DNA of 63,976 nt, filler included, from Octopus bimaculoides (taxonomy: Eukaryota), in assembly GCF_001194135.2 (NCBI RefSeq). It is 4 parts of 3 records of this genome, joined end to end, with 100 filler letters (N's around TTAATTAATTAA, not from the genome) between each part and the next. Parts side by side here need not be neighbours in the genome. Positions count along the whole stretch, not along the records: positions 1 to 27,952 come from NC_068983.1; 3 more parts are not named here. One strand, written 5' to 3'. Positions 1-63,976 of the stretch are shown here, piece after piece. How positions within the stretch are numbered: the stretch's first letter is position 1; every line of letters begins with the position of its first letter. The position numbers and the translations under genes were made by a program. The notes below the pieces were generated by a model. That model saw only the letters and a list, made by a program, of their open reading frames with translations. It was not told the DNA's origin and ran no database searches.

Positions 1-58
1 ATATATATATATATATTATACATATATATATTATACTGCGAATGGTTTTATTAAGCAG

Positions 59-92
<34 letters not shown>

Positions 93-667
93 TGCGTTAG
101 GCCACCGATATGATCATTTTTTTTTTATTATACCCTTATTTTATAAATATGAAAACTTATTAAATTCTCTAGTCAGTATATTATTGTGCGGTACCGCATT
201 TACTCCATACTATTTCTGACATTAACCGCATAGCCGAAATAAGCTAGAATGTATACGCGAGAAATACGTGTATGTATTGGTATCTATGGATGTACTTATC
301 GGTGGGTACATGTATTTCTCGTTTATATATTTTTGGCATATATACTTCTACGGATGAATGCAGAACAAATTCTTGCAGAGCATAAAATCTTGAGGTATTG
401 AGTTATCCAAACATTTTTTGTATATTTTCTTGCTCATTCCCTCGCGTTCGACCTGTGGTTGAATATAGAAAACATATCTCAGAGTGGATTTTAGGTAATT
501 GACATCTACTTCTATCGTAGGCCGCTGGTCACATTCAGTAGCCCTTAAATATAATTGTTTTTAAAACATTTAATTTTTACCTTTATGGTCAGTGTTATGC
601 GCTAGGCCACTGATATAATCATTTTTTTATTATATCCTTATTTTATAAACAGACAGACAGACAGACA

Positions 668-668
668 A

Positions 669-734
<66 letters not shown>

Positions 735-735
735 T
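668..735. repeat. (GATA)n tetranucleotide microsatellite
   Basis: Directly visible; also at 59-92, 40178-40226 and 49548-49588. Confidence 0.95.
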
Positions 736-879
736 AGTCTTGCTATGCGTAAGTGAAATATTAATGTGTACATATGTGTGGTTGTGCGTGCGCGTGTGTT
801 TGTGTGTGTGTGCGTATGCTAAGATACATACATACATACATACATACATACATACATAACATACATACAATGATCAGTT

Positions 880-1200
880 CGTGAAATCGCAGCGATTTGA
901 TCTACGTAGATGTAAGGATACAGATAAAACACACAAATGATACGAGTAAAAGGAAGAGGTGACAAACAAACAAATAATGCATAGAGTCAGACAAGCGAAA
1001 GCGCGTGCCTGAAAAGCCAAGAAATATAAAGCAAAAAATAACAACTGAGAAGTATACAATGAAGATAAATGTGCCAGAGGAAGAAACAGGAGAGAATCTA
1101 GCATTTCGAGGGACACCCGTTATCAAAAAGAAGGAAAAGGATTAAGAGATGCAAGAGAAAAAGAAGATATACGATGCCGAATTTAAGACGTCTCTTTGCA
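880..1200 (-). mobile_element. Probable decayed Penelope-like pseudo-LTR
   Basis: Minus strand of 1094-1130 reads tgataa-cggg-tgt-ccct-cgaaa-tgctagattc, a decayed hammerhead-like motif in a pyrimidine-rich tail next to (TACA)n. Confidence 0.3.
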
Positions 1201-1364
1201 TGCTATTTCTTAAATTCTATATCACCTGGTCTTCTATCGTTTGTTGTAAAGAAAATATGTAGTTTCTATTTAGTTGTATCGTGACATAATATATAACACG
1301 TGCTTAGAATATATACATTGTTTATATTTAAATGTATCATTTACATACAGACATACACTTGTGA

Positions 1365-1895
1365 TCGTATTTTCCGGCGTATAAGATGCACTCTCCAATA
1401 AGATGAACTCTATTTTACAAGTATATTTTGTGGAAAAACAAATTTAGAATGTTTAATCACACACTTATTAGAAGATATTTTAAAGTGGCTTGCTAGGGGA
1501 AATTCATAATTCTGTATATATAAATATAATATTGAGACAGTATACCGAAATAAAATATGAAACCATAAATTTATCATATATAAACTACGTTATGGGATTA
1601 TCACATCTCAGTTTCGCCTTCTCGATCATCTGCATAGTTATTAATATTTTAGCCAAGTGAACTGTCATACAGGATGTGAAACTTATATATATGGCTATGA
1701 AGTTTTGTGTATCCGTTTTAGGCCAATAGAGCGGTGCACTATTGCTATGATTTTGTTGTCATCCTCTCATTGCAAAAAAAAACCCCTAATAAAGGGATGA
1801 ACGTTTGTTAACATTCCATTCATCAATCTATGGTAATTTTTCATTTAGAAAAATTTTATAAAAAAATATTCATCAAGTGAGGCTTATTTACGGAG
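1365..1895. mobile_element. Decayed pogo/Tigger-like DNA transposon or MITE
   Basis: Left end cgtattttccggcgtataaga and degenerate inverted right end gcttatttacggagaaaag. Confidence 0.35.
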
Positions 1896-3540
1896 AAAAG
1901 TGATATAAGCTAATGTAACCTTCCCACGTAACTATCAAGGAAGACGCAAATTTTCGAAAGTTTGTGCCGGCAGATTGTGATATTTTGGCTTGTTTTCTTT
2001 TTATCCAATCCCCCTATAATGAGAGGCAAGGTTCTGGATATCGGTTGAATATTGCCTTTCTCCCATTAATTTCTTATTCTTCGTGTTGCTAAGGCTCCAA
2101 CAATCGAGTAAAGAAGTATTAGGCGAAACGCAGGTTCTCCATTAGTTTTTTATTTACAATATAGACACAGGTGTGGTATGTTGCTCTTTTGCAGCCATCT
2201 CATGCGGTATAAATTTATTGTTCTCCATTACGCGGGTCATGGCCTCAGGAGATGCGACAAGCGGACTAGCCTAGAGGCTCAGCCAGTGAAGTGTGCTCTG
2301 CGAGCAGTCGAAGGTCAAAGGGAAAAGAGACAGAACTTCGAGGTTTCTTTCCTTCTATAGTTTTGCCATCGCAAGCCTCGTTGTGAGCTCGTGCATGGCA
2401 AATGGATGCAGGTGAGATCTCGCTCCAGTCTCGGAGATGGTAATGGCTACCGCGAGATCTCATTCAATATGGCGCTGACTGCTTGTGCCGCTACACCTTC
2501 ATTTTTTTAAAAAAGTATTGTGTGATTTGAAGACGATGTTACTGTTATTTCTAGCAGACCTAACAACAACATAGGGAGCACTCTAGTTTTCAAATAAATG
2601 AGTAGAGGTATTTATTATTTAAACATCTGAACGTAAGGCACACGACACAGTGCTAATGACAAGATGCGAACTATTTCCCTTGTTGATTGTCTCATACTCT
2701 ACACTGCAGGACACGTGCGCGCGCGTATGTGTGAATGAGGCTAAATCTGCTTTCAAGCTGAATGGATAATTTACATACAGTTAAGCCTATTTCTCAGCAA
2801 CTTCATTGATTGGCTATGTTGATATTCTATATTTCCTCAACATTAGTTCTACTGATAATAATAGAACCATTATGGATATATCCTTGCAACTAGACTTTTA
2901 GTTTTACTAATGTCCCATTTAGATGACAGTAATCTATGTTTTATTACTGTTAAAATATTAATTTATCTTCATTCTCTGCAGTTGATTCCGAGATCATTTA
3001 AAAATAACTTATGCAGTGTAACATTTGCTGCTGTGTTCAGTATTAAATGAGTGGCTGCAGTCTGTTGAGTGTTTTTGGTAACAGAATCCTGATTAGATTA
3101 AGCTTAGGAAGCGATTGCTTGCGAAGTGAGGATTTCTGGATAAGCCATGCTCTTAAATAACCTAATGTTTAGGATTAAGTCCCTATTTGGTGTGAATATT
3201 CGCTTCACTAGGCAGTTGACTTTGAACATATTTTCACTTATTCTTTGCCGTGAGATTCATCAGCTTAAAAATATGTACTTCATAAAATAATTCTAAAAGT
3301 TGAAATTCTTTGATTAATTGAAGAAAACTGTTCACGACTTCTTTAAATTAAGTAATCATGAGCAGTAACCGATTGGATTGAACCTATGTTTCTACTAGAA
3401 CAGATTTATAAAACATGAAGGAAAGAGTTTGTATCAGCGTAAGAATAAATTAAGATAATTCACTTGAAGTGGAAATTGACTTGTAGGTAGGACTTACCGA
3501 AGTTAATCTCTCGCTAGATGGCGCTTGAAATATTTATAAT

Positions 3541-3752
3541 GCTTTCAAAGTTTGACACAAGGCCAGCAATATTAGAGCAGGGGTAAATCCTTGACTAGTA
3601 CTTTATTTTATCGACCCCAAAGGATGAACGGTAAAGATGATCTCGGTAGGATTTGAATTCAGATCATAAGGAGCTGGAAAAAATATTGCTAAGTATTTTA
3701 TCCGACTCTTTGCGTTCTGAGTTCAAATACAGATTCTACTAGCTCACCGCCA
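3541..3752 (-). mobile_element. SINE family A copy, decayed (partial copies also at about 19843-19940 and 31945-32075, minus)
   Basis: Reverse complement matches the family A body. Confidence 0.6.
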
Positions 3753-4079
3753 TTACTCAAAATATTCATCATAATGATTTCTTTTATCAAGAGGCTGGTT
3801 CAAATTTGGTAGGATATTTATTTTATCGATTCTGGAGAATAGATAAACAACGCCCAGTTACAACCTGATAAAAGTCATCCCCCACAAATATACACAGTGA
3901 ACAACACACGTCTCTCTCGAACCCTATAGCACCTCAAGCCAGCTGATTTGGTTGGACACCACCAGTATCTCTGACAAAGTATCTGCTTCATCTTGGATCT
4001 GTCCGAAACAACTAAGGTAATCTACTTAGGTATGTAGTTTTACATTCTTCACACATCCAAGTTTGTCTTTGTGGTTATG

Positions 4080-4250
4080 AGCGCAGGCATGGGTGTATGG
4101 TTGACAACTTTGTTTTGAAACCATGAGCTTCCGATTCTGCGGTGCTTTAGGCGAGTTCTACTACAATTATCTCGAGTTACCTATTGTTTAGTAAGTGAAA
4201 CTTGATTAACACTATGCGGTAGACCGTCTCAGTGCACACGCGCGTAAATA
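4080..4250 (+). mobile_element. Decayed SINE family B copy (a second decayed copy at 5490-5640 minus; a 5' fragment at 11507-11565 plus)
   Basis: Partial matches to the family B head and body. Confidence 0.5.
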
Positions 4251-4910
4251 TATATGTGTGTGTGCAAACGACCGTATGAAGTGAGGTGATGAGAATGGCT
4301 CCTTAGTACATCACACGGTCGATACAATAAATATGAAAAGGATAAATGGGTATAAGTGCCAGAAGGAAAAGAGAGACACAACCGGGCAGAATGTTTAAGA
4401 GAAGATTTTATTTATATGTTAACATGTTTGTGCGTCATATATACATAATAATAGACAAGCCGTCATGAGAACAAAGTGTGTGTGTGCATGGGCATGGATG
4501 TATGCGTGTGCATTGATTACAGAACATTGAAAGAGTCTATGATATGACGTTAGAAGAATGTTCAGACACAAGGATGATAAATATCAATTCGTAGTCAATG
4601 TACACGATAGTTGAAATGCTGCATCAAGAAGTTGTGGCTGTAATGCAGAGCCGGTTGAGGTACATGTCGTACAAGAAGCTGAGACTACGATGCTGCTGCC
4701 GATCACTTGTTACAGAAGTTCTTGCAGGTTGTATTTGCTGCTAACCAAGGTGAAGTAATTCACAAACAGTGTTGTGTTGGAACCTGTGCGAGTGTTGCTT
4801 ATTGCTGTGTACGTAGAGAGATGATGTTGACGACGTTAAGAAGATGATGGAGGCAACGAAGAAAGTGTGCGTACAGTTTGTAAATAATGTTTATATGTTT
4901 ATATTTAATA

Positions 4911-5391
4911 CAAAACATGACATAACATTTATTTGGCAAAACAATTCTTATGGCCGTTTACGCTTCCGATGCCAGTCGATGCCTACATTATCCTTAAAGT
5001 TAGTTCATATCACTGAATTTAATAATTTAAAAATTATATTGACCCTTACATGGGTGCAGTCACACTAGGTCCACTAACAAATTAGAACCATGGATATAGT
5101 TTTCATGTTCAAACAGTTTACTAAATATACTTAATATGCATTATATTATCCTAAAAGTTAGAATGTTCATATCATTAAATTTAATAATTTAAAAATTATA
5201 TTGATCCCAAGTGGGTGCAGACATACTATTTGTAATATTTGTAACATTTGGGTTTACTATGTAGGATTGAAAGTGTAATTTGACTGTGGAAAGTGTAATT
5301 TGACGGTGGAAAGTGTAATTTGTTGACTGGCATCGGAAGCGGAAACGACCGTAAGAATTGTTATGCCACATAAGTGTTATGTCATGTTTTG
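4911..5391. mobile_element. MITE with 67-bp TIRs and TA flanks
   Basis: 4911-4977 and 5325-5391 are inverted repeats (CAAAACATGAC... termini) with TA on both sides; internal direct repeat of about 88 bp and 3 copies of ggaaagtgtaatttg. Confidence 0.7.
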
Positions 5392-5879
5392 TATAAAATA
5401 ATAAGCTATAGATGTGGTCCAATTGATTTGCTTGTTGAGCTGAGGCTTTCTCCATTTTCTGATTACACACACACACACACTCGCGCGCGACGATTTCCGC
5501 ACTATTTTCATCTACCAATCTAACTCAAAAGTTAATTGTGAACCCGGGGCTATAGTAGAATAACACGTACCCAAAGTGTCTTGTCGTTGGCTCGATTCCT
5601 GCAACCAAGTCACCGTGAAGCAAACATTAAAAATACACAACCTTGTCCACTCTGATTTTTTTTTAGGTTCCTTTTTCACTGATATTATAATAACTTACGG
5701 TTATTGATACATTTTATGTATATCCTAAATTACAGAGTAATATTTGTGTCAACCCTTATTAATTGGCGAATGTGTACTATTGCGTATTTACACAGTCTCT
5801 AATAATATTGATATACTACAATTTTTTCTAGAATATATCGATAGAGAATTTTGCTTACTCTTTACTCTTTTGCTCTTTT

Positions 5880-6085
5880 TCTTGTTTCAGTCATTTCACT
5901 GTGGATCACCGCCTTTAGTCGAGCAAATCGGCCCCAGGACTTATTCTTTGTAAGCCTAGTACTTATTCTATCGGTCTCTTTTGTCAAACCGCTAAGTTAC
6001 AGGGACGTAAAAACACCAGCATTGGTTGTCAAGCGATGTTGCGGGGACAAACACAGACACACAAACATATACACACACACATACA

Positions 6086-6182
<97 letters not shown>

Positions 6183-6340
6183 GACGGGCTTCAGTTTCCG
6201 TCTACCAAATCCACTCACAAGGCTTTGGTCGGCCCGAGGCTATAGTAGAAAACACTTGCCCAAAGTGCCACACACTGGGACTAAACCCGGATCCATGTGG
6301 TTCGTAAGCAAGCTACTTACCACATAGCTACTCCTACGCC
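5880..6340 (-). mobile_element. tRNA-derived SINE, family B, with expanded internal (CA)n(TA)n
   Basis: Head gtggtaagtagcttgctt...cacatggatccgggtttagtccc and body ttgggcaagtgt...gccgaccaaagccttgtgagtggatttggtagacggaaactgaagcccgtcg; further copies listed separately. Confidence 0.8.
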
Positions 6341-7049
6341 TACGCTCGTTTTGTTTTTTTTCTCTTTTGTTTTGTTTTGTTTTGCCAATGCTATATGCAT
6401 AGACAGATACAAACACCTAGTCTGTCTGGTGTTCACTAAAAAAATCTGTAGAAGTATAACACTGAAACAAAACACTTCAAGCACAAAAGCAATTTATTAA
6501 TCTAGTAACATCGCTAATAACTTTCGGAATGAAGGTGTTTTGGTTTCTTTTCTCATTTTCGTAAAAACAGTTTGTTCTTTAATGATCATTTAAACCATTT
6601 AGGAAAAATTTTCCTAGAATAACGGAGTTAAATTGTTTCTTTTGTTTTGCTTTGTTTCTCAGTTTTATGCGTTCTTACAGTTACGATGACAGACGAAACC
6701 AGACGGGCTGAAAATGACGATGTAGGCAAAACGACAGTGAGTTGGGTAGGAGTAGGAACATTTCTGTAAACACACTATTATACACACACATATACACATA
6801 TACATCTGTATGTGTGTGTATGTGTGTGTGTGTGTGTGTGTGNNNNNNNNNNNNNNNNNNNNNNNNNNNNNNNNNNNNNNNNNNNNNNNNNNNNNNNNNN
6901 NNNNNNNNNNNNNNNNNNNNNNNNNNNNNNNNNNNNNGAGTGTGTGTGTGTGTGTGTGTATGTGTGTGTGTGTGTGATATCTAGGACGGTTAAAATTCGC
7001 GAGATCCACGGACGAGTTCTCTCCAGCGGTCTTTGTCCCTCATCATGTC

Positions 7050-7720
7050 CCTCTCCTAATGAACAACTGAAACTTCTGTCTGTGTCAGAGCAATTCTCAG
7101 ACAGTTCTTGAACATCATTTTGGGTTTATGTACTGGCCTTCTACCATCTTCCAGCTCACCATACAAAAGTTGCTTAGGACGTCCTTCATCAGTCATTCTC
7201 ATCAGATGTCCACCCCTCCTCAAACGACTTTGTAGAATCATCGATCCTATACTCCTACTACCACTTCTCTCAAGTACTTCCACATCACTGATAGTTTTCT
7301 CCAATTTATTCCAAAAATTTTCCTTAGACAATATTGATGGTATTGTTCCAAATCCCTTAAACGCCTACGATAAACAACCTATGGGATCTTTATGGTTTGA
7401 CGGCCAACATTTTTTTTATGTAGTGTTTTTGGTACCGAAACACTTTCAAACTTTGAAAGTGTTTCGGTACCAAAAACACTACATAAAAAAATGTTGGCCG
7501 TCAAACCATAAAGATCCAACCTATGTCTCACTTTCATAGAGAAATGATGGCAGAACACACGAGCACAACTTTAGTCTAGACAGATATACTATGGCGTGGC
7601 CAGAGACGCTTGTCAAGGCATTACTAGCCTTACTGATTCTATATGAAATTTCATTATCAAGACCAGTAATGCTCAGAGTACTCCCTAAATAAATGAATTT
7701 GGTTGCAACTTCTTCAGGGA
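7050..7720 (-). mobile_element. RTE-clade LINE RT C-terminal fragment interrupted by a MITE
   Basis: FIYLGSTLS...LDNEISYRISKAS...LPSFLYESET*VVYRRRLRDLEQYHQYCLRKIFGINW and LRRGGHLMRMTDEGRPKQLLYGELEDGRR; the frame is restored when the MITE and one TSD copy are removed. Confidence 0.85.
7384..7517. mobile_element. 134-bp foldback MITE with 8-bp TSD (Merlin- or hAT-like)
   Basis: Arms 7384-7450 and 7452-7517 are complementary apart from one base in a T/A run, with a 1-nt loop; AACCTATG is duplicated at 7376-7383 and 7518-7525; termini GGATC. Confidence 0.9.
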
Positions 7721-7734
7721 GTTGTGTGTGTGTC

Positions 7735-7774
<40 letters not shown>

Positions 7775-8789
7775 TGAGTGTACGCATATAGAGGTAATAT
7801 CTGTATACGTATTGATGTGTGTATTTATGTGAGTGTATGTGTATGTAAATATATATACGTATGTGTGTGTTTGTGTATGTGAGTTTCTATATATCTATGA
7901 GTCTATGTGTGCATGCATACATGCATACACACACACACACACACATACATACACTCATACATACGCATGAACATAATACTCTGCACATGTATTCATCTGC
8001 GCGCGTGTGTGTGTGCGCGCATGTGTAGCGACAGAGTGCGTGTGTGTGTGTGTGCAAATTTGTTCCGTACATATATGGCATGTCATTAGTAAAAGTCGGT
8101 TAGTGTTTGCAAATCGTGACGTTGGTTCAAGTTTACTCTTGGTGGAGTTATTACCAACATGCTCATGTTGATCATCTTAGGTCAGAAGACATTGTAAAAA
8201 CAATTCTTTTCATATCCAGATTAAATACAAGAAAATACGATGCCCACACTGATAAAAGACACCAGGAGTGTTATAAAAGGTATTGGTGGGGTGTAGCCGT
8301 AGTAATTGATTTAGTCTGGGTAATATTATATTAAATGATAAACAACCGTAAGTGAAGTACAAATAAAATAAGACGACCAAAGTGACAGGACATAGTTACT
8401 TCTTGAAGGAAAGAATATGAGAGAGAGTGAGGAGAGAAAGTTTGAGAGAATGGGACGAAGATGAAACGAATGATGAGTCTTATGTGACGTAGTTCTCTGA
8501 GAGTTGGGGAAAGAAAAAGTGGTGAATTTTAAGCAGTGTAGTGGAATGGTGAGGGAATGGTGAGGGAATGGTCTGTGGGGGCGGGGTATAATTCTTAGAA
8601 AGAAAGAGGGAGAACGAGAAAAAAGAACAAAAGCAATTCTATATGATGTAGTTCTAAGAATAAGGGTGGAGAGGTAAAGAGAGTGTATGAGAGGAAGTAA
8701 GGGAGAGGGAGAGAGATGAAGTTGAGTTTTTATATGGAGTAACTCTAAGAGAGAGAAAGAGAAGTTGGTAAATGTTATGTAGTGTAGTT

Positions 8790-8890
8790 CTCAGCCTCCA
8801 AATTAAGTTAAAGGTCGACAGAGCCTTTGTCCTGCCAACTTTGCTGTATGCCAATGAGACATGGACTTGTAGTGGAAAAGGTGTATCAGA
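8790..8890 (+). mobile_element. Short RTE RT fragment
   Basis: LSLQIKLKVDRAFVLPTLLYANETWT motif. Confidence 0.6.
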
Positions 8891-10850
8891 AGATGTTGAG
8901 GTAACAGATGCCATAGGCATGTGGATGCCTTCAAAGTAAACAATGGAATAACATCGGTCTATAGTTTAAATAATTTATTTAAACGGTACTTGCATTTGCT
9001 TGCGGTATACACAAATTTTCACTACATCAATTCGTTGCCAACTGCTTCGAGCTGGCGAAGAAATCAACAGGATACATCTGTGGATATGATAGGGTAGAAC
9101 TGAATATGTTTTCTGTCTGTGTGTGCGTTGGTCATTCAACCGGACATGTTTGCGTCTGTGTGTGCGTTGGTCATTCACATCGGTCGTTCATGTTGAATAT
9201 CTTAAAAATTATTGACCTGCTATCTCGTGGCGCGTCTCTGGCTTGACTGTCCCTTTATGGATTACTGTAGTTATAACAAGTCGCGGCAGCTAGAAGGACA
9301 GACATACCACAGGAGAAATTGTGCCTAAATAGGTCAACTCCTGTCCATTTGAACATCACCTGACATGGCTGAGGTCGGAGGTCAAAGGGAAACGATCCAT
9401 CATTTTTTGACAGGACAAAGAAATTTCTTTTGCGCCTGTTTGGTCAGTGGTGGATCAGACGAGCGAGAATCCTTAGATTCGGTTTCGAATCTAAGCTCGG
9501 AGAAAGGAAGTGTTAGTTTTACAGACTGTTTACAGCAAGCAGGCCAAAACGATTAATAAATCCCACCTGAACCACCCGTGCAAAACATTTTTCTCCTAAA
9601 TACACGAAATACTTAAAATAGTATCAAAACAGAGAATGTCAGATTTGTGTAATATGGTCCTCGGAGAGAAGAGAAATGGTTAATGTCATGTAGTGAATCT
9701 TTGGTAATAATGAGTTTGTCAGTTTTACATAGTATAATACCATGCTCTGTATCTCTGGCGAGATATAAAACATAACCAGTCATACCATTTTCTACCATCA
9801 CTGAAGCCATCTATACAGTCACCTGATTGCCAAAAACAGTAGTGAAACTTCCCTCAAATCATACTATACCGTTTGAAAATTAAAATCATTTGGGAGAAGT
9901 ATAAAGGAAATAAATAGTATCAAGATATTAGAAAGTATTTGACTTTGAAAGCAAATAAATTAATTTAGTAAACAAATTCATACTTGAGTCCTTCGTTCCC
10001 AGTGAAACACAGTTCATCGACGATTTTCTCCACTGTTCTCGACTCTGGATTGTTTTCTACATAAGGCCTTCCTCTTCCAGATCCGGTCAGTTTTGAGTTG
10101 TTACCGATGCCTTTGTAACTTTACTTTAATTTTTAGATAAGAGTGTTGGCCTTATGCAAACCCTTTTTCATCTCTAGAAAGAAAGGGTCCATATTATTCT
10201 GGACTCTATCCTTCAACCTGTCCAGTATAGAAGGCTCTACGAGAAGCTTGTGCTCTGCTAGCATAGTCCTCGGAGCCATTGAGACATACAAGTCAACACA
10301 CTGCAACAAGAACTGGAACTTGAGGTGGAAACAAATTTATAGTCATGTAAAATGGTAAAAATATATAGTTTTAAAGACATGTGGGTTATGAAGATGCTAC
10401 AAAACTTAATAATACAAGTAGGTACTACAGACTAAGAGAAGAAAATTGTAAATAACTATAATCATTAAGAGACGTAATTTTAATTATTGTCGTTAAACGA
10501 AAATTTATTTTAAAACGCCATAAAAGACTTTTAAATGACATAATTATTATATTATGCTATGGTTACTTAATCTGAAAAGACTAAATGATACTATAACAAG
10601 GAGACGTTAAATCAATAATATAAGAAAGTTGTAAAAAATTGTGAAAATGAATTTTGAATTAGGAAAAGCTGAAGTTGAACAGATTTGTGTTAGTATTTTT
10701 CCAGTGGTGGAAGAAAGCACATTCAAACTAAAGATCTAGAATATAGGAAATTCTAAAGTAGCATTATTAAGTCGTTATGAAAGGAGGCTACGTTAACAGA
10801 CATACGATTATATACTCAAATGTATACGTCCTTAAGTATATAACTATATA

Positions 10851-10854
<4 letters not shown>

Positions 10855-10929
<75 letters not shown>
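10855..10929. repeat. (GT)n microsatellite, representative of many dinucleotide arrays (e.g. 41041-41168)
   Basis: Directly visible. Confidence 0.95.
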
Positions 10930-10931
<2 letters not shown>

Positions 10932-10979
10932 CCAGCTAAACCATCATCGAACTGCGATGCATTAGAGTTAATCTTGACT

Positions 10980-11500
10980 TCTTATAGTAGCTGTTGAGTT
11001 AAAAATCATCTTTGGGTATGTGGGTTTAAGTGGTGTGGTAATTAGGTTTTTATGGTTGGTTGTTATGGAAAGGTGTTTTGCAAAAATTTTTAACTGATTA
11101 AATTTGAGGTTATTTTATTGTTTAGAATTTATTCATGCATGTAGAACTTTGTAAACAAACCTGTAGGTGTTTCTCTTTTGTTATGTAGACACAAGGTGTA
11201 ACAGCATTTTTTTTTTTTTTTTTTTGCATTTTGATATTATTGGATTTAATCCTTTTGCTTTGACAATGTAAAGGTCAAAGGTACAAATCCCAGTATTTAA
11301 GCCTTTAGTAACTGGGTGTGTCAACTTTCGTTTTCGAAAGAACGTACATAGTATAGGTTGGTCATCTCTTGTTATTTAATGTTATTTCTTGTTTTCATTT
11401 GTAAGGTTGGGGTAATTAGTCAGGCGTGTTATGCCTTTGCTAGTATAGAAAAAGTATTTGAGTAAAGGTTGTATGTTTTTATGTTTCTTTCAACGAAATC
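10980..11500 (-). mobile_element. Possible decayed Penelope-like RT C-terminal/linker fragment
   Basis: Weak motifs (LNTG, KH...IFN) in broken frames; highly degenerate. Confidence 0.3.
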
Positions 11501-12289
11501 AGGAATGGTTGTGTAGTAAGAAGTTTCCTTCTCAACCACATGGTTCTGGGTTCAGTCCCACTGCATCAGGGAACAGAGGAAAATATCCATTTTGAAGTTC
11601 AGTAAGATCTCTGGGTGAAGAGAATTCTTCAAGATCTTTCAATTTTCCGTCAAACAGAACATGTACCCCTGACTGATAATACTGCCTACATTTTTAAAGT
11701 AATATTCAACTAATATCATACGATACAATCTTTTCTTTCAACATCCATATAAACGTCGTGGCGTTTCACTTTTCCTGCATCTTAAAGGATGACCTGTCGT
11801 TGTTTAATTGCTACTAAGCGATGAAACAAGTGAAGCGTTACGAAGCGCTTGCGTCGTTTCACCGGAGGCCTTAAACATGACCTTCACTTCAGACACTATG
11901 GCTTCAATGTTATATTGTCCGATAAGGAAACAAGTGTTGCTACAAGTGCAAAAGTACCGTGCCTCTGTACTTGACTTGAGCTATTAGTCAAGATTTGTTT
12001 CAGGTCTCAATATTTGAAGGAAATAAGGTATGAACTTTACATTGACGCTTTCTTTTGAGGGGCCAGGGACGAGCGTATAATTAATACGGCACTTGAAATC
12101 ATTAGCAGCCAGATTCTCGTTATAGTAGAATTCTTCACATAATTATCAGATTTGTAACCTGATGAAATAAAGTGTTCCTGAAGATTCGTTGTGGTTGAGC
12201 ATCTACAAGCACTTGAAACTTCCATCACAGGGTTCCAAGCAACCCATAATGGTCAAACGCGCGTAGGAACTTTAAAATAAGAAACCTGT

Positions 12290-13140
12290 GTTTATACATA
12301 TTTTTCTTACATTTATTTAGCTAAGTTTTAACATCATTTCCTTCGACATAGACACCTGATGCAGCAATACACCTATCCCAGCGTTCCTGCTACTTTGGGA
12401 ATCCAACCTAGAAGTTATTACCCATAAGCGAATCGAGGACCTTCGCCGATTCGCTCTGAATCTCAACAACGGTGCTAAAACGGCGACCTTTGAGCCTTTT
12501 CATCTTGGAGAAGAGATGGAAGTCTGCAGGTGCTAAATCTGGCGAATATAGTGGCGGCGGAAGTGATACCATGTTATTTTTTATGAGAAATTTACGAGTG
12601 AGGAGAGCTCAGTGAAAGGATGCATTGTCGTCGTGAAGAATCTAATTCTGCGCGCGCTCCATAGATGGTATTGCTTCCGCTGAATGTCCACCCTCAAACG
12701 CTTCAAAATTTCGCGGTAGAACTCTCGATTGGCGGTCTGGCCCTGGGGGACGAATTCTCAATGCACAATAGCACATTCCAGATCGCTCAATGTCTTCCAG
12801 GGACTTTCTTCCGCTTTTGAAGCGCCCGCACCACTCGAAGCATTGCGTATAACCCATTGCCTCGTCGCCGCCAGCTTGCTGAAGCATGCTCAATGTCTCT
12901 GTAGCGGACTTCCCAAGATTAATGCAAAATTTCACGTTGGCTCTTTGTTCCTGTCCATGACAAAATCGCAGGCTACAGCATCACAAAAACAAATTTCCCA
13001 ACTTACAAAGTAAACACAGCGATGTCACTCGACACACTACCTCATGAAGGTCACTGCTAGCACTAACTGTGCATGCAACCGTGTGCTGCCACCTGTTGGT
13101 GCGCTACAGAACTAGTCCGGGAACTTTTTGATACACCTCG
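12290..13140 (-). mobile_element. Mariner (DD34D-type) transposon, internally deleted and decayed
   Basis: 5' TIR cgaggtgtatcaaaaagttcccggactagt at 13111-13140 next to TA; MKFCINLGKSATETL...CFEWCGRFKSGR HTH region; HDDNA...YSPDLAPADFHLFSKMK and RWDRCIAA C-terminus. Confidence 0.88.
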
Positions 13141-13232
13141 TATATATATAAACATACAAATATAACTCAAAAAACATACATCCATACATACATTGCCATG
13201 ATTGTATGTATGTATGAATGTGTGTATGTGTG

Positions 13233-13263
<31 letters not shown>

Positions 13264-14608
13264 TATGTATGTATATCAGGTCGCTGTTGGGCGCTACAGG
13301 TAACATGTAACCCAGTACAACCTGTTGCATGGTCGGGTCGTCGGAGACTAAATTGGCAACCCATCAAGCTTGCTTGGTGAGGAGGGTGATTGTTGGACAC
13401 TCTGCAGGATGAAAAATAAGATCTGTCAAAGGGCGGAAGAGTTCATGAGCAGTCAACGGCCATCTAACAATATGTGTGCATGTATATATATGCACGTATG
13501 GATGCGCGGGGACGTGGAAATAGTTGGGTTGGTGTCCAGGCGCGTGGTTGTCCCACTGGGAGTGGGAGGCCCCTCTGTTATTATAACGTCTTTCTAGAAG
13601 AAGGAAACTCTGAGAGAAAACCTGCGACACTGACAATATTCGATGGTGCAGACTAGTTCTTCTTTTCGAGTTTATGTTGTCCATGTTCAGAAAGTGGGAC
13701 TGAATTTGTGCAAATCTTTTCCCCACAATAAAAGAACTCATCATGCACAGTCATCGCTTGAAAAAACATGTAAGGCCTATCACAAAAGTGACTTCGCATG
13801 TCCGGGACTTTCAATCAAGTGACGGCAATACTCAGACATGAGTTTGCAGCTATCATGTATGTATGCATGTATGCATGTATGCATATACACATGCGTGCAT
13901 ATCCAGAGTTTGACTTTAAAATGCATCCGGTAGTGGGGCTCTGGTTCGGGAGTTCCAAGGTTTTGAGGAGTGTGAAATCGCTCTTAGCCGTTATTGTTCC
14001 CAGATCTACTCTGATCATGGTCCTAGCTATAGATTAACTAGAATATGTGATGACAATCTGAGTGCAGGGACGCAGAAATACTCTTGGTTGATGTCAGAGC
14101 GTACAATAAGACCACCGGTAATGAGTAACTTCCCCCACCATCACCCAGCTGCTATCTCAGCATCTTTCTAAGAGAGGGACACTTTGATGTAAAACCTACG
14201 GTTTCACAAGATACTAACCACAGAGACTCAGAGAGTGTTAGTCGCGATGTTCATCCGTTTATCACTATAATCTAATGATGTACACATGTCCTTTATGGTG
14301 ACCTCGTTTGTCATTGCATCTACTGAAAGAACATCCTATAACTATAGAAGAGTAACGATGTGTGGAGACTTAATCAGCTAGAGGCACACAGTAAATTACA
14401 AATTACGTCTGTCATCTATGCTTCAAACCATGCAGACCTGCAATGGGACACTGAATTGTTATCTGAGAGGTCATTGAGACAGAAAGTCAGAAATTCCATT
14501 GATAATTAGGAAGCACAAGGATAAGGCAATTATCTGCGAAGATTAAGCAATCACCATGTATGTGTGTATATGTAGATGGATGGATGTATATAAATGTGTG
14601 TGTGTATT

Positions 14609-14651
<43 letters not shown>

Positions 14652-14760
14652 NNNNNNNNNNNNNNNNNNNNNNNNNNNNNNNNNNNNNNNNNNNNNNNNN
14701 NNNNNNNNNNNNNNNNNNNNNNNNNNNNNNNNNNNNNNNNNNNNNNNNNNNNNNNNNNNN

Positions 14761-14814
<54 letters not shown>

Positions 14815-16048
14815 TAATTGGAAAAATTTTGGAATCAACAAGAAGGCGTACGGTCGGACATTTATTTTTTAATCACTACAATTGTTTCTACGTAACGTAG
14901 TTTTCCATACGTGCAGATACTTGATTATGCAACTGTTTCCTTGCATTATCAGATCTAGTTGTGTTTCCTCAGGCGATATGTAAATATTGTCTCCGTAAGT
15001 TCACATTCTCAGCTTCAAGACCATCTTGTCTGTCTGTCGTGGCTTGAATTTAGTAGTAGTCACTGAGTTTATCACGGTGTGTTGTTGCTAAAGGACCCCG
15101 TCGGCAAACTGCTTTGAATGTGTAGATGTAGCGTGATAGTGATTCTGCTACTGTTAAAGTGGTTGCCGTTTTAAACGGATTGGCATTTGATTTCTTTGTA
15201 CTGTTGGTTTGTTCTTCATGGTTGGTCATACATGCGATTGTCTTTAGCTGAGCTTTACAAATCGGCCTATACGTACAAACACACAGCCGTTCACATATAC
15301 ATCCATATACGTACTAACGCTTGTTAACTCCAAATGTTTTTCAACTATCTATTCACACACGACAGATGCCCAAACGCAAACCTGGAAGTACATATAATAC
15401 TACTACTGAATAGCACAGGTGGACGAGCTTTATACTGTACTCTACTACGTTCTTAATAGAATATACCATAACAATGTGTGTGTGTATATTCTATGCATTA
15501 TCATGTATAGGAGTACGTATTTGTGCGCATATCCACGGACATATGTTTATGTATTTTTTTTTATGTATTCATATATATTTACCCGGCTGCATATATGTGA
15601 GGGAATGCATGTATAGTTTTGCATATATTTATATATCGGCTATATTATGTACAGATTGTATCAGGTTGGACCAATTACTTAATGGCATATTTAGAAACGA
15701 CCAAACGACTTGGTAATAGCACTGTTGACACGACACAGTTTTCTCTGAATGCCAAAACCATTGCTGCTTTTTTTTTTTTTCTATCATTTAGACTTCTCTG
15801 ATTGTGTGCCCATAACATAATATAACTATGTTATTCTAAGCCGTCCAGTCCTATATTTTAATTAATCCACGTTCAACGGTTATAATTAAGATAATGTTTC
15901 TTAATGATTGTAAATAGTTATGATATTTGTCTACCTTTAATTTGCATTGACTCTATGCATTAACATTTCTTAAAACATTCCTATAATTTATGTCATCTAA
16001 TACTGTATATTTCATTGTTTTTTTTTTGTTTTTTTTTTCCTGGCCAAG

Positions 16049-16215
16049 GAAGCGAGTTGGCAGAATCGTTAGATCGCTGGACAAAATGCATTGCGATATT
16101 TCTTCCCACTCTTTACGTTATGAGTTCAAGTCCCGCTGAGGTTAACTTTACCTTTCGTTCCTCCGGGGTCAATAAAGTATCAGTTATATATTAGGATCGA
16201 TGGTATCGACTAGCA
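16049..16215 (+). mobile_element. SINE family A copy
   Basis: Homologous to 47356-47556. Confidence 0.7.
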
Positions 16216-16289
16216 ATAGTATATAGCTAAGTTTTCCTAAAATGTGTGTGCGTCAGTGCGTATTTTTGTATTATATTTTGATTCAAAAG

Positions 16290-16720
16290 CTATTACATGC
16301 TAATTTAAACCTTAGGTTGGTGACAAGTCACCTCAAATCTCAAGAATTTTTCTAAGGATTCTTGCAGAATATAGGATGGCACTTTTCTGCAAGTTGACAT
16401 TACGCGTTTCAATTCCAATAGCCTTTTGCATCTAAGAAAAGAGTTTGAAAGTCGTGTCAAGTGCACTAATTTCATTGGAGCAATTGCTACCTTTGTTTTA
16501 CACAATCTCTCAGAATAGATCCTCAGAATATTTCTCAAATTTCTCAACTTCTTTGATAAGAAAATGTCTAAGAGTTGACTTTTCTCTTGTTCTCTACGAT
16601 CATGTCTGATCTCCTTGCTTCAATAGTATGGTCACTTTCTGTTGGAAAATTTCATAAAATTCTCTAATTATCATTCACCATCACAGCCTGTCGCTCGTAT
16701 TCGTACCACTCACAAATTTC
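16290..16720 (-). mobile_element. Older decayed R4/Dong-type RLE fragment
   Basis: Broken frames: DHTIEARRSDMIV..KRK, KEVEKFEKY, AIGIET...NLQKSAIL..ARILRKILEI*. Confidence 0.65.
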
Positions 16721-16744
16721 ACTAACCGCAAGCTTACAGAAACG

Positions 16745-17040
16745 TAAACACACCAACACCGGTTATCAAGCAGTAGGTGGTGAAGACAAACACCGACACA
16801 GACAGACAGACGGACGGACGGACGGACGGACGGACGGACGGACGGACGGACGGACGGACAGACGGACAGACAGAAGGACAGACAGACGACGGGCTTCTTT
16901 CAGTTGCCGTCTTCTAAATCCACTCGAAGACTTTGTCTAGTCCGAAGCTTTAGTAGGAGACATTTGCCTAAGGTGCCAAACAGTGGCACTGAACCCGAAA
17001 CTATGCAGTTGGAAAACAAACTTCTTGCCACACAGCCACG
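16745..17040 (-). mobile_element. SINE family B copy
   Basis: Homologous to 5880-6340; internal (GGAC)n/(CAGA)n. Confidence 0.75.
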
Positions 17041-17079
17041 TATATATGCATGCATACATACATATATCACTACTATTTT

Positions 17080-17470
17080 TAGTTTTCATTTCGCCATCCT
17101 TGCATGGATAAGCGGATCACCTCCAGCAGTGCATGTTGACAATCTTTGTTTTGGCATTTCCTATGAAAAGCTCAGCATCCTGAAATCGATCTTCACCACT
17201 TCATCCTAAGTCTTTCGGATTTCATCTACTTTCAGGCAACTTGCACTATTTTATGCTGTCATCTTCTATGCGTATCACAAACACGGACCACCGCAGTATT
17301 CTTTCTTTCACACTACATCTCATTTCCCCTACATCTAGTTTTTCTCTTAGCTCATTTGTACTGTTGTTCATGCACAATAACAGTACACATCCAGCAGAGT
17401 GTGTTCGCTTCACTTCTTGCACATTTTCACAAATCCCCAACAATCGAAGCTCACATCACACTGCCATGCA
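17080..17470 (-). mobile_element. Decayed 3' fragment of the same RTE family
   Basis: NELREKLDV...VKERILRW..V.RIEDDS and DEVVKIDFRMLS correspond to 26050-26280. Confidence 0.7.
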
Positions 17471-17721
17471 TATACTATCATAAAATCTGATCATTCTACA
17501 CAAATATACATAATGTTCTTGCCAGTTGATGGCATAGAGTATTCGGCAGCTATATAAAGCAGTTGGCAATTAAGTGATCACAATGTTGAACAGCTAAATT
17601 TGCATGTCTAAGCATTAGACGGTTTGTTATTATACACCACACAGCATGAACAGGAGCTACTGAAATTTAAATATTAGAAAATCTTATCTGTGAAAATAAA
17701 CTACATATATATGGTCATATG

Positions 17722-18020
17722 TGGAGGCACATGGCTTAGTGGTTAGAGCAGAGGACTCACGGTCGAAGGATTGCGGGTTCGAAACTCAGACCGGGCGATG
17801 TGTGTGTTTATGAGTGAAACACTTAAGCTCCAAGCGGCTCAAGTAAAAAGTAATGCTGACTCGTTCACCACAACTTTCTTTCACTCTTTCCTCCTGCCTC
17901 TAGCAGTTCACCTGCGACGGACCAACGTCCCGACCAGGTGGGGAACCTATACACCAATGAAACGGGGGAAACCGGCCCTTATGAGTCAGGCATGACTCGA
18001 GAAGGAACAAACAACAACAT
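17722..18020 (+). mobile_element. tRNA-derived SINE, family C, with (CAA) tail
   Basis: A-box-like tggcttagtggt and B-box-like gggttcgaaac; central cctgcgacggaccaacgtcccgaccagg segment; ends gaaggaacaaacaacaac. Confidence 0.7.
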
Positions 18021-18172
18021 ATGGTCATATATACATAATATATATGCACACATATGCATGTATATAGACATATACATAATATATATGCACACATATGCAT
18101 GTATATAGACATATACGCATATATATAACATTAACACACGTATATATATATTGAAACCGGGCTTAGCTGCTA

Positions 18173-18204
<32 letters not shown>

Positions 18205-18206
<2 letters not shown>

Positions 18207-18850
18207 TAGCAGCTAAGCCCGGTTTCACCCGGTCGGTTTGGATGATGTGGCTGTAAAACCTGCTCTGGGTAAGCATTCGACTTGTTTGGGCACGCATACG
18301 TTAAAAAACAATTTTAGAATGACATTTTTCTGTCAAAACGCTAAAGATTACTGACCAACAGAAAAAAACCAACCCAGATTTAACCAAATCAAAAAATAAA
18401 CCCAAATACTAAGCGAACAAAGATGAACCATCCCACTTCCATTACGCGCGCGCGTGCACATTCACATACCCCGCCTTTTACATACACACACATACATTCA
18501 CACAGAGTTGAAACGCTCACCCCTTCTTTCCTTATTCATCTATCACTCCTTCCTTTCTCATTCATAAACACAAGAGTATCATTTTAGTAGATTATCTCGG
18601 TAACCACAGGAGCTATAAAAAAAAAAATACAAAGCCCAGCAACACCACCAGATCATTCTACACATCTGTGTAATTTTTCGCGCAATTCCACCCAGCCGTT
18701 TGACCGTGAATCCCAAGACAAAACTAAGCGAACAAAGATGAACCATCCCACTTTCATTACATTGGACCATAATAGCTGTTATAATTTAATCATCTATAGT
18801 CTGATATGATAATATTTCGGAATAAAAGATTTCCTTCTTCAGATATACCT
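18205..18850 (+). mobile_element. Non-autonomous Helitron/HINE-like element starting in (TA)n
   Basis: 5' end actagcagctaagcccggtttcacccgg resembles invertebrate HINE/DINE-type starts (recalled); internal direct repeat ctaagcgaacaaagatgaaccatcccactt at about 18409 and 18724. Confidence 0.45.
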
Positions 18851-18899
18851 AGGAATTGATCGAGTCACTGCTATAATCGGTTTAACAACGTTTTTTTGT

Positions 18900-19190
18900 T
18901 TTTTTTCGGAAGCCTCTCTGCAGTGATCTCACTCCCACTACAGACATGGTCACCTAGGTAGCAGAAGCAATCAACTACTTCTAGCATGTGATGGAATCTG
19001 TTTTCTGTACATCAGTGTTTATTGTCCCTGTGCACCTGCCAAACACAAAAACTATCTCCCCGGTTAACCTTCCTTTGATATTGCTGCACCATCTGTGTCC
19101 ATAGCTTAGACTGGGTACATCATATGGATTTTCTACCCACGCCTTTTCTACAGATCAAGTGCCATCTACCTGAAGGGATTTGGGATTTGT
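18900..19190 (-). mobile_element. Decayed RTE fragment (PHD-like insert region)
   Basis: WCSNIKGRLTGEIVFVFGRCTGTINT..QKTDSITC, homologous to 25620-25790. Confidence 0.75.
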
Positions 19191-20518
19191 CAGGGTTAGG
19201 GTTAGGGTTACATTTGACAGAATAATCTGAATGTTAAAGGGTTAAACATTTATTATTTGGTGTCAGTGGAAGTGTGTCAGTGGAAGTGTGTCAGTGGAAG
19301 TGTGTCAGTGGAAGTGTGTCAGCGACCAGGTCACAGAATTTGTAGCAAAAATTTTTACACCAGTTAATAAATGTTTAAATGAAGCTAACAGTTTTGTATG
19401 TTTTTAAATGGCTAGCATATATTTTTCATGCTGCAATTGCTTTGGTTTCAGCACAAATCAAATCACTTGTTAGATAAGCACATCTCTGAAATACAAGGTT
19501 TTTTTTTCTTTTCTTTTTTTTTTTTGTTATTTTCCACCTTTAAAAAATATTTTTGAAAAATTTTATTATTAGGATTTATTGTTAGTCATTAATACTAGGT
19601 CCTCTGCAATAGTAGCTTGGTTTCAGTTTATTTTATTTGTTTGTTTTAAAGGGTGTAACCAAAAAGAGACAAAATTTAATATTTTAATATGTTTTCATAT
19701 GTGGATTTCTTTTGACTATTTTCAAAGCCAATATTCATCCAGAAGAGTGTACAGCAATATATTATTGCTACTTTTTTTTTTTTTTTTCTTTGCAATCAAC
19801 ACTGCTCATCCACTCCCAGCTCACTTAGAAGAGTAAAAAGAAAAACTCGACTCAGGTGTGAGTTGAACTCAAAACAGAGAATGACAAAATTAAATACTGT
19901 AGTAAATTTAGTCTAGCTCTCTACCATTACTGCCAAATGACTGCCCTTCTATTCTCAAATGGTAGTAGCTTTTTGATAGATTGTATTAGAAAGAACTTTA
20001 GTTTTTCTGTCCTTCTTTCCTTTTTTTTTTCTTTTGTAATCCAAATATAGTAAGTTCATACCTCTCTGAGGATGTTAATAAACAAGAAAAATAATACTTC
20101 GATTTCTAATTTTCACAGTTTATAAGCATTTTGTTACACTTGCCAATATTGTTACTGTTGACAAGTTGAAACAACTTTCAACCAGTCAAACAGGAAGTTC
20201 TATCATCATGGTTTAGTTGATAATTTATTCGTCTAAAATATTTCCAGTTTTTCTTTATGCATTTATTACAGCATAATGAACAAATTATTCTTCATTAGGA
20301 TGTAATAAATGTTTGGAATCCCTCTTTTTCCTTTCTTATTCCTTTTGTTTCCTCTTCTTTGAAAGTTTTTCTTTTTTTTTCTTTTTCAGTTTTTATTGTT
20401 TTTTGTTTCCTTTGAAGGAATTCCGACAATCCACCACCACTTTTGTCTCTAGTGGTCCCAGCAGAGAAAAAAAAGACATTAAACCAGTTGATCACTGCTA
20501 ACATAATTCTGTGGATAT

Positions 20519-20681
20519 CTAGCTATTGCAAGAACAACATCTGTTTTGGAAGCAAATAGCAGCTATGATGATAAGGATGAAGGCAACAGCCAACACAGTT
20601 CCAGTAGCAAACATTTCTCCCATTGAGAGGCCACTTTGACCAGGCGGAAGGACTTCGTCATCATCAAACATTGGAGTGTCG
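20519..20681 (-). CDS. Exon 4 of 4 (terminal coding exon): transmembrane helix and short Cys-rich tail
   Basis: Long polypyrimidine acceptor ...ttttttctctctAG; phase 2 start: DTPMFDDDEVLPPGQSGLSMGEMFATGTVLAVAFILIIIAAICFQNRCCSCNS-TAG. Hydrophobic stretch of about 20 aa; AATAAA on the minus strand at 20392-20397. Confidence 0.85.
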
Positions 20682-21224
20682 CTAGAGAGAAAAAAGAAAC
20701 AGAAAAAAAAAGCAGAAACAAGTTAATTATCATATAAACAACAAAAAATTAAGCAGTAAGACTGACAAATAAAATAAAATTTAACAATTTCATCATCATC
20801 ATTTAATGTCAGTTTTCCATGTTGACATCGGTTAGAGGATTTGACAGAATTCAGGAAGGCACAGAGCTGCAGTGAGTTCCAATGTCAGCTTTGGCGTGTT
20901 TTCTATGGCTGGATGCCCTTCCCAATGTCTTCTACCTTAATTTTTTTCTTTTTTTATACCCAATTGTTTTCTCTAACTTTTTAATAGTTTAAAGTGTGCA
21001 ACAAATGCTACAGCATACAAATTTTCGCCAATGATAAAGTATGTGTGAACATCATTCGTAAATACAAAAAGATTTGGAAAATGTTGACAGTCATCATCAT
21101 CATTTAATGTCCACTCTCCATGCTGGCAATGGTTAAATGGTTTGACTGGAGCTGATAAGCCAGAGATCTGTATCAGGTTCCAATCTGATTTGGCTGGTTA
21201 TGTTTTCATTATTCTATATTCTTT

Positions 21225-21612
21225 TATTTGTTCCAGTCATTTCACTGTGGCAATGCTGGAGCACCACCTTTAGTCAATCAGATCAACTCCAGGACTTATT
21301 CTTTGTAAGCCTAGTACTCATTCTCAGTCTCTTTTGCCAAACTGCTAAGTTACGGGGACATAAACACACCAACATCAGTTGTCAAACGATGGTGATGGTG
21401 GGGACAAACACAGCCACACAAGCATATGCATACATACATATATATATATACAACAGGCTTCTTTCAGTTCTGTCTACCAAATCCCCTCACAAGGCTTTGG
21501 TCAGCCTGAGGCTATAGTAGACGACACTTGCCCAAGGTGCCACGCAGTGTGACTGAACCCAGATTCATGTGGCTAGTAAGCAAGCTACTTACCACACAGC
21601 CACTCTTGTGCC
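21225..21612 (-). mobile_element. SINE family B copy (intronic)
   Basis: Homologous to 5880-6340; directly abuts the Tc1 left TIR. Confidence 0.8.
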
Positions 21613-21621
21613 TATAACGTA

Positions 21622-22863
21622 TAACGTCCTTTTTTTTATTTCAGATTCTTCAGTTTTTGGGAGACCCATGCTAACAGCGTTTGAATGAAAATAGCCCATC
21701 TAGACATTTTTTTTCAGAAAATGAAGGTTAGTGATAGATATTAAGCATACATTGAGTATATATTTGAAAGAAAACCATAATAATAATATAACATTTATTG
21801 ACATAATGAATTATTTAGCCACATTAGTGCCATTTCAACAGATAACTTCAAAAATCCTATTAGTCATGGAATCTGTCAATTTCTTAATAGTAGCAGATTG
21901 GACTGCTTCTGCTGCAGCTTTGATGGTCACCCATAAGACATCTTTCAACATAAATTGGTGTCCATCGGCATAAACATCTTGTTTAATGATGGACCAAAGA
22001 TTTTCGATAGGGTTGAGATTCAGAGATGCTAGCAGCCACACTATCAATCTTTCACCTTGTATGTCATAAGACTCTAGGAATGTTTGGATGGTCCCAGCAG
22101 AGTGGGAGGGAGTGATGACATGCATGAATATGAGATTCCTTAGAAGTGACAGCAGTATGTCATCTAGCCAAGGATCCAAGACCTCCTCCATGCGATTTCA
22201 GTAGGCGGCTGCAGTCACTTTAACCTCTTCAGGCACCCAAACTGGGCCAACAGGTCTGTCCTCGATGACACTGGCCCACAACATGACTCCTCAACTGTTG
22301 TTGATGTCGTAAACGTTGGTGACACTCATCTCCAAAATAGACCCAAACATTTGCCCAACCGTCAGATTCATCAAGGGTCAACCTGGTTTCATCAGTGAAC
22401 AGAACACACCTCAAGTCTAACATCATGTACTTTTGGGCTCGCTGAAGCCTCAAACTCATGTGAGGAGGCAGTTTCAGGGGTTCTCGCATGGAAGCCATGC
22501 TCTGATTTCTGGTGGTTTTCAGTACATGAGGAAGTCCAGAAGTAGTGAAAATAGCTTTGATTGTCTGTCCAAGTGTCCTATGTAACTTGTGGCCAATATT
22601 CCTTAAATCCCTAGCTATCACAGTCTTGGAGGTCCCACAATCGGATTGTTTCTTCCATGGTGCTCATGTGGCTACAAAATTCATTATGTCAATAAATGTT
22701 ACAATATTATTATGGTTTTCTGTTAAATATATACTCAATGTATGCTTAATATGTATCATTACCCTTCATTTCCTGGGAAAAAAATGTCAAGATGGGCTTC
22801 AAAAGCTACTAACGTGGTTCACTCAAAAGCTGAAGAACCTGAAATAAAAAAGAAGGGACGTTA
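21622..22863 (-). mobile_element. Tc1-family transposon with long (about 210 bp) TIRs, intronic in the M8/SEA gene
   Basis: Inverted repeats at about 21622-21832 and 22660-22863; VLFTDETRLTLD...DGW and LNPIENLWSIIK (DD34E-type) in frameshifted ORFs. Confidence 0.88.
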
Positions 22864-23110
22864 CACAGAATAATGAAAACATAACAATGGTGTTGCCATA
22901 GTGTATAAACCAGCTGAGAAAAGTTTTATCAAAATCGATTCACAGAAAACCGGAAAATCCTAAATTTCACTCCTAAGCTATTAATGTGATTTTAGGTGTA
23001 TATTGATGAACAGATAATCTAAATGTAGAAGATCATATCATAATTATTTGACTTTTGTGGAGTTGCCAGACTTCAGTTTAACTAGCTGAATATTAGAATA
23101 TTAAGATTAC

Positions 23111-23219
23111 CTGATGTACGTGGCTGTGTGTCGTCTGCCTGTGTGAGGTAGGACAATGGAGAAGTTACCTGCAAAAACAGCTTCATGAAGGACAGTATAA
23201 ACATATTTACTGTCAGGAC
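23111..23219 (-). CDS. Exon 3 of 4: C-terminal part of the SEA-like domain
   Basis: Acceptor ttttatttttttgtttctttcAG and donor ag|GTAATC; 109 nt, phase 1 to 2: (G)PDSKYVYTVLHEAVFAGNFSIVLPHTGRRHTATYI(S). Phases match both neighbouring exons. Confidence 0.85.
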
Positions 23220-23656
23220 CTGAAAGAAACAAAAAAATAAAACAATATTCTTTTGCAGTTCAGTGGACTAATTCAAAAGGTAATAGAGACTAATTCAAAG
23301 GTAATAGAATTAACAACTTTGCATGTTAAGTGAAGATAACGTCTGTTCAACAAATCAAACAAGTAACCTCACTACTACTGGCACCCCCAACTCTGTATAT
23401 ATTTCCTCTTTTGTTTCTTTCTTATTACTTTCTCTTTTCCCAGTTTCTCAACCTTCCACTTTTTCTATATACTTCCTTCTTGCTCTTTCTTGTTTCTTTT
23501 CTCATTCCATTTTTAGTCAGTTATGCCATGTAGGCTGTGCCTGATGACTGTGCCAAAATGGTAGGTGTGTTATAAAACACTATTTGGCATGTTCTCACCA
23601 CATGAAACTAGAAGCAGCACATAAAAACATGTATTGCGTTTACTAAATAAATATAT

Positions 23657-23657
<1 letters not shown>

Positions 23658-23709
<52 letters not shown>

Positions 23710-24222
23710 TTAACGTCTGTTTTCCATGCTGGCATAGGTTGGATGGCTTGACAGATCTGGAGAGCCAGCTGCTGCACCAGGTTCCAAACTGATCTACAGC
23801 TGGATGCCCTTCCTAATGTCAACCACTCCGAGAGTGTAGTCGGTACGTTTTACATGCCACTGGCAAAGGAGCTAGCCAGGCAGGCCTGAATTCGTTCACA
23901 TTTGGATAGTGCTTTTTATGAGCCACTGGCATGGGAGCCAGTCAGTGGGTACTGGCATTTGGATGGTGCTTTTTACGTGCAACCGGCATGAGAGCCATTC
24001 AGGTGGCCCTGGCATCAATCACGTTCAGATAATGCTTTTTAGGTACCACCGACAGGGAGCCAGTCGGGGGTGTTGGCACCAGCTACATTTGGATGGTGCT
24101 TTTTACGTGCCACTGGCACAGGAGCCAGTCAGGCAAACCTAGCATCGACCACATTCAGTCAAACCGTCCAATCCATGCCAGCATGGAAAACGGACGTTAA
24201 ACGATGATGGTGATGATGATGA
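23658..24222. mobile_element. Head-to-head pair of RTE-tail ((CAT)n-ended) non-autonomous repeats with internal tandem subrepeats
   Basis: 23706-23750 and 24150-24222 are inverted copies of catcat(c)gtttaacgtccgttttccatgctggcatgg; the interior has repeated ggtgctttttacgtgccac(t/c)ggca units. Confidence 0.75.
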
Positions 24223-24477
24223 AAATGCAAAATATTTTATTTTTTGTAGATTAGGTAGGCATAATTCACCCCTGCTTTTCAATCTCAGTATTCAAGCTAT
24301 GCATAATACTGTTGTAGTACACGTGCTGCGTACACTCCTACAACACCGCTTTATTTACATGTTCTGAAGGCAGAAGTAAATCTGCCTTCAACTCAGTCAT
24401 GCACCTGTTTTTCGCATATTTTTTGTGTTTTACTGCATAAAGATCACCAATTGCCTACCCTGAGTAATCACTGATGG

Positions 24478-24910
24478 CATCATCATCATCGTTTAACGTC
24501 CGCTTTCCATGCTAGCATGGGTTGGACGATTCGACTGAGGACTGGTGAAACCGGATGGCAAAACCAGGCTCCAATCTAATTTGGCAGAGTTTCTACAGCT
24601 GGATGCCCTTCCTAACGCCAACCACTCAGAGAGTGTAGTGGGTGCTTTTACGTGTCACCCGCACAAAAACGGCCACGCTCGAAATGGTGTCTTTTATGTG
24701 CCACCCGCACGGGCCAGTCCAGGGGCACTGGCAACGATCTCACTCGAAAATCCTACGGGAGCCAGTCAGGCGGTACTGGCAATGGCCACGCTCAAAATGG
24801 TGCATCTCATGTGCCACCCGCACAAGAGCCAGTCCAGGGGCACTGGCAACGATCTTACTTGGCTTGCCGGGTCTTCTCACGCACAGCACATTTCCAAAGG
24901 TCTCGGTCAG
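24478..24910 (-). mobile_element. RTE-tail non-autonomous repeat (shorter copies at 20790-20935, 21090-21200, 27243-27395)
   Basis: Same (CAT)n terminus and ggatgcccttcctaacgccaaccact motif as the RTE 3' UTR at 26440-26500. Confidence 0.75.
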
Positions 24911-24918
24911 TATGCCTC

Positions 24919-24959
<41 letters not shown>

Positions 24960-25162
24960 TTTACCTTTTCAATTTCTTTTTCAACTGAATCAACTAAGAT
25001 CCTCTTTCTATAAGATTTGTGAGAGTATGTTGTGAAGCCTTAAAAAGAATACAATAAAAGACAACTCGAATTGCTTAGGGAATTAATTCCTTGATGCTGA
25101 ATTAAAGATGCTGTAATATAAATAGATATTTTTACAGTTCTGTGTAAAAGAGCTTCACTTAC

Positions 25163-25384
25163 CACTCATGTTAGCATTTGGAGGGAGTAGTTGGAATGTA
25201 ACAACGATAGAACCACGGCGAACAAGAAAATTTACTAGCCGCCGTCTGTCGAGAGGCTGAATCTCTATTATCTTGTCAATAATTATCTGTGGTAAATTTG
25301 GAATCTGATCTGCTTTAAGAAGTTCATGGTAATCCATATCCTCAAATATGACATTAAATATATATGGTGAAGAATAGGATGTAG
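25163..25384 (-). CDS. Exon 2 of 4: N-terminal part of a SEA-like domain
   Basis: Acceptor ttgcctttatttgcAG and donor g|GTAAGT; 222 nt, phase 1 to 1: TSYSSPYIFNVIFEDMDYHELLKADQIPNLPQIIIDKIIEIQPLDRRRLVNFLVRRGSIVVTFQLLPPNANMS. Contains the SEA-type GSIVV motif; lies within track ORF 25155..25427. Confidence 0.85.
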
Positions 25385-25469
25385 CTGCAAATAAAGGCAA
25401 GAAATAACAAGACACTTGAGCATACAAGAGAGTTGGAGAAGAAGGATGGCATATACATGTTTACAGGAT

Positions 25470-26540
25470 CTTCAGGTGTGGAAGCAAGGCCTGGAATCTA
25501 AGGGCCTTAGAGTTAATTTAGCAAAAGCCAAAGTCTTTAGTAAGTAGAAAAACAGACAAATCCCAAGTCCCTTCAGGGTATTAGTAGAAACTCCATTTGT
25601 TGTACCAGTATAAGCTTTGGATACATAAGAGGTGTGTAGTGGTATCAAAGGAAGGTTAATGGAGAAAATCGTTTTTGTGTGTGGTAAATGTGCAGATACA
25701 ATAAGCACTAAAAATGCACAGACAATAGACTCCCTCAAATGTTTGGTGGGATCATTAGATGTAGTAGATAGCTTCAGTTACCTAGGAGACCAAGTTAGCA
25801 GTAGAGGAGGAAATTCTGAAAGTGTTGTTGCTAGAATAAGAATGGGCTGGGTAAAGTTCAGAGAGCTTCTACCTTTGTTGGCAACTAAAGGCCTCACCCT
25901 CAGAGTAAAAGGCAAGTTGTATGATGCCTGTGTATGTACAGCTATGTTACATGGCAATGGAACATGGGTTTTGACCATGGAGGACTTGCAAAAGCTTGAA
26001 AGGAGTGAAGGTAGCATGCTCCACTAGAGGGGTAATGTCAGTGTGCATGCACAACAGAAAGTAAATGATTTAAGAGGAAAACTGGGTATAAAAGGCACCA
26101 GATGTTGTGTGCAAGAGAGAAGAAAATTGTGCTGGTTTGATCATGTGATGCTTATGGATGAGGACAGCTATGTAAATAACTGCTGAGCTCTAATTGTGGA
26201 GGGAACCTGTGGAAGAAGTAGACCTAGAAATATGTGAGATGAAGTGGTGAGAAAGGATTTTCAGATGCTGGCCTCACTGAGGAAAGGAGTTGTTGCAATT
26301 TGCTGTACTTGAAAAATGCATCAAGCTAATTAAGATCTTCCATACACACAGGCTTGTTCATTCAGGTACCAGTGCCACAGAAAATGCACCCATACCAGTG
26401 CTGCATAAATGCACTCATGCTGGTGGCTTGTAAAAAGCACCCAGCACACACTGTTAAGTGGTTGGCATTAGGAAGGGCATCCAGCCATAGAAACCATGCC
26501 ACAACAGACAATTGCAGTCTGGCCAGACGACGACGTCATC
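25470..26540 (+). mobile_element. RTE-type LINE 3' part with PHD-like insertion, intronic in the M8/SEA gene
   Basis: CSGIKGRL..FVCGKC...LDVVDSFSYLGDQVSS...ARIRMGWVKFRELLPLL...KGKLYDACV..AMLHG..TW, then WFDHV..MDEDS...GRSRPR; the 3' UTR shares motifs with the (CAT)n-tailed repeats. Confidence 0.85.
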
Positions 26541-26934
26541 GTCGCCACCATCGCTGTTGTTGCTGTACTGAGATATTTATTTTCAAAAATCATATCTGAG
26601 AAGGCAGGACAGAAAACTGCACTCGTAATCTTTTTATTGCTTTAATAATATGTCTAAATCAATTGCATTGCATTTACAATACTTAACAAAAAGATAAACT
26701 AGTGAAAGTACTTCTATGTGATTGCTTGATCTACTAGAAATAACAACCAAATCTTCAATGACAAGTCATCACACTGTGTCTCCAAGCAAAATTCATAACT
26801 CTGCTGGCCTCCTCATTTCATGGTTGAATGGAAAGCAATAACAAAGATAACCAACAGCCAAAATATTTAATTCAAGATTCAAAATATCAAATTTCCAAAT
26901 TTGAGGAAGATAAAAACCCACAGTAACAACTCAC

Positions 26935-27058
26935 TGGGTGGTTCTGCGGAAAACTTTTTCGTCCATCTCGGTGGTTTAGTGCCCGTTTCACGGTTAGCTT
27001 TGGTACATAAGACACTTAGAATTTTTGGACAAACTACCACTCCTTTATAACCAGGAAG
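26935..27058 (-). CDS. Exon 1 of 4 visible (internal exon) of a putative peptidase-M8/leishmanolysin-like membrane protein
   Basis: Acceptor ttttctttctttacttttAG and donor a|GTGAGT; 124 nt, phase 0 to 1, open: LPGYKGVVVCPKILSVLCTKANRETGTKPPRWTKKFSAEPP. The PGYxGxxxCP...LC pattern resembles the C-terminal end of M8-family proteins (recalled, not searched). Confidence 0.75.
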
Positions 27059-27996
27059 CTAAAAGTAAAGAAAGAAAATATATTAAGTGAGATTTTAAAT
27101 AGAAATTCACTCATAATGACGTTTTTTTCTTAATAAAATCACAAATTTTGTTATCAGTGAACAATTACATTTACTTATTTTAGGATACAAACATATTTAT
27201 ATGCACATTTACACAGACATGCATACACATACATACATTCACATCATCATCATCATTTAATGTCTATGTTCTATGTTGGCATGTGTTGGATGGTTCAACA
27301 GGATCTGACAAGTCAGAGGACTGCTTTGGGCTCTAATGTCTGCTTTGGTATGGTTTCTAAAGCTGGATGCCCGTCCTGGTGCCAACCACTTTACAGAATA
27401 AAATTTGGCTGCTTCAGAGCTGGTTGAGAGAGTTTCTGAGCTGATAATTAGTACTGAAGGACAATTCACTGATAACAATAATCACTTATTGTTATTCTTT
27501 TATTGTTTTCAGTTACTGGACTGTGGCCATGCAAGATCTCTCCTCTGCCTTCAAAGGTTTTAATCCATCATTTCAACACAGTATTTATTCCAACCAGGTA
27601 CTTATTTTATCAAATCATTATTTTTAAATTGCTACCATTTTGGCACTAAGGGACACAACTCCACGCCAGGTTACATAAGTAAACATCAGACCTAAAAATA
27701 CACACACACACAAACACATATTTGATTGTGCATGTGAATGCGAATGTGTATATGCGTCTCTCTCTCTCTCTCTCTCTCTTAGAAATGGCAGTAATTGTCA
27801 AAAACGCATGAAACTGAAGCCCAAAACTACTCCAGCTAGCATCAATCCATTTCAGAAAGGTTACCTTTTTCAGAAATATTGAAGAAAAATGTAAGGCATG
27901 CAAGATAGAACAACTCTTCCTTGCCATGTTTGCTCTCTCTCTCTCTCTCTCTNNNNNNNNNNNNNNNNNNNNNNNNNNNNNNNNNNNNNNNNNNNN

Positions 27997-28008
27997 TTAA
28001 TTAATTAA
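27997..28008. other. Artificial scaffold linker TTAATTAATTAA inside an N gap (also at 39960-39971 and 62642-62653)
   Basis: Identical 12-mer with stops in all six frames, centred in N runs of about 100 nt total at three places. Confidence 0.92.
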
Positions 28009-29319
28009 NNNNNNNNNNNNNNNNNNNNNNNNNNNNNNNNNNNNNNNNNNNNATATATAAACAGAGATAGAGAGAGAGAGAGAGGGAGAGTGTGTGAGAG
28101 AGAGAAACATGCAATATATATATATATATATATATCTAAATGTATCTATCTATCCATCTATCCATCTATCTGTTCTTTTATTTATCAACGCAATATTCGA
28201 CTCATCTTGTGCTTTCCTTTCCGATTCCGACTTATTTACTGTTTTATATCCTCTTTCTTTCATTCTTCCTTTCTCCCCAGCTTTCTTTATTTCCTTCTTT
28301 CATCTGTCGTTCATCTCTTCTCTTCCAAGATAGAACTTTCTTTGAGTACCAAAGTTCAATACAAGAAACTCTTCATTTCATCTATGCCGCTCTTTAAAGT
28401 TTTTTCTGAGAAAGGCATGAACATCTCAACGTCAATATACCTGTAATAAAATATTATACGAAACCTAACCAGTGAAAATGGATTCACTGAGTTTATTTAT
28501 TTATTTATTAGTAAAATAGCAGAAACCGTAGTGAACCGGATTTAAATTAAAAAAGTAAAAGAGAGAGAGGGGAGTAAAGAGAAGGAGAGAGGGTGAGAGA
28601 GAGAGAGGGTGAGAGAGAGAGAGGGAGAATGAAAGAGAGGAGTGGAAAGAAAAATGGTGATATCCTGCGATGGCATAAAATACAGAGTGAGTTCGGATAA
28701 GTTTGGATGTGGAAAAGAAGAATCTAACGTTTTGTGCAAATACTTTCGAGTGAGAGGGGTTTTTTTTCTCCATATTTCATGTCTCAACCGTTTCTTATCT
28801 TTCTATATCCACCCGGAGCCGTAGACTAAGAACGTCCCACTATGTAGCAATATTGATTTAGTTAGCTAAATCTCTTTCTCTCAATTTCTGTCTTTCACTC
28901 CTTCTCTGTTCCTCTTTCTCTCCCTCTCTTTCTCTCTCACCTCTCTTTTTAGAAATTTCTCGAAATGTTACTATGCTAGAGATCAATTTCTGTTTCCTTC
29001 ATGATCTAAAATAAATAAATAAATAAATAAATAAATAAAATATTCATTATTTCGTCTTCATTTCCAGATGTAGAAAAATACGTTACAGGAAAAAAATAAA
29101 ATTGCTGAGTCAGATTAATGAATACAATATTTAAACGAAATAAAATTACGTTAAATATTTAAAAAAAGATAACTATGAAGATTCCCCGTAGAGTTTTTTT
29201 GCCATTAATATCGATTCTAGAATGAGATGTAAGTCAATAGTTCCAGTGAATGTTCATCATGCCCTACTCACATACATCAAATAAAGTAACAAAAGCAAGT
29301 GGATCTTCGCTGGTTTCCA

Positions 29320-29935
29320 CGATGAGGATTCAGTTGTTTGATCAACTGAATCACTTGCTTATTGGATCAGAATATAAGTGGTTGAGTATTCCATAGAATT
29401 GGGTACCCCTAATATAATTCTCGTGCAGAATCAGTGTGGCACGATGTGTAACAAGACTGTACCTTTGAATTACAGGTATAATTCATCTGATAAGCTTCCC
29501 TACAGTTTCCATCTACCAAGTTTTACTCTCTTCGAAGCAATGGAAGAACACTATTATTCAAGATGCCATACACGAGGATCGAATCCGGGACCTCGTGATT
29601 AATCATCAATCTACTTAGCCATTTGGCGATGCTGTGTTAACGTAGGTACATCACGTCATTACGCTACAACACTGAGAAATGCATGGCTCTCCGCCGGTTA
29701 CAACGATGAGTGTACCAGCTGATCCGATCGACCGAACAAACTGCTCGTGAAACTAACAAGCAAGTGGCTGCATATTCTCAAAGAGATTCAGCGTGACACA
29801 GAATGTGACCGAGCTGGCCCTTTGAATTACTGGTACAATTCATTTTTTTCCAGCTGAGTGGAAATAAAGTGTCTTACTGAAGGACACAGTGCATCGTCGG
29901 GAATAGAGCTCACGACTTTACGATCAAGGTTGGAA
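29320..29935 (-). mobile_element. Two adjacent decayed SINE copies of a further family
   Basis: Both share gtgacacagaatgtgac/ggcacgatgtgtaacaag...ctttgaattac(a/t)ggtacaattcat and end in tRNA-like heads on the minus strand. Confidence 0.5.
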
Positions 29936-31425
29936 TCCCTGTAATCATCATATAGGCCAGTTCGATCAAAACTAAACTTCAAGCAAATAGCAATGACCAT
30001 AGCTAAACAGATTTCGTGAAGGAGGAAACCTCTACGTGTTTGCTCGAATTAATAGCGAAATCTCCCTCAAATCACATTCTGCGGTTTTAGAAAACAATAG
30101 CTTGTATAATGTCATACAATGTTCCTTGCACTTTGGAGAAAAGAAAGGATTGTCATAAAGGGATTGGCTTTGACTATATTATCAGCTCAGCCAGGGATGT
30201 GCTTGACAGGAGAAGAAGAAGAAGGAGGAGGCGGTGGAGGAGAAGAAGAAGAAGAAAAAGGAGAAGGAGAAGGAGGAGAAGTAGTAGTAGTAGTAGGGGA
30301 AGAAGAAGAAGAAAAAGAACAACAGTAACAACAACAACAACAATAATAACAACAACGCAATCACACAATATANNNNNNNNNNNNNNNNNNNNNNNNNNNN
30401 NNNNNNNNNNNNNNNNNNNNNNNNNNNNNNNNNNNNNNNNNNNNNNNNNNNNNNNNNNNNNNNNNNNNNNNNNNNNNNNNNNNNNNNNNNNNNNNNNNNN
30501 NNNNNNNNNNNNNNNNNNNNNNNNNNNNNNNNNNNNNNNNNNNNNNNNNNNNNNNNNNNNNNNNNNNNNNNNNNNNNNNNNNNNNNNNNNNNNNNNNNNN
30601 NNNNNNNNNNNNNNNNNNNNNNNNNNNNNNNNNNNNNNNNNNNNNNNNNNNNNNNNNNNNNNNNNNNNNNNNNNNNNNNNNNNNNNNNNNNNNNNNNNNN
30701 NNNNNNNNNNNNNNNNNNNNNNNNNNNNNNNNNNNNNNNNNNNNNNNNNNNNNNNNNNNNNNNNNNNNNNNNNNNNNNNNNNNNNNNNNNNNNNNNNNNN
30801 NNNNNNNNNNNNNNNNNNNNNNNNNNNNNNNNNNNNNNNNNNNNNNNNNNNNNNNNNNNNNNNNNNNNNNNNNNNNNNNNNNNNNNNNNNNNNNNNNNNN
30901 NNNNNNNNNNNNNNNNNNNNNNNNNNNNNNNNNNNNNNNNNNNNNNNNNNNNNNNNNNNNNNNNNNNNNNNNNNNNNNNNNNNNNNNNNNNNNNNNNNNN
31001 NNNNNNNNNNNNNNNNNNNNNNNNNNNNNNNNNNNNNNNNNNNNNNNNNNNNNNNNNNNNNNNNNNNNNNNNNNNNNNNNNNNNNNNNNNNNNNNNNNNN
31101 NNNNNNNNNNNNNNNNNNNNNNNNNNNNNNNNNNNNNNNNNNNNNNNNNNNNNNNNNNNNNNNNNNNNNNNNNNNNNNNNNNNNNNNNNNNNNNNNNNNN
31201 NNNNNNNNNNNNNNNNNNNNNNNNNNNNNNNNNNNNNNNNNNNNNNNNNNNNNNNNNNNNNNNNNNNNNNNNNNNNNNNNNNNNNNNNNNNNNNNNNNNN
31301 NNNNNNNNNNNNNNNNNNNNNNNNNNNNNNNNNNNNNNNNNNNNNNNNNNNNNATTTATGTTCCCGCGTGCGCGTGTTGGTGCTTTTGTTGCTGTTAGTG
31401 GTGTGGGTGGTGGTGGTGATGGTGT

Positions 31426-31461
<36 letters not shown>

Positions 31462-31728
31462 CAGTAGTAGTAGTAGTAGTTGTAGTTTTATTGTGATGCT
31501 GGTTGTTGTGGTATTGTTGTTGTTATTGGTGGTTGCTGTGAGGTTGATATTTGTGGTGGATCTTATGGCGGTGTTTGTGGTGCTGGTGCGGATGGTTATA
31601 GTGCGGCGCGCAGCTGTGGCATGAATGATGATCTTGGTGGTCGTGTTGGTGGTGATTGTTCTGACGGTGATAGAGACGTTGGAGGGGAATGCTAGATATG
31701 CTGTTGTTGAGTGTAACGGTTTCGTGTG

Positions 31729-31761
<33 letters not shown>

Positions 31762-31865
31762 GATCTAAGAGTATATTCCTGAACTCTTTATATACATTTA
31801 CGTGCATGTGAATTTATAAACGTAGATGCATATGTGTGAGCAGTGTTTATACGTCGTCATCATCT

Positions 31866-31899
<34 letters not shown>

Positions 31900-32094
31900 T
31901 TTGGTGGTGGTTGTAGTCTTCATGATTATGATGATGATGATGGTTTCTAACATACGCACAAGGTCAGAAACTTGGAGGAGTAAATTGATGTAAATAGATG
32001 ATCAGTGACGTAAATGGTACTCTATTTTATTAGGAAGTATCAAAGCAAAGATGACCTCATCGGACTCCGAAATCTATCTATCTATCATCATATA

Positions 32095-32620
32095 TGAAGC
32101 TAGCCTCCCACCAAAAACGATTGTTAACAACATTATCAAAAATACTTTGCACATATACATCCAGCTTCCTAAGTACGAAAAATGTTTAAGGTCAGATCAA
32201 ACTTAAATAACCAATGATTTCAACTCCAACATTACTTGCAACGGCCTGTTGGATTCAAGGTCTTTTGAAAGAAAATTATTTATCAATGTGAAGATAATGC
32301 CCAAAATTCTACCAATATTTACATGGATCTTACATCTAATCCTTTCAAATTTCGATATAACCAACATGCACATTTGTTTAGAAATACGAAACGGAGTAAA
32401 GACAGATTCACATCATCATTTTTATGGTAAATGAAACAAATAAATTTACGATTCAAATTGAAAATCATCTGGTGTGCAAAGTTCAGTAAAAGAAATAAGG
32501 AAACAATTTGTACAGATGAGACTTATTCAATAATTGTTTTCACTAAGAACTAACCCACTCGTGAATAGATTTTCGGAAAGGTTCTCTACATGAGATCATA
32601 ATATATTGAAAACATTTAAA
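32095..32620 (+). mobile_element. Penelope-like retroelement, decayed GIY-YIG endonuclease region
   Basis: Translation IYMDLTSNPFKFRYNQHAHLFRN...FLW*MK, then an NPLVNRFSERFS end, matches the YIGxTxxxFKxRYxxH..SF / LLNxRxE pattern of Penelope-type endonucleases; multiple stops and frameshifts. Confidence 0.65.
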
Positions 32621-35520
32621 CAATATACACTTAGCATAATTCCCTATAGTTTTTAAGCATTTTCATATTTCTCTCTATATTTTTTATATTTTTTATGTAC
32701 ACTTGTTTATACTTTCTCTGTATTTTATTTTCTAATCTAAGTATTCATTTATAAGAATATTTATTTTTATTTACCTTGTTAATTCTGCGTTGTTTTTATA
32801 CCATTCCAACTTATTTTTAACTTCTTACAAATACATAAATTAAAATAAACATTTAACATTAATCGCCAGCACAGACAATCCACCGACTCTTTCTATATTT
32901 ATATTGCCTCAATCATAAAGCTATTTAATTAGTAAATACTTTTCAAACTTTAGTTTGGATTTAAGGTTTAGATTTAAAAGTTTTTATCTTACCAATACAC
33001 TACTAATTTTGCATTTAAAAATATTTTTGACAAATCATTTCGTTGAAATATACAGAGAAGTCATTGCATTTCCAGTTGATAATAATTCATTTTTATTAAA
33101 CCCGCATATAAATCCCCATTTAGAGATAACCTGTCTCTGATTATCATAATCCACTTCAATAAAACCTGTATCTGTCCTATATTTTACAATGACATAATTT
33201 CATTGAATAAAATCTCTAATATAAATACCAAAGAGAAGGTACAGTTTTAAGTGAACTCACATTTAATTTCATTAAAACATTACTTAACCACTCGAAACCA
33301 AATATTTATAGCCTCGATACAATGAAAAAAATTATCTAATGTGTACAAAACAATGCTCCATACTTTTAGAAGAGCAACCCTTTAAGCTTCCATGATTTTT
33401 ATTCGTTTTCCCATGAGTGACTGAGACAAAAACAGGTATACATTAGACCCCTTTTTATTTTGCTGCTTGAAAAACTTTGGAAGAAGTGAAACGAGTTTAC
33501 ACATGTTCCAGTCAACATTATTAATTACAATGCTGAATCGAATCAAATTTTTTGTCTGCTTTGTTTCCAACAAGTAATACTCTCCTTCATTCTCTCTGTC
33601 TGTGTCTCTCACTCTCCTTTGGTATATATACACACACACACACGAACACACGCGCATGCCCACACACACGTATGGATTCATTCACTAATGCACATATATT
33701 TTTAATTAAGATGGGATTGACGCCTATATATATATAATGAATTGTGCTATTGGTTGAATATACACACTCTTGTAATATTGATTGTCAGCATATATGCGAC
33801 TGTATATCCTTATAAGAACAATCCTTCGTTCATTCATTTTTCATAATGTTATTGTGAAAAACTATAAACTTCATGACTCAAACTGTTACAAATACTACAC
33901 ACACACACTTTCTCGACTCTTTCACGTCGGTTGACCATGTATTTACAACAAGCAGCCATTGCAATTCATCATAATGCAGTACATAAAAATAAAATTTGAT
34001 AGAAAAACCCTAGGTAATAGCACCACAATCGTATATATAATTTCAGAAGCTATGAGAAGTGTGGAAGATTTACTCTTAGCAAAATATAAACATAAATTAA
34101 AAGCACAAATGCATCTCGGTTAACAAATCTATCCTGATATCATGACAGTCATATAATCATTGTGTTAAACAGTTAAGGGGAGTGATATGAGATTTACCAA
34201 AACCGCTTAATTTTAATAGAATAATTATAATATTATAATATATTGTATGACATAACATGCATTTAATTTGGTAGATCAACTTACATGCAAAATGTAATTT
34301 TATACAAAGATTATAAATATGAAAGAATAAGTTAAGTAAATTGAATCAAATAATTAACTAATTGGAATATATTATAAAGCATAACATGCATTCAATTAGG
34401 TAGATCAACTGACATGCAAAATGTGATTTTATACAAAGATTATAAAGGTGAAGGAATAAGTAAAGTATATTAAATCAAATAAGACAAAATACAATAAAAT
34501 AAAAGAGTTAATCTTAAACCTAACAAAGAATTAATATGCTATTGAAAGGATGTACTAATTACAGGGATAAATGCATGGTATAATAAAATATAATGTAAGA
34601 AAAATAAGGAGAAATTTTGTTGAATAAAAATATTATTATCAATATAGATTAGGATAAGAGATAAATAATAAGCAATTAAACCAGGTTAAAACCAAAGAGT
34701 ATTTTACATAATATATGTGGAATTAAGAACATATATCTGATATATTAATAATATAACATGAATTAAGAACTTATTACAGGTAAATAATTAGTGAAAATAT
34801 TAATGCCAATAATACATATTTACAGAGCAATACATCTGCTCATAATATGGTCCATTTACCTAATACCCCTGAAGTCAATGTTATACCTAATAACAGTGAT
34901 TATAGAATTAAAAGTATGGCGTATTTTATTTCCGATATATAATTAAGTTTTTTTTCTTCATTAGTCTTATTATTTCGTATCATTAGCACTAAAATTAGTC
35001 TCATTATTTCCTATTACTTAGTACTAAATGTGCCAAGTTAATAGCATATTGAGCCGATTCACGATTCACTGCTTCAATACACAAATAAGTTATCATTACC
35101 TCGGATAACATTTTCAGATATGCCCCCGTTTAAATTTGTTCCGGCTTAGCTGTCTTTATACATATTTTCCCCCCGCATCCCAGGTATGCATGTGGGCATT
35201 TTACGTAATTCATTGTAATTTATTTTATTTTCAATTTATTTATATATAAGTATTTCTTCTTACATGATGTTTATTTTCTTAATATTACCCTTACCCCTTA
35301 AGCATGTTTCATAGCATATTTACTTCCGGTTTATTTAATGTGTCTGAAATTAAAAATTTTTTAAACTCTTTCCTATCTAATAGTTTATTATTGTTTTTTA
35401 CCTTAAAGGCTTGAAATAAATTTCCTTAAGGGATGTATGGATATATTTTGTATTTTTGATATTTTCTCTTTCCATATTATTCTAGACTTGCAATTTATTT
35501 ATTTAAATTAAATTTTATTG

Positions 35521-35536
35521 CATTATTATTATTATG

Positions 35537-35586
<50 letters not shown>

Positions 35587-35588
35587 CA

Positions 35589-35673
<85 letters not shown>
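35521..35673. repeat. (TTA)n microsatellite
   Basis: Directly visible; similar arrays at 54139-54221, 54453-54500, 55041-55126 and 63356-63480. Confidence 0.95.
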
Positions 35674-35675
<2 letters not shown>

Positions 35676-36399
35676 TTAGAAATTATTTATCTCTTTCTGA
35701 TAACTTCGGTTAATACATATTTTGCCACTGTTTGCTTCTACTTGACTTAAATTTTATAACTTTAAGTTTTTGTATTACAATATTATAAGATAATATGATA
35801 TTATATAATATTATTATATATTTATATATACATGCGTTTTTCTGCTTCCTTTTCTCCTCAATACCCTATGATATTATATTAGTCTCTTCTTTTCTTCCTT
35901 TAAGACATAAAATATATACTACCTTCTCCCCCGATGTTAGATTGAGGCCTTCTATAACCGGCTCTTATTGTCGTACAGTGACCGTTGGTTTTGCGCTTAG
36001 TAGTATTGGCGATTCATCAGACTCAAAAATGGCCACTCTATGACCGGTCGTAACTTTTAACTTCCTAAAAATTACATTACTGCTCTAATGCTTTGGAGTG
36101 TGTTTCTTTAACGGACATGTGAACTACTGATAATGTATGTATGTATCTATGTATGTATTTTAATATTTCGCTTAGGCATAGCGAGACTAATAACCTGATG
36201 TAGAACTCAATATACATATGGTCAAGGATACAATGTTTGATGAGTATAGAGTAGTAATAGAAACAAGGAGATGACTCCGGAAAAAAAACAAAGGTTATGT
36301 TATGAACTTCATTTCTGCTATGAGATGCAGTAGATTCTTAGTTCAGGACCGGTATGACACCCTATCGCTAAAAATGAAAATAACACTAACATCTCCTTT

Positions 36400-37350
36400 T
36401 ACCAGATATATTTACCAAAATTAAATAAAAATATCTTGAAATACTAAAGAGTAAATTTATTCAATAAAATCACTATTAGCTTCAACCACGGCCTCCTGAC
36501 GACTTCGGAATCTCCTGTAGCTCTTCTGGACGGTCTCCTTGTTTAAGCTGGTGAATACAGCCATAATCATTGCCTTCAGTTCATCTTTGGTGTTACAAGG
36601 AGTTTTGTTGGTCTCTCGCTCAACTGCTGCCCACACACTCTATAGAAAATCTATAACTGCGGCCCACACACTCTATAGAAAATCTATCAAAGGGAGTTGC
36701 AGTCCGGGGAGTTAGGTGACCAGATGTTAGGGGTGATGTGGTCGCAGAAATTGTCTGACAACCATGACTGGGTTCTCCTGCTTGTGTGGCATGGTGCAGA
36801 CTCCTGTTGCCAGNNNNNNNNNNCAGAAATTGTCTGACAACCATGACTGGGTTCTCCTGCTTGTGTGGCATGGTGCAGACTCCTGTTGCCAGACATAGGG
36901 TTTTCCAGCAACCACTCTCTTGATCCAGGGAAGCACTACCTCCTCCAGGCACTTGAAGTAGGCCTCCATGTTGAGTTTGAGGCCGTATGGGAAGATGAAT
37001 GGAGGCATAACGTCGCCATCACTAGTGATCACTCCAAACACCATGTTGACTGGATGTTTATTTTTTATCACTCTCGGTACATGTCCTCAAATTGCACTGT
37101 CCTCAGATTGATACCCAAACACTCTGAAATGTTCTTATTGGAGCTTTCAACGCGAATGCCAAGCAGCACAGTATATAGTTCCCAAATGTCTGGCAGAGTG
37201 AATTGCGTCATGGTACTATTTTTCTCACAGACGGTGCCCAATCGATCCTACTGTACTGTATAGCCGACAAAATCAAAAACAAACAATGCGTTTGCGCGAA
37301 ATTAAAAATATATAAAATGGCGACAATTTAGCTATCGCATTTTGTACATG
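36400..37350 (-). mobile_element. maT/DD37D-type Tc1/mariner transposon, decayed
   Basis: MVFGVITSDGDVMPPFIF...YVWQQESAPCHTSRRTQSWL...WSPNSPDCNSL(D): 37 residues between the QQ[D/E] acid and the frameshifted final D; left boundary approximate. Confidence 0.82.
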
Positions 37351-38433
37351 CTTATGAGAGAGTAAGTTTATGTTGATACCTCTGTCAACTCTTTGATCAT
37401 ACACACACACACACACGCCCGCACACATACACACACACATACACACACATACACACACACACACCTACTTGCATAATCACGAAAACTCAAACAAATAATA
37501 TGGCTGAAGTGAAAGGCATATCATAATACGTTTAGAATTTAAATATAACTGGGCAGAGTAATGGTTGGAGGATTCTGCTTCTTCTTCTAGAAAAAATGAC
37601 ACAAGCCTGTCAGATTATTTGTGCACTTCTTAGAATATTATCGCTAATTGGAAGAGTTAGGGGAAAAAACGATAGGGAATTGATAAATAGGATACAATGT
37701 TGCACGGATTAAAGGAGATGCGTACACACTCACACACATTCAGATATACTGTCATCCCAGATGCACATACGAAGGCGCACGCTAACACACACTCACACAC
37801 ACGCGCGCAGACACGCACATATACATGTTTGTATGTATATATACATGGTATTATTGGGAACGACTTCTTAAGGAGAGAGGGAGAGTGCTACTTAAGGGGA
37901 GAGAAACGCTTCTAAATTTACTTTTATTATGAGGAGGAATCATTATCAAAGAGTGAAGAGCATACATATATTTCCATATGGTTCTTTTAATTTATTTTCT
38001 CATTTCCACGAAATAAGGTCCTCAAAGTCATTCTAAACACACACACACACACACACACATATATGTGTGTGTGTCTGTGCGTGTGTGCATGTATGAATAT
38101 AATATACTATATGCATGTATACACGCAGAACACATAGATTGATATGGCTTAGCATATATGTATATATATATATATACAAATATATTGGGCGTCAGTCGTA
38201 TTCGAAGCTGATCGATCAAGTATTTCTCCATTGTAGGAGAGGCTAATTGGCTGAATATTCGCTAATACCTGCGTCATTGACATAATCTTCACTTTGAATC
38301 AACACGTCAAAATTTGTGAACAATTTCACTCTTTCAAATACAGGTACAATGTATGTATGTATGTATGTATGTATGTATGTATGTATGTATGTATGTATGT
38401 ATGTATGTATGTATACATGCATGTATATATGTA

Positions 38434-38470
<37 letters not shown>

Positions 38471-39323
38471 NNNNNNNNNNNNNNNNNNNNNNNNNNNNNN
38501 NNNNNNNNNNNNNNNNNNNNNNNNNNNNNNNNNNNNNNNNNNNNNNNNNNNNNNNNNNNNNNNNNNNNNNNNNNNNNNNNNNNNNNNNNNNNNNNNNNNN
38601 NNNNNNNNNNNNNNNNNNNNNNNNNNNNNNNNNNNNNNNNNNNNNNNNNNNNNNNNNNNNNNNNNNNNNNNNNNNNNNNNNNNNNNNNNNNNNNNNNNNN
38701 NNNNNNNNNNNNNNNNNNNNNNNNNNNNNNNNNNNNNNNNNNNNNNNNNNNNNNNNNNNNNNNNNNNNNNNNNNNNNNNNNNNNNNNNNNNNNNNNNNNN
38801 NNNNNNNNNNNNNNNNNNNNNNNNNNNNNNNNNNNNNNNNNNNNNNNNNNNNNNNNNNNNNNNNNNNNNNNNNNNNNNNNNNNNNNNNNNNNNNNNNNNN
38901 NNNNNNNNNNNNNNNNNNNNNNNNNNNNNNNNNNNNNNNNNNNNNNNNNNNNNNNNNNNNNNNNNNNNNNNNNNNNNNNNNNNNNNNNNNNNNNNNNNNN
39001 NNNNNNNNNNNNNNNNNNNNNNNNNNNNNNNNNNNNNNNNNNNNNNNNNNNNNNNNNNNNNNNNNNNNNNNNNNNNNNNNNNNNNNNNNNNNNNNNNNNN
39101 NNNNNNNNNNNNNNNNNNNNNNNNNNNNNNNNNNNNNNNNNNNNNNNNNNNNNNNNNNNNNNNNNNNNNNNNNNNNNNNNNNNNNNNNNNNNNNNNNNNN
39201 NNNNNNNNNNNNNNNNNNNNNNNNNNNNNNNNNNNNNNNNNNNNNNNNNNNNNNNNNNNNNNNNNNNNNNNNNNNNNNNNNNNNNNNNNNTATATATATA
39301 TATATATACATACATATACACAC

Positions 39324-39355
<32 letters not shown>

Positions 39356-39808
39356 GTGTGTGTATGTATATGTATGTGTGTGTGTATGTATGATCGTGTT
39401 TGTGTGTTCCCGTGCATTTGGAATTTCTCTGAGTGTGCATGTGTGTCTGCATATTCGTATACGTACGCGTGTGTCGTTTGCCCGTAAGTAGGTAACAATC
39501 AGCAGATGCCTGTTTAATGATGCAGGTGCTTATAGAATCCTCGCATCAATTTTACATAACATGATGTAGAAACGTTATGTATTGGCATTCTTACGTATAT
39601 CTGTATTCACTGTTAATACACGAACTGCTTTTTGGTGTTTGCTATTCTTATTTTATTTTTGTATCGTTCTGGTAATTATCTGCATCCATATATCTATCGA
39701 TGCATGATTCACAATTCGCCTTCGTTTCTAGGGTGATCTCTGCTAGTCTGGAAAATATCTAGATAAAAACTTCACATAATGTACTACGTTGGTTGCAAGC
39801 CTATCATT

Positions 39809-39847
<39 letters not shown>

Positions 39848-40015
39848 AGAATAAGGGCAGGGAATCGTCAATTAATAATAGAATTAATAATTAACAATTT
39901 TGCCAAGTAGTTCAGNNNNNNNNNNNNNNNNNNNNNNNNNNNNNNNNNNNNNNNNNNNNTTAATTAATTAANNNNNNNNNNNNNNNNNNNNNNNNNNNNN
40001 NNNNNNNNNNNNNNN

Positions 40016-40048
<33 letters not shown>

Positions 40049-40176
40049 AGATGATATGAATTCCTATATATAAATGAATATGTATTATATATAATTATGC
40101 ATGTATAATTATATATATTTAAATGAAACAAAATTATAAATCACGGATGTGTATAAATGTATGCATGCATGCATGT

Positions 40177-40228
<52 letters not shown>

Positions 40229-40446
40229 GATACATTTCTTTTATTAGCCACACAGGGCTCAACGAAGATGGGACAAATACAATGTAGAGCTTTTCTTTTG
40301 GGGAGGGGGAAGGAAGGAAAAAAAAAAAAAAAAAAAAAAAANNNNNNNNNNNNNNNNNNNNNNNNNNNNNNNNNNNNNNNNNNNNNNNNNNNNNNNNNNA
40401 AAAAAAAAAAAAAAAAAAAAAAAGATAAGATAGATATGATAGATAT

Positions 40447-40487
<41 letters not shown>

Positions 40488-40819
40488 GTATGAAAGCATC
40501 AATGGTTTTTTTCCGAGGCATAGGTATATAAGGCAGGCTTACCCGGATTTTGTAGCGTTCACAATCACAACCCAATGGACTGGACGCAGATCCGTCCCAA
40601 GCTTACAAAATTGCTCATTTCTGCACACTGAATGTTATTCGGCAACCCCCAGTTCAGGAATCAGAAGCACGATCTGGCGATGATGAGCTCCACGCACTCA
40701 TCTTCTAGAACACACTTTTCCACGAATTTGCGCGCGCGCGCACACACTCACACACACACACACACACACATTCATATATGTATATATATATATACTGATG
40801 TATATATAAATAAGTATGT

Positions 40820-40893
<74 letters not shown>

Positions 40894-41053
40894 TTATATA
40901 TATATATGTTTATATATATATATATACATATATAAACACATAGACATATACATATATGCATTATATATATATATACCTGTATATAGATATTTATGCACAT
41001 TATACATTTAATGCGCATGTATCTATGAGCTTTCTTCATGTGTGAGTATGTGT

Positions 41054-41169
<116 letters not shown>

Positions 41170-41872
41170 TGTACATATACTATACATTTCTTTTTCCTTC
41201 TGTTTAATTATTTTACACCTTTTATACTTCAAAGTTCAATCTTACACAGAGAACGTTCAGAAAGCATCAGCAACATACATATGCGCGCGCGCATTCATAC
41301 ACACACGTATGCGCGCGCGCACACATACACAGACAGACTAACTCAGACACACGCACACACATGCACACACACACACATATACAAATAAACACACGCAATC
41401 ACATACGCTGAAACACACTCGCCGAATCTTCTGTCGATTGTAAGATTATATAGCAGCAAGTATTTCATTATCAATGGCAAACCTCCGTCTGCTTAGTGAA
41501 CCGAATGTGGATGAAAAACCGAGATGATTAGGAAAGAGTGAAAACAAGGAGGAAAAAGAAAGCCTGGACGTAAGCATCCATCCATCAGTTTGTCATGAGC
41601 AAAAGTGGGCGTGTCTCCATCGAGTAAAAATAATAGCATTTTCTTTTCCCTCTTCTTTCACTTTCTCTAATAATCATTCATTCATTCGTTTATTTCTTAA
41701 ATACGATCATTTTATACATAGATTTGAAGCCTAGGGTTGACTGCGTGGTTATTCAGTGTTTCGAATTCATGTGTGTGTGCCGGATATATACATGCGTCTC
41801 TCCCACTCTCTCTCGCTCTCTCTCACTCTCTCTCTTTTTCTCTGTCTCTGTCTGTTTCTCTCTCTCTCTCTC

Positions 41873-41910
<38 letters not shown>

Positions 41911-42345
41911 NNNNNNNNNNNNNNNNNNNNNNNNNNNNNNNNNNNNNNNNNNNNNNNNNNNNNNNNNNNNNNNNNNNNNNNNNNNNNNNNNNNNNNNNNN
42001 NNNNNNNNNNNNNNNNNNNNNNNNNNNNNNNNNNNNNNNNNNNNNNNNNNNNNNNNNNNNNNNNNNNNNNNNNNNNNNNNNNNNNNNNNNNNNNNNNNNN
42101 NNNNNNNNNNNNNNNNNNNNNNNNNNNNNNNNNNNNNNNNNNNNNNNNNNNNNNNNNNNNNNNNNNNNNNNNNNNNNNNNNNNNNNNNNNNNNNNNNNNN
42201 NNNNNNNNNNNNNNNNNNNNNNNNNNNNNNNNNNNNNNNNNNNNNNNNNNNNNNNNNNNNNNNNNNNNNNNNNNNNNNNNNNNNNNNNNNNNNNNNNNNN
42301 NNNNNNNNNNNNNNNNNNNNNNNNNNNNNNNNNNNNNNNNNNNNN

Positions 42346-42395
<50 letters not shown>

Positions 42396-42400
42396 CACAC

Positions 42401-42431
<31 letters not shown>

Positions 42432-42796
42432 CATGTGTGTTTGTTCGTGTATGAGTGTGTGCGCGCACCTGTATGTATGCATATAGGTAGGTAGGTAAGT
42501 ATGTAGGTAGATAGGTAGTAGGTAGGTAGGTAGGTAGGTAGGTAGGTAGATAGGTAGGTAGGTAGGCAGGCATGTAGGTAGGTATACATATATTTGTAAT
42601 ATATTATGAATATATGACAGCTATGTATATATATATGTACGTATATATACATTTCTTTCTGCTTATGTATATTTGTAATATCTTATGTACATATTACAGA
42701 TTTATTAATATGTATAAATATACATATATGTACCTGTGTATGTGTGTGTATTAATGTATAAAACGTAAGAATAAGACAATAAAATATTTTTTATAT

Positions 42797-42856
<60 letters not shown>

Positions 42857-43429
42857 TAAATAAGCATGCGTGTATATGTGTGTGAGTGTGTGTATGAAGA
42901 GATTGCAAGAGTGCAATGAAACTATATACTGTTTATAAATTAATAAAGGACTGAACCAGTGCGTGTGTTTATTACCGGCATAATGCCTCTCCCAAGGTTT
43001 AATTGTAAAAATTAGATAATTATCTTGTATTTATGACATGAATGGAAAGCAGATAATTATCTTGTATTTAGGCATGATGGGAAAGCAGAAATTTAAAGAA
43101 ATTTAAAATATGTTATTATTATATATTATGAAGTATTCTGGGTAATAACGAATGATAAAGGAGAAATTAGAATGCAATAGTCGCTATTTATCATACCGTG
43201 CTTTATGGAGCTTTATAGAGCTTTGCATTCTAATTTTTTCTTTTATCATTCATTATTTCTCAGAATACTTCATAATATATAATAATAATAATAACATATT
43301 TATAATTTCTTTAAATTTCTGCTTTCTGATCATGCCTAACGAATTTTTTTTTACATATGTAAGCGTGAATCACAATAAAAATAGTCAATATCTAGCCACA
43401 TAAATGGTGACCGGCATAATGTAACCTTA

Positions 43430-43930
43430 AATGAAATTTCCTTACTCTATATCATCTTTTGAACCTTGCTCTCTATTTTCCTGATGAAGGGGACATTGTC
43501 TATACGTGAATTATAAAATTCATACCTTACCAGGACAAATGGACTCCTGAAACGGCCGTAGAAATATCTCTTACCTGCTATTACAACCCGTTATAAATTT
43601 CTTTAGAACTCTTAAAACAAATATATTTCTCTGGCTTTTAAATTCCTAATTAGGGTTTCTCACTGCCATCAATGTAATTTTTAATTATTAAGTTTTAATT
43701 CTAAATTTTTAATTTTTAATAAGGTTTTCTTATATTCGCTCTATCACTCCACATATCGAATTTAATTTGCTTATGTTTTCATGTATATTCTTATTTCATT
43801 TATCTCTTATTTCTATTTTATTCTTAAATAATACTTTTAATATGTTCTGAATGTTTTAATGTATTTGTTGTAGTAATGTATGTCATACAAAATATTTATC
43901 TAATTTTTGTTTTTCTTTACTATCTAGCGC
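43430..43930 (+). mobile_element. Penelope-like element pseudo-LTR remnant
   Basis: Hammerhead motif followed by the AT/T-rich tail expected of Penelope 3' ends; boundaries approximate. Confidence 0.45.
43474..43566 (+). ncRNA. Minimal type I hammerhead ribozyme, Penelope pseudo-LTR type
   Basis: CTGATGA core at 43481-43487; extended stem II (aggggac/gactcct, attgtc/gacaaat, inner gtgaatt/aattcat); GAAA at 43549-43552; palindromic stem III ACGGCCGT; GUA cleavage triplet ending 43560; stem I tttc/gaaa. Confidence 0.7.
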
Positions 43931-44487
43931 CTCGGGTTCAACCTAAGCTCTTCGAAGCAGTTCTATAATTTTCCGAAAGAAAAAGAAAAAGCAATATAAT
44001 TATTATATATATATATATATATATATNNNNNNNNNNNNNNNNNNNNNNNNNNNNNNNNNNNNNNNNNNNNNNNNNNNNNNNNNNNNNNNNNNNNNNNNNN
44101 NNNNNNNNNNNNNNNNNNNNNNNNNNNNNNNNNNNNNNNNNNNNNNNNNNNNNNNNNNNNNNNNNNNNNNNNNNNNNNNNNNNNNNNNNNNNNNNNNNNN
44201 NNNNNNNNNNNNNNNNNNNNNNNNNNNNNNNNNNNNNNNNNNNNNNNNNNNNNNNNNNNNNNNNNNNNNNNNNNNNNNNNNNNNNNNNNNNNNNNNNNNN
44301 NNNNNNNNNNNNNNNNNNNNNNNNNNNNNNNNNNNNNNNNNNNNNNNNNNNNNNNNNNNNNNNNNNNNNNNNNNNNNNNNNNNNNNNTATATATATACGT
44401 ATTAATAGAAAGGACAACAACAAAAAAGAAAGAGACCTCGATATTATGTAAATAGAGGAATTTATCTGTAAAAATATGCGACACTTA

Positions 44488-45350
44488 TCGATAAAATGTC
44501 CCCGTAACATAGCGTTTAGGCAATGGAGACGATAAAATGTCCCCGTAACTTAGCGATTCGGCAATAGACACCGATAAAATGTCCCCGTAACTTAGCGGTT
44601 CGGCAATGGGAACCGATAAAATGTCACCGTAACTTAGCGGTTCGGCCTTAGAGGCCGATAATATGATCTCGTAACTTAGCGGTTCGGCAAGAAGATCGAT
44701 AAAATTTCCCGTAACTTATCGGTTCGGCAATGGAAACAGATAAGATGTCCTTTAACTTAGAGGTTCGGCAATGGAGCCCGATAAAATGTCCCCGTAGCGT
44801 AGCGGTACGGCAATAGACACCGATAAAATGTTGCGTAACTTAGCGGTTCGTCAATAGAGACGATAAGATGTCCCCGTAAACTAGTTTCGGCAATGGAGAT
44901 CGATAAAATGTCCACGTAACTTAGCGGTTCGGCAATAAACACCGATAAAATGTCCCCGTAACTTAGCGGTTCGGCCTTAGAGGCCGACAGAATGATCTCG
45001 TAACTTAGCGGTTCGACAATGGAGATCGATAAAATATCCCCGTAACCTAGCGTTTCGGCAATGGACACCGATAAAATGTCCCCGTAACATAGCGGTTCGG
45101 CAATGGTGACCGATAAAATATCCCCGTAACTTAGCAATTCGGCAATAGAGATCGATAAAATGTCCCCGTAACCTAGCGGTTCCGCAATAAAGACGATAAA
45201 ATGTCCCTGCAACTTAGCGGTCTGGCAACGGGGATCGATAAAATGTCCCCGTAACTTAGTGGTTCGGCAAGGCGATCGATAAACTGTCCCGTACATTATC
45301 GGATCGGCAATGGAGATCGATAAAATGGAGATCGATTAAATATCCCCGTC
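44488..45350. repeat. 42-bp minisatellite, about 21 copies
   Basis: Consensus gataaaatgtccccgtaacttagcggttcggcaatggagacc repeated in tandem with scattered variants. Confidence 0.95.
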
Positions 45351-46169
45351 AATTTTTCGTCTCCAATCAGTTCAGTTCATAAGATTCAAGGCCACACATA
45401 TTCTAGTGACTCTCTAATTATACTACGTACAACATTAACAATCCCTGTGACACCGATAATGATAGAAATAAATACAAAATCAAATTTATTCGAGCTTTAA
45501 TGTTATATATTTCCCATATTAATCCTATACAGAAGCGGAGTTTTACATGTGTATCCAATCTTGGAAAATATCCAGCTGTAAAAAGGCATACGATAGCCAG
45601 TGACTCTATAGGAGTTTTCCTATGCATGTCATGAGGTTATTGCCCAAACTATATCATATTGTGTGTATGTATATATATATATTTATATATATATATATAT
45701 ATATATATANNNNNNNNNNNNNNNNNNNNNNNNNNNNNNNNNNNNNNNNNNNNNNNNNNNNNNNNNNNNNNNNNNNNNNNNNNNNNNNNNNNNNNNNNNN
45801 NNNNNNNNNNNNNNNNNNNNNNNNNNNNNNNNNNNNNNNNNNNNNNNNNNNNNNNNNNNNNNNNNNNNNNNNNNNNNNNNNNNNNNNNNNNNNNNNNNNN
45901 NNNNNNNNNNNNNNNNNNNNNNNNNNNNNNNNNNNNNNNNNNNNNNNNNNNNNNNNNNNNNNNNNNNNNNNNNNNNNNNNNNNNNNNNNNNNNNNNNNNN
46001 NNNNNNNNNNNNNNNNNNNNNNNNNNNNNNNNNNNNNNNNNNNNNNNNNNNNNNNNNNNNNNNNNNNNNNNNNNNNNNNNNNNNNNNNNNNNNNNNNNNN
46101 NNNNNNNNNNNNNNNNNNNNNNNNNNNNNNNNNNNNNNNNNNNNNNNNNNNNNNNNNNNNNNNNNNNNA

Positions 46170-46600
46170 ATATCATCAGGATTCTTTATTGCCTGAAATA
46201 GTTTTGTGTCATCAGCGTAGCTAGTGACAGTAGCTCTCCGAGTGACCGTGGGCATGTCCAGAAGGGCCACTATGAACAGTAGTGGCCCCAGGACAGTTCC
46301 TTGCGGAACACCGCTCAATATTTGCGTTTCCCTAGATAGTTCTCCATTGGCTGCAACTGTCTGACGTCTACCATTCAGGAAGTCATGCAGCCATTCTCTT
46401 AATTTACTAGCTATGCCAAGGTTTCGCAGCTTGTGACATATCAAGCCATGATCAACTTTGTCAAAGGCTTTTGCAAAGTCGAGATATATCACATCAACAT
46501 TTGAATGGTCAAGTAGCTGCTTCAGGACCCAGTCATAATGCTGGATTCAATATATGGATTCAAGTAATCCAGTAGTTCTCATGAAAAAAAGCACCTTAAT
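46170..46600 (-). mobile_element. CR1-clade LINE reverse transcriptase fragment
   Basis: IYLDFAKAFDKVDHGLICHKL...WLHDFLNGRRQTV...SGVPQGTVLGPLLF...YADDTKL; truncated by an N gap. Confidence 0.92.
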
Positions 46601-47355
46601 GTATCTTTGTACAAACCATTTAATGATGGTGTTTTATTTTAAACGAGATCATATGTATAAATTGAGATTCCGGGTGAATTATGAGATGTGCAGAATAAGT
46701 ATGTATTAAAACAAAGACTGGAATATGAGATAGCATTTGAATTCTGTGATATACGTGTCTCCTGACAAGATTGGAAATGCATTTTGTGAGTATTAATTTT
46801 AATATTAATAACAATATAAATATATTAAAGCTCATAATAGAAACATACTTGCATGGACAAAATATGCAGGACACCTGCAAAAATTATTTTGAGTTTTTGT
46901 CAGAAAATTTAGCATTGGCGATAACCTATATGATTATATATGTTCGGATATATATCTATTATGAATTTATTATATCTATATTGTTAATAATATCAATATT
47001 TATATTCATAAAATGTATTTTCCATCTCGTAAGGAAACACCTATAACACGAAATGAAAATGGTACCGTATATTCCTATCTTTGTTTTTATACGTACACAC
47101 ACAGAAACACACAAACACAAGCACATACTCGCAAACACAGATACACACACATACATGTGTGTGTGTGTGCATATATATATGTACGTATATGCGTGTGTGT
47201 ATACATATATATATGCACGTATACATGTATATGTTTGCATGTATTCTATTTGTATGTATGTATGTATGTACGCATGTATGAATGTGTGTATGCATGTAGA
47301 CGAAAAAACTGAAGTAGCAATAATACATAGGTATATCAATATTTTTAGCCACTAA

Positions 47356-47556
47356 GGTGGCGAGCTAGCAGAAACGTTAGTATGCTTAGCGAAATGCTAA
47401 GCGGTACTTCGTCTGTCTTTACGATCTGAGTTCAAATTCCGCCGAGATTGATTTTACCTATCATTCTTTCGGGGTCGATAAATTAAGTACCATTTGTGTA
47501 CTGGGGTCAATCGGATCAACTGCCCCTCCCCAAAAATTTCGAATCTTGTGCCTATT
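47356..47556 (+). mobile_element. tRNA-derived SINE, family A
   Basis: ggtggcgagctagcagaaacgttag...gagttcaaattccgccgag...ggggtcgataaattaagtacc; homologous to other family A copies in the window. Confidence 0.8.
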
Positions 47557-48974
47557 CATTCAGGTGGTGGTGAGACGCGCTAAATATAACAGCTAAATAG
47601 GTCTTAAATCACGCATCCTCAAATTTTTTGTTTTCGTATAATCGTATGAATTCCCGTATGTAGAATACAAATTCGTAAAATCCTTCTGAAAATTTCAGTA
47701 AAAATAAAATATATGAGAAGTTATATGGCGTGCATAAAACAGAAATCCGCCAATATTTCATTTATTTACAGTTGACATCACGTGCTTTTTTTCTGACTGG
47801 GTAAAAATGATCAAGCTTTAAAACTCTATAACTATTTTTTTTTAAAAATTTTTTTCTGGAAAAAGTGAAATCTCTCCCGAGATTCAGCTTGGAAAATTCC
47901 ATGAATACATCAAATTTTAAAATTTTCAATAAACTTTGAAATTTCCACAGCTGCAGTCAAACAGAACAGATACTTGCTGAGTCATGTGCCCCTAAAGTTT
48001 CTTGTGCAATTTCAGTTTGTTCTTGGATTTGAGATGCGCCCTCGCTCTTAGTGAAGATCATTGTAGTAATAATCACACGTCTTAAATATTCTCAAACCAA
48101 TAACACTAAGTCAAACAATAGCAATAGTAACAGTAATCACAACAATAGCAGCAACAACAAATAATAACAACCCAACGAGGTACCTTACAACAAATACCTC
48201 GACCTGCAAAGAATAGCAGCCGAAATGTGTCTCAAATTACACCATACCATTGTATATATGTCTCACAGGACAATTGAATCTTAACTTGTTTCTCAGAAAT
48301 TGGAATGGGTATAAAAAGAATGGCTTTATAAATGGATCTATTCAAGGAAGACTAATCAAGGGCAAATAACAATACCACTTCCGAAGGATAGTTCCAAAGA
48401 GTCTAAAGTAAACGGCTTGGCTACTTTCTTCTACCCACGTATTAAACACTTTGCTGTCTCAACTCTCGGAACCTCAAAAACTTCATCATCGCCACGACAA
48501 AAACTAAATTTACAATTTAATGCAGATGTTCAGTGAGCTGTCATCTTTGTTTTCTTTAGAAAACGGTGGCTGTCGGAGTTGAGAGTTGGGGAACGGAATA
48601 GGAAGGAAGTGGGTTCATAATTGCCCTTGGTTTAATAGGGGTGGGAGTTGAGGTCATTCTCATGATTACTGTTCACCCCACCCAACAGCACTAAGGATTG
48701 TTTGATATTTTATTAATGATACATTGTTTTCATAATTGTCACATATACTGTAAGCTTTCCACCACCACCACCACCACCACCACCGTACACAAAGAACTCA
48801 TTTTTTCCCTTCCCTTCTCTTCCCTTCACTCCTTACTTTCCTTCATCTTTGTGTATTTGTGCGTGTTTGTGCATGTGTGTGTATGTGCGTGCTTGTGTGT
48901 GTCTGTGCGTGTGTGTACACACGCACATACGTGTATATATTAATATACATTTATGTAGGTAACTATGTATATAG

Positions 48975-49019
<45 letters not shown>

Positions 49020-49029
49020 ATAATATTCT

Positions 49030-49075
<46 letters not shown>

Positions 49076-49498
49076 NNNNNNNNNNNNNNNNNNNNNNNNN
49101 NNNNNNNNNNNNNNNNNNNNNNNNNNNNNNNNNNNNNNNNNNNNNNNNNNNNNNNNNNNNNNNNNNNNNNNNNNNNNNNNNNNNNNNNNNNNNNNNNNNN
49201 NNNNNNNNNNNNNNNNNNNNNNNNNNNNNNNNNNNNNNNNNNNNNNNNNNNNNNNNNNNNNNNNNNNNNNNNNNNNNNNNNNNNNNNNNNNNNNNNNNNN
49301 NNNNNNNNNNNNNNNNNNNNNNNNNNNNNNNNNNNNNNNNNNNNNNNNNNNNNNNNNNNNNNNNNNNNNNNNNNNNNNNNNNNNNNNNNNNNNNNNNNNN
49401 NNNNNNNNNNNNNNNNNNNNNNNNNNNNNNNNNNNNNNNNNNNNNNNNNNNNNNNNNNNNNNNNNNNNNNNNNNNNNNNNNNNNNNNNNNNNNNNNNN

Positions 49499-49542
<44 letters not shown>

Positions 49543-49544
49543 TG

Positions 49545-49588
<44 letters not shown>

Positions 49589-50039
49589 TGAAAATCTATA
49601 TAAGCATGTATCTCTGTATGTGGGAATACATTTAGAATAGATTTATATCAATGTATTTGCACAGAGAGATACACGCACGCGCGTACACAAACGCATACAC
49701 ACACGTACACACACACACTCACACAAAGACAGCCCCCTCCTCACACACACACAGAAACACATACAAATACACACGCATGCACGCACACATACACACATAC
49801 ATATAAAACCATGTACGTCTTCTTTCTTCCGGTATACCCGTCTTATTTTACTTATACAGACTTTTGTCACAGCTTTAATTAATTCTTAATTAGTTATTTC
49901 CCAATCAAATATACTCAGGGAAAGTATTTCATGGTATTCAACTGAAAAATATTTTGTTTACCCGAATAAAAATATCCCCTCCGAAATACATCGGCACGTA
50001 ATTTTCTAAATTAATAGCCCCTGAATTTTTATATACACA

Positions 50040-50335
50040 CCACGTGACAATGTAGTAAGAAGCTTGTTTCACAACTACATGGTTTCATGCTCAGTCTCAC
50101 GGCGTGACACCTTTAGCAAGTGTCTTCTACTGTAGCCTCGGGGCCGACCAAAGGTTTGTGAATAGATTTGGTAGACGGAAACTGAAAGAAGCTCGTCGTG
50201 TATATTTATGTGTGTGTGTGTGTGACCGTCGCTTGACAACCGACTCTGGTGTGTTTACATCCCCGTAACTCAGCGATTCGGCAAAAGAGGCGGATAGAAT
50301 AAGTACTAAGCTTCCAAAGAATAAGTCCTTTGTCT
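50040..50335 (+). mobile_element. SINE family B copy
   Basis: Homologous body including ccccgtaactcagcgattcggcaaaagag. Confidence 0.75.
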
Positions 50336-51165
50336 CTAAGTTAATAAAGTTCATAAGATAACTATTTATTCTTTCACCATCTCATTTCCTATACTCGACC
50401 AACGCTTCGTTCTGAAGCATTGTATATTGAGTTCTACACCAGGTTATTAGTATCGCAATGCCTAAGTGAAATATTAAGCGTATATATATGTGTGTGTGTG
50501 TTTGTGTGAAGAATTCTAATTGGATTTAAAATTTTAAACCCAATTTGTGTTCTTTTTATACTTACGCTACACCTAGAACCAACCTCGAGAATGATTTTTG
50601 GATTAAATTGAATTTGATACTTAAATATCTATATTACACTACCAACACTTTATACCTCCACTGTTGTTTGATCTCACTGTGAACCCTATCTTACTGTTAG
50701 CTATTATTAGCGTCCTACATGTCGTTGTGCCTAGATTCTACTGAATCCTATAACCAATCTATATTTATCTATCGTTCATATTTTATTTTTCACTTGTTTC
50801 AGGCATTTGACTGCAGCCTATCCAGACGTATTGGAGATATTATCTTTTGTATAGAGGTTTTTGAAAATTCCAACAGAAATTATATTAAATACTGTTTAAC
50901 TCTTTACGTTTTTATATCTGTATGCCCAGCGTTTGAGTATATTGCATGTATCTTCTCTATGTAATGTGATGAGCTAGTCAACTTAAATTTTCTGTCTCAC
51001 TACTCTGTTTAAAATCACCTGAAGATGATAGATTTTTGTCATAATGTAATCTGAAAATCCATCAATAAAATGCTGCTGGAACAGCTGTTGTGAATTTTAA
51101 ACCCCCATTTGTCTTTTTCTAATGCACATACATATATACTTAATAAATATGTGTATATATGTGTA

Positions 51166-51202
<37 letters not shown>

Positions 51203-51824
51203 NNNNNNNNNNNNNNNNNNNNNNNNNNNNNNNNNNNNNNNNNNNNNNNNNNNNNNNNNNNNNNNNNNNNNNNNNNNNNNNNNNNNNNNNNNNNNNNNNN
51301 NNNNNNNNNNNNNNNNNNNNNNNNNNNNNNNNNNNNNNNNNNNNNNNNNNNNNNNNNNNNNNNNNNNNNNNNNNNNNNNNNNNNNNNNNNNNNNNNNNNN
51401 NNNNNNNNNNNNNNNNNNNNNNNNNNNNNNNNNNNNNNNNNNNNNNNNNNNNNNNNNNNNNNNNNNNNNNNNNNNNNNNNNNNNNNNNNNNNNNNNNNNN
51501 NNNNNNNNNNNNNNNNNNNNNNNNNNNNNNNNNNNNNNNNNNNNNNNNNNNNNNNNNNNNNNNNNNNNNNNNNNNNNNNNNNNNNNNNNNNNNNNNNNNN
51601 NNNNNNNNNNNNNNNNNNNNNNNNNNNNNNNNNNNNNNNNNNNNNNNNNNNNNNNNNNNNNNNNNNNNNNNNNNNNNNNNNNNNNNNNNNNNNNNNNNNN
51701 NNNNNNNNNNNNNNNNNNNNNNNNNNNNNNNNNNNNNNNNNNNNNNNNNNNNNNNNNNNNNNNNNNNNNNNNNNNNNNNNNNNNNNNNNNNNNNNNNNNN
51801 NNNNATATATGCCATGATAGATCG

Positions 51825-52010
51825 CTGACCACAACATTCAAATTTTTTTTCTCCGTGTTTTTCTCCTTGTGTTTCTCTTTATTCTTTCTGTTGAAGAGCG
51901 TAGCTCGAAACGTTAAAGACTTTCTCTATTTCCGAGCGTTAAACTAATACATCCTCTTGTTGTTTACACCACCTGTCCTCGTCTGTTGTTTTTTTCGTAA
52001 ATTCTCCCAT
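51825..52010 (+). mobile_element. Penelope-like pseudo-LTR with degenerate hammerhead motif, ending in (TA)n
   Basis: tcttt-CTGTTGA-a-gagc-gta-gctc-GAAAC-GTT-aaaga at 51883-51919: stem I (tcttt/aaaga) and stem II (gagc/gctc) pair, but the catalytic core is variant. Confidence 0.5.
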
Positions 52011-52538
52011 ATATATATATATATATATAAAACATTTATACAATCATGTATATATGCTTACATATATGATTACATAAGTACATACATAATACATACATAC
52101 ATACATACAAATATACATACTATACATACATATATACATGCATATAATGGCATGGATATTGTTGACGATGATTATCCAAGCAAATGGTGATGTTTTTGTA
52201 GAAGAGGTTTATTTTTGTATGTCATATATTTAGCAATTAAATAATTCATGACACAAGGTGCTGTTTTCTATTTCACTTGAAACGTCGTATCTAACTTGTG
52301 AAAGCTTACAGCCTTTAGACATTTAATTTCTTTCAATGCATCTAATAATAATGATAATAATAATGATAATATAATATTAATATCACTATATGTATAAATG
52401 CATTTTATATATGAATATATAATGTACAGTTTATGTGTGTATGTATACATAATACACATACATACAACATACATTATATATATATATCAACTTTATTATC
52501 ATCTTTTGCCAAATTTTGGGTGTAAAAAAATATATTTA

Positions 52539-52587
<49 letters not shown>

Positions 52588-53034
52588 GCACACGACGTAC
52601 ATTATATAATTTATATTCTATTGTATATCCGTACATATGTTTCGAGGTATACACGAATAATCATGTATAATATACACACATAACTGAAATATATATATTT
52701 AAAAAAAAGCATTATATAAAAAGTAGAAATTCTAGTTTTTTCTATAAATCTATTCAAATTAAAAGCATTTTATAATGAAAAAAAAATTTTAATTCCGAGC
52801 GGGTTGGTATGTGCGTATTTTTGTTATTGTTGTTCTGCTGTTCTTCTTCTTGTTCAGATCTCCAAAATGACTAAATAAGTAGATTGTATGAAAATAGAAC
52901 TCAAACAGATTGGAAAAGACTGGAAAAGCTAATTTCACTCTTAACTGAATCTCTCTCGACAAGATTTCCTGAAAGCATCTGCTCAGATTGTTCTCGAACG
53001 ATATTGAATAATGTCACCGCCGTCGATGCCACCG

Positions 53035-53035
<1 letters not shown>

Positions 53036-53119
<84 letters not shown>

Positions 53120-53136
53120 TGATAATAATAATAATG

Positions 53137-53203
<67 letters not shown>

Positions 53204-53566
53204 TAATGTGGTGATGTGGTTGATGTTCGAGGTGGTAGTAGTGGTGGTTGTTGTGATGACGATGGTGGTGGTATTTGTGGTAGTGATGGTGGTGGTGTAG
53301 GTGGTTGTGGCGATGAGGATAACTTTGGGGAGGAGAAGAAGTACGAGGAGAAGGATGATGATGTTGACGACGTTGATGATGGTGGTGATAATGTTGGTCA
53401 TGGTGGGGGTGATGATCAAGATGGTGATAGCGATGATGACGATGATCATGACGACGACGACGACGACGACGACGAGGAGGAGGAGGAGGAGGAGGAGTAT
53501 AATGTTGAGGGTGATGAAAATGTTAATGTCGGTGATGATAATGATAAACAGCAACAACAACAGCTT

Positions 53567-53636
<70 letters not shown>

Positions 53637-53640
53637 AATA
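53036..53640. repeat. Compound trinucleotide tract (CTA, ATA, GAT, GGT, GAC, GAG)
   Basis: Directly visible; similar tracts at 30210-30360, 31390-31700 and 56030-56180. Confidence 0.9.
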
Positions 53641-53839
53641 ATTTTGATCTTGTTTCTTTTCATTCTTCGTGTTGACGTTAATATGAGGGGGAAAAAATAG
53701 CATTGCATTGAAGATGTTTCAATTTATTCGTGTTTGATGTGAAGTTGTTTTGTGAAAGATTAATGGATTGTTTTCTTTTGTGTCGAACGCTACCATCCTT
53801 TGCATTCCAAATTTTTCGCCGCCATCACTATTATCAACG

Positions 53840-53870
<31 letters not shown>

Positions 53871-53933
53871 TATTATCATCATCCTCTGCACCAGCGACAG
53901 CATCGTCATCATCATCAACATCACCATCGACGT

Positions 53934-54137
53934 CTGGCAGAATCGTTAATACGCTGGGCTAAATGCTTAGAAGTATTTCGCCAGTCGCTACCTTCTGAGT
54001 TCAAATTCCACCGAGGTCGACTTTGCCTTTCAACCTTTCAGGGGTCGATGAAATAAGTACCATTTACGCACTGGGGTCGATATAATCGACTAGCCCCCTT
54101 CCCTCCAAAATGTTCAAGGCCTTGTGCCTAGAGTAGA

Positions 54138-54138
<1 letters not shown>
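53934..54138 (+). mobile_element. SINE family A copy ending in (AAT)n
   Basis: Homologous to 47356-47556. Confidence 0.8.
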
Positions 54139-54192
<54 letters not shown>

Positions 54193-54193
54193 G

Positions 54194-54221
<28 letters not shown>

Positions 54222-54225
<4 letters not shown>

Positions 54226-54450
54226 TAGTTTTATTTTTATAGCGTGCTTTGACTTCACTGCCGAGCGCAGCTCTGTGTGCCTTGGGTATGTGCTGTGGTT
54301 TGCTGTGATGCTCTTCTGGTTAGTGTATTGAAAGTGTTTTGCGTAGGATGTGTGCAGTGCCCAGTAGTGCAATTTTCTGTATGTTATATTTACTTGTAAG
54401 TCCTGGTGTTTTTGTTAGGTATTTGTCTGAATATTTTTTTATCATATCCC

Positions 54451-54452
<2 letters not shown>
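54222..54452 (-). mobile_element. Short, heavily 5'-truncated R4/Dong-type 3' end
   Basis: NIQKIALLGTAHILRKTLSIH* plus 3' UTR; (TTA)n on both sides. Confidence 0.7.
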
Positions 54453-54500
<48 letters not shown>

Positions 54501-55038
54501 GAGTGAGTGAGCAGTGCATGCCATCAAAGTGACACTGGGGTAAAATATACTAAACTCAATATACCCATCATGGCTACCTGTCTGATAAGTGTACACCAGA
54601 CACATGCATCATAACCATATGTGCGCGTCATGGTGAGCTCATATCAAGATAAACAGCGCATGAACTTGCAGGTGGGACCCACTTAGAATTTTCTTCAGGT
54701 TGAGTAGCCCATCCCGGTCAAAAGGTCCCTCAATAAGGGTTGTTTAAGGATACTGAACGAAACAACCATGTTTTCAGAGGTGAATTATTCAAGCCCCAAA
54801 GAATTCCTCTCAACACATGGCTATGATGCTTCCCCCACTACTTCAGTTCGTGATCAGTCACTAAGGAACATTGCTCAACTGGTTAAGTCCAAACAAACGG
54901 ACAAGCAAATCTGTGGTATCGAGCAGAATATTTGCTGTAGCTCATCCTTTATACCAAGAGAAAAGATGTACATGATAACACTTTCAATAAATTAGGATCA
55001 AAGGTCATGAGAGCCACTTCCTGGTGTTGCATTTGGGC

Positions 55039-55040
<2 letters not shown>
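54501..55040. mobile_element. Non-coding repeat of about 540 bp embedded in (TTA)n (non-autonomous element or UTR fragment)
   Basis: Complex sequence with sharp borders against (TTA)n on both sides; no ORF with recognisable motifs. Confidence 0.5.
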
Positions 55041-55126
<86 letters not shown>

Positions 55127-56030
55127 TCTCTTTATCATAGTTTTTTTTTTGGAACTCCTGGAGTCTTACATGCGTAGGGGGCTTGCTACTTGCAGCCTAC
55201 AGTACCATGTTATCCATTCTTTTCAGCTATCTCATACTTTCCTGATTATTCTAGCCGTGCCAAGGAGGCAAACCTTTTGTAACAGTTCTACTGAGTTCTC
55301 GATTCCCATTTGCTTTATAATCCCCTTGATGCCTTCTGATACCGTTCTCAAGGACCCAACAATAATTGGCATTATCTTCACCTTCTTCATTTTCCATAAC
55401 CGGGCTATTTCGTACTTAAGAGAATTTTATTTATCTGTCTTTTCGCTTTCCTTCTTGATTATTCGTGGATCAAAGGGGCATGCAACATCAACAATATAGC
55501 ATTTTTAATGCATCATATTAACCACCACTACTTCCTGTCTGTTATGCTCTAGCACCTGATCTGCTTCGATTGGGACATTCCAGAGAATTTTGCTAGTCTC
55601 CGGCTCCCCACTATCTGCGGTTTGTGCTTATACCACGTCTTGCTTCTTTCTAACCTCCACTTTTCGCACAGTTTCCAATATAGCACTTTCGCTACTTGAT
55701 CGCTAATTGAATGCCGTAGACTTCTGGGCAAGTCTAGGGCATTCGTTCGTGATATGGGCTATGGTTTCAGCCACTCTATTGCAGATGCGGCATGGCGGAG
55801 ACACTTGCTCATTCTTAAGGTTGACCCTCCGGTTTGAGGCCAAAGCTTGGCCTTGCAATGCCAGTATAGTGACCTCGGTCCCTTTTTTTTAGTGTTCTTT
55901 TCATCAGCCAATCCCATCTACTTTTTTCAGCAACTTCTGTTGTGGCTGCATGGAATTGATTGTGTAGCCCCTTCTGCTTCATGTCTTTTTTGCACTTCTT
56001 CCTTTGTATTTTTTTTCTTTTTTCTCTGCT
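55127..56030 (-). mobile_element. R4/Dong-type non-LTR retrotransposon 3' fragment (CCHC finger plus restriction-like endonuclease)
   Basis: Broken frames give GLHNQF...WDWL, CRICNRVAETIAHITNECPRLAQ, SDQVAKVLYWKLCEKW...WYKHKP, IVDVACPFD, CLLGTARIIRKV*; (TTA)n on both sides. Confidence 0.85.
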
Positions 56031-56147
56031 TATTATTATTATTGTCATTATTGGTGGTGGTGGTGGTGGTGGTGGTGGTGGTGGTGGTGGTGCTGCTGCT
56101 GCTGCTGCTGGTGACGCTGGCTGTGGTGGTGGCGGTGATAGTGTTGT

Positions 56148-56179
<32 letters not shown>

Positions 56180-58110
56180 TGGCTTCTGTTATTCCTATTC
56201 TTGCTTATGTCACTTTCATTTTACTGGTTTTTGTCACTGTGATGATTAAACATTCTACTTTAACTTGCCTCTTCGGTTTTATATACATGTGTGTGTACAT
56301 GTGTGTGTGTGCGTGTGTGTGTTGTGTGTGAGTGGGTGAGTGAGTTTATTCATAAATGCGTGCATTTATGTGTATATATGTTATTAACAAAAGAAGATAT
56401 GTAATATGATAGCTGTGTAGACTTCATTACACGATATACATAAATATTTATATAAATATGTATATGCATACATACCTGAAATATTAGTGTAACGTCTCCC
56501 AAATGGAAGCATAAAATAAAATAAAAATCATGTACAGTCAGAGAAGTTATTTACCCTGCAAAGATAAACATTTCTTTCCCAATCTGTGAGAAAGAGAATA
56601 TTTATGAGCAACTGCTTCGAAATCTGGAGTTTCTCTGACGTGATTATGAATCAATATTTATATTTATAATTATTATTGCATTCAGCAACGTTAGTAAATA
56701 TTCAGGTAGCAATTTGGCCTACAAAACTGAGTGTACTGAAGGTCGTAAGGTGGATAAATTATTCATTTATTAAAATTTCTTTTGCAAACTGAAAATTAAA
56801 ACAAAATGAGAAGTGACGATAGTTTCAAAGGAACAAGATACACTAAAAACTGAAGTAACATGTTTCGAAGAAGCGAGAGGACAGTTATCTACAAGTGTTT
56901 GGAACCTAATTTACGGTCATTTGCAAAGTATTAATCTTCTCGGCTTCAAACCTATATAAACAGCTAATTATATGTAATATCGTTAAAAGTGAGATTTGGC
57001 TGGTATATGTCGAGCGGGTACCTGTAACTGAAGACACGCAGTACGTCGAAATCACGTGATTTGGCAGTTCCGATACCAATAGCAGAATTTACCTCTGCTA
57101 ACAATATAAATATGTGTACTTTTATGTACCATACATCCATATGAGAGGATCTCTCAAGGCGAATGCCACAGTATTCGGCGTTCTAACAGAACAGCTACGT
57201 TGTGCTACTCTATTATTTAAAACTGCAAATGTTACGCATCTTTACACAAGGAGTTTTTGCGTGAATGAGCATTAAAAACAGAGATGGTTCAGAAAAATAG
57301 AAAATATCTTCTTCGTCCTTAGTTTAAGGGCGTCTGGGAGCAGTGAAGTATTTCAGAAAATGGAAAAGTATTAGATTCTGCAAATGTGTAGGAGAAAAGA
57401 GGTACGAGAGATAAAAGTAAAGTATTTGGAAGAGAGTGAATGAAGTTGGACGCGGAAAGTAAGTGAAGATGATAATGAAAAGTAGTGTTAGTATGAGATA
57501 TAGAAGTTATCATTGTGGTCAGTTGAAGGCCAGTGATCTATCGACAGTTGGCTAATTATAGGACATGTATTCATGTTTGTACACACGTTTATACACGAAT
57601 TGATTCAAGTTAGTGAGAGTCATTGTTGACTCGGATCTGTTTGAGAGTCACGCAAATGTTCGAGCTTTGCTGATTTGTGGAATTATGTCTAATAACTGTT
57701 ACCATGTGTATAACATCAAACGAATGCATTAGATCTCCTAACTACTCCCCTAAGTTTTTAACCGGTATGGGGATACAAATCTCTTGTTTCTAGTGACTAT
57801 GGTGAAAGAGGTTGTATGCTCGATTGGTGAAATTTGCTACTCAATGAAATTGTAAAAAAGCCCAAGTGCCTTAGCTTGCTTTGAGCAGACACCAGGATTT
57901 CCTCTCTGTACTGTGTATAAACAGCTGTACACAACCTGTTGTTCTTTACAATACACTGGTGAATTGTCCCTCGACACTTGATTGTACTTAACTAATAGAG
58001 CAACCTTATTCATTCATGTAGATATTGTTTCATGTTCTCTTTGCTTTAGCTTATTATTTTTCATTCATATAAAGTGATATCGCTATTCGTTTTACATAAT
58101 AATACAGATA

Positions 58111-58502
58111 TAGGCGTAGGCGTGACCGTGTGGTAAGGAATTTGCTTCCTAGTCACATGGTTCCGGGTTCAGTCTAACTGTACGGCAACTTGGGCAAGTA
58201 TCTTCTTCCATAGCCTCGGTCCGACCAAATCCTTGTGAGTGGATTTAGTAGACGGAAAATGAAAGAAACTAGAAGCCCTTTGTATATAAGTGTGTATTTG
58301 TGTGTGAGTGTGTACGCGCGCGCGCGCGTGTTTGTCCTCCACCGCCGCCGAACAACCGGTGTTGGTGTTTTTACGTACCCGTAACGTAGCGGTTCAGCAA
58401 AACAGAAGATAAAATAAGTACCAGGCTTTAAAACAATATTGGGGTCGATTCATTCGACTAAATATTCTTCAAGGTGGTGCCCCAGCATGATCGCAGTCTA
58501 AT
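58111..58502 (+). mobile_element. SINE family B, near full length
   Basis: ggcgtaggcgtgaccgtgtggtaag head with a gggttcagtc B-box-like motif, through the ...cccagcatgatcgcagtc tail. Confidence 0.8.
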
Positions 58503-58557
58503 GAGTAAAAATTTTTTTTTTTTTAAATAGTATAATTGCGAAATGTTTGTACATTTA

Positions 58558-58760
58558 TACGAGGGGGTGCTGAAAAGTTCCTGGCTTTAAGGAAATCGCG
58601 AAAGGCCTGGCTGGAAGCCCAACCTTCTGAGTTCTTTTAGGGGGCTTAGAAAAACTGAAAGACCGCTACAATAAGTGTGTGAATCTGAGACGGGAATATG
58701 TCGAATAAAATCATAATTAATTGAGCCGCCTGTATTTTCTTTTATCGAAAGCCAAGAATG
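58558..58760 (+). mobile_element. Short non-autonomous mariner derivative
   Basis: TA followed by cgagggggtgctgaaaagttcctggct TIR; GLEKLKDRYNKCVNLRREYVE* mariner C-terminus; partial right TIR (aaagccaagaa). Confidence 0.65.
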
Positions 58761-58982
58761 TTTATTTTTGGAAGTTAACACGCACTAGATTTCTAGCAAT
58801 AGATTGCTGTCTAAATGGCACGTAGATACGTATTCAGTCGTCCGTTTCTTTTTAATATTAATGAAATCAAATAAACTCGGATATGTGCTTGACGAACAGA
58901 AACAAACTATGAAGTTATTGAGAGACTCCGATTGGACGACAAGATACTTTATTTAATATGTAAATAGTTATTAAGATAGCAA

Positions 58983-59165
58983 TCTGCCAGAATCGTTATC
59001 GCAACGAACAAAATGCTTAACGGTATTTTGTCTGTTTTTCGTTCTCAGTTCAAATGCCACAAGGGTCGACTTTGCCTTTCAACCTTTCGGTGTCGATAAA
59101 ATAAGTACCAGTTGAGCACTGGGGACGGTGTAATCGACTTATCCCTTCCACCGAAATTGCTGGAC
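58983..59165 (+). mobile_element. SINE family A copy
   Basis: Homologous to 47356-47556. Confidence 0.7.
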
Positions 59166-62100
59166 AAAATTTAAATCCGATATGTAATAAGTTATTCTTT
59201 TGAGCCAATTAATAGCTTTGTAAAGCGTGATTTCTTTTTTTTATTTTTTTATAGAGACCTTTCGGTATTTCATTTGCATAACAGTATATGCTCAAAGTCT
59301 TTTCCACAGAGTAGCAATATCATTGGCCATATTGTCGCAAGTACATTTAATCTGGAAAAAATTCAAGGCTGATCTTCAAATTAATACTAATTGAAGAAGC
59401 TGTACATCTTACTAAGTCGGCAAGATTCCAGAAGTACATATTCTTGCCATATGAACACCTCGAACTATCTTTTCTCTTACATTCAGTTTTCCTGCCTCAC
59501 ATATTATGCGTGTGCGTGTATGTGCCTCTGTGTGCGCGCACATGTGTGTGTGTATGCGTGCGTGTGCGTGTGTGTACATATATACATTATGCGTGTGTGT
59601 GTATATATACATGCACGCATATATGGGGGAATGTATAGGCACATACATAGAAAGAGAAAAATATGTACATATCCATACAAATGCACATAGTTACACTTAT
59701 TTACGTATACGCAGATATGTGTGAATTCAGAGAGTAAATGTAAAGGTTCAAAAGACACATTGCATTAACAGTTTAATGATCGCATCATATTACTTTCTCT
59801 TGACCCTTGCAGGCTACAAATCTTCTTAAAAACTCGTATTTGTTTTCGTATTGGCGCATGTGTATGTATTTGTATGTTTCTGTGTTTGTATGTGTCAGAA
59901 TATATGTCACCCTGTCTATATCTGTAGTTGTGTCTGTCTGCAGACTTAAAGGACATTATTATCTCTGTATTTACGCTAATGGTTATCAAAAAGATCCGGC
60001 TTCTAATCGTCAATATATCATTAACTGTTATCTGTAACATCGGTCTTTAAGCTCTTCTTTCCTTACAAGTTGTCTGCCTGGAAATCTGACGGCCTGTCTA
60101 CCTATCAATCTTAATTTTCAACCACCCAACCATCAATCCATCCATCCATCTATCCATCCACCAATAGAGATTCTATACGATCAATAAATCTGCTAGAAAT
60201 AGCAGCCAAATGTCTTTCTGATTACAAAGTTTTTATTATAAAAATGAACCATGTCTGAAAAAAGGGGGTGAGAGCTACGGTTAGAATGTTTTTGGTTACA
60301 GGCCTACCTGATCAGAGCTCACTTGGTGTTACGCAAAAACAAAAATATTCTGTTCGTTCAACTTTCAGACATATAATCAGCTAGTGACCTTACATACAAT
60401 TTTCAGTTATCCAGTTCGCCGTCCATCGATCTATTTTTCCAATAATCTAGTCAGCCAGCCAGCCAGCCAGTTAGCCAGCCAGCCAGCTAATCAATCAGTC
60501 CATCCCATTAGCTATTCATTATCAAACAAATTACATTTTTTTATCCCTAATTTTTTTATTGAATTCGTAGTTTAGTAAATTATATTAAAGCGAATAATTG
60601 CATGATAACTATTTGTATGAACATTTTACTTTAAATGTTCATTTTCAATACTTGAGTTAACAATAAAAGAAGTTGATTTTATATACATACACACAGAGAA
60701 ACATTTTAACTTGAGCTACATTCACTATATAAGCTAAATACTAAAATGATTTGAATCATTTGATTTACATTAAACTTTACGTTTTGATACAAAATCAAAA
60801 ATACAAATTTTTGCCAATAATTTATTTATACTTATTTGTCATTCTTTCTTCATATGATTACAGACTTGAACTAAAATTGTTTGGCAGATTACAGATTCAT
60901 TTCTATTGGTTGTTAATGCAATCAGTTTATGTGTAATTATTAGATGCATTTTACAAACTAAAGGAAACATTGATCATTACTCATATATCCATATGAAAAT
61001 TTTCATTTTCAAATAATCATTATATTTATATGATCATTAATTATAAGACAAATTACATTTCTTTATCCCAAAATTTTTATTGAATTCGTAGATTAGTTAA
61101 TTATATTAAAGCGAATAATTGCATAATAAATATTTGTATGAAAATTTTACTCCAAAAGTTCATTTTCAATAAACAATAAAAGAAGTCGGTATTTTTTATT
61201 ATAAGATATGTATAATTTTGTATCATAAAGCTCTATACATGTTTATATTGACTGATACTTTTGCTAACTCGTTATCACACATTTACTGTTTGTCATTTGC
61301 GACTTCAGAACTTTTCTAATCTTATTCTTTCCCTGACGTTTACTACTCCACTTCTCTGACTTTGTCATTTGATAAACCAAGTTTACAAGAATTTACTTTT
61401 GACGATACAGTAATTCGGCGTTACTACCAAAACGAATTTGAATAATTCATAAAATATTTAATGAACTATATCAGTTATTATAGGCATTCTTTTCAAAGGA
61501 GATACTTTTGCAATCGAATTCAAAAATTGCATAAGATTTTCTTCCTTCAACTCACCTCATCTTTCAACCGATGGTTTAATAATTTTATACCTCTCTACCT
61601 CACATCCCGTGGTAAATAAACCAAAAGAAAAGAAGACTAACAAACAATAGATAATACAGAAAGAAAGAAAGAAAGTGAAAGAGTGACTTATGTATCATAT
61701 TTAATTTATATAATATTCACCACTGATAGGCCAATTTCAACGGTGTTTGTCCCTAACTAAATCTCTTATTGTTGTGCTGTGTCAAAAATGCAGTAAATAT
61801 CGGAGGGAGAGGAAAATCTACTGCAGCAGGTGCTAGCAAAAGTTCGTCACTCCAGTTATAGAAAACAGTGAATTAAGTATTCGCTGATATTGCGAATAAC
61901 CACCAGACTGAATAATACAAGATGGACAGGCAGTGTTAACATAGATGCCGATCCATCTTGAGATAACATCTGTTACAAGCGTACTATGTTAAAACAGAAT
62001 AAATATCGGAGGGTGACGAAAAATAACGCCAGTAGCAGCCAGTGAGAACGCCAGATGCAGTAAATAGTCTATCAATGGTATATATTCATTAAGAATGAGG

Positions 62101-63379
62101 CATAGATGATTGTTTTAATTTTATACTGCTTCAATTGCAACATCAGTTAAATGTTCGCAACATCAGTTAAATGTTTTATTTAACAGTTTCCTATATCGGA
62201 TCAACGATATCATATAGGAATGTGGCTGGATGTGGGTACACGTCATTGAATAAACCCAAAAATGCCGAAATGCATCTGGCGTTCTCGCTGGTTGTTGCTG
62301 GAATGAATTTTCACCTCCCTCCTTTTTTATAGCGTTTTTAACAAACCATGTCCATAAAAGATGCTACCTCGAGACGAATAACACAGCAACTGGTCTATCA
62401 ATGGTGTATATGCATTAGTATAGTATGATACACACATGGCTTGTTTCAATTTCATACTACCTCAATTGCCTGCACTAGATAGATAAATAGATAGATAGAT
62501 ACATTTCTTTTATTAGCCACACAGGGCTCAACGAAGATGGGACAAATACAATGTAGAGCTTTTCTTTTTGGGAGGGGGAAGGAAGGGAAAAAAAAAANNN
62601 NNNNNNNNNNNNNNNNNNNNNNNNNNNNNNNNNNNNNNNNNTTAATTAATTAANNNNNNNNNNNNNNNNNNNNNNNNNNNNNNNNNNNNNNNNNNNNTAT
62701 ATATATACATATGCATGCGTGTATGTATATATGAATCAAAATGAAAATTATTATATCATTTGTTTACAAAGAAATGTTATACATTCATGTTCACGAAATA
62801 TTGAAATTAATTACGCTCAATTGTTTAATTAATGTACTAAGTCTACATCACCTTTCATATACTAAGAAATTTGAGAAATATACCTTCATACTTGAAGATA
62901 TCATTTATCTTGGCACTAAGTGGTTTCATAGTGCGCAAAAATATATTAGTTGAAGAGATCTGATTGAAAATATATTGTTTCCCTAATCAAAATTTGCACT
63001 TTCTTAGCAAGACATTTACAGAGATGGGAGAGACATGTACTAATTATCCGCTGTTTAGACACAGGTTAATGTACAATAAAGATAGTAACAGCTCACATTC
63101 ATTAATTTGTGAAATTGTGAATGAGAATATCTGTCACCATGAATGATGACAGAGTTGAGGTAATTACTTTAGTGAAAACCCTAATAAACTTTCCATTTCA
63201 CTACTCGTTCCTCTCATAATCATTAGAACAATTGTTTAAAGTATTAGATGTCACCGTAATCGACTCAGGACACTCAACGAATCAAACTGTGTCCATGCAG
63301 TAGGTAGTGGTCTATCTACTCATCTAAACTGTACCCATTCAATTACAATCGTAAGTTAATTATTATTATTATAATTATA

Positions 63380-63452
<73 letters not shown>

Positions 63453-63491
63453 TTATTATTATTATTATTATTATTATTGTTGTTGTTGTTA

Positions 63492-63976
63492 TAGACGTCG
63501 CACAATATACAATATGGTGAGGTTGTTGATTGAAGATATCGTCTCTACCGGGGGTTTGTACTGTTTGTCAAGTTACAACAAGGATCTCAGACACACAGAA
63601 TTTTACGCAGTATGCTTGCCGTTCCAAGCAATGCCGAATTTTGCAATACGTCTACATTATACGGTATTTCTAAGGTGTTGAGATGTCTTTCTGTTTTTGT
63701 TTTCTCTGATTGGTTGGTATTGAACTCAAGTCTCCGATGACAACAGCGATACACTTTGTGCTTGACTCCCGTAGTAACAACATCTTAGCGATCTCAATTT
63801 TCAGTCTCCACATTTATCAACTTTTTCCTTGGCTTTCATTGTGATGTGTTGATCCCCTGGAACTGCTACGTCGATTATTAAGCACTTTTGTTTTGTCCCT
63901 CCTAAAGGCTATTATATCCGGACTTCGGTGCTCTAACACTTTGTCTATCTGGAAATCAAATTCCCAGAGGATTTTT
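63492..63976 (-). mobile_element. R4/Dong-type RLE 3' fragment, running off the window end
   Basis: KILWEFDFQIDKVLEHRSPDII...LIIDVAVPGDQHI...LQNSALLGTASILRKILCV*; 3' end abuts (CAA)/(TAA)n at 63356-63491. Confidence 0.85.

What the first reader, a model, noticed from the sequence alone, without database searches (positions are those of the whole stretch)
20519..27058. Hidden gene fragment: M8/leishmanolysin-like end fused to a SEA-like module, TM helix and Cys-rich tail
Seen: four minus-strand exons with canonical splice sites and matching phases (0-1, 1-1, 1-2, 2-stop) join into a stop-free 205-aa C-terminus. Established: M8 proteases end in a Cys-rich domain with a G-x-x-x-C-P...(L/V/F)C motif, and the forms I recall (Leishmania GP63, LMLN) follow it with a GPI signal or short anchor. 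Inference: here that motif is followed by a Pro/Thr linker, a SEA-like domain and a type I anchor, an architecture I do not recall being described. It would be a membrane-tethered, sheddable cephalopod surface metalloprotease.
Basis: partly seen in the sequence, partly recalled or inferred. Interest (0 to 1): 0.8.

Follow-up and report, generated by a model that had tools for sequence, protein, structure and literature searches.

The report
Octopus LMLN2/CIROP metalloprotease gene, 3' end

Summary
Four minus-strand exons (27058-26935, 25384-25163, 23219-23111, 20681-20519) have AG/GT sites and phases 0-1, 1-1, 1-2, 2-stop. They join into a 205-aa C-terminus.

That peptide is 97% identical, without gaps, to residues 494-698 of the RefSeq protein 'leishmanolysin-like peptidase 2 [Octopus sinensis]'. 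It is 62% identical end to end to the last 204 aa of a 707-aa protein from mRNA-like contigs. That protein carries Pfam Peptidase_M8 and HExxH. The M8 reading is therefore right.

The family (LMLN2, also called CIROP, ciliated left-right organizer metallopeptidase) is already described as an M8 protease with a C-terminal transmembrane domain. The architecture is not new.

The 'SEA-like' module is supported only by fold and motif. A confident model (pLDDT 90.7) shows a beta-alpha-beta-beta-alpha-beta domain next to the membrane, with G-S-I-V-V in the beta2-beta3 turn. No SEA sequence profile matches, and Foldseek finds no significant hit.

Self-cleavage and shedding remain inference. So does palmitoylation of the CFQNRCCSCNS tail, which is identical in all four cephalopod sequences. 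Interest is low to moderate.

The parts
26935..27058 (-). Coding exon, phase 0 to 1 (peptide residues 1-41 plus the first base of codon 42). Residues 1-18 (27005-27058) are the last Cys pair of the M8 C-terminal domain (GYKGVVVCPKILSVLC). The rest is a poorly conserved Pro/Thr/Lys linker.
   Evidence: The alignment to 1LML reaches this motif. C503, P504 and C511 of P0008 are invariant in 18 family members.
25163..25384 (-). Coding exon, phase 1 to 1 (residues 42-116 in part). It holds the first half of the juxtamembrane alpha/beta module: beta1, alpha1, beta2 and beta3.
   Evidence: (10 synonymous to 1 non-synonymous change against L001).
25200..25214 (-). Codons for G99-S100-I-V-V. This is a SEA-type G|S[IV]VV motif lying in the predicted beta2-beta3 hairpin turn, and is the candidate self-cleavage site.
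   Evidence: position in the model; MUC1 chains in the PDB break at RPG|SVVV; coordinates. Cleavage itself is not tested.
23111..23219 (-). Coding exon, phase 1 to 2 (residues 116-152 in part). It holds alpha2 and the last strands of the module, and the N134 sequon (NFS).
20519..20681 (-). Last coding exon including the TAG stop (20519-20521). It holds the end of the module, an acidic stalk, the transmembrane helix and the cytoplasmic tail.
20549..20611 (-). Transmembrane helix, F176-F196 (FATGTVLAVAFILIIIAAICF).
   Evidence: The maximum Kyte-Doolittle 19-residue mean is 2.74, for residues 178-196. The AlphaFold2 helix spans 665-694 of P0008. This stretch is 81% identical to P0002.
20522..20548 (-). 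Nine-residue cytoplasmic tail QNRCCSCNS. Together with C195 it forms a cluster of four cysteines (195, 200, 201, 203).
   Evidence: 9/9 residues are identical to P0002. CFQNRCCSCN is identical in the window, P0008, P0002 and P0007. Palmitoylation is inferred, not tested.

Best explanation
The finding is the last four coding exons of the octopus orthologue of LMLN2/CIROP, a type I membrane-anchored zinc metalloprotease of family M8 (leishmanolysin). The catalytic exons lie upstream, beyond the edge of the piece.

**What the window encodes, in order:**
- the final disulfide-bonded hairpin of the M8 C-terminal domain
- a variable Pro/Thr-rich linker
- a roughly 105-aa beta-alpha-beta-beta-alpha-beta (ferredoxin-like, SEA-like) domain next to the membrane
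- a short acidic stalk
- one transmembrane helix
- a nine-residue Cys-rich cytoplasmic tail

**Shown here:** gene identity, exon structure, M8 membership of the full-length orthologues, the transmembrane anchor, the predicted fold of the module, and conservation of the tail.

**Inferred:**
- The octopus module keeps a canonical G|SIVV motif in the beta2-beta3 turn. It may therefore cleave itself during folding, as MUC1-type SEA domains do. That would leave the protease held non-covalently on its membrane stub and releasable. I put this at about 0.4.
- The CCxC tail is S-palmitoylated and helps to sort the enzyme in the membrane. I put this at about 0.6.
- By analogy with vertebrate Cirop, the enzyme acts at the surface of ciliated cells.
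For: - **Exons and peptide:**
- **Orthologue in a sister species:** 97% gapless identity to residues 494-698 of RefSeq 'leishmanolysin-like peptidase 2 [Octopus sinensis]'. tblastn finds only these four exons.
- **Spliced mRNA evidence:** P0002 is a 707-aa uninterrupted ORF on 23 contigs of 2.5-2.9 kb, which I read as spliced mRNA. It aligns end to end with the peptide (E 1e-92) and has Peptidase_M8 at 140.9 bits against a cut-off of 21. It carries HELLHAMGF, and P0008 carries HELFHAVGF. H234, E235, H238, H315 and M326 of P0008 are invariant in 18 family members.
- **Link to leishmanolysin:** 1LML matches the family profile at E 1.7e-34 by sequence and at E 9.5e-21 by Foldseek.
- **Subfamily:** the closest named relatives are CIROP-like or LMLN2 proteins of hemichordate, amphioxus, tunicate, gastropod, scorpion and mustelids.
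- **Module:** the domain model has pLDDT 90.7 and pTM 0.83, with G|S in the beta2-beta3 turn.
- **Purifying selection:**
- **Tail:** 9/9 identical across cephalopods, against 21% identity in the linker.
- **Literature:** Cirop is described as SP, propeptide, catalytic domain and C-terminal TMD, and localises to cilia (bioRxiv 10.1101/2024.10.13.618030).
Against: - The window contains no catalytic residue. An active M8 domain upstream in this very genome is inferred from orthologues.
- No SEA profile matches the module. Pfam gave nothing for the peptide or for 17 family members. A profile search of PDB sequences gave nothing. hhalign against MUC1 SEA gave probability 0.6%.
- Foldseek gives no hit at E <= 0.001. 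The best hits are SorCS2, EpCAM/Trop2 and IA-2 ectodomains, not canonical SEA domains.
- The G-S motif is absent from many orthologues. The two non-octopus cephalopod orthologues have G-T and a one-residue deletion.
- Nothing here tests cleavage, palmitoylation, expression or localisation in octopus.
Confidence: 0.9

Rival explanations
1. Same gene, but the juxtamembrane module is only a rigid spacer or dimerisation domain of the ferredoxin-like kind found next to the membrane in EpCAM/Trop2 and SorCS2. On this reading it does not cleave itself, G-S-I-V-V is incidental, and the protease stays covalently anchored, as vertebrate CIROP is drawn.
For: - The best Foldseek matches are SorCS2 (E 0.011, TMq 0.65) and EpCAM (E 0.028, TMq 0.63), not canonical SEA domains.
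- There is no SEA profile match.
- The G-S pair is missing in Patella, amphioxus, tunicates, mustelids and P0009, and is changed to G-T with a deletion in P0002 and P0007.
- The literature scheme of Cirop shows no cleavage domain.
Against: - The full five-residue motif G-S-[IV]-[IV]-[VF] sits exactly in the beta2-beta3 turn, where SEA domains cleave.
- The motif recurs in Octopus, Owenia and Glandiceps.
- From my own knowledge, EpCAM's C-terminal domain and the IA-2 ectodomain have themselves been classed as divergent SEA-like folds (Pei and Grishin 2017, not readable here).
Confidence: 0.45
2. The four exons are a truncated or duplicated pseudogene fragment of LMLN2 with no functional catalytic part upstream.
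For: The piece ends 894 bp upstream of the first exon, and nothing matching P0008 residues 1-493 lies inside it.
Against: - All splice sites and the reading frame are intact.
- Exon 2 shows 10 synonymous changes to 1 conservative change against an orthologous contig, while the introns have diverged to about 72% identity.
- There are only 6 differences in 205 aa from the O. sinensis protein.
- The introns here are 1.5-2.4 kb, so an upstream exon more than 0.9 kb away is expected.
Confidence: 0.04
3. One reading: the C-terminus belongs to a protein that is not M8, such as an ADAM, an EGF protein or a mucin.
For: The window peptide alone gives no Pfam or PDB sequence hit.
Against: The full-length proteins ending in this same C-terminus are M8.
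Confidence: 0.01

Closest known systems
Leishmanolysin-like peptidase 2 (LMLN2) of Octopus sinensis, RefSeq model (P0008, 698 aa)
   Same: Orthologue. Residues 494-698 are 199/205 identical and gapless to the window peptide, with the same start of the exon block and the same stop.
   Different: There are six substitutions, including GSIIV for GSIVV. The window comes from another, closely related octopus genome. Species not determined.
Vertebrate CIROP (ciliated left-right organizer metallopeptidase, formerly LMLN2)
   Same: - Same M8 subfamily by best named hits.
- Same order of parts: signal peptide, M8 domain, a segment of about 105 aa, one transmembrane helix and a cytoplasmic tail.
   Different: - The mammalian juxtamembrane segment is not significantly similar in sequence to the invertebrate module (hhalign probability 0.7%), and it has no G-S motif.
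- Vertebrate and most invertebrate tails are longer and share a [VI]-[AGS]-P motif that cephalopods lack.
- The left-right patterning role is known only for vertebrates.
Leishmania GP63 / leishmanolysin (PDB 1LML), type member of family M8
   Same: The catalytic and C-terminal domains are homologous (E 1.7e-34 by profile; Foldseek E 9.5e-21). This includes the terminal G..CP....C motif encoded at 27005-27058.
   Different: The 1LML chain's match ends at that motif. From my own knowledge GP63 is GPI-anchored. It has no juxtamembrane alpha/beta module, transmembrane helix or Cys-rich tail.
SEA domains that cleave themselves (MUC1; from my own knowledge also MUC3/12/17 and dystroglycan, which cleave at G|SIVV)
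   Same: - Position next to the membrane in a type I protein.
- Predicted beta-alpha-beta-beta-alpha-beta fold.
- G|S[IV]VV in the beta2-beta3 turn.
   Different: No detectable sequence-profile similarity. No canonical SEA structure appears among the top 50 Foldseek hits. Cleavage is untested.
Membrane-proximal domains of SorCS2 (6FFY/6FG9), EpCAM/Trop2 (4MZV, 7PEE) and IA-2 (3N01)
   Same: These are the best structural matches to the module model: TMq 0.63-0.65 for SorCS2 and EpCAM, and TMt 0.65 for IA-2. From my own knowledge, all lie next to the membrane in type I proteins.
   Different: E-values are only 0.01-0.45 and identity is 11-15%. None of them is attached to a protease.

Membership tests
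Peptidase family M8 (leishmanolysin; Pfam PF01457) | Profile match above Pfam's gathering score | tested here: met
   The full-length orthologue P0002 scores 140.9 bits against a cut-off of 21. PF01457 is precomputed for P0008 and 86 other hits. The window peptide alone gives no hit, because it holds only the last 18 residues of the domain.
Peptidase family M8 (leishmanolysin; Pfam PF01457) | HExxH zinc site, third histidine and Met-turn in the gene of this window | not testable with these tools
   The catalytic exons lie outside the piece. In the orthologues, H234, E235, H238, H315 and M326 (P0008 numbering) are invariant across 18 sequences.
Peptidase family M8 (leishmanolysin; Pfam PF01457) | C-terminal Cys-rich domain ending in G-x(n)-C-P-x(4-5)-[LV]-C | tested here: met
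   The family profile aligns to 1LML up to 'GGGYITCPPYVEVC'. The window encodes GYKGVVVCPKILSVLC. C503, P504 and C511 are invariant.
LMLN2 / CIROP subfamily | Closest relatives are LMLN2/CIROP proteins | tested here: met
   The peptide is 97% identical to O. sinensis LMLN2. The next named hits are CIROP-like or LMLN2 proteins from six phyla. No tree was built.
LMLN2 / CIROP subfamily | Single C-terminal transmembrane helix (type I) | tested here: met
   Hydropathy of 2.74 over residues 178-196. AlphaFold2 helix at 665-694 of P0008. A transmembrane segment aligns in 17 of 18 family members. The literature describes a C-terminal TMD.
LMLN2 / CIROP subfamily | Conserved cytoplasmic [VI]-[AGS]-P motif about 10 residues after the helix | tested here: not met
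   The motif is present in 11 of 14 non-cephalopod sequences of alignment A2. It is absent in all cephalopods, whose protein ends CFQNRCCSCN[SG]. This is a feature I noticed here, not a published criterion.
LMLN2 / CIROP subfamily | Ciliary localisation and a role in left-right patterning | not testable with these tools
   Known for Xenopus, fish, mouse and human only.
SEA domain (Pfam PF01390) | Sequence-profile match to SEA | tested here: not met
   No Pfam hit at E <= 10 for the peptide or for any of 17 module sequences. The profile against PDB sequences found no SEA protein. hhalign against MUC1 SEA gave probability 0.6%.
SEA domain (Pfam PF01390) | Ferredoxin-like beta-alpha-beta-beta-alpha-beta fold | tested here: met
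   The domain model has pLDDT 90.7. Strands lie at 7-12, 49-54, 60-65 and 94-96 (plus 103-105 and 108-110). Helices lie at 18-23, 27-41 and 77-89. This is a prediction, not a solved structure.
SEA domain (Pfam PF01390) | Significant structural match to a solved SEA domain | tested here: inconclusive
   No Foldseek hit reaches E <= 0.001. The best hits are SorCS2, EpCAM/Trop2 and IA-2. MUC1 SEA is held as two half-chains in the PDB, which hampers the search. No direct superposition was possible.
SEA domain (Pfam PF01390) | G|S[VI]VV motif in the beta2-beta3 hairpin | tested here: met
   RRG-SIVV has G99|S100 (25209-25214) in the predicted turn. The MUC1 chains break at RPG|SVVV.
SEA domain (Pfam PF01390) | Autoproteolysis with the two chains staying associated | not testable with these tools
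   This needs expression and protein chemistry.

The most novel reading that the evidence does not exclude
LMLN2/CIROP proteases may ancestrally sit on a self-cleaving SEA-type juxtamembrane domain. A G|S-[IV]-[IV]-[VF] motif is kept in octopus, the annelid Owenia and the hemichordate Glandiceps. A weaker form (GSVKV) is present in the sea urchin Lytechinus. The motif is lost in chordates. If so, the catalytic ectodomain would be held non-covalently and could be released by force or flow, which would bear on how the vertebrate enzyme takes part in flow sensing. Cephalopods would in addition have replaced the family's [VI]xP cytoplasmic motif with a short palmitoylatable CCxC tail. Neither point is described in the papers I could search.
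Probability: 0.3. Interest if true: 0.55.

Novelty: already known. Interest (0 to 1): 0.28.

Why it matters
As a gene call it matters little. The orthologue is already annotated in Octopus sinensis, and the family has a characterised vertebrate member.

Two small points may interest people who work on CIROP or on SEA domains:
- The segment between the M8 domain and the membrane is drawn as blank in the CIROP scheme I could read. It is predicted with high confidence to be a folded SEA-like domain, and several invertebrate orthologues carry the canonical self-cleavage motif.
- Cephalopods lack the cytoplasmic [VI]xP motif shared by most other orthologues. They end instead in an invariant Cys cluster.

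Both points are cheap to test at the bench.

Tried and rejected
- **Pfam and PDB sequence searches with the 205-aa peptide** gave nothing.
- **Word-index protein search with the peptide** returned only an ORF call of exon 2 from a short octopus contig. It missed the 97% identical RefSeq protein, which surfaced only when P0002 was used as the query. I treat this as a tool limitation.
I did not try to get round this. I used the single-exon window piece and fragments of proteins already on record, both of which the tools accepted.
- **An upstream exon in 27059-27952:** I saw none, only SINE-like and simple repeats.
- **SEA homology by profile** against PDB sequences, by Pfam on 17 members and by hhalign against MUC1: all negative.
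- **Homology of the mammalian juxtamembrane segment** to the invertebrate module by hhalign was not significant. I claim only equivalence of position for mammals.
- **Literature** linking leishmanolysin to SEA domains or to cephalopods: nothing relevant. The primary CIROP paper and the Pei and Grishin SEA paper are not held.


Full report
**Observation.** I read 20400-27200 on the minus strand and extracted the four proposed exons by script. They lie at 27058-26935, 25384-25163, 23219-23111 and 20681-20519. Each follows a long pyrimidine tract and AG. The first three are followed by GTGAGT, GTAAGT and GTAATC. The joined 618 nt give 205 codons and TAG:

LPGYKGVVVCPKILSVLCTKANRETGTKPPRWTKKFSAEPPTTSYSSPYIFNVIFEDMDYHELLKADQIPNLPQIIIDKIIEIQPLDRRRLVNFLVRRGSIVVTFQLLPPNANMSGPDSKYVYTVLHEAVFAGNFSIVLPHTGRRHTATYISDTPMFDDDEVLPPGQSGLSMGEMFATGTVLAVAFILIIIAAICFQNRCCSCNS

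The 894 bases upstream of the first exon (27059-27952) show only SINE-like and simple repeats and no further exon.

**First searches.** Pfam and PDB sequence searches with the peptide gave nothing. The word-index protein search returned only P0001, a prokaryote-style ORF call of exon 2 on a 1230-bp octopus contig, L001. That contig is still useful. Within exon 2 it differs from the window at 11 of 222 bases: 10 synonymous and one Val/Ile. The 100 bases upstream and 200 bases downstream are only 72-73% identical and have indels. Exon 2 is therefore under purifying selection.

- It found P0002 (E 2e-15). This is a 707-aa protein on 23 Logan contigs of 2.5-2.9 kb.
- An uninterrupted 2.1-kb ORF means spliced mRNA, because the octopus gene has introns of 1.5-2.4 kb in the corresponding region.
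- P0002 has Pfam Peptidase_M8 (E 7e-41, 140.9 bits against a cut-off of 21) and the zinc motif HELLHAMGF.
- Its last 204 residues align end to end with the window peptide: 62% identity, E 1e-92, one 1-aa gap, and none at the exon junctions.
- Searching with P0002 then returned P0008, the RefSeq protein 'leishmanolysin-like peptidase 2 [Octopus sinensis]', 698 aa.
- P0008 residues 494-698 are 199/205 identical to the window peptide, gapless, with the same first and last residue.
- tblastn of P0008 against the piece finds exactly the four exons and nothing of residues 1-493.

The window therefore holds the 3' end of the LMLN2 orthologue of a closely related octopus. The next best named hits are 'ciliated left-right organizer metallopeptidase-like' or LMLN2 proteins of Glandiceps, Branchiostoma, Clavelina, Babylonia, Centruroides, mustelids, Patiria and others.

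**M8 membership.** I aligned 18 family members (A2). The invariant columns include H234, E235, H238, H315 and M326 of P0008 (the zinc ligands, the catalytic Glu and the Met-turn) and many cysteines, among them C503, P504 and C511. A profile of A2 hits leishmanolysin 1LML at E 1.7e-34. The second aligned stretch runs to GP63 'GGGYITCPPYVEVC' opposite the family's 'G..vvqCPsseilC'. An AlphaFold2 model of P0008 (mean pLDDT 71) matches 1LML at Foldseek E 9.5e-21. The catalytic residues of this particular genome lie outside the piece and could not be checked.

**Family architecture.** In A2, the M8 domain is followed by a variable linker, a segment of about 105 aa, a stalk, one hydrophobic helix and a cytoplasmic tail. 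This holds in cephalopods, Owenia, Patella, starfish, sea urchin, hemichordate, amphioxus, tunicates, scorpion and a mustelid. A preprint describes Cirop as signal peptide, propeptide, catalytic domain and C-terminal TMD, localised to cilia of left-right organizer cells (10.1101/2024.10.13.618030; see also PMC9816872). For mammals I claim only equivalence of position for the 105-aa segment. hhalign of the Mustela segment against the invertebrate profile is not significant (probability 0.7%).

**The 'SEA-like' module.**

Sequence tests are negative:
- No Pfam SEA hit for the peptide.
- No Pfam SEA hit for any of 17 module sequences.
- No SEA protein in a profile search of PDB sequences.
- hhalign against the MUC1 SEA domain gives probability 0.6%, aligning only the stretch around RPGSVVV.

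Structure prediction is positive for the fold:
- The module modelled alone with 16 aligned sequences has pLDDT 90.7 and pTM 0.83.
- Its topology is beta1 (7-12), helices (18-23, 27-41), beta2 (49-54), beta3 (60-65), helix (77-89), beta4 (94-96) and a terminal hairpin.
- G-S falls in the beta2-beta3 turn. That is where MUC1 is cut; the PDB chains of MUC1 end at RPG and begin at SVVV.

Foldseek against the PDB finds nothing at E <= 0.001. The best matches are SorCS2 (E 0.011, TMq 0.65), EpCAM (E 0.028, TMq 0.63), Trop2 and the IA-2 ectodomain (TMt 0.65). No canonical SEA domain appears in the top 50. From my own knowledge, the IA-2 ectodomain and the EpCAM C-terminal domain have been called SEA-like or divergent SEA folds (Pei and Grishin 2017, cited but not readable). 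Also from my own knowledge, G|SIVV is the cleavage site of MUC3/12/17 and dystroglycan.

My reading is this. The module is a ferredoxin-like fold of the SEA kind next to the membrane. Homology to Pfam SEA is not shown. The motif makes self-cleavage plausible in octopus, at about 0.4. The motif G-S-[IV]-[IV]-[VF] also occurs in Owenia (GSIIF) and Glandiceps (GSIIV), and more loosely in Lytechinus (GSVKV). It is absent from Patella, amphioxus, tunicates and mustelids. The two non-octopus cephalopod orthologues have RRGT-IVSF, with a one-residue deletion.

**Anchor and tail.** The helix FATGTVLAVAFILIIIAAICF has a maximum 19-residue hydropathy of 2.74 and is a helix in the model. I compared the window peptide with P0002 region by region:

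| Region | Residues | Identity to P0002 |
|---|---|---|
| End of M8 domain | 1-24 | 75% |
| Linker | 25-48 | 21% |
| Module | 49-157 | 62% |
| Stalk | 158-175 | 56% |
| Transmembrane helix | 176-196 | 81% |
| Cytoplasmic tail | 197-205 | 9/9 |

The invariant CFQNRCCSCN points to a constrained function. Juxtamembrane S-palmitoylation is the usual one, but this is inference. Most non-cephalopod orthologues instead carry a longer tail with a conserved [VI]-[AGS]-P about ten residues after the helix. From my own knowledge this resembles VxP ciliary targeting motifs, which fits Cirop's ciliary localisation. Cephalopods lack it.

**Verdict.** The M8 assignment, the anchor and the tail are right. 'SEA-like' is right for fold and motif but not demonstrated as family membership. 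The claim of an undescribed architecture is wrong, because this is LMLN2/CIROP, annotated in the sister species. Novelty: already known. Residual interest lies in the possibly self-cleaving juxtamembrane domain and in the cephalopod-specific tail.

Noticed in passing
window 21835-22621 (-), inside the intron between exons 23111-23219 and 20519-20681: Two adjacent ORFs (130 and 118 aa) look like a decayed Tc1/mariner-type transposase. The second gives a weak DDE_3 hit (E 0.0013, below Pfam's cut-off). By eye, similar A/T-rich stretches flank it at about 22700-22830 and 21690-21810. I did not test them as terminal repeats.
   Followed up: partly
window 12642-12935 (-): A 97-aa ORF matches the HTH_48 domain of Mos1-type mariner transposases (E 1.5e-7, above the cut-off). 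This is another transposon remnant about 8 kb downstream of the gene.
   Followed up: partly
window 20901-20918, 23792-23809, 24591-24608, 27355-27372 (-) and 26475-26492 (+): Five copies of a SINE-like repeat core (GGGCATCCAGCYGTAGAA, none expected by chance) lie in the introns and just upstream of the first exon. In one search, (GAT)n runs lie close by. One of them is a perfect 17.7-copy ATC array at 23657-23709.
   Followed up: partly
window 25632-26027 (+), in the intron between exons 26935-27058 and 25163-25384: A 131-aa ORF on the opposite strand has no Pfam hit. Part of this region is also present in the orthologous contig L001. It may be a retroelement remnant. Not resolved.
   Followed up: partly
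window 6843-6937 and 14652-14760: Runs of N (assembly gaps) are flanked by dinucleotide repeats (TG/GT and AT/TA). This points to a short-read scaffold.
   Followed up: no
window 19191-19210 and 19260-19322: About 1.2 kb downstream of the stop codon there are three telomere-like CCCTAA units (minus strand) and a perfect 14-base tandem repeat of 4.5 copies. No function is suggested.
   Followed up: no
alignment A2, columns about 1053-1062 (cytoplasmic tails of P0010-P0026): Most non-cephalopod LMLN2/CIROP orthologues share a [VI]-[AGS]-P motif about 10 residues after the transmembrane helix. Cephalopod proteins stop before it with CFQNRCCSCN[SG]. From memory it resembles VxP ciliary targeting signals. 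Not tested.
   Followed up: partly
P0002 and P0007 (mRNA-like contigs L002-L007, runs SRR292714xx): Two full-length orthologues are 86% identical to each other and 67% identical to the octopus protein. I infer they come from other cephalopods, but the species was not determined. They have RRGT-IVSF instead of RRGSIVVTF at the candidate cleavage turn.
   Followed up: partly
tool behaviour: The word-index protein search missed the 97% identical RefSeq protein P0008 when queried with the window peptide or with the module alignment. It found P0008 when queried with P0002. Negative results from that tool should not be read as absence.
   Followed up: no
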